Below, in pieces: positions 1 to 64,000 of a stretch of DNA of 64,000 nucleotides (position 1 is the stretch's first letter; each line of letters starts with the position of its first letter). The notes below the pieces were generated by a model. That model was not told where the DNA came from. It ran no database searches and saw only the letters and a program-made list of their open reading frames with translations. Source of the stretch: a virus (taxonomy: Duplodnaviria; Caudoviricetes); the IMG/VR virus record IMGVR_UViG_3300033075_001328, positions 1 to 64,000 of that record; one strand, 5' to 3'. The position numbers and the translations under genes were made by a program.

Positions 1-84
1 GGTTATTAATTCTTAAAGTCTTTACATCAATCATGTTGTGTGTTTTAGTTTCTAAATTTTGGTTATCAATGGGGGGGGTATGTA

Positions 85-447
85 CTACCATTCTTTTAAC
101 ACTAATACGGTTAGTGTCTTTTTAAGGTTTACGTCCTTTGCCTTTAGACTATGGTGGCTTAATTTGCCTACTGTTGGTTTTAAGCCTTTATCATGCAATT
201 CGCAAAGCCCATTTGTAAAGAAAGTGCAAGATTTTTTAGTGCTATCATATTGTGGCATAAAAATAGGCTTACCAAACTGGTTGGTTAAAACTATCCTATC
301 GCCATACCCAGCCTCTACTATAGCTTTCATATCTTCGGGTGTACCTATGCAAGGGGCTTTACATTGCTCCTTACATAAGCTACACTTACAGCTTACAGGC
401 TTCATTCCTGATTTACGTATTATCTTGTTGAAAGTTGATTCTGCCAT
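85..447 (-). CDS. YkgJ-like cysteine-cluster (Zn/Fe-chelating) protein
   Basis: CxCxxCxxxCxxPC N-terminal cluster plus CTFFTNGLCELH motif. Confidence 0.6.
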   Translation of the reverse strand: MAESTFNKIIRKSGMKPVSCKCSLCKEQCKAPCIGTPEDMKAIVEAGYGDRIVLTNQFGKPIFMPQYDSTKKSCTFFTNGLCELHDKGLKPTVGKLSHHSLKAKDVNLKKTLTVLVLKEW

Positions 448-451
448 ATCT

Positions 452-712
452 CTAGTTGCTTTGGGTTAAACGTTTCCATTCCACTATGGTTCCTTTTAAC
501 GGATTAACGTCCATGCCTTTATATAAAACTAACCATCCACCATCCCAATACGGTTCACATGGTATTGGTTTACTTCGCTTGTTTGCTCCTTCCTCAAAGG
601 TAAATGGATACCATGTCGGTGTTGCGTATGCTTCATTGCCAAATTCATCACGCACCAACAAATCTTCATCGGGCGGAGTTTCAGAAATAGGATGCCAGTT
701 ATTGTCCTTCAT
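452..712 (-). CDS. hypothetical phage protein (DUF551-like)
   Basis: NWHPISETPP start and W-rich IVEWKRL end typical of this small phage family. Confidence 0.5.
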   Translation of the reverse strand: MKDNNWHPISETPPDEDLLVRDEFGNEAYATPTWYPFTFEEGANKRSKPIPCEPYWDGGWLVLYKGMDVNPLKGTIVEWKRLTQSN

Positions 713-733
713 CTTATCTGTTATGTTTAATGG

Positions 734-1051
734 TTATTTGCCAAATATTTCAATTCTCGCACATTCTGAAACTCTATTCCAATAGGAATTATGTTTTAAC
801 CTTACCAAAGGTGGATAGTTATCTTTAGGCTTTACAAAGCTAACATTTTCACCTGCGAACCGCTTGTAGCAATCTATAGCAACCTTTATGCAATCATAAA
901 GTTTAGCTTTTATATCGTGGCTACTCATGTCGGTAGGTATAATATCTAACACAACCTTATATTGTTTTATCATTTCAGAAGCCATTGTACCTGCGCTTAA
1001 ACTAACGGGTGCATTGATAGGTATTTTGTTAACTTCAAGTATATTACTCAT
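734..1051 (-). CDS. hypothetical protein
   Basis: 105-aa ORF co-oriented in minus-strand operon. Confidence 0.6.
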   Translation of the reverse strand: MSNILEVNKIPINAPVSLSAGTMASEMIKQYKVVLDIIPTDMSSHDIKAKLYDCIKVAIDCYKRFAGENVSFVKPKDNYPPLVRLKHNSYWNRVSECARIEIFGK

Positions 1052-1088
1052 AGGTATAGTTATTTAATTACTAGTTAGGTAATGGATT

Positions 1089-1574
1089 TTAATACTTTTG
1101 CTTTGCTGTTAAATCTCTGTCATGCTCCTTACTATGGCAATCCTCACAAAGTGAAACTAAATACCAAATAGGAACCTCCCAAATCATTTTTCCGCGCAGA
1201 TACTTCAAATGGTGAACATGCAATGTTTTATGCCTATCATGACAATCAACACAAGTGAAATTATCTCTGTTTAATACCGCCAACCTCATTTTTTGCCAAT
1301 TAGGATGCAGGTATTGTTCTTTCCATGGCAAATCCTTTACTGGCTCAAACATTTTTTCAATAGTCTTCTTTCTAAAAACCTTGCTTTCATTAAAATGCGC
1401 ATCGGTTAAAGATAAAAACGTTTCATATTGACTAGCCTCAACTTCCATATTGCACATTCTTTTAAACCAACCTTTCGTTTGTTCAATACCTAGTGCGGCT
1501 ATTTGTTCTGAGTTGTATCCGTTATTTCTACTCTTGCCTCGTTCAATCATTGCCTTAGTAAGCCTAATTTTCAT
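1089..1574 (-). CDS. HNH endonuclease
   Basis: WQKMRLAVLNRDNFTCVDC...LHVHHLKY...LVSLCEDCHSKEH. Confidence 0.9.
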   Translation of the reverse strand: MKIRLTKAMIERGKSRNNGYNSEQIAALGIEQTKGWFKRMCNMEVEASQYETFLSLTDAHFNESKVFRKKTIEKMFEPVKDLPWKEQYLHPNWQKMRLAVLNRDNFTCVDCHDRHKTLHVHHLKYLRGKMIWEVPIWYLVSLCEDCHSKEHDRDLTAKQKY

Positions 1575-1851
1575 GTTTTATATTTAAGTTATCCCTTTCA
1601 AAAATCGGTGGGTGCGCAGCGTTGGCAAGTGTCTAACTCCCCTCCCCTCGAAAAGAAGTTAGACTACTTTACCGCTATCCCCCACAATGAACCGTATGGT
1701 ATGCTCTCCAATCTCACGAAATAGCCAACGGTGGAAAGTGCCTAGTCCGAACCCGTTAGTTTTGGTAAACAATGCTGCTATCAAACTCCCGCAGGCTAAT
1801 TCTTATGCTCATTTGCAGCCCCATTTAGCTTTGCAGGGCGTGTAGTGTAGC

Positions 1852-2238
1852 TTAGGTGCTTTCATGTGAAATAGTCATTGCTTCTATCTTACTTTTCAAT
1901 AACCACGCTGTTCTTTGATTTAAGCCTATTTTTTCTCCTAGCTGAACACTTGTCATGCTTGGCGTTTTATCAAGCAAATATATGGCTTGAAACCACTTCA
2001 ATAATGGCACTCTAGTGTTGTGGAATAGGGTGTTTGTTTTAACGGTGAAGTATTTGCCTGTGTTTTTGCATTTGTATTTACCGTTACCACACCTGTAAAC
2101 AGAAGAAAGATAGTCAAATGGAGAATACACAAACAAAGGCCATTGAAGTGCCTCTAAATGCGCAATACACTTCTCCTCTGTAGGAAACGCTTTGGCTATC
2201 TCCGATATGCTTCTGAATTTTCTATTTGTGAACTTCAT
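1852..2238 (-). CDS. IS1595-family transposase N-terminal Zn-ribbon/HTH fragment (no DDE domain)
   Basis: FPTEEKCIAHLE..W, YKCKNTGKYFTVKTNTLFHNTRVPLLKWFQAIYLL, SVQLGEKIGLNQRTAW; start moved to ATG 2238 because the upstream region is a hairpin leader. Confidence 0.8.
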   Translation of the reverse strand: MKFTNRKFRSISEIAKAFPTEEKCIAHLEALQWPLFVYSPFDYLSSVYRCGNGKYKCKNTGKYFTVKTNTLFHNTRVPLLKWFQAIYLLDKTPSMTSVQLGEKIGLNQRTAWLLKSKIEAMTISHEST

Positions 2239-2407
2239 AGAAATAAAAAAGCCCGTAGTGGAGTACGGGCAGGTTGCTTCGGTGATTAAACCTAACAAGC
2301 AAGCCCTTCGGATACTCCACTAAACGGAGGGCTTTTTATAACGGTAGCGGTACTAATCGAAATACATCAATTTTCTCGCCCATACTAGCTATTGCTAGTG
2401 ATGTTTG

Positions 2408-2481
2408 TTGCGAATATCGGACTCGAACCGATGGTCTTTAGCTTATGAGGCTAACGAGGACTCCATCTCCTCTAATTCGCG
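2408..2481 (-). tRNA. tRNA-Met(CAT), initiator-like
   Basis: Cloverleaf CGCGAAT/ATTCGCA, D-stem GAGG/CCTC, anticodon arm TTAGC-CTCATAA-GCTAA, T-arm ATCGG-TTCGAGT-CCGAT; C1:A72 mismatch, A11:U24; CCA not encoded. Confidence 0.93.
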
Positions 2482-2537
2482 ATGTTGGCTACTTACCCGA
2501 ACAGGGACACCCCGTTCCGTTTATGCTTTCGCCGCCC

Positions 2538-2567
2538 CAAATATAACGCTTTTCCGAGAAATGCAAT
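2538..2567 (-). promoter_or_regulatory. Bacteroidota sigma-70 promoter upstream of tRNA
   Basis: -7 box TATATTTG (2545-2538) with TTG-like -33 element about 18 nt upstream. Confidence 0.7.
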
Positions 2568-2580
2568 GGGAGGGGGGGAT

Positions 2581-3288
2581 TTATTTTTGATAATCGAATA
2601 AGGTTGCCTGTTTTAGCGGCTTGAATCCAGTTTGCTTGCACTTGATTATATATTCGCTCCATTGACTTGCCATAGCATCTGCTATCCCTTGAAATGTTTT
2701 GCTGCGTTCTGCTTGGCGTTCTGCGCCTCGAAATTTGCTTGTGTCCCAGTACCACTTATCAAAACGTTTGCCCGTACTTGTTTCAACATAAGTAACATCA
2801 ACTATTTTTGTTGGTTTTAATAGTGGTAGATTTTTAAGCCATAGGCAAGTAGACTTGCTCGCATCATGACCGAACTGATACGGATGTATTATCTGCGTTG
2901 GTTTCATAAACATACTACTTAGCACTCCTATGGGGTTTTCTAAAGCTATATGCGGAATATCCATGTTATACATAGCTTTAAAAAACTCTACTGCATCTAA
3001 TTGGTCTTTCTTACGTGTAGGATATTTTGGATGTGGCGAAGTTTTGGTTTTATCTGAATAAAGCCACCTAAGCCCTGTATTTGTTAGATAAGTACACGGT
3101 GGATGCCCTATAGCAAAATCCCATTGCTCCATTTTAGCTACCTCAAAACAATCCCCTTGTATGTGCCACTCAGGATGACCACCGCTGCATGGTTTTATGT
3201 CGTTAGAATAAACCTCATGCCCTAATGCTCGGAACGCTTTAGTTACCGCTTGGCTTTCTTCGCAAAATACAATCCCTTTAAGTTTCAT
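2581..3288 (-). CDS. phage DNA cytosine-C5 methyltransferase-like protein
   Basis: FCEESQAVTKAFRALGHEVYSNDI, GHPPCTYL (catalytic PC), ALENP, RSKTFQGIADAMASQW. Confidence 0.8.
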   Translation of the reverse strand: MKLKGIVFCEESQAVTKAFRALGHEVYSNDIKPCSGGHPEWHIQGDCFEVAKMEQWDFAIGHPPCTYLTNTGLRWLYSDKTKTSPHPKYPTRKKDQLDAVEFFKAMYNMDIPHIALENPIGVLSSMFMKPTQIIHPYQFGHDASKSTCLWLKNLPLLKPTKIVDVTYVETSTGKRFDKWYWDTSKFRGAERQAERSKTFQGIADAMASQWSEYIIKCKQTGFKPLKQATLFDYQK

Positions 3289-3311
3289 TTTCCAGTTACT
3301 CGGTTTACAAA

Positions 3312-3638
3312 TTATTTCTTCGGTGGGGTGATGGGTTTCCATGCTACTATATCGAAATCGAAGTCATCCCCAATCTCATTAAACCATTCATTTCTCGTGC
3401 GAGAATAATAGCCCTTAGATACTGTGCCGTCTTTAAATTTTACTTCTACGATATTGTTATTTCTAGGGAATACAACATCAGTCCAACCATCCTGCTGCGC
3501 CTCAATCTCGGCTAGCCATTGCTTGGCTTTATTATAATTAGGAAAATCTGAATCGTCTAAATCTAGGCGTTCGCGCTCAATCTCGGCATATAAAATATAA
3601 TCCTTTATTATATCTACTTTATCTTTGTCGGTTAGCAT
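3312..3638 (-). CDS. hypothetical protein with DUF551-like C-terminus
   Basis: WTDV..FP...VEVKF...IVAWKPI pattern. Confidence 0.55.
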   Translation of the reverse strand: MLTDKDKVDIIKDYILYAEIERERLDLDDSDFPNYNKAKQWLAEIEAQQDGWTDVVFPRNNNIVEVKFKDGTVSKGYYSRTRNEWFNEIGDDFDFDIVAWKPITPPKK

Positions 3639-3795
3639 TGGTTATTTATTTTATGTTGAACAATAATCTCTTTAGCTTCCTGCTTTGTTGATGCGGAAGA
3701 AATAAACTGTGCCGAATCCTTATACACTAAGTAAACCTCGTAAGATTTAAAAGAACCAAATTTTACATTTCTAATTACATACTTACCCATATCTC

Positions 3796-4311
3796 TTACC
3801 TTTTAACCGCGTCCAGCACGGATGTTATCGAATCTTTGTTTGGGAAATTTAGCCTAGCAAACTCTTTATGATACTTTTTAGCAGCTTTATCGTAAGCTAG
3901 AGCCGCAGCTACTTCGCACCTAAAAACTCCTAGGAAAATAACAGTACCATTAGATTTTATAGAAGAACCCCACCTGTCTCTCATTTTGTAAACCCCAAGA
4001 TATTTAGAAGCTCCCCAAGGTCTTCTATTTCTAGAATTTTCGGAGTTGGTGCATGGCCTTAGGTTTGATTTTTGGTTGTTTAAACCGTTGCCATCTATGT
4101 GGTCAACATGGATGTTTGTATCAAACAAGCAAGCCATAAAGCGATGCATAAACATACGTTTACTAAAAAATGGGAAGGCGCCTTTGACATGGTTTTTAGG
4201 TGTTAAATACCAATTAAACTGATTTAAAAACTCATAATCATCATCGTCCACTAAAGCGTAAATTGGTGATTTATGGTTTTTTATTACCCTGTTTAGTAAA
4301 ATCTTCTTCAT
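3796..4311 (-). CDS. HNH-AP2 homing endonuclease
   Basis: ALVDDDDYEFLNQFNW, VDHIDGNGLNNQKSNLR, AP2 tail LGVFRCEVAAALAYDKAAKKYHKEFARLNF. Confidence 0.92.
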   Translation of the reverse strand: MKKILLNRVIKNHKSPIYALVDDDDYEFLNQFNWYLTPKNHVKGAFPFFSKRMFMHRFMACLFDTNIHVDHIDGNGLNNQKSNLRPCTNSENSRNRRPWGASKYLGVYKMRDRWGSSIKSNGTVIFLGVFRCEVAAALAYDKAAKKYHKEFARLNFPNKDSITSVLDAVKR

Positions 4312-4312
4312 T

Positions 4313-4489
4313 TTATTTTTTACTTTTTTTCTTTTCTGCAACGGTCAATATATACATGCCGCCTATGGACTTGTAAGATATTACCCTTTCAAGAGGTGCG
4401 ATATTGTCATTACTTACGCAGCGGTGTACCCATTGCCTACTTTTGCCAACTTCTGCGGCATAATTCGGTATTGTCATTTCTTTTGTCAT
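4313..4489 (-). CDS. small HTH DNA-binding protein (Cro/excisionase-like)
   Basis: TIPNYAAEVGKSRQWVHR helix-turn-helix; first gene of leftward operon. Confidence 0.5.
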   Translation of the reverse strand: MTKEMTIPNYAAEVGKSRQWVHRCVSNDNIAPLERVISYKSIGGMYILTVAEKKKSKK

Positions 4490-4997
4490 GGGTACAAAGG
4501 TAAACTTTACATTGGTAATCTCCAAACATTTATTTTTATTTCACTTTTTCTCCCTTAAAATCAATCAATTAAAAAAATATTTAGCAATGGACTTGCGTAA
4601 ACCAAAAATAGTTTGTTTGTTTGCACTGTCGTTAGCGATAACAAAGTTCTTTGGTGTGTGGCGGAATAGTAGCTACAGAAATTAGGATAAGGTACTGACG
4701 GTAGATAGCCAATAGTAAATAAATATTAGTGCAAAAAGGCGCACTATAACCAAACCTAGCAGAAAAGGGCAGTACGCGCTATTATCCAACCTTGCCACAC
4801 CAATTGGCACACATGGCAGCGATGTCGGTGTGCCGCAAGATAACGTTCTTTGGGTTGGCGATCGGATGTTGCAACTGCTGCATGTTTGAGAGAAAATGAT
4901 TTATCATTAAACTTCAATCACAGTCAATAATGAACGCAGTGTGAAAACACCTCCGTTTAGTTTGCCTTTCGCCAACCTTTTATTTTAAAATTATGTT

Positions 4998-5234
4998 ATG
5001 ACAAAGAAGGGTTCAATAGTAAAAATGTTTTTAGCAAAGGGTTTTCACGTTGATAGTATAGAATATACTAAAACAACATATTACCCTATGGGGTATGAAG
5101 GAGGATGGGTTATTAGGCTGAAACAGCCATGCGATATATGTAGCGAGCAGGTTGCTCCGAATTTCATGGAAGTAAAAAGGTTTATTGAAGAAGCACCTAT
5201 AAACGGAACAACTGAATTTATGATAATAAAATAA
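4998..5234 (+). CDS. hypothetical protein
   Basis: First ORF of rightward operon. Confidence 0.55.
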   Translation: MTKKGSIVKMFLAKGFHVDSIEYTKTTYYPMGYEGGWVIRLKQPCDICSEQVAPNFMEVKRFIEEAPINGTTEFMIIK

Positions 5235-5246
5235 ATAGGATAGGAA

Positions 5247-5657
5247 ATGGTCGATTTAAAATACAAGTATAGAGGGGTTGCTGTTCAGGCTATAGCTCAT
5301 TGGGTTTATGGGAATATAATAGAAGAGCATTGCTATATAACTGAACGAACAAAGTATTATATTATAACAAGTCATGATAGAATAGAAGTTAAGCGTGAAA
5401 CTATATGTAGGAGGGTTTACTACGATGGCAATTTGGAGGTATTCGATAAGGATATTGTGGAATTTGATTACTTAAATTTCGATAATAAGACCTATAAAAG
5501 AGTGGAGGAAATTATTGATAGAGGAACAGTAGTCTATGTCGGAACTTACCACTATGCTTTCAAGATGTTTGATGAAGTAGATATAAACATAATGGTTGCG
5601 GGAAATATGATTGACTGCCCTGATTTATTAAAACGTCCAATGCTAGAAATTAAATAA
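5247..5657 (+). CDS. YopX-family protein (divergent)
   Basis: KYRG..WVYG..IEVKRETIC..VFDKDIV..VAGNMIDCPDLL; resembles 20373..20819. Confidence 0.6.
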   Translation: MVDLKYKYRGVAVQAIAHWVYGNIIEEHCYITERTKYYIITSHDRIEVKRETICRRVYYDGNLEVFDKDIVEFDYLNFDNKTYKRVEEIIDRGTVVYVGTYHYAFKMFDEVDINIMVAGNMIDCPDLLKRPMLEIK

Positions 5658-5733
5658 ATATTTATTCATCACCGCAGAGCTGCTAACCGATGTCTTTTAA
5701 AGTACAGTTAGGCATACACAAAACTGCTCGTAA

Positions 5734-5762
5734 CCGCCCCGCGTAAGTGGGCGGATTTTTTA
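5734..5762 (+). terminator. intrinsic terminator
   Basis: CCGCCC-loop-GGGCGG followed by ATTTTTT. Confidence 0.6.
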
Positions 5763-5784
5763 ACCTTAAAATTGTAAAGACAAA

Positions 5785-5973
5785 ATGGTATTAGAGATAT
5801 TTGATAGGCATTGCAAAAAGCAAGTTTCTAACCTTCAAGTTGGCGTTATTTACAAGATTAAGAAATGCCTTGTTGGTAGAAAAAACAATAAACACGTTCG
5901 TTATAAGACTATTTCCAACAAGGTAGAAATATCTATGGATGAAGCTAGCTTTGCGGATATATTCGGTAATTAA
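5785..5973 (+). CDS. hypothetical protein
   Basis: Co-oriented short ORF. Confidence 0.5.
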   Translation: MVLEIFDRHCKKQVSNLQVGVIYKIKKCLVGRKNNKHVRYKTISNKVEISMDEASFADIFGN

Positions 5974-6039
5974 ATTCAGTCAGCACATGCCACGGTTGTT
6001 ACGGCAGCCGTGGTTTTAAGTAACAAGTAAAAGGATAGT

Positions 6040-6273
6040 ATGGAAAATTTAGCAGAAATACTTATTGGTAAGCTAGCAACGCAGCCTAGCTTAAATAGCG
6101 AAGATGCGACTATTACTTGCTTTGAAGCGGCACGGGTTGTTCGTATCGCTAGGCTTGAGGCTAAAATTGAAGCGTACAATGATACGATTAATTGCGGCAC
6201 AGATTTTACAAAAGGATGGCTTCGAATGGCTAAAAGTGAGTTGGCTACGCTAAAAGAGCAGAACCAACTATAA
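6040..6273 (+). CDS. hypothetical protein
   Basis: Co-oriented short ORF. Confidence 0.5.
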   Translation: MENLAEILIGKLATQPSLNSEDATITCFEAARVVRIARLEAKIEAYNDTINCGTDFTKGWLRMAKSELATLKEQNQL

Positions 6274-6311
6274 CCTCAATATTAACCGAAGAACCTTTTA
6301 AAGTATAAGCC

Positions 6312-6506
6312 ATGAATAAAGAAATAAGTTTTGCGAAAGATATTTACGCTAGGTTTAGGATGCATACACATACTTCCAATGAAGCGTACAACTGCGCACT
6401 TGAATCAATAGGAATAACAATAACATTGTTGCGAGATTCAGGAGTTGATTCAACCTTTTTTGATAAGGTTAGAATGGAATTATTCAATCTAAGGGATAAA
6501 GGATAG
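6312..6506 (+). CDS. hypothetical protein
   Basis: Co-oriented short ORF. Confidence 0.5.
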   Translation: MNKEISFAKDIYARFRMHTHTSNEAYNCALESIGITITLLRDSGVDSTFFDKVRMELFNLRDKG

Positions 6507-6681
6507 CCATGACACACTACTTTTTAATAGACAAAGAAACATTTGACCATATATATCAAAGCAGGTTAAGCGGTATAGTATTTCACAAGCCTTACAGTCA
6601 TGGTGTGGTACTACTAAAGTTGCACGGCAATAGGTATAAGGATTATGTGTCAAAGTTTGCAAGACTTATAAATTCAGAGCA

Positions 6682-6918
6682 ATGCTAGACAGAGAATTTC
6701 AGACCGCTACAACGCTATTTAAGCTAGTTGATGCAATAGATAACATGAACATACAAGAGCGCGGCAAGTTTCTTGAAAATGCAGCCGTAGATATTGCCTA
6801 TTGCAATGCTAAGGTACAGCTAAAGAAGTACCGCTCTGAAATACGTGGGCAGATAACGGATGCTATTGCTGAATCGGGCATTAACCAGCGTTTTAATAAC
6901 ATAACGATACACGAGTAA
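6682..6918 (+). CDS. hypothetical protein
   Basis: Co-oriented short ORF. Confidence 0.5.
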   Translation: MLDREFQTATTLFKLVDAIDNMNIQERGKFLENAAVDIAYCNAKVQLKKYRSEIRGQITDAIAESGINQRFNNITIHE

Positions 6919-6956
6919 GGATAGATTATTAATTCACGTAAATAAATAGGAGAAAA

Positions 6957-7481
6957 ATGATAGGCAAACGCTCTAAAATAGACTTTAGTAATCACGAAGT
7001 TATTCTAAACCAAGACACTTCTGGTTTGGTCGTTACGGTTAAAATACCAAACACATCCATGAATAGTGTTGTTTTCATAAATAGCAATGGTATTATGGCT
7101 GTTACAGGAGATTTTGGCAACTGGATATTTTGCCGAGAATTTCATCCATTGCAAGGAGAAAAGAGCAAAGTGAGCGATTCTTATTGGTTAGAAAAATTAA
7201 AAATAGCATCTGTACAAGAGCCTTCAAAATATGATAGTGAGGCGACACGTGAATCCCTAGAAAAGCTTATTGCGGATAAGGAACATAGCAAAGAGGTAAG
7301 GAATTTTTACAAAGAACTTCTTGACTATGTAGAAGATGAGATAGAATATACATACGAAGCATATAGAAGCTATAAGTGCCCAGTAGATTTTGATGATATA
7401 CCATTTGAGAAGAAACTTAATAATTGGCTATTGGCAATATTTGACGCTTATGATTACGCTTGCGAAAAACTTCAATCATAA
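6957..7481 (+). CDS. conserved-looking hypothetical phage protein
   Basis: MAVTGDFGNWIF motif, YWLEKL. Confidence 0.65.
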   Translation: MIGKRSKIDFSNHEVILNQDTSGLVVTVKIPNTSMNSVVFINSNGIMAVTGDFGNWIFCREFHPLQGEKSKVSDSYWLEKLKIASVQEPSKYDSEATRESLEKLIADKEHSKEVRNFYKELLDYVEDEIEYTYEAYRSYKCPVDFDDIPFEKKLNNWLLAIFDAYDYACEKLQS

Positions 7482-7582
7482 CCCATGCCCACTAAATACA
7501 CCCTCGCGTTAATCATAATGGTACTGTGCGCAATAGGCATGGTCGTAACAAGTAAATTGATGTAAGATAAAAATAGAATGAA

Positions 7583-7927
7583 ATGAATAACGAAATAAAA
7601 AACTGGAACTACACACTTAGGGATGCCAGCGGTGGTTGGCTAGGTCAAATCGTGCTTACTAGCGATGGGGCGTTTATGTCTATAACAGATTGGGGCAACC
7701 TTTCAAATGCGTGGCGAAGTACGGGAAGTCAACATAAAGATTTTAGGCATTTCATAGCATCTTTAAATGTTGAATATTTTGGTAGCAAACTATACCAAGG
7801 CATGACATACATACTGTATAGCGGCAAATGCGAAAAAGCGTGTATGACTTTTGCAGAAAAGATACTGCCTCCGTTACAGGAAGCTATACGTAAAGAACTA
7901 GAAGCAGAAAAATCGCAAGCACTATGA
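7583..7927 (+). CDS. hypothetical protein, possible paralog family of 6957..7481
   Basis: FMSITDWGNLSNAW...YFGSKL resembles VTGDFGNW...YWLEKL. Confidence 0.6.
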   Translation: MNNEIKNWNYTLRDASGGWLGQIVLTSDGAFMSITDWGNLSNAWRSTGSQHKDFRHFIASLNVEYFGSKLYQGMTYILYSGKCEKACMTFAEKILPPLQEAIRKELEAEKSQAL

Positions 7928-8118
7928 TAGCCCTAAACAGCACCGCGCCATATACGGAACACCTACAATCACTTTCAAGCCGTTCGCTGTGGCTATTACG
8001 AGCCGATTACAGGCAGAAGGTACATGTAGGCTTTTGTGGCATATTACAGCCCAACTATGAACGCCTAATAGCCGCGATTGATGCGATAGTGGCACATAGG
8101 AGAAACAACATACCATGA
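7924..8118 (+). CDS. hypothetical protein
   Basis: Overlaps the upstream stop (ATGA coupling). Confidence 0.45.
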   Translation: MIALNSTAPYTEHLQSLSSRSLWLLRADYRQKVHVGFCGILQPNYERLIAAIDAIVAHRRNNIP

Positions 8119-8243
8119 GAACCCATAACCCCCACCTCAGCAACCTGCTCTGCCTATTAGCCGACCTACTGCTAGTATCGGTGTACCTATTCGGTGTCGG
8201 CAGGTGGTGGTGAAAATATTTTTTTCGGATTAATAGTGTAAAA

Positions 8244-8275
8244 CTTGCGTACGTCAATAACTGTACATATATTTG
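8244..8275 (+). promoter_or_regulatory. Bacteroidota sigma-70 promoter
   Basis: CTTG-N20-TATATTTG, 4 nt before ATG 8280. Confidence 0.8.
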
Positions 8276-8279
8276 CCTC

Positions 8280-8498
8280 ATGGAAAAAGCAACAAACAAT
8301 TTATTAAAGCAGCTAAAGTCGCAATGCGATAAGCAAGAAATAGGTGTAAGGGAGCTAGGTAGGCGTACTGCGTCAGATGCAAGCCACGTATCAAAGATAT
8401 TGCGCGGTAATCACGCACCTAATTTGGACTTTATGGTTCAGCTATGCCACGCCGCAGGTCTTGAAATTTGTTTAACCACTAAAAAGAATAAACCATGA
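8280..8498 (+). CDS. XRE-family HTH regulator
   Basis: IGVRELGRRTASDASHVSKILRGNHAPNLDFMVQLCHAAG. Confidence 0.85.
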   Translation: MEKATNNLLKQLKSQCDKQEIGVRELGRRTASDASHVSKILRGNHAPNLDFMVQLCHAAGLEICLTTKKNKP

Positions 8499-8770
8499 AC
8501 TACAATGTAAGCGAAGATTATAGCCAGCTCGCAAAAAAGCAGGGATTTGTTTTGCCTGTAATGTACCCACATCATCAAATGATGAAAAATATGGTTTTTA
8601 GCCCAAAAGAAGATAATGATGAAAGTTATCTTAAAGCTAAAAACGAAGCTCATTTGGCAGATGCAATAGCTCGTGTCGCAGAAGATAATGGTATGGAAAT
8701 AAATGCTGTACAGCGTGCGCTCCCATTTATACTTCGTATGCTTAAGTCTAAAAGTGTTTGGGCTGAATAA
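8495..8770 (+). CDS. hypothetical protein flanked by 17-bp direct repeats
   Basis: ORF between TTAACCACTAAAAAGAA copies at 8472 and 8772. Confidence 0.6.
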   Translation: MNYNVSEDYSQLAKKQGFVLPVMYPHHQMMKNMVFSPKEDNDESYLKAKNEAHLADAIARVAEDNGMEINAVQRALPFILRMLKSKSVWAE

Positions 8771-8795
8771 ATTAACCACTAAAAAGAAATAGGAT

Positions 8796-8981
8796 ATGCC
8801 AAAGCTAACGTTAACATGCGCAATAGATAATAGGGATACTTTAGTTGTATATGAGGATATGAGTAATGGTGTAGAGATTTCTATGTTTAATAATAAAGAA
8901 ATTCTATGTTCTATCGTTGTATCTTTTGAAGATTTGCCTAAACTTATTGAACACCTTCAAGCACAATTAACAAACCAATAA
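8796..8981 (+). CDS. hypothetical protein
   Basis: Co-oriented short ORF. Confidence 0.5.
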   Translation: MPKLTLTCAIDNRDTLVVYEDMSNGVEISMFNNKEILCSIVVSFEDLPKLIEHLQAQLTNQ

Positions 8982-8982
8982 C

Positions 8983-9207
8983 ATGATAGAGATAACAAAA
9001 GACCAGCGCATAGCGAACATGCTTGAGCATGTCGAAAAGGAACTGGAGGTAATATGCGAAGGGAAATACCCATTTTCAATCAGCACAGAGGCAAAGAAAA
9101 GCGTAATTGATAATACGCATGGCAACCATTCTTTGAGAGAGGTTGTTGTTTGGGTAAATGAAAAGAGTTACCTCCACATTCAAGACACGGACATATTACC
9201 ATTTTAA
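8983..9207 (+). CDS. hypothetical protein
   Basis: Ends in DILPF. Confidence 0.5.
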   Translation: MIEITKDQRIANMLEHVEKELEVICEGKYPFSISTEAKKSVIDNTHGNHSLREVVVWVNEKSYLHIQDTDILPF

Positions 9208-9238
9208 TAACCTTTTAAACAATAAACAAACCAGCAAT

Positions 9239-10105
9239 ATGGCAGATTTAGCAACGCAGGGCAACAATAAGCCCGCAACAATCAAAGAATATTTCAACCA
9301 AGAAGCAGTAAAGGCAAAATTCGGCGAACTGCTAGGCAAGCGTAACACGCAGTTTATTACCTCCGTATTACAGGTAGTTAGCAACAATGACTATCTAAAG
9401 AAGGCTAGTCCAGAGAGCGTTTTCCAAGCGGCAATAGTAGCGGCAATACTTGACTTGCCTATACAAAACAACCTAGGCTTTGCGTATATAGTTCCATACG
9501 GCGACAAAGCGCAATTCCAGATTGGTTATAAGGGTCTGACGCAATTAGCACAACGTACAGGGCAATTCAAGACCATATCAGCCGCGCCGATATACGAAGG
9601 GCAAATAGTATCTCAAAACCCACTAACGGGCTACGAGTTTGATTTCAGCAAAAAGACTAGCGATAAGGTAGTTGGCTATGCAGCATACTTCTCTCTTATA
9701 AACGGCTTTGAAAAGACCTTTTACATGACCGTAGAAGAAATTACCGCGCATGGTAAAAGGTACTCTAAAAACTTCAACGGGCTATGGAAAACAGACTTCA
9801 ATGCTATGGCTACCAAAACCGTATTGAAGCTGCTACTAAGCAAGTACGCACCGCTATCGGTTGAAATGCAAAAGGCGGTAATAGCAGACCAATCGGTAAT
9901 AAACGATGCCGATACTATGGATGTTGAATATGTAGATGCAGGCGCAGAGCAAGATGAACAGGTTACATTTGAGGACTTGCAACTTCTTTACGACATGAAA
10001 AAAGAAAGCCTGAGCGAAACCGACAAAGCAAACGCCGAGCGGATATTAACCAACAAAGAAGTTAAGAACTACGCTAAACTTCAAAAAGACCTAGCTAGCA
10101 AGTAA
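9239..10105 (+). CDS. recT: RecT-family ssDNA annealing recombinase
   Basis: AAILDLPIQNNLGFAYIVPYGDKAQFQIGYKGLTQLAQRTGQ, WKTDFNAMATKTVLK; start moved to ATG 9239. Confidence 0.93.
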   Translation: MADLATQGNNKPATIKEYFNQEAVKAKFGELLGKRNTQFITSVLQVVSNNDYLKKASPESVFQAAIVAAILDLPIQNNLGFAYIVPYGDKAQFQIGYKGLTQLAQRTGQFKTISAAPIYEGQIVSQNPLTGYEFDFSKKTSDKVVGYAAYFSLINGFEKTFYMTVEEITAHGKRYSKNFNGLWKTDFNAMATKTVLKLLLSKYAPLSVEMQKAVIADQSVINDADTMDVEYVDAGAEQDEQVTFEDLQLLYDMKKESLSETDKANAERILTNKEVKNYAKLQKDLASK

Positions 10106-10863
10106 TGGACTTAGTACGCATCAACGAAACCCGTAACATCAGCTTTACCAGTAGCCAAATGGTAAGGCTTGCTGCCAACGGCAGGGACAAAAAAAGCCCT
10201 TCGGATAAGTTTTATACTTACATTGAAGAAGTAGCGCAACAGATAAGGCTTGGCAGACCATTAAGTAAAGAGCAAGACGCTAAGGCGGCACTATGGGGCA
10301 AGCTGTGCGAGAAGTATGTGTTTGAAACTAGCGGCTTGTTAGGACTTGAATACACACCTATGGGAGATACAACGCTAAAGCACCCTACTATTAACCAATG
10401 GGCTGGCACACCTGACGTTAAGCGCGAAGGCTTTGTGGGAGACATTAAATGCCCTTTTACAATGGGTTCTTTTTGTGGGCTAGTAGATGAGGCAAGAAAT
10501 GAGAAGCGAGAGATTTTGCACGAAGCGTTAACTGTGGATGCGTTTAAGTACAACCATAAAGATGGTGATAAGTTTTACTGGCAGCTAGTTAGCAACGCAA
10601 TACTACTAGGTGTAGACAAGGCTGAATTAATAGTGTTCTGCCCGTACCAAAGCGAACTAGAGGCAATACGCGACTTGGCTAGCAAGATGCCTAATGACTA
10701 CGAATATCGCTTTGTAACCAATGCACATGATAGCGAGTTGCCATACCTAATTGACGGCGGTCATTACAAGAACCTTAACAAGATTGAATTTGACATACCG
10801 CAAGCCGATATAGACTTTTTAACAGGCAGGGTACTTAAAGCGGTACGATTACTGAATACGTAA
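10105..10863 (+). CDS. lambda/YqaJ-like exonuclease (RecT partner)
   Basis: Coupled to recT; WGKLCE, WAGTPD..DIKCPF (PD-(D/E)xK), YWQLVSNAIL. Confidence 0.8.
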   Translation: MDLVRINETRNISFTSSQMVRLAANGRDKKSPSDKFYTYIEEVAQQIRLGRPLSKEQDAKAALWGKLCEKYVFETSGLLGLEYTPMGDTTLKHPTINQWAGTPDVKREGFVGDIKCPFTMGSFCGLVDEARNEKREILHEALTVDAFKYNHKDGDKFYWQLVSNAILLGVDKAELIVFCPYQSELEAIRDLASKMPNDYEYRFVTNAHDSELPYLIDGGHYKNLNKIEFDIPQADIDFLTGRVLKAVRLLNT

Positions 10864-10937
10864 GATTTGACATAGTGCTGGGCGGCTAGTAGAGGTCAGG
10901 GGCTATGATGCCGCCCTTATTTAAAAATGATTAAATT

Positions 10938-11306
10938 ATGACTAGAGATTTTATACTTGACACCTTATTGCCTTATAAACAAAATAGCGACAACTGCTCG
11001 TTTGAAAAAGGATTGTGCTTGTACTTGAGTGCAAATGGTAATAGGTGTGCGGTCGGCAAACATATGAAAGATGGTTCACACCAAAAAAGCAAAGCATCTA
11101 TAGAATGCCTTCTTAGGGAAAATAGAGAAGATGATATATTGACAGATGCTGCTATTTCGCAACATATTAGTATAAACATATGGATGACGATGCAAAGATA
11201 CCACGATGGCATAGCATTAAAATATGACGTGTCGCATCTTAATAATGTAGTGAGAGAGCTTGAGCTAAAAACAGGATTTGAATTTTCTGAATTAAAGTTT
11301 AACTAA
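10938..11306 (+). CDS. hypothetical protein
   Basis: CLYLSANGNRCAVG motif, Q..HD. Confidence 0.6.
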   Translation: MTRDFILDTLLPYKQNSDNCSFEKGLCLYLSANGNRCAVGKHMKDGSHQKSKASIECLLRENREDDILTDAAISQHISINIWMTMQRYHDGIALKYDVSHLNNVVRELELKTGFEFSELKFN

Positions 11307-11340
11307 CAAACCAACGCTGGCAACGTACTGCTAAAATGAT

Positions 11341-11523
11341 ATGGCTAATAATAAAAGAGGTGCATATTGCCCTTATTGTAACATAGAGCGAAATGAGATA
11401 AAAATTAAACGCCAATATGGAGAATATAGCAGCGTGTATATGCTTGGGTATTGCTCTGCTAGGTGCTATACCCTGCATTATAATGCCAAGTTGTTAAAAG
11501 CAACCCAAATAGACCAAAAATGA
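11341..11523 (+). CDS. small Cys-rich hypothetical protein
   Basis: CPYC...YCSARC. Confidence 0.5.
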   Translation: MANNKRGAYCPYCNIERNEIKIKRQYGEYSSVYMLGYCSARCYTLHYNAKLLKATQIDQK

Positions 11524-12047
11524 AAACAATACGACAACACTTAGAAAGCCTGCCTGAGCTGTACAGGGATATAGCGATATATGAGTGCGAAAGGTTAGGC
11601 GCAGAGGTACTAGATGAAAAATATCCCACACTTCACGATGCTATTAGCTGTATGTTTGTATGGAGTAAAAGTAAAGTTGGTGATGATTTTTGGGCGTACC
11701 TTAGCTTATGGATTAAAATGAATTACACCGAGCCAATTCGCGTCCACAAAAAAGAAAAGACCGCCGCATCCCAAGCTATACTAGATGAACACAGGGCGCA
11801 TTTTGCAGCGCAGGTTAAGGCTATATTGATATTGATGCTAAACGGCACAATAGTAGATAAGAAAACAAGGCTAAAAGGTGCGCCAATAGGTAACGTCAGT
11901 AGTCGCATTAGTGATATTTGCTCGAATGGCATACCTGTGGTTAAGACCAAAAAACTTAACGCTAATGGCAAGATACAATACATGCAATACCATATTGCAC
12001 CCGAACACCGCGCAGATATTGCTAAACGTTTTAAATTGAAGGTATGA
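11520..12047 (+). CDS. hypothetical protein, possible C-terminal winged helix
   Basis: SSRISDICSNGIPV..Y pattern. Confidence 0.55.
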   Translation: MKTIRQHLESLPELYRDIAIYECERLGAEVLDEKYPTLHDAISCMFVWSKSKVGDDFWAYLSLWIKMNYTEPIRVHKKEKTAASQAILDEHRAHFAAQVKAILILMLNGTIVDKKTRLKGAPIGNVSSRISDICSNGIPVVKTKKLNANGKIQYMQYHIAPEHRADIAKRFKLKV

Positions 12048-12481
12048 GGTTTATAAAGGATGGATATGTTGGCACTAATGCCTGTCCAACACTTAGCGAT
12101 TATAAAAATGTGGTTGATTTCTGGGTAAATAATCCAGAAACCAAAAAAGTTGACATTGCCAATAAGTTCAATCTAACATGTAGTGCTATTAGTACCATTG
12201 TTAGTAACGCTAAGGTGAACGGCATAAACATAGTATTTGCTGAACATGAAAAGCGGCTGCCTGCTATTAAAGAATCTAAACAACATAAGCAGACTTCGTT
12301 CCCTGAGCTAGATTTTAGCGGATTAAAAAGGAAAGGGGACAAGACCTTCCTTACGCACAATTTTAGACCTATAGTTATTGAGAGGATGCGAAAGTATGGC
12401 AAATTGCTAGCTGACAGGTCTGGCATAAGTGTAACAACCAAAAAGGTTGAGGACAAAATGTATTTTATTAGAACGAATTAA
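12044..12481 (+). CDS. HTH-containing hypothetical protein
   Basis: KKVDIANKFNLTCSAISTIV. Confidence 0.55.
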   Translation: MRFIKDGYVGTNACPTLSDYKNVVDFWVNNPETKKVDIANKFNLTCSAISTIVSNAKVNGINIVFAEHEKRLPAIKESKQHKQTSFPELDFSGLKRKGDKTFLTHNFRPIVIERMRKYGKLLADRSGISVTTKKVEDKMYFIRTN

Positions 12482-12553
12482 ACGCATAGCATGAAAAACA
12501 TAATCTTTTAGCGAGCCAAGAATATTATTTATAAACTATAAAATCAAACCAAA

Positions 12554-12889
12554 ATGGTACTAGAAATCAAAGCAAGTCATTTCAAAGGCACTACTTTCAA
12601 AGGCATGGACTCTTGCTGCGTTTGCAATGCAGTAAAGGAAGCAACAGGCAGAGATTGCACATTTAACGGAACAAGTGTTGTGTTTAGTGGTAAAGAATGG
12701 CACGGCACAACGGGCATGATAAAGTCAGACCAAGGTTGGATGAGCTTAACTTATCACGAAATTGATGCCAACAAGCATTATCAACAAGCCGAAAAATATG
12801 GATTTGATGATAGGGTAGTACACAAGCTGCATATACCTTCAATGGCTCCTACAACTTGGCATTTAAAAAATGCAAATACTGGCCAATAA
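12554..12889 (+). CDS. hypothetical protein
   Basis: Co-oriented ORF. Confidence 0.55.
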   Translation: MVLEIKASHFKGTTFKGMDSCCVCNAVKEATGRDCTFNGTSVVFSGKEWHGTTGMIKSDQGWMSLTYHEIDANKHYQQAEKYGFDDRVVHKLHIPSMAPTTWHLKNANTGQ

Positions 12890-12890
12890 T

Positions 12891-12921
12891 TTTGCCGACT
12901 AGCTAAGAATCGGTATATTTG
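12891..12921 (+). promoter_or_regulatory. Bacteroidota sigma-70 promoter
   Basis: Perfect TTTG-N19-TATATTTG. Confidence 0.85.
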
Positions 12922-12940
12922 TAGCGCGTTCTGAAATCAA

Positions 12941-13050
12941 TACTCATCTTGGCGGCTGAGTAATTACTGATAAAAATTAAAGCCCTTTTTAAATCAACGT
13001 TTGTGCCGCCAAAGTAACAAGCTGAGAGATAAGAAGGGCTTTTTTATTTA
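12941..13050 (+). promoter_or_regulatory. structured leader with terminator-like hairpin and loop-loop complementarity
   Basis: TACTCA/TGAGTA stem with TTGGCGGC loop; AAAGCCCTT/AAGGGCTTT stem plus U-tract enclosing GCCGCCAA. Confidence 0.6.
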
Positions 13051-13052
13051 CT

Positions 13053-13568
13053 ATGGCAACACAATGGTATTTACAGAAATTAAAAGACCCTAGATGGCAA
13101 AGAAAACGCCTTGAAATATTAAGCAGGGATGAATTTACTTGCTTAAGATGCGGAGATATAGAAACAGAGCTTCATATACACCACAATGCCTACAAAGGTA
13201 ATCCGTGGGAGATTTCAAATGAGCATTTAGAAACGCTTTGCAAGAACTGCCATGCAATAGTTGAGAAAAAGAAATCATTCTGCCCGTTTACCCTAATAAA
13301 CGACCTTGATAATATGTTATTACATGGAGATAAGTTTAGTAGGCATATAAGAGCACATTTTATTAAATGGATAGCTAGGACAAATCAATATATCCATAAA
13401 GTTTACGGTGAAAAGGAAATGATTCTGTGGAAACCTGTCTACCATTACAACAATTGCTCCGAAGTAGAAATTCAAAAGCAGCTTGACTTTATAGACTATA
13501 TGCAAAGCCTACCGCCTTGCGAAGATTGGCTAGAATTTATAAATGATACCGAAAACATAATAAATTAA
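13053..13568 (+). CDS. HNH endonuclease
   Basis: LKDPRWQRKRLEILSRDEFTCLRC...LHIHH...LETLCKNCH. Confidence 0.9.
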   Translation: MATQWYLQKLKDPRWQRKRLEILSRDEFTCLRCGDIETELHIHHNAYKGNPWEISNEHLETLCKNCHAIVEKKKSFCPFTLINDLDNMLLHGDKFSRHIRAHFIKWIARTNQYIHKVYGEKEMILWKPVYHYNNCSEVEIQKQLDFIDYMQSLPPCEDWLEFINDTENIIN

Positions 13569-13573
13569 CTACC

Positions 13574-13960
13574 ATGCACACCCGACTAGAATACGACATA
13601 GCAAGCTACGAGAGAAAAGGTTACGACTTTTCGTTCTTGCCACCTAGAATTTACGATGCCTTGAGCGAGTACCTTACATATAGGGAAAACTTAGGCTACC
13701 CAATTAAGGTATATGATAGCATTGCGCGAACCATTAGCAGCCTGCAACAATACTCTGAACAACAACAAGCTGAAATACTTTACAGCACGATAGAAAGCGG
13801 ATTTGCAACAATAAAATACCCGAAAATCAATAACTATAATGGAGCGAAACAATCAACTAGCAAACGTACAGGACACGACATTAGTGCCATTGATAACGCA
13901 GCCGATGAAGTACTACGACAGTATCAAATGCGCTACACCGATAGAGGCAATAATGAGTAA
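13574..13960 (+). CDS. putative replication initiator/replisome organiser (C-terminal-type domain)
   Basis: EYLTYRENLGYPIK...QAEILYSTIESGFATI resembles phage initiator C-termini; overlaps next gene like O/P pairs. Confidence 0.45.
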   Translation: MHTRLEYDIASYERKGYDFSFLPPRIYDALSEYLTYRENLGYPIKVYDSIARTISSLQQYSEQQQAEILYSTIESGFATIKYPKINNYNGAKQSTSKRTGHDISAIDNAADEVLRQYQMRYTDRGNNE

Positions 13961-14756
13961 TACACCTGCATTGGCTTACATAAGATTAAAAGAGGGTGAG
14001 GTGTTAGTAAAGGCTATATTGGTTAAACTAGTAAACAACCTCGTGAAGTTTTTCAATGTAGGCAAATCAATGACAGACGCACAGGTTGCAGAAACGGTGG
14101 ATTTAATTTTAACTAGCCATTACTATTTCAAGATTGCCGATTTCAAGGTATGTTTTGACGGTATAAAGACTGGCAAGTATTTAGACGGCGGCAAGTTGTT
14201 TGATAGGCTAGATGGGCAAATAATATTAGGCGCACTTGCAAGCTATGCAGAAGAAAGACTTACGCTGGCAGAGGACTTGAAATTGGCAGAACATAAAAAG
14301 GAGCAGCAAAGGATTGATGCCGAAAGGGGCGAAACAAAGTATTTAGTGCAAGTCGGCGAAGATTATATCCGAGAAAGCGACACAAGCTACCTTTTTGAGC
14401 CGAAAAAAGAACTTGCCACTACTTACACCTACAATGCAGCCTATGCGCTTAAAGCGCTCCTATTGCAGAATAACTATGAGGACGTGAAAATGGTGAACGA
14501 AAAGCAGATTTCGGGCTTAATGGAACGGTTGTTAGTTGATAAGCCTGACTTGGTAGACAAGAAAACCAAGTTTCACTATGCCACGCGCGATTACTACGAT
14601 AAGAAAGCGGCTATTGAGGCTAGCGATATGAGCGAATTTGATAAGTGTAATGCCATACGCGCCCTAGCTGAATTAGAGCCGTTTAGTAAAGAAGAATATG
14701 CTGCATACATAGCGGCAATAACCAAACCCCATTTAGATAACCCATTTAAAGCATAG
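13839..14756 (+). CDS. putative replication/helicase-loader-associated protein
   Basis: LVKFFNVGKSMTDAQVAETVDLI..YYFKIADFKVCFDGIKTGKY..KLFDRLDGQII; pattern seen in Bacteroidota phage replication loci. Confidence 0.5.
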   Translation: MERNNQLANVQDTTLVPLITQPMKYYDSIKCATPIEAIMSNTPALAYIRLKEGEVLVKAILVKLVNNLVKFFNVGKSMTDAQVAETVDLILTSHYYFKIADFKVCFDGIKTGKYLDGGKLFDRLDGQIILGALASYAEERLTLAEDLKLAEHKKEQQRIDAERGETKYLVQVGEDYIRESDTSYLFEPKKELATTYTYNAAYALKALLLQNNYEDVKMVNEKQISGLMERLLVDKPDLVDKKTKFHYATRDYYDKKAAIEASDMSEFDKCNAIRALAELEPFSKEEYAAYIAAITKPHLDNPFKA

Positions 14757-14758
14757 CT

Positions 14759-15424
14759 ATGCTAAAATATTTAATGGGCTGGTTGCTTAACCAAGCCAAT
14801 AGGTACGAAAAGAATGAGTATTACTATGCTGTAAAGAACAAGGTTATAAAGCAGTTTGGCAGTTATGTATGTACGGATGTGCAGCATATAGAAGGCAAGA
14901 AATGCTATACCTGCGGCGGTAGTGGTGTGTATGTTGGTTATAATTATCACGGATATCAATATGCCGATAGTTGCAGAAATTGTTATAACGGTTGGTATAA
15001 ACGACCTATGTGGGTTTTACTTGAAAAGTACCAAGTAGGCAGTTACTACTTCCATCAACCTAAGAAGAAGGTTTATGAAAATCCACAGATAACAGTTAAC
15101 ATAAACGGATACATATCGCATGACACTAGCAAGTATGGAGCATACGCCGCCGTTTTGCTATACATGATTTATGAGAAAGGCTATCTAAAAAGGTGGTACA
15201 AGTCGGCTGGTATGGGTTGGTATAGTAGGTGGTATTCGCCAAAAAATTTACCGCATACTATTATACACTTTATTAAGTACAAGCAAAAAGCATATCCAAT
15301 AGTTTATTTTAATGAATGGATTAATAAGCCAAGCGGATATGTGCGTGATGTAGTTTATGACTATGATTTTTTTGTAGGTAGGAAAAGTAATACTATTACC
15401 ATAGATGATGATTTACCCTTTTAA
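14759..15424 (+). CDS. hypothetical protein with DnaJ-like CxxCxGxG motif
   Basis: CYTCGGSG...CRNCYNG, YFHQP, DDDLPF tail. Confidence 0.65.
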   Translation: MLKYLMGWLLNQANRYEKNEYYYAVKNKVIKQFGSYVCTDVQHIEGKKCYTCGGSGVYVGYNYHGYQYADSCRNCYNGWYKRPMWVLLEKYQVGSYYFHQPKKKVYENPQITVNINGYISHDTSKYGAYAAVLLYMIYEKGYLKRWYKSAGMGWYSRWYSPKNLPHTIIHFIKYKQKAYPIVYFNEWINKPSGYVRDVVYDYDFFVGRKSNTITIDDDLPF

Positions 15425-15448
15425 TAACCCATTTTAAAAAGAAACAGT

Positions 15449-16444
15449 ATGAAAGAACACAACTACAGATTTGTACAGCCCGTATCAATGCAGGTCAACC
15501 AAGAGCAATTCGATTGCCTAAAGCCGAAACTGGAGGCGATGGGGTATGTGTATAGAGATGATGCTAGAACTTCCAATAGGCTTGTTATAGCTACAAACTT
15601 TGTGGGCAATTTTCTGCATTTTAGCCTTATTGAAGGTCAACTAAAAGATAGGCACTACCGCCACTTCATAGACCACTACAACCCCGAACTGTTCCTAGCA
15701 ATAGCGGCAATGACCGATGCGGAGTTTGGTATCGCTGGGGAGCATTGGGTGTGTATTAACGCCGACAACACGAATAGATTTACAGTAGGAAAGATTTATG
15801 TTGCCACAAATCCAATTAATGGTGCGGCATTTATTGATGATAAAGGAGATAAAAACGGATGGAGCGGGACTAACCTACAACACTTCCGCCGCGCCACCCT
15901 CCCCGAACTAATTTCACACTATACCAAACCTAAAAAAGATATGAGTACAGAAACTAGAAACGTGCAACTAAGCCTAGAACAGGCCAAGGCACTTTACGAA
16001 AAAGATAAGGAGCAGTACGCTTGGTTGCTGCCGACATTCCCTGAACTGGAGAAGCCGAAGAAAATTACGTGGGAGGGGTTGGGGCAAGTAAAAGGGTATT
16101 TTACAGGTGATTTCTCAATCGTAAAATACGCTAATCAAGTATCGTTAGATGCAAATAAAAACATCTACCGCACCGAAGCTCAAGCCCGTGGCGCATTGGC
16201 ACAGTCCATGATAACGCAACTTTTGCCTGTGTATAATGGGGATTGGGTGGCGGATAGTTTACTTAGGCATGAAAAATACTGCATTATACTACGAGAAAAT
16301 AATTGGAAGATTGCAGGATGGGTAACTGATATTGCTACTATCCTAAATTTCAAAGACCGCGCCACCGCCGAACGCTTCCTAGCCGAGCAGTCCGAACTAC
16401 TAGAGCAGTACAAGGGCTTATTTATCGAACCTAAAAAGGATTAG
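15449..16444 (+). CDS. modular hypothetical protein (N-domain shared with 21042..22286)
   Basis: PVSM..EQF..LKP.LEAMGY...LFLAIAAMTD...GIAGE.W. Confidence 0.7.
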   Translation: MKEHNYRFVQPVSMQVNQEQFDCLKPKLEAMGYVYRDDARTSNRLVIATNFVGNFLHFSLIEGQLKDRHYRHFIDHYNPELFLAIAAMTDAEFGIAGEHWVCINADNTNRFTVGKIYVATNPINGAAFIDDKGDKNGWSGTNLQHFRRATLPELISHYTKPKKDMSTETRNVQLSLEQAKALYEKDKEQYAWLLPTFPELEKPKKITWEGLGQVKGYFTGDFSIVKYANQVSLDANKNIYRTEAQARGALAQSMITQLLPVYNGDWVADSLLRHEKYCIILRENNWKIAGWVTDIATILNFKDRATAERFLAEQSELLEQYKGLFIEPKKD

Positions 16445-16446
16445 TT

Positions 16447-16791
16447 ATGAGAAGCCTATTACAAACAACAGGTGTTATATTAGCCATCTTACTAGCTAGT
16501 GTAGCTATTGCATTGGTGTCGGTTTACTTTATGGGAAACTATCATTTAGCCTCCCCTACGAAAAATAGGCACGTATATGCTAGCGCATATGCATTTGATA
16601 CTACATTTTATCGTGTCGAAAGAGCCGACAATGGATTTGTTTCATACACCAATCTATCTAACGGATTTACTCATGTTACTAGAGAAAAATATTTTAGGTC
16701 ATCATTGATAGGCGAATACGATAGCATTACAAACAAAATTGTCAATACAGGCGGTGTAGGCAATTATTTGAAAGCACTAAAAATTCAATAA
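16447..16791 (+). CDS. membrane-anchored hypothetical protein
   Basis: N-terminal hydrophobic helix. Confidence 0.55.
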   Translation: MRSLLQTTGVILAILLASVAIALVSVYFMGNYHLASPTKNRHVYASAYAFDTTFYRVERADNGFVSYTNLSNGFTHVTREKYFRSSLIGEYDSITNKIVNTGGVGNYLKALKIQ

Positions 16792-16793
16792 TT

Positions 16794-17024
16794 ATGAGCG
16801 AAGAAATAAAGCCATACCAAGTCAGCTACGTTGCCGATAAACCGAGTGATGTGCTAGAAATGGAGGAGCTAGAAAAGGAACGCTTAACCTTAGAGAAGGA
16901 CATAAGCACTCTTAATTCAATATTGCAGCGCATGTTTTTAGCTATAGTTAATAGCCCCGAAAATAAATCACTTGCAGAGGCGCATGTTAGGCTGAATACA
17001 ATTAATAAACTGCTAAATAAATAA
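16794..17024 (+). CDS. hypothetical protein
   Basis: Co-oriented coiled-coil ORF. Confidence 0.5.
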   Translation: MSEEIKPYQVSYVADKPSDVLEMEELEKERLTLEKDISTLNSILQRMFLAIVNSPENKSLAEAHVRLNTINKLLNK

Positions 17025-17025
17025 C

Positions 17026-17406
17026 ATGAAAGACTTAAACACATTGTGCAAAGAGGCACACGAAAACTCTAAATCGAAAGGTTTTTACGATGAACCTAAG
17101 AATATCGGCGAAATGCTGGCACTAATACATAGCGAAGTAAGCGAGGCGTTGGAGGCGGATAGGAAAGGTAGATATTGCAAGTTAAAAGAGGATGGTATGA
17201 AGTATATGCAAGAGCAAGTTTCAGGCATAGCTTTTTCCCTAAACTATAAAGAAGAAATCAAAGGCACATTTGAAGAAGAAATGGCGGACATTGTAATTCG
17301 CGTATTTGACATGTGCGGCTTCAAAGGCATTGACCTAGCATCGCATGTTGAAATGAAGATGCGGTTTAACTCACTACGTGAACACAAGCACGGCAAAAAG
17401 TATTAA
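17026..17406 (+). CDS. MazG-like NTP pyrophosphohydrolase
   Basis: LALIHSEVSEALEADR...EEEMADIVIRVFD...KMRFNSLREHKHGKKY. Confidence 0.88.
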   Translation: MKDLNTLCKEAHENSKSKGFYDEPKNIGEMLALIHSEVSEALEADRKGRYCKLKEDGMKYMQEQVSGIAFSLNYKEEIKGTFEEEMADIVIRVFDMCGFKGIDLASHVEMKMRFNSLREHKHGKKY

Positions 17407-17409
17407 CCC

Positions 17410-17604
17410 ATGACCCTAAAAGATAAAATGCAGACCGCAGTAGATGCGCTGCTGAACGAAGCTAACGGCAGTACCGAAACGAGCAAGATTGTGGCGGTGT
17501 GTGCGGAGGTGGCGAAGGATTATTATGTACACAACCACAAGGTAACTACTACTTTTAACGGAATAATAGAAACTACGGAAGTTTGGGGCAACAAAAAAGG
17601 CTAG
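17410..17604 (+). CDS. hypothetical protein
   Basis: Last ORF before convergent terminator. Confidence 0.5.
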   Translation: MTLKDKMQTAVDALLNEANGSTETSKIVAVCAEVAKDYYVHNHKVTTTFNGIIETTEVWGNKKG

Positions 17605-17618
17605 CCCGTAAGCTAGCC
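17593..17618 (-). terminator. intrinsic terminator of lysis transcript
   Basis: GGCTAGC/GCTAGCC stem followed by T6 on minus strand. Confidence 0.7.
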
Positions 17619-17638
17619 CCACCATTTGGAAAAGGGAT

Positions 17639-17953
17639 TTATTTCTTAGCAGCTTTCTTGCCGCTATACTGTTTCGTTATCACATTGGTACTATCAAACA
17701 CAACCGTGCCTGTTACGTTGCCCTTCACAGCATCCACGCACAAATTAGCCGATGTAATACCGTTCGCCTTAGCTTTCTTCCACTCCCACAATTCGCTTTG
17801 GCTATAATGCACCGTAAGCGTTTTGGTGGTGTCATTGTAATATGCTTGCCCAACGTTGTTCTTAGTGAACTTCTTAATAAATGGTGTCGGGTTTAAAGAT
17901 GCACAACTAGCCAATGCAAGGCAAGCGGTTAGGATTAGGATGGTTTGTTTCAT
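17639..17953 (-). CDS. lipoprotein, possible spanin component
   Basis: MKQTILILTACLALAS-C lipobox, two genes downstream of endolysin. Confidence 0.55.
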   Translation of the reverse strand: MKQTILILTACLALASCASLNPTPFIKKFTKNNVGQAYYNDTTKTLTVHYSQSELWEWKKAKANGITSANLCVDAVKGNVTGTVVFDSTNVITKQYSGKKAAKK

Positions 17954-17978
17954 ATAGTTGATTGTTTATGTAAAAGTA

Positions 17979-18305
17979 TCAATTTACCTGCAACTCCCCA
18001 AGCGAATCAACCAGCTTTTGAAGGTTGGCTTTTAGCTTATCCGTACTCAGCCCGTATTGCTCCGCTATATCCAAGCCCTTACAGGTACGGTCTATATGCT
18101 CCATTATACCCTTCCATTTAAGCCTATTCGCCTTGTTGTTAGCCCTACGTGCGCGGAGTTGTGATTTAGCGATAATAGCTACCTCATTCAGCTTCATACG
18201 GGCAAGTATTATCTGCTCGCTAGGTAACGCTTTCTCTACAATATCAGTAATGCCTTCCGCTATGCTTAGTGCTTGCCCGATGTAGTCTATGGGGTTTTGT
18301 TTCAT
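17979..18305 (-). CDS. hypothetical protein, possible lysis accessory
   Basis: Coupled to endolysin stop. Confidence 0.5.
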   Translation of the reverse strand: MKQNPIDYIGQALSIAEGITDIVEKALPSEQIILARMKLNEVAIIAKSQLRARRANNKANRLKWKGIMEHIDRTCKGLDIAEQYGLSTDKLKANLQKLVDSLGELQVN

Positions 18306-18736
18306 AGGTGAGCGTATTCGGTTTTAGCATCAAAACAGGGACATTTTTTTGTCCACTCGTTAGGCGTTATCTTACCATCCCTGTTAAGGTCGGGGCTTAA
18401 ATCACGATGCCCTAAAATAATTGCATTAGGGAAGTCCTGTTTTAGGTCTTTCAATATTCTAAGTAATGCCCCCTTTTGTATATCTGTACGCGTATCCGTG
18501 CCATTCCAGCCTCCTTTATAGCAAATATGTATAGAGTTAGCATTATGCCCCGCAACTCCGTTAGAAGGCTGCGAAATAGGTGTAAGGTTTTCAACCGTAC
18601 CGTCCCCACTAATAAGGTAGTGATAGCCATTGTTTCGCCACCCTAATTTAGTTTTCCAATAGTTGATAATATCAGAAGTTTTCTGTTGTGCGCTCGCGGC
18701 TGTGCAATGAATTACGATATAATGAATGTTTCTCAT
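18302..18736 (-). CDS. endolysin, N-acetylmuramoyl-L-alanine amidase (Amidase_2, T7-lysozyme-like)
   Basis: IVIHCTA, GYHYLI, NGVAGHNANSIHICYKGG, ILGHRD, KKCPCF; start moved to ATG 18736. Confidence 0.93.
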   Translation of the reverse strand: MRNIHYIVIHCTAASAQQKTSDIINYWKTKLGWRNNGYHYLISGDGTVENLTPISQPSNGVAGHNANSIHICYKGGWNGTDTRTDIQKGALLRILKDLKQDFPNAIILGHRDLSPDLNRDGKITPNEWTKKCPCFDAKTEYAHL

Positions 18737-18807
18737 TCTGCAATATAGTTTATTCAGTCTTCTTTGGCAAAAATAAAGCCCCAACAATTAGTCAGGGCTT
18801 ATGGTTA

Positions 18808-19050
18808 TTAATTCGATTCTGCTAAGTCATTCATTAACTTAGCCTGTTCTTTTAGTTCACTTGGTGCCAATGGTCGTATCTCAAATGTTCCGTTCTCTTG
18901 AAACTCAATCGTACACCAACTGGACTGGTGTCCTAATGTTTCGGTAAAGCGCTTTACCATTTTGTCGCGTACATCAAATGATGTTTTGGGAGCAACGATT
19001 ATTACAGGCTGATTATCCTCTGCAATGTCAATTTGGATTTTACTTTCCAT
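18808..19050 (-). CDS. hypothetical protein
   Basis: 80-aa ORF followed by a terminator-like hairpin near 18777-18801. Confidence 0.55.
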   Translation of the reverse strand: MESKIQIDIAEDNQPVIIVAPKTSFDVRDKMVKRFTETLGHQSSWCTIEFQENGTFEIRPLAPSELKEQAKLMNDLAESN

Positions 19051-19123
19051 GTTTATTGTTTTAGTCTGTGGCGGAATTGCTCAACAGCTATGTAAATCTA
19101 CGAAAATAAATTGAGTGCAAAAA

Positions 19124-19154
19124 TTTGGAAGTACCGAAAATCATTCTACCTTTG
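19124..19154 (+). promoter_or_regulatory. Bacteroidota sigma-70 promoter
   Basis: TTTG-N19-TACCTTTG. Confidence 0.85.
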
Positions 19155-19158
19155 TGGC

Positions 19159-19258
19159 ACTATCCACCAATGAAAATATATAAACATATCCCGTCATCGA
19201 ATTGCCCTTGTGTTATCTAACACAGGTGGATAGTCTTTTCGATGTACGGGTATTTTTA
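19159..19258 (+). promoter_or_regulatory. structured leader with terminator-like hairpin and 10-nt internal complement
   Basis: ACTATCCACC (19159-68) complements GGTGGATAGT (19225-34) inside the CCCGT-CATCGAA/TTCGATG-ACGGG stem plus T-tract. Confidence 0.6.
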
Positions 19259-19260
19259 TA

Positions 19261-19749
19261 ATGAAGCAAATTTTACCGAAGATACCAATAGGAACTAAAT
19301 TCCATTTTCTTGAAGTTATTTCAGATGAAATAAGGGTTCGTAAAAAAGGCTGCCTTATATATTATCATGATTGCATTTGCGAGTGTGGGAAAATAAGGAA
19401 TGTTTTAACCTCAAATATAAGGAAAGGCATTGTGAAGTCTTGTGGATGTAAAACGAAAAGAAATAAGCATCGATTGCACCCTTTGTATTCACCCTATTTA
19501 TGTATGATAAGTAGGTGTAAGTTTGTTCACCATAAAAATTATGGTGGGCGAGGCATAAAGGTTTGTCAAAGATGGATTGATAGTTTTGAAAACTTTTTGA
19601 GTGATATGGGAGAAAAGCCTTCAAGCAAGCATAGCCTTGACAGGATAAATAACGATGGCGATTACGAGCCAAGCAATTGCAGGTGGGCGACAGCAAAAGA
19701 ACAGTCGCAAAACAAAAGACCATCTGTTAGAAAATCAAAAAGACAATAG
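19261..19749 (+). CDS. HNH homing endonuclease
   Basis: [57 protein letters not shown]. Confidence 0.92.
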
Positions 19750-19808
19750 ACGCTTTAATAAAAAGCAATCAATTAGCTATTAACCATTAACCAACCCTCG
19801 CGAGAGAT

Positions 19809-20171
19809 ATGAAACAACTTAAAGACTACCTGCACTTGTATGTTGGATGTGAGGTTTTAGATTTAAAAAAAGACGAAACTGCTAGGCTTATTGCTGTTGT
19901 AGATAGGTTTCAAAACAGAAGTGCCCAAGTTGAGTACAAAGAGTATACAGCATTTAAGTACATAGAAGAAATCAAGCCAATACTTCGCAGGATAGAGGAT
20001 GTTACGGAATCAGAGGGTATCATATTACACAATATAGAAATGTCGTTCCATGAAGGTTTTGAAAATGAGATTACTTATGCCGCTGTAACTCATAAAATGC
20101 TATCATGGGGAATTGACCTATTCGGCTTGATAGATGCAGGGCTAGCGATTGACCGTAACACTTTAACCTAA
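19809..20171 (+). CDS. hypothetical phage protein
   Basis: KDYLHLYVGCEV..IKPILR..IDLFGLIDAGLAID. Confidence 0.65.
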   Translation: MKQLKDYLHLYVGCEVLDLKKDETARLIAVVDRFQNRSAQVEYKEYTAFKYIEEIKPILRRIEDVTESEGIILHNIEMSFHEGFENEITYAAVTHKMLSWGIDLFGLIDAGLAIDRNTLT

Positions 20172-20195
20172 CCGCGCAAGCATAAATAGAAGGAT

Positions 20196-20345
20196 ATGCA
20201 CACAGGAGAATCAGACTACGAAGATGATGATGAATATGGTCTTTATCACGAGTGCCCATGTTTCGGAAGGACTTATGATGAGATTGATTTCGAGTATCAA
20301 ATATGCCACCATTGCAATCATAATGCAAGTGAACCGATTAACTAA
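20196..20345 (+). CDS. 49-aa acidic Cys-motif protein (missing from ORF track)
   Basis: ATG 20196 to TAA 20345; CPCFGRTYDEIDFEYQICHHC. Confidence 0.55.
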   Translation: MHTGESDYEDDDEYGLYHECPCFGRTYDEIDFEYQICHHCNHNASEPIN

Positions 20346-20372
20346 CCAAAACGCAGCATTGCTGAATGAAAG

Positions 20373-20819
20373 ATGAATAGAACGATAAAATTTAGAGCAA
20401 AACGCAAAGGCGCACCGCACGAATGGCTGATAGGTGATTTAGCACACATAGAAGATAAGGTGTACATTTTTGACAGGGGTAATAATGCACCTTTAAATAG
20501 CCCCGATTGGTACGAGGTAATACATGAAACTGTTGGGCAATTTATTGGGTTGGCAGACAATAACGGTAAGGAGATTTATGAGGGGGATATAGCAATTCTT
20601 ACAAGACACTCAAGTTTACCTCATGCCGATAATAAGCCTCGAATTGGAATTATTGAATATGCCAAACACATGGCGTCTTTTATTTTCAAATATACAGACG
20701 GTGAACGAGCAAGAAGATTTGCAAACTTCTCTGCTACTATAGGATTTGAAGATGAGACAAGAGATGAACGATTTGAAATAATAGGCAATATCCACGATAA
20801 CCGCGAACTACTCAAGTAA
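20373..20819 (+). CDS. YopX-family protein
   Basis: RTIKFRAK..WLIGDL..ETVGQFIGLADNNGKEIYEGDI..EIIGNIHDNRELL. Confidence 0.9.
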   Translation: MNRTIKFRAKRKGAPHEWLIGDLAHIEDKVYIFDRGNNAPLNSPDWYEVIHETVGQFIGLADNNGKEIYEGDIAILTRHSSLPHADNKPRIGIIEYAKHMASFIFKYTDGERARRFANFSATIGFEDETRDERFEIIGNIHDNRELLK

Positions 20820-20848
20820 CATCAACTCACCAATAAACAAACCGTAAG

Positions 20849-21052
20849 ATGAAAGAACCAAATATTACCATTATAAGCTGCCCTAAATGCAACAGAGCTT
20901 CATTGATTGTAGGAGAAGATGCCATTGATAGAAAGACTAGCAACGAAATGGGGCGTATGGTTGCTAAGGGCTGCAAATCTGAAACAATTACATTAACCGA
21001 ATACAGGGCTAAGGGACAAATGGATATGTGCTTTACTCTGTGTGAAAAATAA
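20849..21052 (+). CDS. hypothetical protein (CxxC)
   Basis: CPKC motif. Confidence 0.5.
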   Translation: MKEPNITIISCPKCNRASLIVGEDAIDRKTSNEMGRMVAKGCKSETITLTEYRAKGQMDMCFTLCEK

Positions 21053-22286
21053 CCATAACATGAAATTCACCACACCAGTATCAATGCCCTGCACCGAGGC
21101 GCAATACAACGAACTGAAACCGCTGCTTGAGGCAATGGGGTATGAGGTAAGAGATGTATTTGGCAATAGAAGAACACACATAAACACTAATGCAACAGAT
21201 ATTGACAGCATTGTAGAATATGGAAGCGATGCTTGTAAGTATGGTCAAATATTATTACCCACCTACAACAAAGACCTATTCCTAGCCATTGCCGCCATGA
21301 CGGACGAGCCGAACGGTATTGCTGGCGAGTGGTGGAAGTGTTTAGGTAGCGAGAAAACGCATTTCAGTAACAATAAACTATACAGGGCTTGTAGAGATAG
21401 AGATAGCGTTTGTAATTATTTCATGGATAACAATAATTACCCTAGTGGTAAGTATGATGCATCCGATAAGTGCTTCACCAAAGCCACGGTAGCCGAGATA
21501 TTTGCGCACTTTGGGGTTAGTTATGGTAAGGAGCAAGCAAAACCGATACAACCCGAAATACCGCAGCCTAAGCCTATGCTACAAATAAAACAAATAGACG
21601 ATAACACGTACAGCATCAACGGCAGAACCTTTAAGCACACGGGCGAGGATGTACGCAGCCCTATGGAACAGAATGTAGCTGAGGTGAAGTACACAAAAGA
21701 CTACTGTTGGAAAAACAGAGTAGCGATAGCCTGCTTAGATGCTATTGAGTGGGAGGCTGCATTAGGATTATACAACTCTAACGTTGCTAAAGAAAACGAA
21801 GATGAATGGCTTGTTTATAGAGAAAAAAGCTGCTTTTCTTTTGACAATGGCGAGTTTGGATTTGGAAGCACTGGCTATTATCGTGGCGCAGGCTACACCA
21901 TCATCCCAGCGGCCACTTTCATTACCCACAACACGCAGCAGCAAGATGAGGTGCTATTCGTAACCGAGGACGGCGTAAGTATAAGGCGCGGCGATAATAT
22001 ATGGTGCATAGATAATGAATGTAGCAAGCCTTGGGAATGGGTAGATATACCGAAAGATTTAGCAGAATACATAAACCATGATTATAAAGGATTCAAGGCC
22101 TTTAGTACAAGGCAAGCTGCACAGGCACACTTTGATAGCCAAAAGCCCAAAGTACCCACGCTGGCAGAGGATAGCAAATTTGAAATTTCGCTACTTGACC
22201 TAGTAAAGTGCATGACCGATAACGAAGAAGCGCAAGATGTACTTTATGATAAGTTTAAGGCGGTGTTTGAAGCAAATAAAGGATAA
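21042..22286 (+). CDS. modular hypothetical protein (paralogous N-domain to 15449..16444)
   Basis: Shared N-domain followed by different C-terminal modules. Confidence 0.7.
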   Translation: MKNNHNMKFTTPVSMPCTEAQYNELKPLLEAMGYEVRDVFGNRRTHINTNATDIDSIVEYGSDACKYGQILLPTYNKDLFLAIAAMTDEPNGIAGEWWKCLGSEKTHFSNNKLYRACRDRDSVCNYFMDNNNYPSGKYDASDKCFTKATVAEIFAHFGVSYGKEQAKPIQPEIPQPKPMLQIKQIDDNTYSINGRTFKHTGEDVRSPMEQNVAEVKYTKDYCWKNRVAIACLDAIEWEAALGLYNSNVAKENEDEWLVYREKSCFSFDNGEFGFGSTGYYRGAGYTIIPAATFITHNTQQQDEVLFVTEDGVSIRRGDNIWCIDNECSKPWEWVDIPKDLAEYINHDYKGFKAFSTRQAAQAHFDSQKPKVPTLAEDSKFEISLLDLVKCMTDNEEAQDVLYDKFKAVFEANKG

Positions 22287-22289
22287 GCC

Positions 22290-22550
22290 ATGATTCACTA
22301 TTACATCATATTTATATCGTTCATCAGCCCTAGCAATTACGGGGTTGGTATTTATCAAGGCGACACTAAGAATTGTACGCTAACCAAAGTAAATGCCTAT
22401 GAGCCGATGCGAAACACCCTTAAATGGCAATATTCTACTTTCAATGTTGACAGCGTTGCTGAATACAGAACAAAGGAAGAAAGAGATAGTGCCGCGTTTT
22501 TATACTATCTCCATTACAGCAAAGCATACCCATTACTAACACAAAACTGA
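22290..22550 (+). CDS. hypothetical protein
   Basis: Hydrophobic N-terminus. Confidence 0.45.
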   Translation: MIHYYIIFISFISPSNYGVGIYQGDTKNCTLTKVNAYEPMRNTLKWQYSTFNVDSVAEYRTKEERDSAAFLYYLHYSKAYPLLTQN

Positions 22551-22645
22551 CAGATATGAAAAGATAACCACAAACAGACGCGCTCCGATGTATATTTTAC
22601 TAATGGTATAGTTTAAATATAATCATCGGGCAAAAGCAGTCGACG

Positions 22646-22671
22646 GCAGTCCTAGTAAGGGCTGCTTTTTT
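22646..22671 (+). terminator. intrinsic terminator
   Basis: GCAGTCC/GGGCTGC stem plus T6. Confidence 0.7.
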
Positions 22672-22714
22672 ATTTCATCCCAAACAATAAGCAAATTAGG
22701 ATTCATTAGCACAC

Positions 22715-22742
22715 AAAAAAGGCGCGGAAACCACGCCGCGCC
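22715..22742 (-). terminator. intrinsic terminator of late transcript
   Basis: GGCGCGG/CCGCGCC stem plus T6 on minus strand. Confidence 0.75.
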
Positions 22743-22780
22743 TAACCCTAAACCATGTATGAATAACCAAAAAAGAAGCC

Positions 22781-23080
22781 TTATCTTTTAAATCGTTTAC
22801 GCATCTTATCCCTAAAATAGAACCACGCACTTTCGCATAAAGTTAAGAATAATTCAAGCAGCTTTTTACCTGCCATGCCTAGAAATCCACCTCCGATAGA
22901 TACTATTACAAACTTAGCAATCTGCCCTAATGGAGTAGCGAACCAAACAATGATAGGGTTATCGCTAGTGATAGCTAGCATTGTTCCCGTAACGCCACAA
23001 GAAAATGCGAACATATCATCTAAGTGGCGTATAAAAAGGTCTGTCAAGGTCATATCCTTACTTTCAACAAATTTAATCAT
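22781..23080 (-). CDS. holin-like membrane protein
   Basis: Two hydrophobic segments, basic C-terminus. Confidence 0.55.
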   Translation of the reverse strand: MIKFVESKDMTLTDLFIRHLDDMFAFSCGVTGTMLAITSDNPIIVWFATPLGQIAKFVIVSIGGGFLGMAGKKLLELFLTLCESAWFYFRDKMRKRFKR

Positions 23081-23106
23081 AACTTATACGTTAGCGTTAC
23101 CTAGTG

Positions 23107-23514
23107 TTATTTTTTTCTCCACAGTAAATCTAACTCCGTTTTAATTGCTAGAAGCCTGTTTTTTATCATAGTAAAAAAGCCTGCCCCTTCTAATATTGCA
23201 GCTACCAATCCGCCTAACAAATCATAGTAGTCTTGATAGTAGATTTGGTGTGGGTCTAAAAAGAACTCTTTGTTTAAAGATAGCAAATATATTACTGCTA
23301 TAAACGCACAAAGCGGTTTGGCATACCTATTTTCCACAAGTGCATATATCCCCCACCATATTAACGAGAAAGCAAATAGCTCCCACTTGTGGAACTGGTC
23401 GTCATTAATGCAATAGCCGAACCATTTGCAAGTCCACTCCCATTGATATATGGCAAGGTGAATTACAAACGATGCGGCTATTAATACTGCTGCTATGTAT
23501 TTACTTAGTTGCAT
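23107..23514 (-). CDS. multi-pass membrane protein
   Basis: About four hydrophobic segments. Confidence 0.6.
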   Translation of the reverse strand: MQLSKYIAAVLIAASFVIHLAIYQWEWTCKWFGYCINDDQFHKWELFAFSLIWWGIYALVENRYAKPLCAFIAVIYLLSLNKEFFLDPHQIYYQDYYDLLGGLVAAILEGAGFFTMIKNRLLAIKTELDLLWRKK

Positions 23515-23804
23515 GGGGGGCGCGAGCCAACTGGGCGCAACAGCGAATATACGTTACCGCTGGCATCATTTATAGTCAAGTAGCTATCAACTTCAAAATC
23601 CACCTCTGCGGCAGATGTTATGGTTAACTGCACATTGCTGCCGTTCTTGCTATCAACATCACTATCCAGTAGATATACGCCGCCAAACTTAAAGTTTTGG
23701 TCTGTTGCTGGTGTCCACGTAGCGTTAGTGCTATGGGTTTTGATAAATGTAAATCCGCGCCAATTGATAATGTCTTTGGCAGTAGTGCCGCTTGGGAATT
23801 TCAT
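23505..23804 (-). CDS. hypothetical protein
   Basis: Overlaps downstream start. Confidence 0.55.
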   Translation of the reverse strand: MKFPSGTTAKDIINWRGFTFIKTHSTNATWTPATDQNFKFGGVYLLDSDVDSKNGSNVQLTITSAAEVDFEVDSYLTINDASGNVYSLLRPVGSRPPCN

Positions 23805-23823
23805 TGTATAGTTGTTTTATTGG

Positions 23824-24042
23824 TTACTTTTCAGTTTCTTCAAAAAAGTTTGTTATTGCCTTTGCAAATATACCAGCCGCACTAAGCCCAAAATTAACCC
23901 ATAACCTTGCATTATCGGTCAATGGTAACGTTAGTGTCAATGGCTGTAAGCCTAAGCTAAGGAAAAGCAATGAATCGCCTAACTTACGCATACCTTTAGG
24001 TGTAGGCGCATAGTATTTTTTGATGTTTAATTTCGTTGCCAT
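23824..24042 (-). CDS. holin-like small membrane protein
   Basis: YYAPTPKGMRKLGDSLL plus two hydrophobic helices. Confidence 0.6.
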   Translation of the reverse strand: MATKLNIKKYYAPTPKGMRKLGDSLLFLSLGLQPLTLTLPLTDNARLWVNFGLSAAGIFAKAITNFFEETEK

Positions 24043-24168
24043 ATCTTATCTATTTTCTATGTACTCAATAAGTGCCTCTACCAAGTGCTTTATGTTCGGG
24101 TCGGCTTCGTTGATGCAAAGTTTCTCAAATATTATTTTTTCTAGCTCCTCTTTCATGGTATTGCTGTT

Positions 24169-26172
24169 TTATCTTGCCTTATGTAGCCTGTGAATTACTA
24201 GCCTGTAGTCGTATATATCTACGCTGTCGGATGTTTTTAGCTTGATTTTGCCAGTATTAGCCGCCCATGTATCTAGTGTGTAAACACTTGTGCTTATACT
24301 TACAAATTGCTCTACATTGTTACCCTTAGCTAGCGTATAAGTACGCGGATATACCAAGCCTACAGCCCCGTCTATGTCAATGGCAACATCTATATAAGTT
24401 GTGTTAGGGGTATTAGGTCGGGCCTTAAATTCGATATTGACACTATATGCGTCACCTACCAAGCCTATTATACCTGTATCTGCGCGGCTATACATGCTAT
24501 CCATGTCGCAAGGCATTTGAGGTGTCAATATAGTGCCGCAATGGTTTACAAGGGTCGTCCAGTTGGTAGCTGTAAACACTAATGGGCTTGCGCTGGTATA
24601 TAAGCCATCTACATAGCTAGCCCAACCTGTAGCGCAGTTATTGCCTATATAGGTACTATCGGCAGGGTTGAATGTAATAGCGTTGTTGATAGAAATTGGC
24701 AAGTTGCTGTTTATGTCATATCTGCCGCTATCTGCATTGTAAATAATGCCTAGTGTATCGCCGCCTGTGGCTATGCGGTATGAATTGGCTGTAACTACGC
24801 CCTGTGCATTAATCTGCGATAATAGCTGCCCATTCTTTATAACCTGTACGCCGTTGGTTGTATCTAGGCGAAGAAATGTGCCTACTGCCGTATCGCCAGT
24901 ATTATAATTAGGTGTATTAACTTCTAATTGTATAACATCCTTGCCATAATATGCACCGCTATGGTTTGCGTTGCTACTATCGCAAAATTGACTCATTCGA
25001 ATAAAGTCCCTGTTAGGCTCATTCTGAAAATATCTACCTTCTATTCTAGCTAAGTCAACAAAGTTTCCGAAAGCATCAGTATAACCTATATAAATATTCG
25101 AATAACCCTCTTTTGAAGTCGTATCATAAATAGCAGCAAAACCCATCTCCTTACCAGTTAAACTATCTTGCAAGTTAATTGTGGCCGTTTTTTGTGCGCC
25201 CGTTGGGTTGCTACCTATCCTGCCTATAAATCCATCATAGCTAGTAGCATTGGCATATTTTTTAGATTCTGAAAATATTGTTTCTGAAGAAATGGTAGTA
25301 AAATTTTGAGCATATTGCTCGTAACCTCCACCTTGACTAATTAAGCTATAGTCAGATGTAAATACACGTGTTGTATCAGATGTTAAATCAATACGCCTAG
25401 CGGCTTCAACGTCAACAATGGCAGCAGACTCAAAGCTAATATTGCCCGTAGCCTGTAAAAGCGCATTGCCCGTTATCGGATTTAAATACAACCTTGTACT
25501 TGGCGTACCTGTCAAATCCTCATAGCCAATAGTTATGTTTATACTATCCTGCCCAAATGCGGCGGTATTTCTCATGCCTATTACAGCATTAAGTGTTGGG
25601 CTTATACTTTTATAAAAACCAACCGTAGGCAGCGAGAAACCAAATACCGTATCAAAGCCATTGATAAACGTAGCATAGCTACTAGGCTGCTTGAATGTGT
25701 AACCTATACCGCTTACTGTTGTGCCACTATTCAAACTACCCCCCAACTTCACCGTGCCGCCGCTTTCCGTCAAGCCGTTGGCGAAGGTGTAGGTAGTGCC
25801 AACAGGTACAGTCCATGCCGAACCGTTCCATGTATTTACCTCATTGGTAGTTGTATTATAAAACTGAGTACCCTTATGCCCCGCTCCAAAGCTGTTATTG
25901 GTACTTAGCGCGTTCATCTGCGTAGTAGTACCCTTTGGCAACATCAAACCCGCCGTATCGCTCAACAAAGCAAACCTAACACCCCTAGGCAAAGTGCCCT
26001 TACCAACCTGCGCATTGTTGGCAATGATTTGGCTGCCGCACACGTATTGAGAAGTAGAAGTATATCCAAATCCCGAAGGCACTGTATCACCGCCAATCGA
26101 ACACACCCTAACCGTTTGGGCATAGCCAAAGCAGCCCGCCATTAAAAATAAGAAGGTGAAAATGTTTTTCAT
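24169..26172 (-). CDS. fibre/receptor-binding-like protein with N-terminal signal peptide
   Basis: Start moved to ATG 26172 (MKNIFTFLFLMAGCFGYA-Q); LPKGTTTQMNAL..FYNTTTN..WNGSAW, NGLTESGGTVKLGG fibre motifs; C-terminal beta domain ending HRLHKAR. Confidence 0.6.
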   Translation of the reverse strand: MKNIFTFLFLMAGCFGYAQTVRVCSIGGDTVPSGFGYTSTSQYVCGSQIIANNAQVGKGTLPRGVRFALLSDTAGLMLPKGTTTQMNALSTNNSFGAGHKGTQFYNTTTNEVNTWNGSAWTVPVGTTYTFANGLTESGGTVKLGGSLNSGTTVSGIGYTFKQPSSYATFINGFDTVFGFSLPTVGFYKSISPTLNAVIGMRNTAAFGQDSINITIGYEDLTGTPSTRLYLNPITGNALLQATGNISFESAAIVDVEAARRIDLTSDTTRVFTSDYSLISQGGGYEQYAQNFTTISSETIFSESKKYANATSYDGFIGRIGSNPTGAQKTATINLQDSLTGKEMGFAAIYDTTSKEGYSNIYIGYTDAFGNFVDLARIEGRYFQNEPNRDFIRMSQFCDSSNANHSGAYYGKDVIQLEVNTPNYNTGDTAVGTFLRLDTTNGVQVIKNGQLLSQINAQGVVTANSYRIATGGDTLGIIYNADSGRYDINSNLPISINNAITFNPADSTYIGNNCATGWASYVDGLYTSASPLVFTATNWTTLVNHCGTILTPQMPCDMDSMYSRADTGIIGLVGDAYSVNIEFKARPNTPNTTYIDVAIDIDGAVGLVYPRTYTLAKGNNVEQFVSISTSVYTLDTWAANTGKIKLKTSDSVDIYDYRLVIHRLHKAR

Positions 26173-26269
26173 TTGTATTGTTTTGTTTAAGGATGCGAAT
26201 ATCCGACAATAAACAAAGTTTGGCAAGATATTCAACATAACTATTTCATTATCATATTATTATATGATA

Positions 26270-26563
26270 CTAAGAGAATGTCGCTACCACGAAATCGCCA
26301 TCGGATATTATAACCCCTGCGTCAATGCTCAAAGTAGTTCCATCCCATGAAGCAAGGGTGTTTATCAGTCCATCGTTTAGGCTAATCATCTGCAAGCCCA
26401 AAGCCGCAGCATCAGCCAATTCGGGTACATCCGCAGCCGTGTAGTCGTTCTGCCCTGACGTAGTCGCAAAAGAAACCGTAATCGTGTTGCCAGTACCGCC
26501 GCCGCCACCTGTGCCACCAAATGCTACTGCTCCGTTTATCCCTGTACCATTGCCTGCCAACAT
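26270..26563 (-). CDS. putative structural protein
   Basis: Gly-rich linker, beta-rich. Confidence 0.5.
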   Translation of the reverse strand: MLAGNGTGINGAVAFGGTGGGGGTGNTITVSFATTSGQNDYTAADVPELADAAALGLQMISLNDGLINTLASWDGTTLSIDAGVIISDGDFVVATFS

Positions 26564-26566
26564 ATC

Positions 26567-27037
26567 TTATTCGTTTTCGGTAATTAGAAAATCTGTACCC
26601 GAAGCATCTATGTAAACCGCCTCTAAGCAGTCCGCCTCTACAGGGTATTGCACGGTTTGGATAAGGCTTTCTCCATTTAGCAGGTTAACCCCATTTACCG
26701 TTCCTGTTGCGCCGCCGTCATTCAATATGCTGTAGTTTATTAGCGTTCCGCTTACCTTGTCAAATGCTGCACTGCTCGCCCCCGTCATTGACCTATCTAG
26801 CAATAGGTGCGTCTGCTCTACTGCAACTACTCGCGCCAATGGCGGTGTAGCACTTGGAACATATATCCAAGCTGTGCCTTGTAAGCCTGTTTCGGTATCA
26901 GTAAATATCGCTTTAAGCTGTGCCTCTGTGCCCGAATAGTCAAGCACGGTATCTTTAACCGCGTTGGTTGTTACGTCCCCTGCTTGGGTAACGCCTGCGG
27001 GAACTGTCCCTGCTCCTGTTGAACGCCTAATTGTCAT
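26567..27037 (-). CDS. putative structural protein
   Basis: Thr/Gly/Ala-rich beta protein; start moved to ATG 27037. Confidence 0.55.
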   Translation of the reverse strand: MTIRRSTGAGTVPAGVTQAGDVTTNAVKDTVLDYSGTEAQLKAIFTDTETGLQGTAWIYVPSATPPLARVVAVEQTHLLLDRSMTGASSAAFDKVSGTLINYSILNDGGATGTVNGVNLLNGESLIQTVQYPVEADCLEAVYIDASGTDFLITENE

Positions 27038-27106
27038 TGCTTTAGGTTTTGACAAAAATAGCAATTTTCAATTAAAGTAACACTTTAAGTAAAATGCTAT
27101 AGTTAA

Positions 27107-29608
27107 TTAATAGCCAACACTTTTTCTTGGTGCAGCTTTTTTCTTTTCCTTTTCGGGTTTCTCCTCCCTCACATCCACGCCACCACCAAAGAAAGCGTAG
27201 AACGCAAGTAGTCCATTTACCGCGCTAGGGTCATCTTTGTATAGGTCGTAAATAGTTTGATAAGTAATTGGAGTTGGATTAAGTTGGTCGCTCCAAGTAA
27301 ACTCTTTTCCATATGGGTCAACTCTAACACCCTCTTTATTAACCTTAGAAAAAAGTATATCTTTTGCAACGGCTGATGATGGACTTAGTTTATTGAATGC
27401 CTGCTGTAATAACAACTCCCCTCTTGTTGGGGCTTTATACGGAGTTCCTAAAGCGTAATCCTTACCTTCTCTATTCCCTTTTTCAGTTTTGTTTAAACTA
27501 TCCTGTATCATTCTTGATGTGAGGATTACTTGCTGTATCCTGCCCCCCCACGGGTCAATTATCCTATCCCCTAATTTTATTTTACCAAAGTCGGAATTAG
27601 TAGGGTCGCGCTCCACGTATGTTTCTGGGTCGTCGTCATTTTCTAATGCAGCCGCAACCATTGTTACCATAGCAGTTGTTAGCCCAACAAATGTTCCATA
27701 ATCTCGCAATGCCATTTTAGCGGCAGTAGGGCTTTTATAGGCTAGCCTGCCAAAATATACCGCAGCATAAGGTGATGCTGTCTTTAGCATAGAAGCCCAA
27801 TTTCTAGGAGAGAAAAGCACTAAAGTCAACCCATCTGCAATACGTTCTCCACGCTTACCTAAAGAAGCTCTACCTGTCAAGGTGTTTATCAAATCTGCAA
27901 CCGCCTTATAATCTTCGGGATGGCTTTCAATCTTTTTGCCTTGCATTTCAAGCATCTGCATACCATCTAAAAACCGTTCTATACGGACTGTGTCAAGATA
28001 ACCCACGGCAGCACGTTCAAAAGCCTTGAATGGGTTTATTTCTTTCCACTTATCACCTGCTTTTTCGTTTCCCTTGCCGATAACGTTGCCTATAGTATTC
28101 CATACCAAGTCGGTGTAGCCACTATAAAACAACTCCTCCCTTGCGGTTAGTTTTGCGTCAGGCTTAGTTAATGCCAATTTGCTATCTACTAATGCTGAAT
28201 AATAATCTTGCGCCTTAATTTCATTAAGGAACTTTTCGGTCTTGGCTTCGCTACTAAAATTGTTCAACGCCTGTTTTAGTCCTTTATACGCATAAGTCGG
28301 GTGCGCCACAGCTTGTACCAAGCCTTGTACGCCTAGAAATGAAAACTCACCAGTAGCTTTGAATAGACGCAGTAAGCCCCAAGCATCTGCCAAGTGGTCT
28401 TTAGCCTTCTGCCAACCATCCCTGTTTTTTAATTCCGCCTTGTACATTTCTTTATCGAACTGCTCTTGTAAGCGAGCCTTCTCTGCACGTAGCTTAGTTA
28501 GCTCCGTGTCGGCAATAATAGGTTTGCGTTTAGGCTTGGTGTAATCTTCTTTGGCTAGTTTTTCTTCTAACTGCCCGATTGATTTCTCGGTACGCTTTTT
28601 AGCTGCCTCGGTACGCGCCGCCTCTTTGCCCTCAAAGTATGCGCCAAGCTCAGAGGCAAAACGGTCTTTGTCGCCCTCTGTTAATGCTTTGTACCAGTCC
28701 GAGTCCTTTATGTTATCTATTACAACCGACACGCCGTCAGCTATGCTCCCCGCCTTTTCTATGGCCTGCGCAGCATTTTCAACAAGCTCGTTCCAATCAA
28801 ACGCACTCATTTTGGTCAGCTTGATAACATTGCCGTCCCTGTCCTTAAATTCAAATGGTTTAGTTTTAAGGGTGCGCACCTTGTCAGCAACTTTCTTAGC
28901 CCTTTCCGAGTATGTTTTCTTTTCTGCCTTGGCAACTTCCGCCTCTTGTGCATCAACGCGCTTCTCTGCCTCTGCCAAACGTTTCTGCACGTCTTTTAGC
29001 TTCTCGTCAAGCTCTTTGAACTTAGCCTCTACTTCGGGGCTTATCTCGCCTTTATTTAACTCTTTGTACTTCTTAACCTGCCTATCAAGGTTATAGTTGA
29101 AATTTGAGCGTTCGTATATGTCGTCCAACGCAGAAATAAACCTACCCCCGCTACGTGCCTTGGCATCAAACTCCGAAATTAATTTGGCTTGTAAATCGGT
29201 TAACCTCTGCACTTCTGCCGCATCGGTAGCCTCTGCTAGTTTGTTGCCAACATTATCTATAGCTTCCGCCCATATATAAGCCGCAGCACCGTCGTCCACT
29301 TGGCTTCTGCGCACGGCTTCTAACGCCGCATCTTCACCCACCTCTGCAATGAAATCCTTAGCGTTCTGTCTAGCCTTAGCCCTGCTCTCAGGCTCATAGG
29401 TCAACCCATGCTTTTCAACCGCCGCTTTTACTGCCTCAGGATTATCCCCCTTAAATGCACGGTTAAGTAAAGCCTTTTCTTTTGGTTCTTTAGGCGCAAA
29501 ATATCCCCCTAGCACATCGTCAAGGTTACCCTCAAGTATGTGCGCCTTAAACTCAGCCTCACTATATGTTTTGCCGTTTAAAGTATAAACGCAAGGGTTC
29601 TTAGCCAT
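27107..29608 (-). CDS. internal virion/ejection (cargo) protein
   Basis: 833 aa, helical/coiled-coil; DPTNSDFGKIKLG..DPWGG motif of large internal virion proteins. Confidence 0.65.
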   Translation of the reverse strand: MAKNPCVYTLNGKTYSEAEFKAHILEGNLDDVLGGYFAPKEPKEKALLNRAFKGDNPEAVKAAVEKHGLTYEPESRAKARQNAKDFIAEVGEDAALEAVRRSQVDDGAAAYIWAEAIDNVGNKLAEATDAAEVQRLTDLQAKLISEFDAKARSGGRFISALDDIYERSNFNYNLDRQVKKYKELNKGEISPEVEAKFKELDEKLKDVQKRLAEAEKRVDAQEAEVAKAEKKTYSERAKKVADKVRTLKTKPFEFKDRDGNVIKLTKMSAFDWNELVENAAQAIEKAGSIADGVSVVIDNIKDSDWYKALTEGDKDRFASELGAYFEGKEAARTEAAKKRTEKSIGQLEEKLAKEDYTKPKRKPIIADTELTKLRAEKARLQEQFDKEMYKAELKNRDGWQKAKDHLADAWGLLRLFKATGEFSFLGVQGLVQAVAHPTYAYKGLKQALNNFSSEAKTEKFLNEIKAQDYYSALVDSKLALTKPDAKLTAREELFYSGYTDLVWNTIGNVIGKGNEKAGDKWKEINPFKAFERAAVGYLDTVRIERFLDGMQMLEMQGKKIESHPEDYKAVADLINTLTGRASLGKRGERIADGLTLVLFSPRNWASMLKTASPYAAVYFGRLAYKSPTAAKMALRDYGTFVGLTTAMVTMVAAALENDDDPETYVERDPTNSDFGKIKLGDRIIDPWGGRIQQVILTSRMIQDSLNKTEKGNREGKDYALGTPYKAPTRGELLLQQAFNKLSPSSAVAKDILFSKVNKEGVRVDPYGKEFTWSDQLNPTPITYQTIYDLYKDDPSAVNGLLAFYAFFGGGVDVREEKPEKEKKKAAPRKSVGY

Positions 29609-30104
29609 TAGCTAGTTTTTTAAGTTCCTTATCTATCAATATTGCACCCGCACCCGTGCTGCCCGCTACTTCAAGCCTGTTTATCATATCAGCATAAAAG
29701 CCGACATGCTCGCGCTGCACCTGTATGAAAAACAATAGGTGTTGCGCTATTTCGGGGTATTCTGTGCCCTCTTTTTTATAGAACTCCTTATAGAAGTCAA
29801 GCAAGTCTTTTTCATTGTCGTATGCTACCTTTAGTGCATCTTTCAATGATTTCGGGTATTCGCCCTGTGGCTTTATCGCAGGGGTCTTGCCAAGTATGCC
29901 CATGTCGTTCAAGAAGTCAACATGCTTTTGATAATGCGTAACTTCTTCGTCGCTCTCGGCTAAGAAGTATGCCTGCGCACCAAAGAAACCAACCGACTGC
30001 ATAGCATTGGCTAGCTCTTTATATACATGGAAGTGGCTAAGTTCATAGCCCATTGCCTTCTCAAAAATAGCCACACAGGCTGTATCTAGTAGTTTATCTC
30101 TCAT
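29601..30104 (-). CDS. ferritin (non-haem FtnA-like)
   Basis: Ferroxidase-type residues E21, Y28, E53/E54, H57 plus YDNE and IQVQREH motifs; four-helix bundle length. Confidence 0.85.
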   Translation of the reverse strand: MRDKLLDTACVAIFEKAMGYELSHFHVYKELANAMQSVGFFGAQAYFLAESDEEVTHYQKHVDFLNDMGILGKTPAIKPQGEYPKSLKDALKVAYDNEKDLLDFYKEFYKKEGTEYPEIAQHLLFFIQVQREHVGFYADMINRLEVAGSTGAGAILIDKELKKLANG

Positions 30105-30114
30105 TCTATATGGT

Positions 30115-32373
30115 TTAACAATCTATTCTAAATGCTACCTCACCTTTGTCGGCTCTAGCTTGCAAGTCGGCTATCATGCTATCAAAGTTGTCTGTAATAG
30201 TAATAGCTTTGTCTTTAAGCCCCCCCATTTTTTCAAGCACCTTATCTTTGGCAAAGTTACCCCTTTTGTTGCTATGCTCCTCAAAAATACTAGCGGCATC
30301 TACGGAAACAGCCTCTCCAGTACCCATTGCAGCATTTGCCTCCATTTGGGGCGTGTCGGTTGCAACTTGTTCAGCATTGGGTGTTCGCGTATCCATTGCT
30401 CCAAATTGTCCTTCTGTCGTTGTTCCTTCGGCAGCAACATCCGTTCCTTCGCTTGAGGTAGTAGTTTCATTGGTAGAAGCTTCTTTTTCAATAATGGTTG
30501 GCTCTAATTCTTTCTCAATAGCCTTTTCGGCGCGCTTCTCCGCAGCCTTCTCCCTAGCTTCGTAGTGCTTCAACTCCGCCTTCTCGCTAGGCAACAAAGG
30601 TTTCTCGCTATCGCTTTTACGTTCCTTTAACTTCTCGTAAGCCTTCTGCTCTTTGAGCGTCAACGGTGCCCCCGTTTCTTCTTGTATCTTCCTATTAACA
30701 GCTTCTATCTCAGATTCAATAGCAGGCTTAAAAGCATCATCCTTCTCTTCTAACTGTTTCTCTAGTTCAATTTTTCGCTCCATGTCGGGCAGCACAGCAT
30801 CCCTTGTTTCTTGCGGTAGTTCAGTTGGCATCTTATCATAAGCCTTCTTGGTATCTAACACTTGATTCAATGTAGCCTGCCCACGGGCAGCATCTATAAC
30901 CCCATCTTCTATAGCCTTATTCACTACCCCTTGTATAGTAGATACATCGCTTTGCGCCAATCCGTTTACCAATAACTTATGAACGGCAGGCTTTAATTTA
31001 GCTGCGCCGCCAAACAGGGCATTCATAGCCAAACTAAACCCAACTTCGCCAACACCTTGTTCCAATACGCCGTCCATATCTTCTATGTTGTAGCCTAGAC
31101 TTTTGCCATATTGGTTATTTGCATACTGCATACCCATAGCTACTGCGCCATCAATACCTGCATCTACCAAGGCAGTTTTTACACCCTGTACTAGCGTCTT
31201 GTTTGCCAAGCCGCCCGCTTTCATGAACGGGTTTATAAAACCTATACCGCCCTCAATAGCACCTGTCGCAGCACCTACTTTAGCAAAATCTTTAGCGGGA
31301 GCAATAGCATCTTTAGGTTCTAACCCTTGCTGCCTGCCTTGTATATAACCTTGAATTAAGTTACTCCCATATCCCATTGTGCCATAAGTAGCCATTGCCA
31401 CACCCGCACCTCCTATGCCACCCGTAAGAAACGAAGTACCTATTGTTGTTGCCATTGGAGCAACCTGTCCGCCCAACATTTCTGCCCCCATATTCCAAAT
31501 GCTTCTGTCTAGTTCTGGCTGCGACATTTGCTGCACATATATTCGCTCTAGTTCATCTTGCAATGAAATGTCGTCCTTTTCACCCGCTTTCAATGCAATG
31601 CTAATAGCGGCGTTAGTTTGCGCCATGCCATTCATAAAGGCATCGTCTATCTGAAACTCTCCAAGCTGCGCCGACTTTATCTGTTTAAGGCTAGCAATAT
31701 CTTTTGCCAACTCTGCTTGGTCTGTATTATATTGTTGCGCGGCGATATTAGCTGCTTGCTTTTTTTGCTCAAGCATAACTGGCAACTGTTCAGGTGTGGC
31801 ATTTTTTATTTCGCTCTTGGCAGATTTAAACCGTGCATCAAACTCTTTCAGATATTCGTCTGGGTAGTTTTTTACCACCGAGCCGTCCGCCATTGTTGTA
31901 TAGGCATTAGCGGGGGAGTATGTGTCTGTTTTGGCATCGTAAGCAACATTACCCGTTCCCTCAAAACTACCGCCACCAAAGCTGTTATCAAAGGTCATGG
32001 CAGCATCAATAGCACCTATATCTTTTAGTGAGCCTTCGTAAGACTTTAACGACTGTGTAGCTTTCTTACTTTTCTCTACTGCGCTTTGGGTAATACGCTG
32101 CTCTTCCGAAGGTGCACTTTCGGTATAAGTAGTATTGGTGTACTTTGATTCAGACAGCTTTGCTGGCGTTTTGTCGCCGCCGCTCCATGAGTAATTATAC
32201 ACGCCACTCTGCGCAGAAGGCGTGGTACGCTGCTGTACAGGCTGCGTAGAAGCGGGAGTAATATTTTCTTTTTTTTTTGGAGGCGGAGGCAATAGTTCGC
32301 CTGTACCTCCAATGCTATCTTGCGGTTGTTGCCTTTTCGGTGGTGGTGGTAATAGTTCTTCGTCGCCTACCAT
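30115..32373 (-). CDS. internal virion/ejection (cargo) protein
   Basis: 752 aa; Gly/Ala-rich hydrophobic central region; duplicated ELLPPPPK N-terminus. Confidence 0.65.
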   Translation of the reverse strand: MVGDEELLPPPPKRQQPQDSIGGTGELLPPPPKKKENITPASTQPVQQRTTPSAQSGVYNYSWSGGDKTPAKLSESKYTNTTYTESAPSEEQRITQSAVEKSKKATQSLKSYEGSLKDIGAIDAAMTFDNSFGGGSFEGTGNVAYDAKTDTYSPANAYTTMADGSVVKNYPDEYLKEFDARFKSAKSEIKNATPEQLPVMLEQKKQAANIAAQQYNTDQAELAKDIASLKQIKSAQLGEFQIDDAFMNGMAQTNAAISIALKAGEKDDISLQDELERIYVQQMSQPELDRSIWNMGAEMLGGQVAPMATTIGTSFLTGGIGGAGVAMATYGTMGYGSNLIQGYIQGRQQGLEPKDAIAPAKDFAKVGAATGAIEGGIGFINPFMKAGGLANKTLVQGVKTALVDAGIDGAVAMGMQYANNQYGKSLGYNIEDMDGVLEQGVGEVGFSLAMNALFGGAAKLKPAVHKLLVNGLAQSDVSTIQGVVNKAIEDGVIDAARGQATLNQVLDTKKAYDKMPTELPQETRDAVLPDMERKIELEKQLEEKDDAFKPAIESEIEAVNRKIQEETGAPLTLKEQKAYEKLKERKSDSEKPLLPSEKAELKHYEAREKAAEKRAEKAIEKELEPTIIEKEASTNETTTSSEGTDVAAEGTTTEGQFGAMDTRTPNAEQVATDTPQMEANAAMGTGEAVSVDAASIFEEHSNKRGNFAKDKVLEKMGGLKDKAITITDNFDSMIADLQARADKGEVAFRIDC

Positions 32374-34007
32374 TATTGTATATTATAGCCTTGTGATTTG
32401 TAATAGTCTATCAACTCTTGCTCGGTATAACCTTCGTAGCCTTTCGTTCCTACTAGCGACTTTATCTTGGTTCTAGTAGTGGTCTTTGGTGCGTTTTGCT
32501 GCTGCGCGGGTTGCGTTACGCTAGGCTCATTTGTTTTTGCCAATACCCGCACGTTCGCTACATTGCCATTGTAGCCGTTTGCTTTACTTAACACACTGCG
32601 CACAGAAGAAGTCGGTATTTTATTTTCTACTGCTATACCTGTAATTATGTTTTCTGTTACAGGAACATAGCCTTCATCATCTATATCCATGCCATTCATT
32701 CTGCTACCACCGCCGTCTTTAGTGTACGCAGACTGCGCCGTCTTAACCAAGACCGTACCGTCAGGCTTAATTTTCCATCCAATAATGATGTTTGGCTCTG
32801 TATCTAGTGATACGTTACCGTTAGCGTCAGTACGTTGCACGTTAAAATTACCCGCACTTATACCTGCAAGGTTATTTGAGTACCACGCTTGGGCTGCGGT
32901 TATTGGGCTAGCCAAAGCCCCGCCGCCTACCTTACTAAGCGTATTCCATTCTGTAGGTGTTGCGGTTTGACCGTTATACACCTTTGCCTTACCCGTAAAT
33001 ATATTGCCCATTTGCTCTAGCACAAACGAAGCCTTTTCTTCTTCTTCCTTTTTCTTGTAGCCATATTTTACACCCTCTTTATGAGCGGTACTCTCCTTGC
33101 CCTCTTCAAAAGAGATTTTGGGCGCATTTATTGCGTTTGTCATGCGCTCTATCATAACCGTAGAAGGGTCAACGCCGCGCCTATTCGCCTCTTCGGTTAC
33201 TGACATCCTGTTTGCGCTCCCCTGTGGCAATAGGTTAAATTCATCAGTAGCATCTTGCACTACATCGTAGTCTGCCTGTAATGCAGAGTTTAAGGTATTA
33301 AGCTGCTGGTCGGATAGTTTTTCTTCGGTATAGTACCCTTTGCTGCCAAAAGGCAATTGCTCAGTTACAATATTGCCAGCTTCATCCCGCATTACCTTTT
33401 GCTCCCTTGGTATCTTGTCCAACTTTTTCTTTACTGTATCGTAAAGAGAAATCTTTTTAGGCTGGTATAAAGGGTATTTAGAAATAGCTTCATCCCCTTT
33501 TTCGCCCATACGCTGTTCTAGCGGCAACATCCTAAGCTGTGCCATGTTTGTTACGTGGCTTTTGTCATACTTGGATAGGTCGCCATCCGCCGCCTTTTGT
33601 AGGTATTGGTTGAATGACTTGCTGCCAGATATTGCTGTATCAAGCCGCTGCTTATCTACATTCCACTTGGCTATATCTGCTACGTAATTTGGATTACCTA
33701 CGTCTCCTGCGTATTTAGCTTGTATGGCGGCATAGTCCTCAAATACCTTTTGCGCCATACCACTTATCGGGGCGGTATCTTCGGGCAGTATTCCGTCGGG
33801 GTTATACTTTAGGTCGGCAGTCATTTTCATGGCCTGCTGCTTCAAAGCCAACTTTTCCGCTTGCCTTACACGTTGCCCCTCATCAAACTTCTTTAAATTA
33901 CCCAAATGAACGTCCAACGGGTTTACCGTGTCGCTCAAATATACTGCCCCTATGTTAGTAGGGTTCTCCGCTAAAGAAGGAAGTCCGTTTGCTTCGACTA
34001 CTGCCAT
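32373..34007 (-). CDS. internal virion/ejection (cargo) protein
   Basis: 544 aa, position downstream of muzzle, translational coupling. Confidence 0.6.
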   Translation of the reverse strand: MAVVEANGLPSLAENPTNIGAVYLSDTVNPLDVHLGNLKKFDEGQRVRQAEKLALKQQAMKMTADLKYNPDGILPEDTAPISGMAQKVFEDYAAIQAKYAGDVGNPNYVADIAKWNVDKQRLDTAISGSKSFNQYLQKAADGDLSKYDKSHVTNMAQLRMLPLEQRMGEKGDEAISKYPLYQPKKISLYDTVKKKLDKIPREQKVMRDEAGNIVTEQLPFGSKGYYTEEKLSDQQLNTLNSALQADYDVVQDATDEFNLLPQGSANRMSVTEEANRRGVDPSTVMIERMTNAINAPKISFEEGKESTAHKEGVKYGYKKKEEEEKASFVLEQMGNIFTGKAKVYNGQTATPTEWNTLSKVGGGALASPITAAQAWYSNNLAGISAGNFNVQRTDANGNVSLDTEPNIIIGWKIKPDGTVLVKTAQSAYTKDGGGSRMNGMDIDDEGYVPVTENIITGIAVENKIPTSSVRSVLSKANGYNGNVANVRVLAKTNEPSVTQPAQQQNAPKTTTRTKIKSLVGTKGYEGYTEQELIDYYKSQGYNIQ

Positions 34008-34810
34008 TGTGATGAATATGGATTTATTCCTAGTTGTATTTCTTGTCCCTGCGCTACACTTGGCGCAGTAGGCATGTATTCAAATCCCGTTGTTGCGGGT
34101 AAATTTACATTATTGCCTTGCTTAATTAACCAATTCAAATATGCCTGCTGTTGTGCCCTTTTTTGCTGTTCCGCGGGCATGTTTGCTAGGCTTGTAGCTG
34201 TTGAGCTAATAGAGCCTAACACAGTATTTAAGCCTTGTTGCTTATTAAATGTGGCAGCATTTTCAAGTGCCGCCGCCTGCTGCAATATATCGCGCTGTTT
34301 TTGGTCTGTTATGCCTTGCTGAACATCCTTCTTGCTGCCAATCATTTCTAGGTCTTTGCCTACTTGGCTGCGCATATCTGCCTTATATCTTAGGTCGGTA
34401 GCGGTCAAATCGTTCTGCGCTGCATTTTGTTGACCGATAGCTGCCGATAAAGCAGCAACGGTTTGTGCCCCGCTAGCTGAACTTTCTTTAATTGCACGAA
34501 GGTTAGCCGCAGTAGCCGCATCTAATTTTTGCTGCCCAAGTTCTAATCCTGCCATACCGCTTAAAGCCGCCATTTGGTCGGCACGTAGCTTCTTGTAGTA
34601 TTCGCTTTGTATGTTTCTAGGCTGCAATCCAGCCGCTTGCTTACGAGCATTCGCCGCTTGTTCAGCCTGCTTTTTTGCAGCAGCACTTTGCATTAAGCCA
34701 CCACCCATGCTAGCCGCCATAGACAGCACAGAGCCCACCACGGGTACAGCGTTTAACACAGGGGCAACACCTTGTATTATCCCTCCTGCCGTTCCTAATC
34801 CATCTGCCAT
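33998..34810 (-). CDS. ejection/pilot protein
   Basis: Gly/Ala/Gln-rich with amphipathic N-terminus (AVPVVGSVLSMAASMGGGL). Confidence 0.65.
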   Translation of the reverse strand: MADGLGTAGGIIQGVAPVLNAVPVVGSVLSMAASMGGGLMQSAAAKKQAEQAANARKQAAGLQPRNIQSEYYKKLRADQMAALSGMAGLELGQQKLDAATAANLRAIKESSASGAQTVAALSAAIGQQNAAQNDLTATDLRYKADMRSQVGKDLEMIGSKKDVQQGITDQKQRDILQQAAALENAATFNKQQGLNTVLGSISSTATSLANMPAEQQKRAQQQAYLNWLIKQGNNVNLPATTGFEYMPTAPSVAQGQEIQLGINPYSSQWQ

Positions 34811-34949
34811 AACATATACTTTATTGTTTCAAAAATAATCATTGCCGCTATCATTTCAAACTTAATACGTTGAACTGCTTACGTATACTGCAAATACACC
34901 CGTATGGGTAGAAACAAAAACATCTAAGCTAACATATCCTATTACCATG

Positions 34950-37900
34950 CTATTTTGTTGAACGCTCGCTGATTTGATACCTTGCCACTACCTCATTTAG
35001 AAACAATTCACCCGTATAGTCATTCGCAAGCCTTAATTCCAAAGTAGAAGAACGCATCATCCTGCCATTTACTATCCTTGTTTGGGCAGGTACGCTATCG
35101 TCAGTCAAATCACGCTTACACGGGGTGTACCAAAACTCTTCCAACTGCCTCCAATTCGCCTTATTGATACGGCTCAGTTGATTGTTTAGGTTTGTCATAG
35201 TAGCCGACCAGTCGCACCCGCCGTTTGCTTGGTACTGCTTTATGTTGAACGAATGCCAAACCTTTGGCGTTTGCGGCACTGCATTAAACATAGGCGTAAA
35301 TACAGTGTCATATTGTGCTGTAAAGAAATTGTTTCTCGTGGCACTTTTATCTTGAATCCATAGATAACCGTCTTTGAAAGAAACAACCTCGTCGCCCAAA
35401 GCACAGTAATTCTCAGGTGTATACGAACGGAAGCTAATCCATTTATTGCCTTTTGTGTAGTCATTACCTTCAAACCATACTATCGTTTCAGGTAAAGAGT
35501 ATATCAAGTTAACGGTACTCAAAGGCACTAACCTAATCGTGTCTGTAGTTAATACTCGCACCACAATAAATGCTCCATCTATACTTGTTACTTCCCCTGT
35601 ATATGATTTACCGTTTGGCAATAATTGCACTTCAACGGTACTATATAGTTCGGGATAGTTGCCAGTTACAATAAGCCTTATATCGTATCCTCCCGAAACA
35701 GGGGTGCTGTTCGATACCAAAAGTATTTGGTTGCGCTTTCTCCAATAGGTCAATATGTACTCTTCATGGTATCTGTCATATACCGCTACTGCATCGGTTA
35801 TGCCTTCGTCCGAAAGTTGCTTGAAAAATGCCGCTACTTTAGCATCGCTTATCACCACTTCACCATCGCCTTGGTATTTCCAAGCGTTTGCCATGTAGTT
35901 AGTCCAACCAAATATTTTACCGCTTTGTGTACAAACCGAAGCGGGTAGGTCTGTACCTAGCTGTTGGCTATGCACGTAATCCGTACCCAAGAAACTATCC
36001 GATAATGATAATACTCCCGTATTGCTAGCTGCTTGGTAAGCTGTAATGCGCTGTATGTAGTTGCTTACTTCCCTGCGAGACCCAATTACTACTAAGTTGT
36101 TCTGCGTAAAAATAAAACGCTGTATCTGTCCGTCAGCCCTATCTAGTTCTTTGGCGTTTAGTTCCTCAAAACTACTTAATCCGTTTACTGCCGTAGAAGG
36201 TATAAATTGATTGCTGAAACGCATCAACATCGGGCGGTATATCTGCTTAAAATTTGGGTCAATCAAACCAATCCTGCCTATATCCTGTGCGTCGCTTGGG
36301 TAGAAATCACTAACGCTAGCATCCTCTATTGTTACAGGATATGCCGCGGCGAACTTTGTTTCGCTGTCATTTACAATAATAAGCCTGCCCCTCCAGTATG
36401 TATCTCCGTTTGTAAACGTGCCGCTTGTTACGCTGTGTTGGTTGTTAGGCGTATTTGGCGCGGTGCATTTGTAAACTTCGCCAACTTCATACAGTATCTG
36501 CTCATCATCTGTGGCAACGCTTTTAGGGTTAAATATCTCCAATAGGCATCCCGAAGTTATCTGTACAGAAGCCGACGTTATTTTTACTATAACAGATTGC
36601 GTTGTTTCATCGTAACTAGTTATCTCAAAGTCGTTAACGCCTTGGTAAAACTGCACCGTTCTGTCCGCCATTAACCTTAATCTATCGCCCTGCTCAAAAG
36701 TATACCCTACTTGGCTGTCATTGTTAGCAGATTGATAAGATATGATATTACTTATTGATATTTTAATAGCCGTAGCATCCCCATTGGCGTAAGCTGTTTC
36801 TATTTCTGGCGTATTATCTGTTTCTACCGCACTCAAGTATGTAACTTGATTAGCTACCCATTGCAAGTATCTTCCGTATATAAGGTTTTTAGTACGAACA
36901 AATTGATAGAAAGCAGCCCATTCGGGAGGGTTGTAATTAGGGTCTAAAGCCCAACTTATAACAGGCTTACCTTGTATGTATGTATTCGGAGCATATTGGT
37001 TAGGGAAATATTTATTTAAGTCTTCTGTTTCAAAGGGTATATATATATCGAATAACCTTGCTACCGAACAAAGCCTGCCTGCGTTGTCGTAGTACCTTAT
37101 GCCGTCTATGTATTGACCGCCCCTCTTTCTTGCTTTAAGCGCAGGGTTGTTGTTTTCATCTATAATAAAATCTGCAACTATATATGGATTAGTTGGATTA
37201 TACTGGCTTGGATTTGGCCCGAATGGGTCAATGTCAATATTTATGGACTGCCCGTTAGGATATACAGGTTGGCAGAATACGCTAAGCTGGAATATTAGGT
37301 CGTCAACAAGCCTATTTGGAGCGGGCAATCGTGTGTTGTTCGTCGCAAAAGCTGCAAGGTTTGCCGTAACCATATCAGCCCAAGCTATGATGCTATAAGA
37401 GCCGTCTTGAAGCGTTACTCCTGTTTTGCCGTTTTCATAAACAGCCAATACGCCGCTAACAGCGTCTCCGTTAGAATTTAATACATTGCCGTTTATAAAA
37501 GTAGAACACATGTTCCTTGCATCGGGAGTATCGGTAGCCACTGCGCCATACACCAAAGAGTATCCGTTGCCTGTCGGCGGAGTGCTATTGCTGTTCCAAT
37601 TGTAAGGCATTGTTGTTTTGGTAAAAACGTCGGTTAGTGAACCGTAGTATATAACAGCACTATCAGTAAGTATGGTTATTGGCAATGTTGGCGCATTTGG
37701 ATTTTGTCCACTAAGTGCCCGTATAACCAAAAACGAAACTGAGTTCAATACAGTTATACCAAAGAAATACCCATTGTGGTCTGTGGTGCATCCGTCATAC
37801 CATCCTTGTAATGCCTGATAAAACGCACCCGCTTTCTCAACCGCAACACCAGTGAAGCTATCCGAGTTTATGTCGCTGTTGCCTAGTGAATCAAATAGGT

Positions 37901-40115
37901 ATAAATTTATGGGCTGCCAAATGTCAGGTTGACCCGTGTCGGTTACAGTAAAATCATGTGGCGGTGCTAAATCCATTACAAGGAAAGTGCCGCCGTTCGG
38001 AATGTCTGAGTTTACCGTAATCCTTATCTCTTTTTCTTTTACCCAATTTCCATTAGGGTCAAAGCATCCGTGTACGTTTGTACTTGTCTTTTGGTAGTTC
38101 TGACCTGCACTAAGGTCATACATAAAACCTTTGTTTAGCACATCGCCAAAACTGCACCAATGGGATGCTACCCTAAAAACATACTCCCCCGCAGGTAATA
38201 ATATTTCTACTTCGCTATACAAATCTCCGCAAGAGCCACCATTGCAATACAGGTAATTACCGATAGCATCCCGTCTTGCCTGAGTAGAGGTTTCTAATGC
38301 GCCAACTCCATCTACTGGCAAGTCTACACTAATCTGCCTACTTATGCCGAAATAAGGTGTACCTGCCGCATAAATAGGGAAACCGCCTTCTGGAATCCTT
38401 TGGTCGAAATCTGTTTCCATGCCTGACCTTATTCCAAAATCGCCACCTGCACCAGAGCCAAAGCCTCCGCCTCCGAAAAAAGGGAAGTTGTTATCTGTCC
38501 TTGTGGTGTCATGGAAAATGCCTCCCCTATTTAGCGCATACACAGTACTTGGGTCTGAACTTATCCAAAAGGGGTATTTTTTATAATTAGGAAACGCGCT
38601 ATTAAAGTTTCTCCCAGTACCGCTAGAACCCTGCTCTGCATCGCCCAATCCATAGGTTAATATCCTTACCTTAAATTTCACCCTGTATAAAGTGGGGTTT
38701 GGGTTTTGTTCGAAGTCAATAGTATAGGTAGCTTTAGGGCACTCAGGCGCATCATATCCTTCCTTTATGCCACCCTCAATCATCCTGTTCTTTACAAACT
38801 CCTCTGCGTTTACCTCTAGCGGAACATTGTCAAATAGCTTCGCTGCCAACACAGGGTCGATTGCATTGCTTATTATGTTGTTGTAGAACTTAAAGTGTGC
38901 AACCTTGTTCCCGTTTACCAAATCCAAAAACTCGCATGGCTCTAGGTCTATTACTGCCCTATCATTGCCCGTATTCAATTCACGCGCAACAAATCTAACG
39001 CACTTCAATAATACCAGTGTAGTAGCATTAGTTAGTTCCGTATCATTAAAATCTACATCTATATAATTCAACGCCTCATTGCTAGTGCCGTTACACGCTA
39101 GGTTGTCTATCGGTATTTGCGACCATACACCTAACGCGCTTTGCTCGCCGTCGTCGTATATGTATTCTAGCCTGAACTGAAACACCTTGCGTTTTACATA
39201 GTTGGGCAAGAAGTTTACATCTTGCATATACGTGCCCTGCGGCGCGTTCATTGGCTGCCACTTACATCTATCAAAAAACCTATCTATTAAGTTTAGTCCA
39301 TACCAGTTTTCAGGTACTACATAAAAATCGGTATTTGTAAATACTATATTATATGCGTTAACTGCATCTTCGGTTATTGTCAACTTACAGTCGCAAGCAT
39401 CGGCAGTTATGTATTGTCCTAATCCTGCATTTATTTGCTGTGCCAAGCTGGCAAACATCTGTTCAATGGTAAGGTTTGGCGCAATGTTTACATTGATACT
39501 AGCAATAGGCGCATTGTTATCAAACCTGCGCACTACTACTTGAAAAAAGTAAGAAGAACCTGCTTTGCTCAATGGCAGATACACATTCCAAGACTTATAC
39601 TTCTCGCAGATATTAGCTTTGTCTAAGTTTATCTTTTTAGGCACAGGGTCGCACCAGTAAAACAAGTCGCCTGCTCCAGTACCCTGCGGGTCGCCATATA
39701 CTATATTACCAGACGTTATGCGCGTGTCTTTATTCCAACCGAAGTCATAGCTTATGATTTGCTGAACTTCGCCGTATGGGTTGGCAGGGCTAGTCTTGTT
39801 CCTGTAATACCTTAATATTTGATGTTCGCCGTTACTGTTCCACACACAGAATATTACTGTGTTGTATTTAGTGTCCTCAAAAGCACCTATACACTTGTTT
39901 TGCCCATTAGGCAAAGTAGATGTGCTGCCATAGGGTAGCGTATATTTAGTAATATCTACATTGCCCTGTATATTGGTAAGCGAATTGCCTCGCGCTGCAT
40001 TATTTATGGCATTGCGCACGTTTAGCGCATATACGTAGTCGGTATCTTCTACGTTTTGCGCTACACTATCCAAATCTAATCCACCAATAGGGTTGCTTGT
40101 ATCAAATCCGTGCAT
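34950..40115 (-). CDS. tail muzzle/stabilisation protein (crAss muzzle, P22 gp10-like)
   Basis: 1721 aa; GGLDLD..DYVYALNVRN, CIGAFED, FRLEYIYDDGEQSALG, WISFRSYTPE; follows ring proteins. Confidence 0.8.
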   Translation of the reverse strand: MHGFDTSNPIGGLDLDSVAQNVEDTDYVYALNVRNAINNAARGNSLTNIQGNVDITKYTLPYGSTSTLPNGQNKCIGAFEDTKYNTVIFCVWNSNGEHQILRYYRNKTSPANPYGEVQQIISYDFGWNKDTRITSGNIVYGDPQGTGAGDLFYWCDPVPKKINLDKANICEKYKSWNVYLPLSKAGSSYFFQVVVRRFDNNAPIASINVNIAPNLTIEQMFASLAQQINAGLGQYITADACDCKLTITEDAVNAYNIVFTNTDFYVVPENWYGLNLIDRFFDRCKWQPMNAPQGTYMQDVNFLPNYVKRKVFQFRLEYIYDDGEQSALGVWSQIPIDNLACNGTSNEALNYIDVDFNDTELTNATTLVLLKCVRFVARELNTGNDRAVIDLEPCEFLDLVNGNKVAHFKFYNNIISNAIDPVLAAKLFDNVPLEVNAEEFVKNRMIEGGIKEGYDAPECPKATYTIDFEQNPNPTLYRVKFKVRILTYGLGDAEQGSSGTGRNFNSAFPNYKKYPFWISSDPSTVYALNRGGIFHDTTRTDNNFPFFGGGGFGSGAGGDFGIRSGMETDFDQRIPEGGFPIYAAGTPYFGISRQISVDLPVDGVGALETSTQARRDAIGNYLYCNGGSCGDLYSEVEILLPAGEYVFRVASHWCSFGDVLNKGFMYDLSAGQNYQKTSTNVHGCFDPNGNWVKEKEIRITVNSDIPNGGTFLVMDLAPPHDFTVTDTGQPDIWQPINLYLFDSLGNSDINSDSFTGVAVEKAGAFYQALQGWYDGCTTDHNGYFFGITVLNSVSFLVIRALSGQNPNAPTLPITILTDSAVIYYGSLTDVFTKTTMPYNWNSNSTPPTGNGYSLVYGAVATDTPDARNMCSTFINGNVLNSNGDAVSGVLAVYENGKTGVTLQDGSYSIIAWADMVTANLAAFATNNTRLPAPNRLVDDLIFQLSVFCQPVYPNGQSINIDIDPFGPNPSQYNPTNPYIVADFIIDENNNPALKARKRGGQYIDGIRYYDNAGRLCSVARLFDIYIPFETEDLNKYFPNQYAPNTYIQGKPVISWALDPNYNPPEWAAFYQFVRTKNLIYGRYLQWVANQVTYLSAVETDNTPEIETAYANGDATAIKISISNIISYQSANNDSQVGYTFEQGDRLRLMADRTVQFYQGVNDFEITSYDETTQSVIVKITSASVQITSGCLLEIFNPKSVATDDEQILYEVGEVYKCTAPNTPNNQHSVTSGTFTNGDTYWRGRLIIVNDSETKFAAAYPVTIEDASVSDFYPSDAQDIGRIGLIDPNFKQIYRPMLMRFSNQFIPSTAVNGLSSFEELNAKELDRADGQIQRFIFTQNNLVVIGSRREVSNYIQRITAYQAASNTGVLSLSDSFLGTDYVHSQQLGTDLPASVCTQSGKIFGWTNYMANAWKYQGDGEVVISDAKVAAFFKQLSDEGITDAVAVYDRYHEEYILTYWRKRNQILLVSNSTPVSGGYDIRLIVTGNYPELYSTVEVQLLPNGKSYTGEVTSIDGAFIVVRVLTTDTIRLVPLSTVNLIYSLPETIVWFEGNDYTKGNKWISFRSYTPENYCALGDEVVSFKDGYLWIQDKSATRNNFFTAQYDTVFTPMFNAVPQTPKVWHSFNIKQYQANGGCDWSATMTNLNNQLSRINKANWRQLEEFWYTPCKRDLTDDSVPAQTRIVNGRMMRSSTLELRLANDYTGELFLNEVVARYQISERSTK

Positions 40116-40939
40116 TATCGCTTAGGTGTTTGGTAATTGAATCTCCTGAAAAGTTGAACCCACTCTACTTTGCTCAACGCCCCTTCTCTTAACGCCATCG
40201 AACTTGCTTCGTTTACAAATTGCCTGCGAAATTGCTCTGCCTGCATCTTGTCTGTCCTGTCTTGGCTAAAGCGCAACCTATTATAATGCACCCAGCTTTG
40301 AAGTGCCAACAAAGCGTTCTGCGGAACTATGGCATTACCAGTGCCGTCCAAGCCGCTGCTGCGATATTCAAGCAATATTTTGTCTGCTGTTACGCAGCTA
40401 TCAAATTGTATGGTATTAGTTGCGTTGTTTATTCTAAAGCCACCATTCCTGCGCCCTGCACCTACGCCATAATATCCCGCGGTAAATTGTCCATTGTGAT
40501 AGTGCTGAAAGTATGGGTAGAACCATGTATCGCCGCTATCCAATCCAGTACCAAAGCCGCCGCCCGCAAATTTTTGTATATAGGCGGTAGTTTGCTCATC
40601 ATTACAAGGGCATACATCAAGTGTTTCATTTTTCAAACACAAGTCGTCGTCCATTGCAAAGTTTAATACGTGCCCATGTATACACAAGCCTATCTTAGTA
40701 TAACTGATATAGTCTATCGGCAGCTTGGCAGTATTGGTACTTTCATCTACGTCTAGCATAACACTCTTTATGTTTGGCAGCAATGATGATAGGTTTAACT
40801 TACGATAGCCGTCTATGCTCCATTTTAGGAATTGCATAAAGCGCATGCCTTCGGTTTCGTTTATATCCGCCAAACATGACTGTGCCACATACGCAAGCGT
40901 ATACACATCATTCGCTATATTGGTTGTATTATCCGCCAT
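40115..40939 (-). CDS. tail ring/adaptor protein
   Basis: AKLPIDYISYTKIG, ILLEYRSSG, ALQSWVHY; crAss-like synteny. Confidence 0.7.
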   Translation of the reverse strand: MADNTTNIANDVYTLAYVAQSCLADINETEGMRFMQFLKWSIDGYRKLNLSSLLPNIKSVMLDVDESTNTAKLPIDYISYTKIGLCIHGHVLNFAMDDDLCLKNETLDVCPCNDEQTTAYIQKFAGGGFGTGLDSGDTWFYPYFQHYHNGQFTAGYYGVGAGRRNGGFRINNATNTIQFDSCVTADKILLEYRSSGLDGTGNAIVPQNALLALQSWVHYNRLRFSQDRTDKMQAEQFRRQFVNEASSMALREGALSKVEWVQLFRRFNYQTPKR

Positions 40940-41543
40940 TTACTACTGTCGTTGTGGTGTTGTCGTTAATCTTATCCTCTGGTGTAAATTTCTGCTCTTG
41001 CAATTCTTGTTTCACCGCCTGTATCAGCAATCCGTCAAACTCATACGGCTGCGGTATTTCTTCATCCATGCCTAAGCTACTAAAAGACGGAATCGCCTTT
41101 ATTAGTATATCGGTAGCGTATGGCGGTGTAGACTTAAAGTATATCCTACCACCTTCTAACCAATACACATAGCGGCCCGCGCCGCCGCCCGCTTCTAAAG
41201 AAGAGTATACACTCAGCATCCCGTTTTGAACAGCTACAAAGCTACCCTCTTCTTCTTGCACCAAGCTTACTTGCACCAAGCCCATGTTTTTGCTCATGCC
41301 AAGTATACTGTATGGCAACTGAACATAATTGCGCTGCCTTTGGGTATCAAACAATATCGGCAATACTTTAGGTATGCAGAACAAAGCCAACGAAGACGAG
41401 CCATAAGCATTTGCATACGTAGGTATTTGTGTGCCTCGAAATTTATCCGCAGCAAACGCTATCAACCTGTCGTCAGGCTTTTTGTCTTGGTCTGTATAAC
41501 CAAGCAACCTCCATACCGCTTCTGCTAATTGTGCCTTTGTCAT
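40929..41543 (-). CDS. tail ring/adaptor protein
   Basis: YWLEGGRIYF, crAss-like synteny. Confidence 0.65.
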   Translation of the reverse strand: MTKAQLAEAVWRLLGYTDQDKKPDDRLIAFAADKFRGTQIPTYANAYGSSSLALFCIPKVLPILFDTQRQRNYVQLPYSILGMSKNMGLVQVSLVQEEEGSFVAVQNGMLSVYSSLEAGGGAGRYVYWLEGGRIYFKSTPPYATDILIKAIPSFSSLGMDEEIPQPYEFDGLLIQAVKQELQEQKFTPEDKINDNTTTTVVNGG

Positions 41544-42253
41544 TATTGTCCTGCTGTTTGCCTTTGAAGCATATAGTTTACAAAATCATCTTCCCTTATG
41601 TTTATACCCAAATACCTTGCCATGCGTACCGCAAAGTTAGGGTACATACTTTCGGGGTATTCTATTTGTACGCTAGTTACTGGGTCGTATATCGGTTCAT
41701 CATTTGCCGATAAAGTATAACCCCAAACAGGCTGCACAGGGTATCTTATATACGTTAACTCTATTTGGCTTACCTGCGCAGGAAACACCTGCATACCACC
41801 GTCATAGTAAGCCATTACGGGATAGTCTAGGTCTGGCGGCTGTATTGCGCTGTTAAGCCTCAAGTTAAGCTCTGCATCGGTTACTACTTCAATCCACTTT
41901 TCTTGCACTATCGGGTTGCCTACGGGTTGGTTTTGGACATTCCTATATCTTGCAGAAGAAAACGCTGCATAGTCGACAGGGTATAAAAAGAACCCATTTG
42001 CATTTTTAGACAACACCGCTTTCTTTACAAAGAAACGCAAGTCGTCCGTCATGCGCTGCGTTATCTGCCAACCTTGCCTAGCTGCGGGTGCACCATATCG
42101 GTACTCTTCGGGCAACCCTATCTTTTGGTTAAGTATATCCAAATTGACAAATGCCGCCGCCGAATTTATCTCTTCGGGCGAAATTGCTCCTGATTGTTGC
42201 TTATTCGCAATAAAGTTCAGGAAGAATACTACGTCATTTATGTTTAGTGCCAT
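41543..42253 (-). CDS. tail tubular/ring protein (portal-proximal)
   Basis: NKQQSGAISPEEIN, ELTYIRYPVQPVWGY, YLGINIRE. Confidence 0.75.
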   Translation of the reverse strand: MALNINDVVFFLNFIANKQQSGAISPEEINSAAAFVNLDILNQKIGLPEEYRYGAPAARQGWQITQRMTDDLRFFVKKAVLSKNANGFFLYPVDYAAFSSARYRNVQNQPVGNPIVQEKWIEVVTDAELNLRLNSAIQPPDLDYPVMAYYDGGMQVFPAQVSQIELTYIRYPVQPVWGYTLSANDEPIYDPVTSVQIEYPESMYPNFAVRMARYLGINIREDDFVNYMLQRQTAGQ

Positions 42254-43323
42254 TAGCTAAGTGTCAACCTTGTTATTGTTACATCTATAGAACAAGCACC
42301 GCCATCGGTAGGCTTGTCTACCAAAAATCGTATCTCTTGACCTGCGGTAAACACGTTGTTCGCAGTTATAGCAGTTGCCGTTACGCCAGTGCCATGCACC
42401 GAACCAAGCGGGATTGTTATTAAGCCACCTGTAAAGTTTGTTCCGCTATTGTCCTGTAGCTGTATTGTACCTGCATCCGTGCCCGACAAATCTTTTGTTA
42501 CCCTCGCTTTTGCCGCCGTAACGGTACAAGGGAACGGCACGGTCATATAGTATGTACCTTGCCATCCTACTTCAAAACTTACATCCAATCTTAAAGTTTC
42601 TGTCAATGCGCCTACACCCCATGTACCACTAGCAACAGCAGGGAAGCCCGTACTCGAACTTGTATCTTGTCCCGTACCTCCGCGAACTGTGGCAAGTTGC
42701 GCCTCGCTACTCATTACGCCGCTTCCGTCATTTATAAGCACTTGGCTAGCTGTGCCGCTTGCTAGTTTTGTTCTTGCAATGGCAGCGGCGGCGTTTATGT
42801 CTGCGTTAACGATAGCCCCCGCTGTTATGGCTGTAACACCCGCATTGGTTATTGTTATATCTCCGCTTATTGTCACATAAACAGGTACACCGCCAACATT
42901 ACAAACAGGTACTTGTGCATCTGTGCCTGATGCTAATTTTATAAGGTCAATGGTTCCATCAATAAGCACAGTCCCATTTAATGCACCTAATCCGTCAAGC
43001 TGTGGGATATAAGAGTATTGAGAGCCCGCTGTGGCATCGGCAAATTGATATACATACTGGAATGGATAATCCATTTGAGTTTCTGTTATCTCATTGCCCT
43101 CTATTGTAAAAGCATATACGCCCTTTACAACTTGGTCTATAGCCTGCGTGATATACCTTATGGTAGTTCCATTTGAAGGAACGCCACCTAAAGACACAAC
43201 AAAATCTGCACCCAATGTTACCGCACCTGTAGCATATATAAATACTACGTCTGGGGGGTTGTTTTGGTCTATTACAAATGTGCCACCTGCGTTCGTTACC
43301 TGTATAATCTGTACTAATGCCAT
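42253..43323 (-). CDS. tail fibre/hub structural protein
   Basis: GAIVNADINAAAAIARTKLA shaft repeats, RGGTG. Confidence 0.65.
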   Translation of the reverse strand: MALVQIIQVTNAGGTFVIDQNNPPDVVFIYATGAVTLGADFVVSLGGVPSNGTTIRYITQAIDQVVKGVYAFTIEGNEITETQMDYPFQYVYQFADATAGSQYSYIPQLDGLGALNGTVLIDGTIDLIKLASGTDAQVPVCNVGGVPVYVTISGDITITNAGVTAITAGAIVNADINAAAAIARTKLASGTASQVLINDGSGVMSSEAQLATVRGGTGQDTSSSTGFPAVASGTWGVGALTETLRLDVSFEVGWQGTYYMTVPFPCTVTAAKARVTKDLSGTDAGTIQLQDNSGTNFTGGLITIPLGSVHGTGVTATAITANNVFTAGQEIRFLVDKPTDGGACSIDVTITRLTLS

Positions 43324-43326
43324 TAT

Positions 43327-45015
43327 TTATGATATTTTATAGTAAACAATTTCTAGTGCTGCGCTTGTTATATCTCCCGCAACAACACTATCCCCTTGTG
43401 CCGCAACCGTGTAAGCCGTTGTAGTAAAGTTCAATGTACCAATAGTGGTAACACCTTGTATAAAACGCCTATCTGTTTGTTGACCTGCTAGCGTCTGTGC
43501 ATTGAATAGCACCTCTACTTCATACTTTGCAGAAGTATTGCTAACCCTGCTTATACGCGCATTTATCTCTATATTGACAATATTAGAAGCAAAAAAACCC
43601 GTATTCAATGTGCTAATCAGGCTAGCTCCATTAAAAGTCAACCTAACCAATTGAGATGCGCTAGGGCTAGTTGCATTAGTAGTAAATACAGTATGTATTT
43701 TTACTTCATCCCCATCCGCAGATAGTGTATTGGCAGGTATAGAATAACTATCCAGTGTTTCAAAACCAACCGTTCCTGCCGTAGAGGCATTTGCATAGTT
43801 GTTATATAAAACAGCAACGCCATCTGCACCATTTGCTCCCGCCGCACCTGTAGCACCCGTTGCGCCTGTAGCACCCAAAAGGCTACCCATGTACGTCCAT
43901 GTCGAAGCCCCCGTTTTTAGGTACACATCACCGTTAGAGATATTTAAGTAACTATCCCCAACAGAACCTAGGTTGTTGGCGGGTGCGCCTGCGCCCTGTA
44001 AAAATGATGTACCATTCGTTCCGTTCGTACCGTTTATAGATGTTGTCGGAACTAAGGGTTGGCTTGTGCCATCTCCACATCCGCAATCGCAAGTAGGGTC
44101 AATACCCGTAAGTGCATATATCTTAGCTATATGCGCATCTATGGTAGATTGCGGCTTGCCACAGGTTTCGCTTTCTACCGCAAAAAGGTATTCCGCCATA
44201 GCCAACAAATAACGCTCGGTCATTTCAGGCACGTTTTTGGCAGTCTTTTGCAGCAAAAACTCGTTCCTATATTTTTCTAGCAAACACAATACTTTACACA
44301 GTTGGCTTTGCTCTACACTAAAGCTGCCTTGTTTTGTAACCCTGCAAGTCGTAGATGCACCTGTTACTGTGTCGGTATAGGTTATATCGCTTGTTATGTC
44401 CCATTGCCAAATACCTGTATACGGGAATGTGCCCATAGGTGGCGCGTACACCAAGGTTGCAGGCGAGCCACTAGCCACCAAAGTTTGCGAAGCCTGTCCT
44501 GTAGACGGTGGCGGGTACAAAATAATGGTATTGGTTAGCGCGGTATAGGTCTTATAGTTCGTTTGGTCGGTAATACTTACCTGTGCTACGTTATAAGCCA
44601 CACTACCTTCACCAATCACAATAATTCCATTGCACGTAGCCGTAATGTTTTGATACAATACCTTATACGCATTTACCGTTCCCGATGGGTCTATAACTTG
44701 CGTTTTCATACTTATCGTGTACTGCCCCGTCAAGTATGCGCCCGTTATGTCTGTTGGCAAGGTAAACGAATAGGTATCTGTTCCAAGCAAAGGTTCTAGG
44801 TCGGGTGAAGCAAAGTTTGCTGTGTCATAGCCAGCATTTTTATAGAACAATGCACCTGTGCTGTCTTGTATATATAGCAGCACTTTTATGGTTGCAGGCG
44901 TACCCAAACCTAAGCTAGCATAATTACTAACATCGGTAAATGCCGCCGAACCTGTTATTAGGCTATACGTTCCCTGTATTTGCTGTACCGCTTCTATTTG
45001 TGCAGATGTTGCCAA
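43327..45015 (-). CDS. structural protein with collagen-like stretch (tail hub/fibre)
   Basis: CDCGCGD, GTNGTNGT, GATGATGATGAAGANGADG; Thr/Ser-rich. Confidence 0.65.
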   Translation of the reverse strand: MATSAQIEAVQQIQGTYSLITGSAAFTDVSNYASLGLGTPATIKVLLYIQDSTGALFYKNAGYDTANFASPDLEPLLGTDTYSFTLPTDITGAYLTGQYTISMKTQVIDPSGTVNAYKVLYQNITATCNGIIVIGEGSVAYNVAQVSITDQTNYKTYTALTNTIILYPPPSTGQASQTLVASGSPATLVYAPPMGTFPYTGIWQWDITSDITYTDTVTGASTTCRVTKQGSFSVEQSQLCKVLCLLEKYRNEFLLQKTAKNVPEMTERYLLAMAEYLFAVESETCGKPQSTIDAHIAKIYALTGIDPTCDCGCGDGTSQPLVPTTSINGTNGTNGTSFLQGAGAPANNLGSVGDSYLNISNGDVYLKTGASTWTYMGSLLGATGATGATGAAGANGADGVAVLYNNYANASTAGTVGFETLDSYSIPANTLSADGDEVKIHTVFTTNATSPSASQLVRLTFNGASLISTLNTGFFASNIVNIEINARISRVSNTSAKYEVEVLFNAQTLAGQQTDRRFIQGVTTIGTLNFTTTAYTVAAQGDSVVAGDITSAALEIVYYKIS

Positions 45016-45097
45016 TTTATTTAGTGTTTAAAGAAAAACGCCATTGGCATTACATGAGGTAACGGCAATGGCATAATTCGGGTGTATGTTAATCAGG

Positions 45098-46042
45098 TTA
45101 GTCTATTACGCCCCTAACCTTTTTCTCCTTTACTATTTCATCCTTCATTATGTCCGCAAACTTAACCCCGTCCTTAGAGGTACGCAAAAAGTCAAGCAGT
45201 ATGTCTTCTTTATCGTTGTACTCGTGTGGCTGCACCTTTACTATGTCCTTTTTCTTAATATCAGTCAACCTTGTGTGCCATCTCCAAGTATAATCTTTAA
45301 ACTCTACAACATTGAACGTTACTGCATCAGCTATACGCGCCCTTAGCGTCAAAGCTGCATCGTTCATGCGCTTTTCAAACTCGGCAGGGTTAGCTTCCAT
45401 TTGACCTATCAAACGTTCACGTATAACGTCCATTTCCTTGTTGGCGTACAATTCGTCGCTATCCGCTAGGTTGTAGCCTTTATAAAGCGCGTATGCGTTA
45501 ATATCCGACAACCTTTCTTCGTTCTGTATCAATAATGTAAACTCGGCTATCTTCGTTTTATCCGACAACTTCTGCTTAGAAGTCTTAGCTTCTTTTACCT
45601 CTTGGTACAAAAAGTTACTGCGTCGCTCTTGGAATAAAGCAGTTGCTACTTCGCCATACAGTTCAGCGTCGTACATCTCGCTATTTTGATTGCGAGGGTC
45701 ATTAACTAAGAACTCATACAGGTCGGGCTTGCTTATCAAGTTTACCTTAATCTGCCCGCGTTCAATGATTATATCTTCGGGGGTATATGAAGTAACCTGT
45801 ACACCACCTTCCACCTTTAAGCCCTTGTTTTCAAAGTATCTCCAAGTTTCAGTTTGTTGCGTCTTGGGGTTAATCCTTGTGTACTCGGTAGGGAAACTCA
45901 GGCTAGTTTTAGGTAGCTGAATCTGTCCCTTATCTGTATAGGCTATGTGTGGCGGGGTAGCTACCGTAAAAGTGGCTATCTTCTTCCTGCCTTCTTTTCT
46001 TTGAAACTGTTTTACTAATTCGCCGTTTACTTCTATTGGCAT
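45098..46042 (-). CDS. conserved capsid-module protein downstream of MCP
   Basis: Position and size match the crAss-like post-MCP gene. Confidence 0.6.
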   Translation of the reverse strand: MPIEVNGELVKQFQRKEGRKKIATFTVATPPHIAYTDKGQIQLPKTSLSFPTEYTRINPKTQQTETWRYFENKGLKVEGGVQVTSYTPEDIIIERGQIKVNLISKPDLYEFLVNDPRNQNSEMYDAELYGEVATALFQERRSNFLYQEVKEAKTSKQKLSDKTKIAEFTLLIQNEERLSDINAYALYKGYNLADSDELYANKEMDVIRERLIGQMEANPAEFEKRMNDAALTLRARIADAVTFNVVEFKDYTWRWHTRLTDIKKKDIVKVQPHEYNDKEDILLDFLRTSKDGVKFADIMKDEIVKEKKVRGVID

Positions 46043-46061
46043 AAAATGGGATTTTGTGTAT

Positions 46062-46095
46062 AAAAAATGAAGCCCCCATTACCCATAGGGGCTTC
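46062..46095 (-). terminator. intrinsic terminator after MCP
   Basis: GAAGCCCC/GGGGCTTC stem then ATTTTTT on minus strand. Confidence 0.75.
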
Positions 46096-46114
46096 TTGTT
46101 GTAATGCTGTATGA

Positions 46115-47488
46115 TTAGGTTGGACGAACCAAGCCCCAAGTTTCTATACCGAACAATTCAGTACCACCTTCGTGTAGCACGTTGTACTTCACGTTATCGA
46201 AACCGTTGGTAGGAGTTTGCGCCATAGCACCTTCTTCCCACACTTTCATCATACGGTTTACGCCACCGTATTCTTTGTAGCGATACGCTATACGGCTCAA
46301 CTTGTCGCCTGTCTTAGGGTCGGTAGCAAAGCCCAACGGAATAACCGCAGAGTAGTAGCTATCATCAAAGCCAGGTGCGCCGCCGCCTTGTTCAGCAGCT
46401 AATTGAGGTATAGTGGTAAACCAGTAGGTACGGTTGGTTTTCTGTATGCCCTTGAAGTTGAAGCTAACGGTGTATTTGCTACCGTAGTCAGTGCCATCGC
46501 TAGCTATACCAAACTTCTTATTCATTATATTGTCCGCACCGAACAAGTTAGGGTTCTGTGTGAATAGGTTAGATAAACCGTTTTCAACATCGCGATATTG
46601 GTCTGGGCCAGCAGCATACAAGTATTCGCCACCTGCGCGGCGTTTATCAAATACGCGGTTCAATTGGTCGAACCTTGCTATGGTGAAGTTACCAGGTGTG
46701 TATGTAACCGTGTTTGAACCAGTGTTCAACCAAGGGAATATACCCGTCATAGTAGTAGAACCGATGTTTGCGTTGTTAGTAGGTACGCTCCAAAGCATAG
46801 CTTGAGATATAGCTAGCAACTGGCGGTATTCAGCTTCTAGCTGACCGCGACCATAAGGCATTGCAGTTTTGCCGCTATTATCTACGTCATACCAGTATTG
46901 ATTAGTCATAGCTGAACCAGTTATCTCAAACGCCTCTTTTATTATCTGCGTATCAAAAAGATACTTGATAGTAGGCGTGTTGCGACCATTAGGTTGGTTA
47001 GTACCTTCCGCAAAAGTATTAGAAAGTATCTGTATGGTTTCGCCCGCTGTAACCGCTGGCAATGCAAAAGTTGTATTTTGCGGTTCTATGGTAAGGTTAT
47101 AAACGCCAGGCGAAGGGTTCGCAACGGCGGTAATAGTACCAGTTAGTTGGTTAGTAAATTTCACCAAATCGCGCTCACGTGGATATACGTAGTTGGTAGT
47201 TGTCTGCACATCTGCCGTGCTAACCTGTACAGTTATTGGCAAGCCCGTACCTGGTGCTAGCACATTATTTTGTACTTGGAATGAACGCGCAATCCAGCCT
47301 TCTTCATAGTGCCCGAAATTTGGGCCTGCAACAGGTTTTACTTGACCCAAGGTCATTACCATGTTGAAGAAAGGAAGGAACTGGTCGCCATACTTTTGGA
47401 AAAGTACGTTAGATAGTTGGGGTTTTAGCAAGTCGAACGCGGACTGAAAGGGTTGGTTCACTTGTCCCGTAGCTGATAAATTTGCCAT
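46115..47488 (-). CDS. major capsid protein (crAss-like HK97 fold)
   Basis: 457 aa after portal and scaffold; NTFAEGTNQP, TQIIKEAFEITGSAMTN, own terminator. Confidence 0.85.
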   Translation of the reverse strand: MANLSATGQVNQPFQSAFDLLKPQLSNVLFQKYGDQFLPFFNMVMTLGQVKPVAGPNFGHYEEGWIARSFQVQNNVLAPGTGLPITVQVSTADVQTTTNYVYPRERDLVKFTNQLTGTITAVANPSPGVYNLTIEPQNTTFALPAVTAGETIQILSNTFAEGTNQPNGRNTPTIKYLFDTQIIKEAFEITGSAMTNQYWYDVDNSGKTAMPYGRGQLEAEYRQLLAISQAMLWSVPTNNANIGSTTMTGIFPWLNTGSNTVTYTPGNFTIARFDQLNRVFDKRRAGGEYLYAAGPDQYRDVENGLSNLFTQNPNLFGADNIMNKKFGIASDGTDYGSKYTVSFNFKGIQKTNRTYWFTTIPQLAAEQGGGAPGFDDSYYSAVIPLGFATDPKTGDKLSRIAYRYKEYGGVNRMMKVWEEGAMAQTPTNGFDNVKYNVLHEGGTELFGIETWGLVRPT

Positions 47489-47522
47489 TGTCTATGGTTG
47501 TGTTTTTGTAGTTGAAAAAATA

Positions 47523-48650
47523 TTAAAGCCCTCCCATTAATTGTTCAATAGTAGCCTCTTGACGGCTTTTTGCACCATTGTTCGTATTGATAGGCTGCTC
47601 GCCACCGCTAGGTCTAGGCGAGTTATATATCCTGCTATACTCTTCGTGCAACTTTGACGTTGCTGTACTTACCGCAGAAGATATAATCTTGCCAAAATTC
47701 TGTATCATATACCTATTTTTGGCAGATTGCACCAGTTCTTGATAAGCAGCTTCATTATGCTGCACATTGAAGTTGATAGCCATTTCTTTTGCGTATTGCG
47801 CAATCTCTGCGGTATCTTGCTCGGTAAACTTGTAGTTGAACTCAAACTTCTTGTTACCAACTTTATTATCTGCGCCAAACGCGCTGTAACTCAATGGCAC
47901 ACTAAGTTTGGTTTCTGTCTTGGCTATTTCTGCCAACTTCTTGTCGTTGTTCCAAGCATTAACACGCTGCTCCTCTAGCTGTTGCAATTCAGCTTGACTT
48001 GCTTCCTGCGTTTGCACCTGTGGCGTTAAAGCCTGTCCACGCAGTTCATTGATTTTAGCTTCTGCCGATTTTGCATCCATTATCATTTGCGCCTCGCCAG
48101 CTAAACGGTCTTCGTCTTCGGCTAAAGGGCTTAATGAATAACGTTTGTCTATTACGGCATCGCGTTGTTCTTTTGAAAGCGTCGGGTGCGATAGTTCTAA
48201 CTCTAGGTCAACCTTCGCCCTTGCATCTAGCTTGCTTACATCCAAGGTGGCGAACTTTACCAGTGTTTCTGATGGAACGCCTTTTTGTAGTAAGTCGTAC
48301 AGTTTTACAAAGTTGTCGGCTTCGTACTTCTTAGCATTGTTTGCCGAAACCTGCAACGCCTGATACTCCTGCTCAAATTCATTTACAGGCTTGCCGAATT
48401 TTTTTGTAAATTCTTCCTCAAATGAAAATGTAGGTGTCTGTGTTGCGGCGGTGGGTTCTACGATTGGTTCGTCTGCCACCTCTGTAAGTTCCGCCTGCGA
48501 TTCAATAACAGGCGTTTCAGTAACTACCGTTTCCGTTACGATAGGAGTTTCGGTAGTGGTTTCGGGTGCTGTTACATTCTCTTGCGGAGTGTCGCTTCCC
48601 GAACTGTTTCCTGTCATTTCTTGCAGTATTTCTACTATGTCGTCTGCCAT
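47523..48650 (-). CDS. scaffold-like conserved protein
   Basis: Acidic Thr/Glu/Pro-rich N-terminus plus helical body between portal and MCP. Confidence 0.65.
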   Translation of the reverse strand: MADDIVEILQEMTGNSSGSDTPQENVTAPETTTETPIVTETVVTETPVIESQAELTEVADEPIVEPTAATQTPTFSFEEEFTKKFGKPVNEFEQEYQALQVSANNAKKYEADNFVKLYDLLQKGVPSETLVKFATLDVSKLDARAKVDLELELSHPTLSKEQRDAVIDKRYSLSPLAEDEDRLAGEAQMIMDAKSAEAKINELRGQALTPQVQTQEASQAELQQLEEQRVNAWNNDKKLAEIAKTETKLSVPLSYSAFGADNKVGNKKFEFNYKFTEQDTAEIAQYAKEMAINFNVQHNEAAYQELVQSAKNRYMIQNFGKIISSAVSTATSKLHEEYSRIYNSPRPSGGEQPINTNNGAKSRQEATIEQLMGGL

Positions 48651-48669
48651 ATAGTTAAAACGTTGATTA

Positions 48670-48706
48670 CAAATTTAAAAACAAATTCCGCTTAAAACAT
48701 AACTTT
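48670..48706 (-). promoter_or_regulatory. promoter (-7 TAAATTTG) with AAAGTTATGTTTTA motif
   Basis: TAnnTTTG at 48677-48670 upstream of scaffold/MCP. Confidence 0.55.
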
Positions 48707-48741
48707 AATAGAAAAAAGTTTGCGCTATGATTTACAGCACA

Positions 48742-51219
48742 TTATCTATCCAAAGCGGATTCAAACTGTTTCTCCCCTTTTTTAAGCTGCGAAGATGCCG
48801 TTTTTACCTGCACTTGGTTCTCTGTTTTAAGAGCCGTACTGGCTTCTAACAACCTTATATCCTCATTAATTTTGTGCGAATATAGCTTCGCTTCAATCTC
48901 TGCGTCAGCCTGCTTTTCTTGTAGCTTCATTTGCGATGCAGCCTGTTGGCTTTGTATGTTTGCCTCCGCTTGTGCTTGACTGTTTTGCTGCGCCTGCGCC
49001 TGCATTGTTTCTAGGTTTTTCCTTATTCGCTGCGCCATGATAGCCTGCACCAATAGTAAGTTTGTACCGCTGTTTATTAGATGCACTATATATAGGTAGT
49101 CGCTATACTGCAAACCGCCCTTTACTGGGTCGGCAGTATTTGTAACTGCTTGTTGGGCGGTCATTTTTAGCTCCATGCGCTCCTCTTCCGTAGGCAGTGC
49201 AATTATCTTCATGCCATAAGTAAAGGGGCTAACCTCACTTGTTACTTCTATACTCTTTGTTACATTTACCCCCAAGCTAGTAGCATAACCTTTGTAGTTG
49301 CCATTCTTAACTACAAGCCTCAATCCTTCTGCTATGTGTGTAGCCATCATTTCCTGCAAAAAGGTTACACCAAATGTAAGAGTACTGATAGAGTTTTGCG
49401 CACCATTTACAGCTATTTTAGCTGTACCAGCCAACATCTTAGGGTTAGGGGTAGAGGCATCCATCAATTCATTTACACCAGTTACTGCCCGCATGTTATT
49501 AGCATTACTGTCCATTAACAATAACCAAGCCTGTATATCATTGATAAGCCCGCTTGGCATTGCCTGTATAGGGTGCGGGTGGGGTTTGCCCGTATCATCT
49601 AGTGGGTTTTCGCTAGCCCATATCAACCTGCCCTGCTGCTCGTATAGTTCTATTTGATGCTTGATAGGAAACTCCTTGCCGTCTATCATGGCATTTTTTA
49701 ATGTAGTTATGTTGATTGAGTACCCCGAAGGAACTGCTTTAGCAATAGCGTTTTGTAGTTTCAACCAAGCTAATATATTCGCCTCTTCAAACGGCTGTAA
49801 GCGTTCATTTAAGGAACGGTTGGTTATGCGTACATATTTTATTGGGCAAAGTGCTTTTTTAGGGTCTTTGGGGTCGCGACCAAGAAAATCAACTGGCCCA
49901 TAGTTATATATATACTCTGTATTTGGAATCCATTTTGCCTGATAATACCTATGCACATCGCTAGCATATACATACTTTTCGCGCGTTTTACCATTGGCTA
50001 TATATTTAGACTTACCCAACTCTTCCTCGATATAGGTTTTTTTGCCTATCATTTGCTTGTAGTTAGGGTTACGCTTCATATAAGCCGCACCTGCATCTGT
50101 GTTTAAAAATGCTTCATTTATAGTGCGCATACCGCCATAATCTACTGGCTTGGTATAGGTTTCGCCGTCCACTACCTCACGCTTGTATTTGAACCTGTCT
50201 GTTTCTTCCCAATACAGCGTAATAACAGGTATATTAAAGTTCATCCAATAATTGTATGGCGTATCGGTATTGATATATTGGTAGTTAAATGAGTTGGGGA
50301 ACTGAAACGTTCCATTGCCAAACTTGTTACTATAGCTTTTAGCTATATTCATATAGTCTTGGTCTGACAACTCATCTCCAGCCTCTGCTTTTAATTGCGC
50401 CAATGTTATGGTTGTTACATAGCCGATACGCTCAGGAGTTTCCAAATAGTGTCCCCTGAATGGCGGGTATATCAAGTTGCATATATCTACATACCTTGTC
50501 CTTATGCGCTCTGTTACCCTATCATAAAACACTTCTGTAGCACATGCGCCGTTGTCGAACAAATCCTCTAACAGCATGCGCTTTATCATGCGCCAGTTGC
50601 TTTCGCTCAAAACCAACTCATTGCCTAACTCTATTTCTAGCTCACACCTCATTTTTTGGGTCAAGCCATATAGCACATCGAGTTCTTCTTTGGTGTTAAA
50701 GTCAAAGTCAAGCTCAGGCATAGCAAATAGCTTTGCCCCAGCCTCGGCTTCTTTCATGTCCGCCCACGCCTTTAGCTGTTTTGCAGCATACAACTTCCAT
50801 TTAGCTTCCTCTTTAGCATCTACAGCTTCGGGGTTAATTGCAGTAGCCTGAACTTCATATTCTAACTTTTCTATGTAATTGATAACTATATCTCTAAACT
50901 TAGGTATCAACGTTACAGGCTTGAGGTCTAGGTTTAAATACGTGGCAGCTTCGCCGCGCTCATCCTTTAAGCCAGATATTTTTGGTATAAAGCGTTGCAT
51001 GTTGGGATTACCGTCTGCCCACGTCCTATTCTCTATCCAGTCATTTCTTCGCGCATTACCGAAAGCATTTAATCCGCTTGCCACGTTCCAGTTATACCAA
51101 TAGGTAGCCCTACACATTTGTAGGCAATATTCTTTCCCTTTTTTTGATGGGTCGAGTTCTTCGGGGAAGAAATGTGGCTTATTGTCAGGTGGTTTTGGTA
51201 ACGAGTTGTCTTGTGCCAT
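48742..51219 (-). CDS. portal protein (crAss-like, 825 aa)
   Basis: LIPKFRDIV, VQATAINP, LEIELGNE, YYQAKWIPNT, MRAVTGVNE, Gln-rich crown. Confidence 0.88.
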   Translation of the reverse strand: MAQDNSLPKPPDNKPHFFPEELDPSKKGKEYCLQMCRATYWYNWNVASGLNAFGNARRNDWIENRTWADGNPNMQRFIPKISGLKDERGEAATYLNLDLKPVTLIPKFRDIVINYIEKLEYEVQATAINPEAVDAKEEAKWKLYAAKQLKAWADMKEAEAGAKLFAMPELDFDFNTKEELDVLYGLTQKMRCELEIELGNELVLSESNWRMIKRMLLEDLFDNGACATEVFYDRVTERIRTRYVDICNLIYPPFRGHYLETPERIGYVTTITLAQLKAEAGDELSDQDYMNIAKSYSNKFGNGTFQFPNSFNYQYINTDTPYNYWMNFNIPVITLYWEETDRFKYKREVVDGETYTKPVDYGGMRTINEAFLNTDAGAAYMKRNPNYKQMIGKKTYIEEELGKSKYIANGKTREKYVYASDVHRYYQAKWIPNTEYIYNYGPVDFLGRDPKDPKKALCPIKYVRITNRSLNERLQPFEEANILAWLKLQNAIAKAVPSGYSINITTLKNAMIDGKEFPIKHQIELYEQQGRLIWASENPLDDTGKPHPHPIQAMPSGLINDIQAWLLLMDSNANNMRAVTGVNELMDASTPNPKMLAGTAKIAVNGAQNSISTLTFGVTFLQEMMATHIAEGLRLVVKNGNYKGYATSLGVNVTKSIEVTSEVSPFTYGMKIIALPTEEERMELKMTAQQAVTNTADPVKGGLQYSDYLYIVHLINSGTNLLLVQAIMAQRIRKNLETMQAQAQQNSQAQAEANIQSQQAASQMKLQEKQADAEIEAKLYSHKINEDIRLLEASTALKTENQVQVKTASSQLKKGEKQFESALDR

Positions 51220-51239
51220 AGATTTTCAGCAAATTAAAA

Positions 51240-51291
51240 CAAAGGTACTAAAATTTAACTTTGATTATAACACTTCAATTAGTTACATTTG
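51240..51291. promoter_or_regulatory. divergent Bacteroidota promoters (portal / 51332 gene)
   Basis: Minus TACCTTTG 51247-51240; plus TTTG(51260)-N20-TACATTTG(51284-91). Confidence 0.7.
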
Positions 51292-51331
51292 CTTACTTGA
51301 AGTATTACTTTAACTCAAAACAATAACAAAA

Positions 51332-51832
51332 ATGGCAAACGCACAATTTTATCCCGATTCGCTCGCCCTTGCAATAAATACAGTACCAGTAAACGAGCCT
51401 CAATTTTCAGACCTAAACGTTAAGAATTTCGTTTGGGTACAAGCTACTACCGCTTCTATCAATGGCGGCGCAGCGCAACCCGTGTTTGAACTGTACTATC
51501 AAGAAACAAATGCACTTGACTTAAGCGTATACCTATTCCCTAGGGGCGCAAACCAAGGCATAGACGATTTCGTGTCAGTACTGAATACGTGGTGTCCCGT
51601 AAACAACATGACAAAATACACTCAATGGGTACAACTAAACGACAGTTTCGAGTTCCCGCAAAAAGATGTATTGATTAACGACGACCTAGTAACGCGCCGC
51701 CGCTACGATTCTCACACCAACTATACCACTATATACGTTGGCTACCGTCAAGAGTTGATAGATGCAAGGTTCAAGGTAGTTGGCGACCAAGAGCGCGGCT
51801 ATATTTTCTACGGATACTACGGCTACGTATAG
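51332..51832 (+). CDS. hypothetical protein in its own transcription unit, possibly an abundant virion accessory
   Basis: Own promoter and terminator; frequent TTC/TAC/AAC codons; aromatic C-terminus YIFYGYYGYV. Confidence 0.7.
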   Translation: MANAQFYPDSLALAINTVPVNEPQFSDLNVKNFVWVQATTASINGGAAQPVFELYYQETNALDLSVYLFPRGANQGIDDFVSVLNTWCPVNNMTKYTQWVQLNDSFEFPQKDVLINDDLVTRRRYDSHTNYTTIYVGYRQELIDARFKVVGDQERGYIFYGYYGYV

Positions 51833-51864
51833 GCTTTCACTTTTTTACTTCATAGAATGGGTTT

Positions 51865-51894
51865 GGGGTGGCAATTTTGCTGCCCCTTTCTTTT
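51865..51894 (+). terminator. intrinsic terminator
   Basis: GGGGTGGCA/TGCTGCCCC stem plus TTTCTTTT. Confidence 0.7.
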
Positions 51895-51925
51895 GTAATT
51901 AAGTTTAAAACTTTATTTTAGCCCC

Positions 51926-53737
51926 ATGAACGTAATAGTACTTATTGCTACTGGCAGGCGAGAATGGGGGGATATGTCGTTAAACCTAGCATTGTCAATA
52001 AAAGCCAACAATCCACGACAAAAAATAGCTTTAATACACACTGAATCCGCAATAGCAGGGTTAGAGCCTCTAATAAAGCTCGTTTTTGACTTTCAGTACT
52101 TGGTACACAGAAGCGACTTCACAACGGCTTATGAGCATGCTTTCTGCCTTAAAACAGAGCTATATAATATATCGGTGCAGATGTGCCCGTCAGCCACAGC
52201 TTTTATTTACTTGGATAGCGACGTGATAATGATTGCGGGCAAAGACCCCGCCCAATGGTTTGAGGAGCATAAGGACAGGGAGTTTACTAGCTATTGCAAT
52301 GATATATACGACTACAAAACAGGGCTTCGTTCACGTCCCGACTACAAGTTTTGGTGTAACCCAGAAGAGGCAGCCGCTTATTTTGGTATAAGCGAAACGG
52401 CTAAGATGCCACAGATAAATACCTCGTTTATTTACTTTAAACCTAGCCCCACAGTAAAGGAGTTTTTTGATTTGGCTATAGAAGTATGGAAGGATGAAGG
52501 ATTTGGCGCATACGAAGATTATAAGGGCGCAAAGCCTGATGAGTTTTGTTTCAATGTGGCGGCGGCAAAGTCAGGGTTGCTGCCCCACCAAACAACTTAC
52601 CGACCTATATTTTTTAGGTTTGCTTCCGAAAATACAGAAGAAGAATACATACAGCAGTACTATAAAGCATTTGGTTTTGCGGGGAAAATGGCTTACACAC
52701 AACCCCTTATTGACTGGTATAACCGAGCAGTTGCCTATTATAGAAAAGGCTATGGACTTAGAACCATGTTTGAGTTCAGTAAGGAAACTAAAAATGCTAA
52801 AGACGATAATCAGATAAAGCTAAAATGCAAGGTGCGCACGTTGTTTCGAGAAGGCGAGGTGGAAAATAGCAACGGTGGTATATTTAATCCTAGTGGTGTG
52901 ATTTCCAGTCAAGGTACGGAAATAATCCTTTTCAGGAAAGAGAAAAATATGGATGTTTATAAGCGTAAATATTCTCACAACACCGCTATACCGCACTTGG
53001 TATATGCTAATGGCAAAGACTGTGAAGTCAATATTACAGGATTGCCCAAGGATGTAAGGGTTGAAGACTTTAGGCTTGTGCCAAATTCTTTCCTCAAAAA
53101 TTCTCCGATTCCATTCGAGAACTATTTGTGCACGTTTTCTCTTATAGAAAACAATCAGCAAGATTCAATGACTTGCAAAATAGGAGTAGCTAGATTAGGA
53201 AGTGCCATAAGTTTCCCTTTCATTTCAACCATTGAGTTGGATAGGTCTGTAAATAAGGTAGAAAAAAACTGGTCAGTAATATGCAATGGCGAAGATATGT
53301 ATGTCATATATAGCCTTTCTCCTTATAAGGTATTTAAGTTTAACGACGACAAAAAAATTTTCTGCGAGCTTGCAATTAAAGAACCGAACCTTCGCTGGTT
53401 TCACCACGGGCAGTTTATTTGCAACAGCACCCACCCCGTACTAATTGATGGCTACTACCTAATGTTTTTCCATACAAAGGAGAATATGGTTTATTACCAC
53501 GGCGCAGTATTGATAAACGCCGAAACCTTAGAGATAGAATATTATACTAAGAATAGCATTGAACTACCCTTGCGCAATGACGGTATGCACAAAGGGTTAC
53601 ATTATGTAAGTGGGTGTGCTTATGTGGCGGCAACAGATTCTGTAAGGCTGTACGTAGGTGAAAATGATAGCCACTCGGTTACGGTTGATTTTGACAAGAA
53701 CGAATTATTTACTGCTATAAAAAAGAATAAAGCATGA
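51926..53737 (+). CDS. fusion of GT-A glycosyltransferase and 5-bladed beta-propeller (GH130/GT91-like EKNW) domain
   Basis: IYLDSDV (DxD), INTSFIYF, PDEFCFNVA; then FNPS, EDFRL, EKNW, YYLMFFH, YVSG..YVGEND. Confidence 0.7.
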   Translation: MNVIVLIATGRREWGDMSLNLALSIKANNPRQKIALIHTESAIAGLEPLIKLVFDFQYLVHRSDFTTAYEHAFCLKTELYNISVQMCPSATAFIYLDSDVIMIAGKDPAQWFEEHKDREFTSYCNDIYDYKTGLRSRPDYKFWCNPEEAAAYFGISETAKMPQINTSFIYFKPSPTVKEFFDLAIEVWKDEGFGAYEDYKGAKPDEFCFNVAAAKSGLLPHQTTYRPIFFRFASENTEEEYIQQYYKAFGFAGKMAYTQPLIDWYNRAVAYYRKGYGLRTMFEFSKETKNAKDDNQIKLKCKVRTLFREGEVENSNGGIFNPSGVISSQGTEIILFRKEKNMDVYKRKYSHNTAIPHLVYANGKDCEVNITGLPKDVRVEDFRLVPNSFLKNSPIPFENYLCTFSLIENNQQDSMTCKIGVARLGSAISFPFISTIELDRSVNKVEKNWSVICNGEDMYVIYSLSPYKVFKFNDDKKIFCELAIKEPNLRWFHHGQFICNSTHPVLIDGYYLMFFHTKENMVYYHGAVLINAETLEIEYYTKNSIELPLRNDGMHKGLHYVSGCAYVAATDSVRLYVGENDSHSVTVDFDKNELFTAIKKNKA

Positions 53738-54363
53738 GCTTACTAGAAGATAAATTGCCATACCTATTGCAAATGCACGGCTGGTGCACAGAAGATAAAA
53801 TGCGCCACTTGTACGGGTTGGTTATAAAGCATCACGAGGATAACCCTAATATAACCCCAGTGAGCGTTGAGTTGGGCGTATTTGCAGGCAGAAGCGCACT
53901 TCCTATGGCAATAGCGCACAAAGAAATAAACAAGGGCTATTTGGTAGCTATTGACGCTTGGACAGTAGAAGCTACACAGGAAGGCAGCAATAGCAAGGAA
54001 AACGACGAATGGTGGGCAAGCCTGTCTAACATTGGACAGATGTTTGATTACTTCCATAAATCAATAGAAGCGTTAGAAGTAGGCGGAAGGGTGTCGGTAA
54101 TAAAAGAAAAAGCAGAAGATGTTGCCCCTAGGGTTGCTGATAGTTCAATTACTCTTTTGCATATTGACGGAAACCACTCAGAGGAAAAGAGTTGTCAAGA
54201 TGTAGAGCTATGGCTGCCAAAGGTTGTTGGCGGAGGTTATATAGTGCTTGACGACACGGGTTGGGCTACGGTTAAAAAGGCATATAATATGCTAAAGGCG
54301 GTGTGCGACATCGAGTTTGAAAAAGAAGGAGAGAATAGTTATACAGTATTTAAAAAGAAGTAG
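53734..54363 (+). CDS. class I SAM-dependent methyltransferase (Methyltransf_24-like)
   Basis: VELGVFAGRS, AIDAW, LLHIDGNHSEE, GGYIVLDD. Confidence 0.88.
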   Translation: MSLLEDKLPYLLQMHGWCTEDKMRHLYGLVIKHHEDNPNITPVSVELGVFAGRSALPMAIAHKEINKGYLVAIDAWTVEATQEGSNSKENDEWWASLSNIGQMFDYFHKSIEALEVGGRVSVIKEKAEDVAPRVADSSITLLHIDGNHSEEKSCQDVELWLPKVVGGGYIVLDDTGWATVKKAYNMLKAVCDIEFEKEGENSYTVFKKK

Positions 54364-55344
54364 ATGCTTACAATAGGGTATATAAGTTGCAGGAAAGAGA
54401 ACCTTTTCAAATGGTTTGCAGACAGTTTAAACATACAGCTTTATGGGATGCCTATACAATTAGTGGTGGTTGACTATTGGTTGGACGAAGAACGCTCTGC
54501 TTACTACAAGTCCCTTTTTAGTACGATACAGGTTGATTGCGTAAAACCTTTGCCTACATACATTCAGGGCGATAATATGATTACTTCTAAGCCATACTTT
54601 AGCGCGTCTGCTGCCCGCAATGCTGTCTATGTGCATGCTATACACGGTCAAGTGGCTTTTGTTGACGACCTTTCCGTGTTGAGCGATAATTGGCTATTTC
54701 AAGTGCAAAGTTGTTTGAATGATAACAATGTAGTTACGTTAGGAGCATACCAAAAGCACCGTAACATGGTAGTACGGGACGGCAAAATCATAAGCTCAGA
54801 AGTAGAATCTACAGATAGCCGTTTTCAATTCGCACCGCAGGGCGGTAAAATTACTGGCTTCGCATCTTGGTTTTACGGTTGCAGCTTTGTGCATAGCCTA
54901 GAGTTAGCCTTGCGCGTAAACGGTTTTGACCATATAGCCGACATAAGCGGTTACGAAGATTGCATACAGGGTATTAGGCTAGAAAAGGCGGGCGCAACTT
55001 TCATATACAACACAAATATGCTCACCATAGAAAGCCATGAGCATCACTTTACAGAAGGAAATGTATTTGCTCGCGCAGATGATGAAATACACGAGCAAGA
55101 ATACGGTAGGCTTCTTTTCGACTATGGTATTAAACATTCACAATATCCCAAAGGAACAAGGCGCGACCAATCTCACGCACTATTAGATATAACCATGCAA
55201 AGCCCTAAATATACCGCCCACGTAAACAAATTCAACCTTCGCGAATTAAGAGCGAAACGTGAGCGTGGCGAAGAAATTACTATTGAGGATATGCAGCACG
55301 GCGATGTACATTGGTTCAACAAAAAGCCGTATTCTGAGTATTAG
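54364..55344 (+). CDS. GT-A (GT2-like) glycosyltransferase
   Basis: LVVVD, SAARN, AFVDDLSVL, VNGFD, GYEDCIQGIRL. Confidence 0.75.
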   Translation: MLTIGYISCRKENLFKWFADSLNIQLYGMPIQLVVVDYWLDEERSAYYKSLFSTIQVDCVKPLPTYIQGDNMITSKPYFSASAARNAVYVHAIHGQVAFVDDLSVLSDNWLFQVQSCLNDNNVVTLGAYQKHRNMVVRDGKIISSEVESTDSRFQFAPQGGKITGFASWFYGCSFVHSLELALRVNGFDHIADISGYEDCIQGIRLEKAGATFIYNTNMLTIESHEHHFTEGNVFARADDEIHEQEYGRLLFDYGIKHSQYPKGTRRDQSHALLDITMQSPKYTAHVNKFNLRELRAKRERGEEITIEDMQHGDVHWFNKKPYSEY

Positions 55345-56009
55345 GCATTAACAGCCTTTGCATATATCTTTGAAATTCTATCTGGAGAAAACTTAGCCCC
55401 CCTTGCGCCCCTGTACTGACCCTTATTAAGCTGCATGGCAATGTTTAAGTTATCCTTACCTTGAGTGCGCAGCATAAATACCAATGCCTGCACTTGTGCA
55501 TTTTGGCTATCTATGGCTTGTTCTTTACGCGCTTCTACGCTAGCAATTACCGCCTTTTTCTGTGCTTCTAGTATGTTCGGGTTTCCAAGTTTAGCACCTT
55601 GGCGTTTCTTTTCAGCTAGGGCAGACTTTGTCCTATCGCTTATCAACTTAGCTTCATATTCAGCTACCGCAGCTAGGATGTTCAATGTAAATTTGTTTGC
55701 CTGCGGGAAGTCGCAGAACACTACCTCTATCTTAGAATTAAGCACAGAAGATATAAACTGAACGTCCCTCGCAAGCCTATCCAGTTTAGCTACAATAAGC
55801 GTAGCCCCTTCATCCTTACATTGCTGCAAGGCTTTGTATATCTCAACGCGCTTGCGTTTAGCAGTGCCAGTTTCTACCTCTACATACTCAGTAGTTATTG
55901 GCGCGTCTTTTACGTACTCGCTGATAATATGGCGTTGTGCATCCAAGCCCAAGCCAGACTTGCCCTGCTTTTGGGTACTTACTCGTAGATAGCTAATGTA
56001 TGTTTTCAT
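55341..56009 (-). CDS. serine recombinase (resolvase/invertase family)
   Basis: YLRVSTQKQGKSGLGLDAQR (catalytic Ser), LIVAKLDRLAR, EAKLISDRTKSAL. Confidence 0.95.
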   Translation of the reverse strand: MKTYISYLRVSTQKQGKSGLGLDAQRHIISEYVKDAPITTEYVEVETGTAKRKRVEIYKALQQCKDEGATLIVAKLDRLARDVQFISSVLNSKIEVVFCDFPQANKFTLNILAAVAEYEAKLISDRTKSALAEKKRQGAKLGNPNILEAQKKAVIASVEARKEQAIDSQNAQVQALVFMLRTQGKDNLNIAMQLNKGQYRGARGAKFSPDRISKIYAKAVNA

Positions 56010-56013
56010 ATCA

Positions 56014-56060
56014 CAAAGTTAAGTTTAAAACTTTACTTTCCAAAAATATTTTTACCTTTG
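56014..56060. promoter_or_regulatory. divergent -7 boxes between resolvase and XRE
   Basis: Minus TAACTTTG 56021-56014; plus TACCTTTG 56053-60; palindrome AAGTTT-A-AAACTT between them. Confidence 0.6.
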
Positions 56061-56064
56061 GGGT

Positions 56065-56355
56065 ATGGGAAATAAAGATAGGTCGCCATTAGGTGAGGCG
56101 ATTTTAGGTGTATGTAGGGAGCGAAACGTATCGCAAAGGCAGATGGCAGATGATATTGGCGTTAAGAAGGAATACCTTAATAATGTCATTAACGGATATG
56201 CGCAACCTTCATTGGATATGCTTATTAAAATAGCTACTATTAACGATAAGGCACTTATAATTGAGTTTGCAGAAAAAGGAGATGGAGTGCCAAACTATCA
56301 AGGTATAGCACACCCAAAAAAGCGTAAAAAGAAACCATTTGACGGAACTTTCTAG
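56065..56355 (+). CDS. XRE-family HTH regulator
   Basis: NVSQRQMADDIGVKKEYLNNVINGYAQPSLDMLIKIA. Confidence 0.88.
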   Translation: MGNKDRSPLGEAILGVCRERNVSQRQMADDIGVKKEYLNNVINGYAQPSLDMLIKIATINDKALIIEFAEKGDGVPNYQGIAHPKKRKKKPFDGTF

Positions 56356-58508
56356 TTTTTCTTCCACACGTTCAAACTAGGAACAAACTGCTTGAAATCA
56401 TGCTTTTTATCAACCCTCTTTTGTACTGGCATATCGAATATAGAAGTTAAGCCATACATTGCCGATACAACCAAGTCAAAGTCATTAAAGTTGCTGTATT
56501 CCAAATCCCTAAACTGCTCTAAGGTTCTAGGAAACGGACAAGCCATGCCGCGCTTGGTTATATAGTTTATGCCGTGCCTAATCAACACAGGCTTAAACTG
56601 CTCGGTGGTATTGCTACCCGACTGCGTCCTATCCTCTTTTAGAGTTAAGCCTGTTCCCGACATCGCAAACTTACGCTTGAATTGTAGGTACTCTTCAAAG
56701 CCATGTTCCCTAAAGAATTTATCTACCACATCCACGTTAAACTCAGGGAAACACTTACAGCCGTAAAATATGCAGATTTTAAGCACATCTTCCGCAAACT
56801 CATCGGGCGTAGGCGGGCGGTGGAAATACTCTAGTACAAAGTTGTCAGTAATATTCTTTCCAGCAAAAGCATCCATTGCCTCTAACATAGGGTCATACAA
56901 AGCATATACGTGGCAAGCACCTAAGGACATTTTATCTTTATTGATAACCCTATCTGTATTTAACTTAAACGGGTCGGCACTAGCTTGGAACTTTGCGGTA
57001 TTGGAAGGGCATTGCCTGCCGTTTTTTATATATGACTGGTTTCGTTGTTCATGTAAAGGCAAATGACGTACATGGCATCGGGCACTTTTCTCTTCTGTAG
57101 GCACAAACTTTACTTTGCTGTTAAACCTAGCACCTTCCCAATCAAAATATCCAAAAGTCATAGGCTGGTCTTCGGGATAGCCGTTTACAAAGTAGTCAAG
57201 CCTTTGGTTAATTATATCTATATCAAACAAACACCCTGTATTGTTATACCTAAACGCCTCTCGAATATTGCGAGGCATCTTACGTATCAAGTCCTGTCTA
57301 TCCTTACCATTCTTGGCATTTTCAATTTCCCTGTCCACCCAAGACTTACCGCCCATGTTCCAATTCTTATCCCCTTTTCTGTTCCTCCATTCGGCTTGGT
57401 ACGGCTTAACTTCATCTACTATCGCCATCCCGTACTGGTCGAAGAACATATTTTCGTAAGAGGGTGTAAAGAAAGGAACTAAGCCCGACTTAGTTTCCCC
57501 GTACTCGTTTATCATGCCCATTTTAGGTATGCGGCAAGACCTGTCCCAAAGGTACTTAAACTTAGCCCCGCCGCCCTTTTCCATTTCTTCAACCGTGGTA
57601 GTAACAAGTGCCTTACCTATTATTTTACCGTCCAAGAATAAACAGAATTTCACCTTGTCCCACATGGCTATCGGATCGGCAGGGTCTTCATACTTACCGC
57701 TTTCATCCATACCGTACCGTTGCAATTTTTGCCCGTCATAATAAGTATGGTTCGAGTTACCGTAATCTATAAGGCAATCAAAACTCTCGGCAGGGTCGTC
57801 AGCTACCAACTCAATTTTCTTTTTAGATGCTGAACTATTTTCAAATTCAGGCTTAAAAAAGAATGGCAACCTTTTAAACGGGTTCATGACCGCCTTGGTA
57901 AAAGCCTTGGCAGCATCTACATCGCTCTTGCTCTGCAATCCCCCCTGAGTATTCGGGTTTCGTGTAATGTACTCTAGTATGATATTGCCCATAAAAAAGG
58001 TTTTACCAACCCTCCTTCGGGTAAAGTCTATGCCACCATACACAGAATCATTATCTTCTACACAAAACTTCCACCACCAATACTTCTTCATGTCCGTTTC
58101 CCTAAACTGCGGCAAACCAACGTCCATGTGGTAGTAGTTTAAGTAAAACCAATATGTGCCTGTGATATAGTACGGTGTGCCGTATATATAAACCCACTCG
58201 CCTTCTTCCCTTTTCTTCCATTGGGTTTCTATCCAAGCAGCAAGGTCTTTGTCTTTCAATACAATGTTACGGGCTTCCTCGCGAGTTATGTCTTTGTTGT
58301 TCACCTGCCTAGTAAGTAGCCATATTTTAGCAGGAATAACTTCACGTGTATAAAACTGCTGTTCTGGAGGCAGTCCATAATTTTTTATCTGCGCAAGAGG
58401 TGGCGGAGTAGGTAGTTTTATATGGTACGGCTCTATATCGTCCACATCTTCCAACAAAACCACATCGGTAATGGCCTGTTTATACCCGTACTTATTTTCT
58501 GGCTTCAA
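56352..58508 (-). CDS. terL: terminase large subunit (crAss-like)
   Basis: YITGTYWFYLNY, FTRRRVGKT Walker A, MDESGK Walker B, SADPF RNase H-like nuclease, FDLVVSAM. Confidence 0.92.
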   Translation of the reverse strand: MKPENKYGYKQAITDVVLLEDVDDIEPYHIKLPTPPPLAQIKNYGLPPEQQFYTREVIPAKIWLLTRQVNNKDITREEARNIVLKDKDLAAWIETQWKKREEGEWVYIYGTPYYITGTYWFYLNYYHMDVGLPQFRETDMKKYWWWKFCVEDNDSVYGGIDFTRRRVGKTFFMGNIILEYITRNPNTQGGLQSKSDVDAAKAFTKAVMNPFKRLPFFFKPEFENSSASKKKIELVADDPAESFDCLIDYGNSNHTYYDGQKLQRYGMDESGKYEDPADPIAMWDKVKFCLFLDGKIIGKALVTTTVEEMEKGGGAKFKYLWDRSCRIPKMGMINEYGETKSGLVPFFTPSYENMFFDQYGMAIVDEVKPYQAEWRNRKGDKNWNMGGKSWVDREIENAKNGKDRQDLIRKMPRNIREAFRYNNTGCLFDIDIINQRLDYFVNGYPEDQPMTFGYFDWEGARFNSKVKFVPTEEKSARCHVRHLPLHEQRNQSYIKNGRQCPSNTAKFQASADPFKLNTDRVINKDKMSLGACHVYALYDPMLEAMDAFAGKNITDNFVLEYFHRPPTPDEFAEDVLKICIFYGCKCFPEFNVDVVDKFFREHGFEEYLQFKRKFAMSGTGLTLKEDRTQSGSNTTEQFKPVLIRHGINYITKRGMACPFPRTLEQFRDLEYSNFNDFDLVVSAMYGLTSIFDMPVQKRVDKKHDFKQFVPSLNVWKKN

Positions 58509-59160
58509 CTTCCGCCTCCTTCTTTTTGTTGAACACTACATCTTCGGGCAGTATGTTCCTACGCTTTTCTTCTTCTAAGTATGATGCTACGAAGTTGCCT
58601 AAACCCTTGTAGTCGCGCTCGGTTATATCTACATCATTCCTAAACAACCTTATACTTATGTTGTCTATCTCAGTCTTTATGCCCTTCATTTCCTTGATAA
58701 CACCTAGCTTTATCTTGGAAATCTCAGCGGCACTCTTGCTACCTTGGCTTGCTGTTTCATCAGTAAGAGAGTTCATTACCATGTAGTACACCTCTAGGTA
58801 TTGGCATATTTCTAGCCAATCTGTACTGTTCTCAAACTTCAAGAAATGTAGCTTTAAAGAGTTAGCTACAGCATCGTTGTTTGAAATCAGTTTACCTAAT
58901 TTCACAGGGTCTTGCTTTAGCTCCCGAAGCACGTTTATTTTGCGTTGAACGATATTTTGCTCGTCCATTGCAAAGGGGCTTTTTTGGTGATACACATACA
59001 CTATGTACCGTATCAGTAAATCGCCTTTCATTAAGGTGAAATCACTCAATTTTGCTGTTGCCGTGGAAAACAGTTCTGCCAGTTCGGGAATCCTATCAAG
59101 CACGTTGTTGGTTAGCGGAATCTTGTCTATACGCCACCTCATTTTACTAAAGTCTGCCAT
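58492..59160 (-). CDS. probable terminase small subunit
   Basis: Helical 222-aa ORF overlapping terL start. Confidence 0.5.
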   Translation of the reverse strand: MADFSKMRWRIDKIPLTNNVLDRIPELAELFSTATAKLSDFTLMKGDLLIRYIVYVYHQKSPFAMDEQNIVQRKINVLRELKQDPVKLGKLISNNDAVANSLKLHFLKFENSTDWLEICQYLEVYYMVMNSLTDETASQGSKSAAEISKIKLGVIKEMKGIKTEIDNISIRLFRNDVDITERDYKGLGNFVASYLEEEKRRNILPEDVVFNKKKEAEVEARK

Positions 59161-59165
59161 AGCTC

Positions 59166-59214
59166 CAAAGTTAGAACATTTTGTTTGAAAATTAAGTTTT
59201 AGGCTTTACTTTTG
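59166..59214. promoter_or_regulatory. divergent Bacteroidota promoters (TerS / GroES-like)
   Basis: Minus TAACTTTG 59173-66; plus TTTG(59184)-N19-TACTTTTG(59207-14). Confidence 0.75.
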
Positions 59215-59219
59215 CCTTC

Positions 59220-59960
59220 ATGTCATATCTACTTAACGCCTTTTCAGAAGCAGATTACAATGCTATCAAACCAATCAATAATTACATATTGGTACGCCTG
59301 CCAGAAGATACAGGGAAGCCGATACATAAGCACAAGTCAGGGCTTCTTATCAGTTCCAACTTTTCGAGCGAGGAAACATATAGCCCGTGTTATGGAGAGG
59401 TGGTAAAAAAAGGGGCTGGCGTAGATAGACGGGTACAAGAAGGTGATACTGTTTTTTTTCATTACCTGTGCTATATCAATGCCCGCAATACAACGGAGCA
59501 ATACAACAACGGTAATTACGACCCACAAAAAAGCCTGTTTGAGTATAACGACAGGCTGTATCTATTAATGACTATTGACAATGCCTATTTCGTAAAGCGT
59601 GGCGACGAGCTTATCTCAATCAACGACCAAGTGTTGTTGCGCAGCATACCTAAGAAGCTAGAGAAGGTAGATGTTGAGCATAATGGCGAAAAGTGGTCTG
59701 TTTTAGTAGGTAATGACGAAGGGAACATCCTTACTACCTCAATAAAGGAAGCGTATAGGTTAGATGTTGCAGAAGTTATATCTGCACCAGACGACTGCAA
59801 TTTGGTAAAAGGAGATATTATTGCGCCGCCTAAAGACTGGGATGTACCGCTAGAGTACGATATGTTGGCTATACTTAAAGAGCCTGTTTATTTTTTGGAT
59901 AAGGAATACGCTTTCAACATAAAAGAGTTTGGCTTAACTAAAGAATCACTAGGTATCTAA
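59220..59960 (+). CDS. co-chaperonin GroES-like protein with two tandem domains
   Basis: IKPINNYILV..SGLLI..GEVVKKGAG..VQEGDTVFF; second LISINDQVLL..AEVI..LVKGDII. Confidence 0.7.
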   Translation: MSYLLNAFSEADYNAIKPINNYILVRLPEDTGKPIHKHKSGLLISSNFSSEETYSPCYGEVVKKGAGVDRRVQEGDTVFFHYLCYINARNTTEQYNNGNYDPQKSLFEYNDRLYLLMTIDNAYFVKRGDELISINDQVLLRSIPKKLEKVDVEHNGEKWSVLVGNDEGNILTTSIKEAYRLDVAEVISAPDDCNLVKGDIIAPPKDWDVPLEYDMLAILKEPVYFLDKEYAFNIKEFGLTKESLGI

Positions 59961-60166
59961 TGACACAAGAACACGCCCTAATCAACTTTCTTACTGCTCA
60001 GTATGCCGACGAAAACGGCAAGTGTTATTTTGCCTGCATAAAAGAGGTGCGCACAAACACAAAAATGCAACCCGTAATAAAAGATGTGATTGATACGTTC
60101 TACAAGTTAAACTATGAGAACGCTAGGGGTGTGTTTATGATGGGGATAAATGAGGTGATAGGTTAA
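59960..60166 (+). CDS. hypothetical protein
   Basis: Coupled to GroES-like stop. Confidence 0.5.
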   Translation: MTQEHALINFLTAQYADENGKCYFACIKEVRTNTKMQPVIKDVIDTFYKLNYENARGVFMMGINEVIG

Positions 60167-60558
60167 CTCTCTTTAATTTCTATATTGTATATAGCTTTCA
60201 TTAAAGCCTTTTTTATTAGGTAAACCCTTAACTTCCTAGTTACAATGCTTTTTGTGTCTTCTACAACAAGCGTTTCCCCAATGTTATACGTAAAATCAGC
60301 TATGTACTTGCATATCAAGTACCCGTTTACTTCAAGCCTATAAGTTACCTGCTTTTTAAGATTGGTTATCTCCCCTTTCTTTTCAAGCAATAGCAGTACC
60401 CCATACCTATCTGCTTCCTTCTTGCTATCGAACTTTTCCCCATCTACCCCTACTCGGACATTGTTGTACTTAGACTTCTTCTGTTTGCCTTCAAACCTGT
60501 CCTTGGCAGCCTGCTTATTACTCATTAAGGTTCGGAACTGTTCTGCGCTTAGATTCAT
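60163..60558 (-). CDS. DUF1064-family endonuclease (possible Holliday junction resolvase)
   Basis: SKYNN..VDGEKFDSKKEADRY..YIADFTY..VVEDTKS. Confidence 0.88.
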   Translation of the reverse strand: MNLSAEQFRTLMSNKQAAKDRFEGKQKKSKYNNVRVGVDGEKFDSKKEADRYGVLLLLEKKGEITNLKKQVTYRLEVNGYLICKYIADFTYNIGETLVVEDTKSIVTRKLRVYLIKKALMKAIYNIEIKES

Positions 60559-60800
60559 TACACAATTAGTTTATCTAGTTCCTTCAATACCGCCTGCCAT
60601 TTCTCTTTCGTATCGTACTCAAGACTTACTATTGCCTCTCCATTTAAATATACATCTATTCCGTAGCTACTGTTACTGTCTTTGTAAGAATGAAATGCCA
60701 AAAGATTTTTCACGTCGAAGCGCAGGTGCATCAAGCCGTTCACATACAGCGTGAATACACCCGCGTCAACCTTCGTGGTTGGATTAAATTTTTGCTTCAT
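60558..60800 (-). CDS. hypothetical protein
   Basis: Coupled ORF. Confidence 0.55.
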   Translation of the reverse strand: MKQKFNPTTKVDAGVFTLYVNGLMHLRFDVKNLLAFHSYKDSNSSYGIDVYLNGEAIVSLEYDTKEKWQAVLKELDKLIV

Positions 60801-60803
60801 AGG

Positions 60804-61085
60804 TTAGAATGGTAAAGAATCGTCCTCTTGCGACTTACTTGCACTATTCCCATTCGGCTTATAGGTATCAACCGATAGCGACAACCTGCCGTCCCTAGCT
60901 TTGGTAGCCTGCAATCGTATCTGCTTATTGCCTTGGTACTCGGTCAGGTACTGCGCACCTTCGCCCTTTAGCCACTTAACCAAATCGTTCGGGGTTATTA
61001 CTATTGTGCCCAACACGAAATCGGGGGCTTTGTCGTTCTTAGCAAACGTCCTTATCCCTTGCGGATATACTCTTTCTTCTGCCAT
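60804..61085 (-). CDS. ssb: small single-stranded DNA-binding protein
   Basis: OB-like beta pattern and acidic EDDSLPF tail. Confidence 0.7.
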   Translation of the reverse strand: MAEERVYPQGIRTFAKNDKAPDFVLGTIVITPNDLVKWLKGEGAQYLTEYQGNKQIRLQATKARDGRLSLSVDTYKPNGNSASKSQEDDSLPF

Positions 61086-61086
61086 T

Positions 61087-61554
61087 TTATTGTTGTTTTA
61101 TTCCTAACATTTTCATTGTAAATCTAAGTTCGGAACGGTTGCAGATAGTTACGCCTCTTATACTTTTCGGAACAGAGTAGTCTATCCTATTGGCATCTCT
61201 GCCTTCTGCCTCATATACGTCAATATCCACCTTGCCGTCTCCATATAGCTCAAGGTCGCAGTAAGTTAAATCTCCAAATTCTCCTATTGAAAATTGTTGC
61301 GTCGTTTCTCGTTTCCACCCTTCCGCAATAATGTCGTCGTGGTCGAGATGCTTGACGCGGACTTGACCTTTCTCCAGTTTTTCTTCAATCGTAAACGCAG
61401 GCTCCGAATTGTTTACAGATGAAAGAACTAATCTCAATGAAGAATATTTATCATAGGTAAACACAACCCATGTGCCATCTTGTAATTGTAACTCATACTC
61501 AAATCCAACACGGAACTCCGACAATTCGGGTGTATAATATCTTTTATCGCTCAT
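61087..61554 (-). CDS. hypothetical phage protein
   Basis: YYTPELSEFRVGFEYE..RVKHLDHDDII..GW. Confidence 0.65.
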   Translation of the reverse strand: MSDKRYYTPELSEFRVGFEYELQLQDGTWVVFTYDKYSSLRLVLSSVNNSEPAFTIEEKLEKGQVRVKHLDHDDIIAEGWKRETTQQFSIGEFGDLTYCDLELYGDGKVDIDVYEAEGRDANRIDYSVPKSIRGVTICNRSELRFTMKMLGIKQQ

Positions 61555-61639
61555 TGTTTATCTTTTAAATGCTTGTCCTTAACGAAATGCGCCACTGCCA
61601 TAAAATAGGAGAGTACGGTTATGGTTATTGCCAATGCCG

Positions 61640-62314
61640 TCATATCGTTTGCAGGAATTTATATAATTTGTAGTTCCATTTGGCATCGTCTAAGGCATTG
61701 TGCTCGTCGGCTTGTTTGGGGTAATTAGGATGTTTTTTAATTGCATCCAATTTGTCATTTTCTCCAAGTTCGTGCCAATCTCTTATTTTAAGAGAATAAA
61801 AGGCATCGTTATACTCACATTTCTCGTCCAAAGTCTGCTTTAAATCACGGCAGTACATAGGGAATCCTTTTGGTAAGTCAATCATCGTGCCGAATAGCGA
61901 GCAGAATACTACCCAATCGTAATCGGCATAGTAGGCGTAGAAAACTGGATTTATCCATTCAAGTCTACCTTTCGCGGTATATCCATTTTCTTGGTAAACC
62001 CTACTTCCTTCATACTCCTTAAATTCCGCTACCATGCAAAATTCCGAAATTTCATTTGCTATCTGCTTATTGCTTTTGCCTATTGGGTAAGAATCTCCTA
62101 ACTGCTTTATCACATTTTCCTTTACCCAATCGCTAGCATCGTTGTAGTTATATTCGTTGCTCACGGCATAATACTCTCGCCCGTCCTCGCAAACAATGCC
62201 AATGCTTATTAGCTGTATGCTGTGGTATGGTTTGTTGAAGTTGCCAATAGTTGGCAGCCATTTAATCGGCTTCTTAAAGCCCTCTATAAATTCGGTGTCA
62301 AAAAAGTATTTCAT
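61640..62314 (-). CDS. DEDDh 3'-5' exoribonuclease (Rv2179c-like)
   Basis: YFFDTEFIE, LISIGIV, YYADYDWV, HNALDDA. Confidence 0.9.
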   Translation of the reverse strand: MKYFFDTEFIEGFKKPIKWLPTIGNFNKPYHSIQLISIGIVCEDGREYYAVSNEYNYNDASDWVKENVIKQLGDSYPIGKSNKQIANEISEFCMVAEFKEYEGSRVYQENGYTAKGRLEWINPVFYAYYADYDWVVFCSLFGTMIDLPKGFPMYCRDLKQTLDEKCEYNDAFYSLKIRDWHELGENDKLDAIKKHPNYPKQADEHNALDDAKWNYKLYKFLQTI

Positions 62315-62410
62315 ATTTCAACTTTCATTTTTAGGAACAGGTAAAAATCAACTGCCATGAAGTACATCTTCACGAATATGCAGATTGATATGATTAGGTA
62401 TAGCATGGGG

Positions 62411-62689
62411 TTATTCTTTTACTTTTCCTGTTGTGATGTAATCGTAAATCTCCTGCGCTTTTTTAGTGTACTCAACATTATCTCCAACTACCCTTGGATA
62501 TGCGGTAACGGCTAAACCAATACAATGCTTACGCATGTGTACCGATTCGTTTATTCGGTCAAAATAAAGCTCAGAAACAATAGCATCTTTATACTCTGTA
62601 GGTAGAGTTGATAGAATATCAACAATGCTGCCTTTTGATTGCTCGTATTTTTCAAATACCGCCTTTTGTTCTTGGTTTAATTCTTCCAT
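62411..62689 (-). CDS. hypothetical protein
   Basis: Co-oriented ORF. Confidence 0.55.
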   Translation of the reverse strand: MEELNQEQKAVFEKYEQSKGSIVDILSTLPTEYKDAIVSELYFDRINESVHMRKHCIGLAVTAYPRVVGDNVEYTKKAQEIYDYITTGKVKE

Positions 62690-62717
62690 TTTATGTAGTT
62701 TGTTTGGTTAAGTAAAA

Positions 62718-62851
62718 ACTATCGGCGTTGCTTTTGTATGCCTACGAGTCGAACGTAGGAACCGTCATACTTTTATCCCCTTCCTGTTGCAACAAGTCGG
62801 GAACCTCTGCGCAGAGAAGCAGCACGGTAATTAGCCGCACCCGCCGATAGT
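62718..62851 (-). ncRNA. 134-nt structured RNA with tRNA-like T-arm
   Basis: Terminal 10-bp stem ACUAUCGGCG/CGCCGAUAGU; CCUACG-UUCGACU-CGUAGG T-arm stacked on GUAUG/CAUAC; further hairpins; U-tract follows. Confidence 0.7.
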
Positions 62852-62860
62852 GAAAGCTTT

Positions 62861-63169
62861 TTAGTTACGCCAAGTAAGAACTTTTACAGCCCACATTTGC
62901 GCGGTTTGTATCTGCCTTATAGCGTACTCTATTATTTCTCGCTCCTCAAGTGTTCTTGCACCACTCAGTCTATCGTGTAATTGGTTTATAGAGCAAGCAA
63001 ACCGATGCTTACAATCGTATACCTCATCTGTTTTACTTGGATTAAAGTCCAAGCCAACTGCACGTGCGCCATAGGTGTTTTCAATATTACCTTCCTTTAC
63101 CACACTTTGAGCAGTAGCATCTACCTCTTGTCCTAAAAATTTCCCTTGATTTTCATCTTTGTTATTCAT
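62861..63169 (-). CDS. Acb2/Tad1-like helical-hairpin protein (putative cyclic-nucleotide sponge)
   Basis: YGARAVGLDFNPS...AIRQIQTAQMWAVKVLT resembles the A..L.EASMWACRAV helix of T4 Vs.4/Acb2. Confidence 0.55.
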   Translation of the reverse strand: MNNKDENQGKFLGQEVDATAQSVVKEGNIENTYGARAVGLDFNPSKTDEVYDCKHRFACSINQLHDRLSGARTLEEREIIEYAIRQIQTAQMWAVKVLTWRN

Positions 63170-63214
63170 ATTGTTTTGTTTTTAGTTACTCTATCAGTTT
63201 TGACCTGTTATTGG

Positions 63215-63967
63215 TTAGTTACTTACTTGATTAGCCACTAGCTCATCATTAGCCTCATCGCCCCATGCTGTTATTATTAAGTATCCGCCTTTAACTTCGC
63301 ATAATACAATAGGGTCTAAATCAACTTGTCCTTTGGCTGGAGCTTCTATTTCTTTTACCTTTATTATTCGCGCATCTGTTTCTGAAAATGCAGCCTCTGA
63401 AAATAATGGCTTGATAGCTGCGATAGAAAATGGAGACACGTTGTTTCGGCTCATGCCATTTAGGCGATTCAGTAAATCCTCCATATTATGCATGGTATTT
63501 TCACCATATACAGACATATAAAAGTTATTCTCATCATACCGTCCATACTGTCTAGTCTCTTCAATTATTCTGGTCAATACATCTTCCTCATAATTAAGGT
63601 CTTTTATGTCTACCTTAAAATTCATAAGGTCGCGCACGTTCTTTTCTGGGATGTCGCCAATAAATTGTTCTAGCGGCCTTACATATAGATTATACCTTTC
63701 GCACACCCTTTCCAGTTGTGGCAGCAATATAAACTTGGCATATACTCCATACTTATGCATGTATGTTTTTACGAGATTAGAAGACCCTGCTACTCCCAAG
63801 TACAGTCTAGTGGCTATACTATTTGTAAAACCTATTCTTTCTAAGAAAGAACCCTTAGTAGCGAAATCTTTGTAGTCATGCTCTTTAGCCAAAAGCATGC
63901 TTTCCTTTTCAAGCTCTGCATGAACGTCTTTGAATGTGAGCTTTCTTGTTGCTGCAACTGTTTCCAT
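63215..63967 (-). CDS. conserved-looking hypothetical phage protein
   Basis: C-terminal DPIVL..GGYLIITAWGDEA motif. Confidence 0.65.
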   Translation of the reverse strand: METVAATRKLTFKDVHAELEKESMLLAKEHDYKDFATKGSFLERIGFTNSIATRLYLGVAGSSNLVKTYMHKYGVYAKFILLPQLERVCERYNLYVRPLEQFIGDIPEKNVRDLMNFKVDIKDLNYEEDVLTRIIEETRQYGRYDENNFYMSVYGENTMHNMEDLLNRLNGMSRNNVSPFSIAAIKPLFSEAAFSETDARIIKVKEIEAPAKGQVDLDPIVLCEVKGGYLIITAWGDEANDELVANQVSN

Positions 63968-64000
63968 TGTATTCTATTTTGGATAATTAATAAATCATGA

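Follow-up and report, generated by a model that had tools for sequence, protein, structure and literature searches.

A predicted 134-nt structured RNA with a tRNA-like T-arm module behind an Acb2-like gene in a phage genome

Introduction

Acceptor/T-arm minihelices represent the minimal shape recognized by RNase P, RNase Z, TruB, and TrmA, and they serve as laboratory substrates of RNase P, the CCA-adding enzyme, and AlaRS. The T-loop also acts as a tertiary docking module in RNase P, the T-box, and some riboswitches. Within plant mitochondrial transcripts, tRNA-like processing signals known as t-elements have been described, which can be found with the pseudouridine-arm motif GGTTCRANYCC (Forner et al., 2007; PMC1920247). 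YrlA RNAs place a T stem-loop ahead of acceptor-like and D stem-loops, and carry the motif GNCGAAN0-1G in their long stem (Chen et al., 2014; PMC4201824).

The element compared here with these systems comes from an uncultured phage of flavobacterial type and lies in a 72,152-bp IMG/VR virus record (IMGVR_UViG_3300033075_001328), whose first 64 kb form the window that was analyzed; coordinates refer to this window unless the record or another contig is named. A sequence-only reading of the window had described a closed RNA of 134 nt as a tRNA elbow mimic, proposed to serve as a decoy for tRNA-targeting defense nucleases or tRNA-binding sensors, or as a scaffold for the adjacent sponge protein. 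Our preference, held tentatively and well short of even confidence, is for a cis-acting module inside an early operon, functioning as a partial terminator, a 3'-end protector, or a processing site.

Extent and predicted fold of the element

The structured element occupies 62718-62851 on the minus strand, an extent supported by its minimum-free-energy (MFE) fold, the independence of that fold from the flanks, a GC island, and the self-match of model R1, a covariance model built from this single sequence; RNA position i corresponds to window position 62852 - i. It starts 9 nt past the stop codon of an upstream 102-aa gene, ends 28 nt ahead of the start codon of a downstream 92-aa gene, and is a GC island (52% versus 38% in the flanks) at the 98.7th percentile among 134-nt windows. 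A search of the window with model R1 returned the element itself and no second copy. According to the modeled structure, it is probably a discrete, autonomously folding, structured non-coding RNA. A split gene or read-through product was considered and rejected, as the in-frame extension of the upstream ORF ends after 9 codons and both the upstream and the downstream neighbors have complete homologs. Overlapping the element on the plus strand, antisense to the operon, is a 40-aa ORF with a TTG start (62728-62850).

The MFE fold, computed on 62713-62856 of the minus strand, reaches -52.7 kcal/mol and contains every helix that the sequence-only reading had listed. A 10-bp closing stem, P1, leads into a three-way junction with hairpin hp1, from which a short helix, P2, continues to a four-way junction bearing hp2, the two-part hp3, and a 35-nt hairpin. 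P1 pairs ACUAUCGGCG (62842-62851, minus strand; pair probability 0.97) with CGCCGAUAGU (62718-62727, minus strand), a perfect inverted repeat of the former; six of its ten pairs are G-C, and a U-run follows directly on its 3' side (62714-62717, minus strand). The stem and the U-run described earlier are both present, but they do not combine as a 10-bp stem with UUUUU, the choice being between 10 bp with UUUU and 9 bp with UUUUU. By its sequence, P1 with the U-run looks like an intrinsic terminator.

Hairpin hp1 (62821-62841, minus strand; probability 0.77) has a 6-7-bp stem, GUGCGG/CCGUGC, with two or three G-U pairs and a 7-nt loop, CUAAUUA. Hairpin hp2 (62805-62816, minus strand; probability 0.87) reads CUCU-GCGC-AGAG, a perfect 12-nt palindrome. 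Hairpin hp3 (62776-62803, minus strand; probability 0.97, stand-alone z -3.1) pairs UUCCC..CUUGU with ACAGG..GGGGA as two 5-bp helices, with a GA/AA internal loop between them and the tetraloop UGCA as the cap. The P2 helix, UGCUU/AAGCA, has the lowest probability among the helices (0.57). An alternative pairing is possible between ACGGU (62761-62765), in a bulge of the 35-nt hairpin, and the complementary ACCGU in hp1 (62824-62828).

Stability relative to chance

Dinucleotide shuffles average -38.9 +/- 3.7 kcal/mol, and none of 200 is as stable as the element (z -3.71). Because the same fold is recovered with 50, 100, or 200 nt of flank added (helix probabilities 0.57-0.99), the element is predicted to be an insulated folding unit. 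After correction for GC content, the energy of its fold (z -3.4) is level with the extreme end of the values from 7202 windows covering the whole 72-kb record. Four other minus-strand windows, 38041-38180, 42501-42640, 23341-23480, and 55661-55800, are equally extreme, with GC-corrected z values of -3.3 to -3.55. P1 alone is unremarkable, as about 15 perfect 10-bp inverted repeats with loops of 20-200 nt occur in the genome. The minus strand is 9 kcal/mol more stable than the plus strand, for which six G-U pairs are responsible; 14% of windows show an asymmetry at least as large in the same direction, and the difference is not significant.

The loops of all three hairpins are palindromic as DNA (UAAUUA and GCGC within 62805-62841, UGCA within 62785-62794), and hp3 includes a perfect 10-bp DNA palindrome (62785-62794). 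A reading at the level of DNA can be built on such features: a palindrome cluster bounded by 10-bp inverted repeats would be a site for protein binding or recombination, a miniature transposable element, or an attP core. The 12-bp palindrome of hp2, the 10-bp palindrome of hp3, and the UAAUUA loop of hp1 are consistent with it, as are the terminal inverted repeats, the position at a mosaic junction described below, and the presence in the phage of genes for two recombination enzymes, a tyrosine integrase (record positions 70415-71635) and a serine recombinase of the resolvase type. These enzymes, however, lie 7.6 kb and 6.7 kb from the element, respectively. A MITE or other small mobile repeat was rejected, given that the terminal inverted repeats are present yet the element is single-copy in the record; no copies were found in 401 Bacteroidia genomes or in pattern scans, and no target-site duplication is evident at its flanks. 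An attP core was also rejected: a 24-mer had no match, four 18-mer matches all fell outside tRNA genes with none at a host tRNA 3' end, and the integrase is at the distance given. With the six G-U pairs and the more stable sense RNA adding weak evidence against it, a function at the level of DNA is very improbable indeed.

The tRNA-like minihelix

The 35-nt hairpin (62736-62770, minus strand) forms a minihelix that reads, in order, GUAUG, the 6-nt bulge ACGGUU (62760-62765), CCUACG, the loop UUCGACU (62747-62753), CGUAGG, and CAUAC. A 5-bp GUAUG/CAUAC stem (probability 0.84) is thus joined to a 6-bp CCUACG/CGUAGG T-arm (62741-62759, minus strand; probability 0.99), which is identified both from its sequence and by a regex scan, and whose loop is closed by a G-C pair as at tRNA positions 53-61. 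This bears out the earlier description of a canonical T-loop on a 6-bp stem stacked on GUAUG/CAUAC. When tRNA-like genes are excluded, a 5-bp, G-C-closed stem with a UUCRANN loop occurs by chance about 6-7 times per 1.6 Mb of strand sequence, which corresponds to a chance of about 5e-4 within a given 134-nt element.

The further claim, that the RNA mimics a tRNA elbow through contact between the T-loop and a GG in the bulge, found no support. There is no D-arm and no GG in any loop; the sole unpaired GG is that of the bulge, and from there, at the foot of the 6-bp T-stem, it would in the modeled fold be poorly placed for contact with the T-loop. Since the T-arm is extended to 11 bp, the geometry of the tRNA elbow is not reproduced.

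Tests against known RNA families

The element had been judged not to be a tRNA, and neither ARAGORN at default settings nor the Rfam tRNA model RF00005 calls one there; the only tRNA called in the window is at 2407-2481. With its threshold lowered to 80%, ARAGORN reports a mismatched 'tRNA-?' with a 2-nt anticodon, and at 90-95% it reports nothing. Compared with RF00005, the T-arm shows the expected stem closed by G53-C61 and the loop U54-U55-C56-R57-A58-N-N, while the acceptor-like stem has 5 bp instead of 7 and is without CCA. In the cloverleaf-like four-way junction, hp2 holds the position of the D-arm, but its 4-nt loop is without the G18G19 pair of nucleotides; similarly, hp1 differs from an anticodon arm in having U at position 37 on a 6-bp stem.

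Among Rfam families, none matched the element, either at the gathering thresholds or when 601 nt were searched with the cutoff relaxed to E<=10, and no tmRNA was matched with RF00023, the models of permuted forms, or ARAGORN -m. The same tools found the tmRNAs of L068 and L027 as positive controls. The loose resemblance to YrlA proposed earlier fails on each point examined: model RF02553 gave no match at E<=10 (601-nt search), whereas an equivalent search yielded 29.6 bits at L027 1600-1666; the T-arm of the element is followed only by CAUAC and the closing strands; and GNCGAAN0-1G is missing from P1. The statement that Ro60 is not encoded nearby was correct, since PF05731 (TROVE) is absent from the 72-kb record (estimated to be 63% complete), with positive controls recovered. 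As the same method detected a partial YrlA-like module, tmRNAs, and insert-bearing tRNAs in more distant relatives, these negative results for known families are meaningful.

Several of these relatives carry structured RNAs of their own. The YrlA-like module at L027:1600-1666 is sub-threshold (29.6 bits against a gathering score of 69) and sits on a contig without a TROVE/Ro60 gene; L027 also bears a tRNA-like RNA without an anticodon arm (1850-1925) and a permuted tmRNA (350-730), and L068 bears a standard tmRNA (1439-1773). tRNA genes with anticodon-loop inserts of at least about 38 nt are present at L031:253-358 and at L067:2122-2229 and 2282-2415, where they pass the Rfam tRNA threshold and are missed by ARAGORN at default settings.

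A compact, globular RNA of this type could also be a ligand-sensing aptamer or a small ribozyme, in which tertiary docking would fall to the T-loop and P1 with the U-run would form the expression platform. The multi-junction architecture, the size typical of aptamers, a closing P1 that doubles as a terminator stem, the GA/AA internal loop, the A-rich junctions, and a position upstream of a conserved leader all fit this description. Set against it, no riboswitch or ribozyme of Rfam matches, the element has no homologs in the collections searched whereas riboswitch classes are normally widespread, and a related contig, L004, has the downstream genes without the element, which is consequently not an obligatory regulator. 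An aptamer or ribozyme is on balance highly doubtful.

Neighboring genes and promoters

The upstream 102-aa gene (62861-63169, minus strand) encodes a relative of the Acb2/Tad1 hairpin family, an assignment that comes from its homologs: proteins sharing 51-56% identity carry PF24729, while its own Pfam match is weak (E 0.012, below threshold), and the profile of its family matches T4 Vs.4 (7uq2) weakly (E 0.22). With these PF24729-bearing homologs, the label of sponge protein used previously is reasonable. At its N terminus, the protein is extended by about 25 residues relative to homologs of 70-90 aa.

Reading along the minus strand, the upstream part of the operon comprises a 250-aa gene followed by the Acb2-like gene. 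Beyond the element come the gene of a 92-aa orphan protein (62411-62689, minus strand), that of an Rv2179c-like DEDD exonuclease (61640-62314, minus strand), and, further downstream, a DUF1064 resolvase gene. The sole full Bacteroidota-type -33/-7 promoter nearby on this strand, at 64657-64627 of the record, heads the operon, and from 64361 to 60000 the minus strand contains no Bacteroidota-type -7 motif (TAnnTTTG). Because no promoter motif lies nearby, the element is most likely co-transcribed with the operon, and the downstream genes, being without a promoter motif of their own, would depend on read-through. The large terminase is a distant relative of those of Cellulophaga, Flavobacterium, and Tenacibaculum phages, and the phages carrying such relatives infect Flavobacteriia.

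Elsewhere in the window, downstream of a tRNA-Met, the minus strand at 2239-2335 carries a long branched hairpin, roughly 95 nt in size (AAAAAGCCC...GGGCUUUUUU), with a U-run after it. Judging by its sequence, it appears to be a second elaborate terminator-like structure in this genome.

Homologs and the mosaic junction

Searches for homologs returned a single further copy, in the SRR32380200 sample, which was reached via an identical neighbor protein and is 100% identical over 3.5 kb, with no variation. Neither phage GenBank nor 401 Bacteroidia genomes yielded a homolog of the element by blastn, and none was present at 80 related phage loci gathered with the Rv2179c-like exonuclease gene as the anchor. 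Model R1 gave chance matches only when run against 86 related loci, five whole related virus records, and the sponge-gene loci. Scans for patterns in viral and metagenome contigs and in species genomes likewise returned only chance matches, in coding DNA and a tmRNA end; such exact-pattern scans are insensitive to diverged relatives, and the element is an orphan within the collections searched. The lack of covarying homologs, named in the sequence-only reading as grounds for refutation, is what these collections show, no homologs having been found in them.

The related contig L004, from SRR10682192, shares the 92-aa gene, its leader (ACTTAACCAAACAAACTACATAAAATG, 62690-62716), and the exonuclease gene with the window at 80-88% nucleotide identity, and the homology starts at window position 62716, inside the U-run and 2 nt past P1. 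Upstream of this point, L004 has an unrelated gene and a spacer of only 12 nt; the spacer of the window, once the 134-nt element is subtracted, is about 13 nt. In this arrangement, the element behaves as a discrete insert at a mosaic breakpoint, filling exactly the DNA by which the window exceeds L004 here, and it travels with neither the downstream genes nor, in general, the sponge genes. Similar A/C-rich boundary motifs are found at the gene junctions 62690-62716 and 63170-63214 (ACTTAACCAAACAAAC; AACTAACCAATAAC), the former being the exact point at which homology with L004 resumes; these motifs may be sites of mosaic exchange.

The element could alternatively be a functionless remnant, a decayed fragment, either of a tRNA-like gene or of imported DNA, that was left behind at the mosaic junction, with the T-arm as a fossil and the stable fold as a by-product of several palindromes. 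Its status as a singleton across all collections searched and its position exactly on the breakpoint agree with this, and the early region of distant relatives, rich in tRNA, tmRNA, and tRNA-like genes, offers a possible source of fragments. The four-way junction even keeps the order of a cloverleaf, with a 4-bp D-like arm, a long arm, a 5-nt 'variable' stretch, and the T-arm. However, apart from the T-arm, no residual similarity to tRNA or tmRNA models was detected even at E<=10, and among the tRNA genes of 185,579 species genomes, none contains the T-arm and acceptor-like stretch in exactly this sequence. Decay would also be unlikely to leave P1 perfectly paired over 10 bp, helices with probabilities of 0.8-0.99, and folding that is insulated from the flanks. 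Overall, a remnant is a somewhat unlikely explanation.

Comparison of sponge-gene loci

Nine other loci with homologous sponge genes were inspected for a comparable RNA, which was absent from seven (L002, L104-L107, L115, and L116). The remaining two, L005 and L007, carry the closest sponge homologs and have non-tRNA T-arm modules one gene downstream, situated in highly structured non-coding regions of 350-440 nt; these modules show no similarity to the element with model R1, even with filters off. A general association between Acb2-like genes and T-arm RNAs was rejected, with a T-arm RNA present at only two of the nine other loci. The distribution also argues against the proposal that the RNA is a scaffold for the sponge protein, seven of the nine sponge-gene loci being without it.

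In the regions L005:1560-1925 and L007:825-1264, a long hairpin of some 110 nt, nearly identical between the two, precedes T-arm-bearing modules that differ; the MFE values of the regions are -149 and -158 kcal/mol, and Rfam does not recognize them. At another of these loci (L115:1-380), a fragment of a Tad2-like gene immediately precedes an Acb2/Tad1-hairpin gene, an arrangement whose sequence suggests a tandem anti-Thoeris/anti-CBASS pair.

These loci bear on a trans-acting role, in which a tRNA mimic cut from the operon would act as a decoy for tRNA-targeting nucleases or tRNA-binding sensors, or would assist the Acb2-like sponge. Such a role would draw on the canonical T-arm, the position directly behind an anti-defense-type gene, the T-arm-bearing structured RNAs one gene downstream in the two closest sponge-gene lineages, and an exoribonuclease-like gene 0.4 kb downstream. 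Nevertheless, the RNA offers anticodon nucleases no anticodon arm (the 7-nt loop of hp1 has U33 but also U37, on a 6-bp stem), has no D-loop partner for an elbow, and is accompanied by neither Ro60 nor a promoter of its own, L004 keeps the downstream genes without it, and seven of the nine other sponge-gene loci have no such RNA. A trans-acting mimic is improbable for these reasons. A specific arrangement, in which an excised RNA of about 134 nt would engage tRNA-binding factors or defenses through its T-arm and form a protein-plus-RNA counter-defense cassette with the Acb2-like sponge, the RNAs of L005 and L007 being functional analogs, is regarded as quite improbable.

A cis-acting module within the operon

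For the preferred reading, that of a cis-acting module, we infer a course of transcription, termination, processing, and enzyme recruitment. The element would be transcribed within the minus-strand early operon and not from its own promoter. P1 and the U-run would then halt part of the transcription and would cap the upstream message, encoding the 250-aa and Acb2-like proteins, at its 3' end against 3'-to-5' exonucleases. By analogy with t-elements, the minihelix may attract tRNA-processing enzymes: it would give host tRNA enzymes (RNase P or Z, TruB, TrmA) a handle with which to cut or mark the RNA, and cleavage could free a stable RNA of about 134 nt. A leaky terminator, a 3'-end protector, or a processing site is the most economical proposal because the genes that follow the element lack their own promoter motif; since, in addition, L004 runs through the junction, a complete terminator is unlikely, and a partial terminator or processing site fits better.

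Counted in favor of this reading are the stable, flank-independent fold, the GC island, the insert-like position, and a T-arm that is improbable by chance, together with the documented tRNA-like processing signals (PMC1920247), the elaborate terminator after tRNA-Met, and the unrelated T-arm modules of L005 and L007. Counted against it is the single sequence with a sole, identical second copy, so that there is neither covariation nor conservation. The 5-bp acceptor-like stem, the 11-bp stack with its 6-nt bulge, and the lack of CCA are further points against, as are a 114-nt multi-branch 'loop', atypical for an intrinsic terminator, and the finding that neither P1 alone nor the strand asymmetry goes beyond what chance would give. 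In the predicted structure, the minihelix is locked in a closed multi-branch fold, which may hinder access by RNase P and RNase Z.

The element is one sequence, and its value is that of a lead, not of a result. If it is real and processed, it would join a growing number of modules that resemble tRNA without being tRNA, lie between phage early genes, and are unlisted in RNA databases; such modules may let phages borrow host tRNA enzymes to punctuate or stabilize their messages. Its position behind a sponge gene of the anti-CBASS/Thoeris type makes it a cheap candidate for an RNA role in counter-defense.

Comparison with known systems

Among the described systems, YrlA RNAs are similar to the element in length (80-130 nt), have ends paired in a long stem and a branched domain with a T-arm, as it does, and include phage-encoded cases, but the element is without a D-arm and without an acceptor-like hairpin after the T-arm. 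Intrinsic terminators are similar in their GC-rich, perfect stem with a U-run directly after it at the end of a gene. They differ in having a loop of 3-8 nt, compared with 114 nt of multi-branch structure here. The element is also internal to an operon, with no promoter recognizable for the genes after it; a terminator scan did not list it.

Laboratory tRNA minihelices resemble the 35-nt hairpin in the coaxial arrangement of an acceptor-like stem and a T-arm, with a short bulge replacing the D and anticodon arms, although the stack here is 11 bp instead of 12, has no discriminator-CCA, and is embedded, not free-standing. In the case of t-elements, the core GTTCGACTC fits the GTTCRANYC part of the search motif, with the flanking G/C pair inverted (CGTTCGACTCG). 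The T-stem pair 52-62 is C-G here and not G-C, the acceptor-like stem has 5 bp, the module is buried in a closed five-helix fold, and the organism and enzymes are bacterial instead of mitochondrial. Like t-elements, the module is a non-tRNA, pseudouridine-arm hairpin on an acceptor-like stem between the genes of a polycistronic unit, and, like them, it could direct RNase P or RNase Z.
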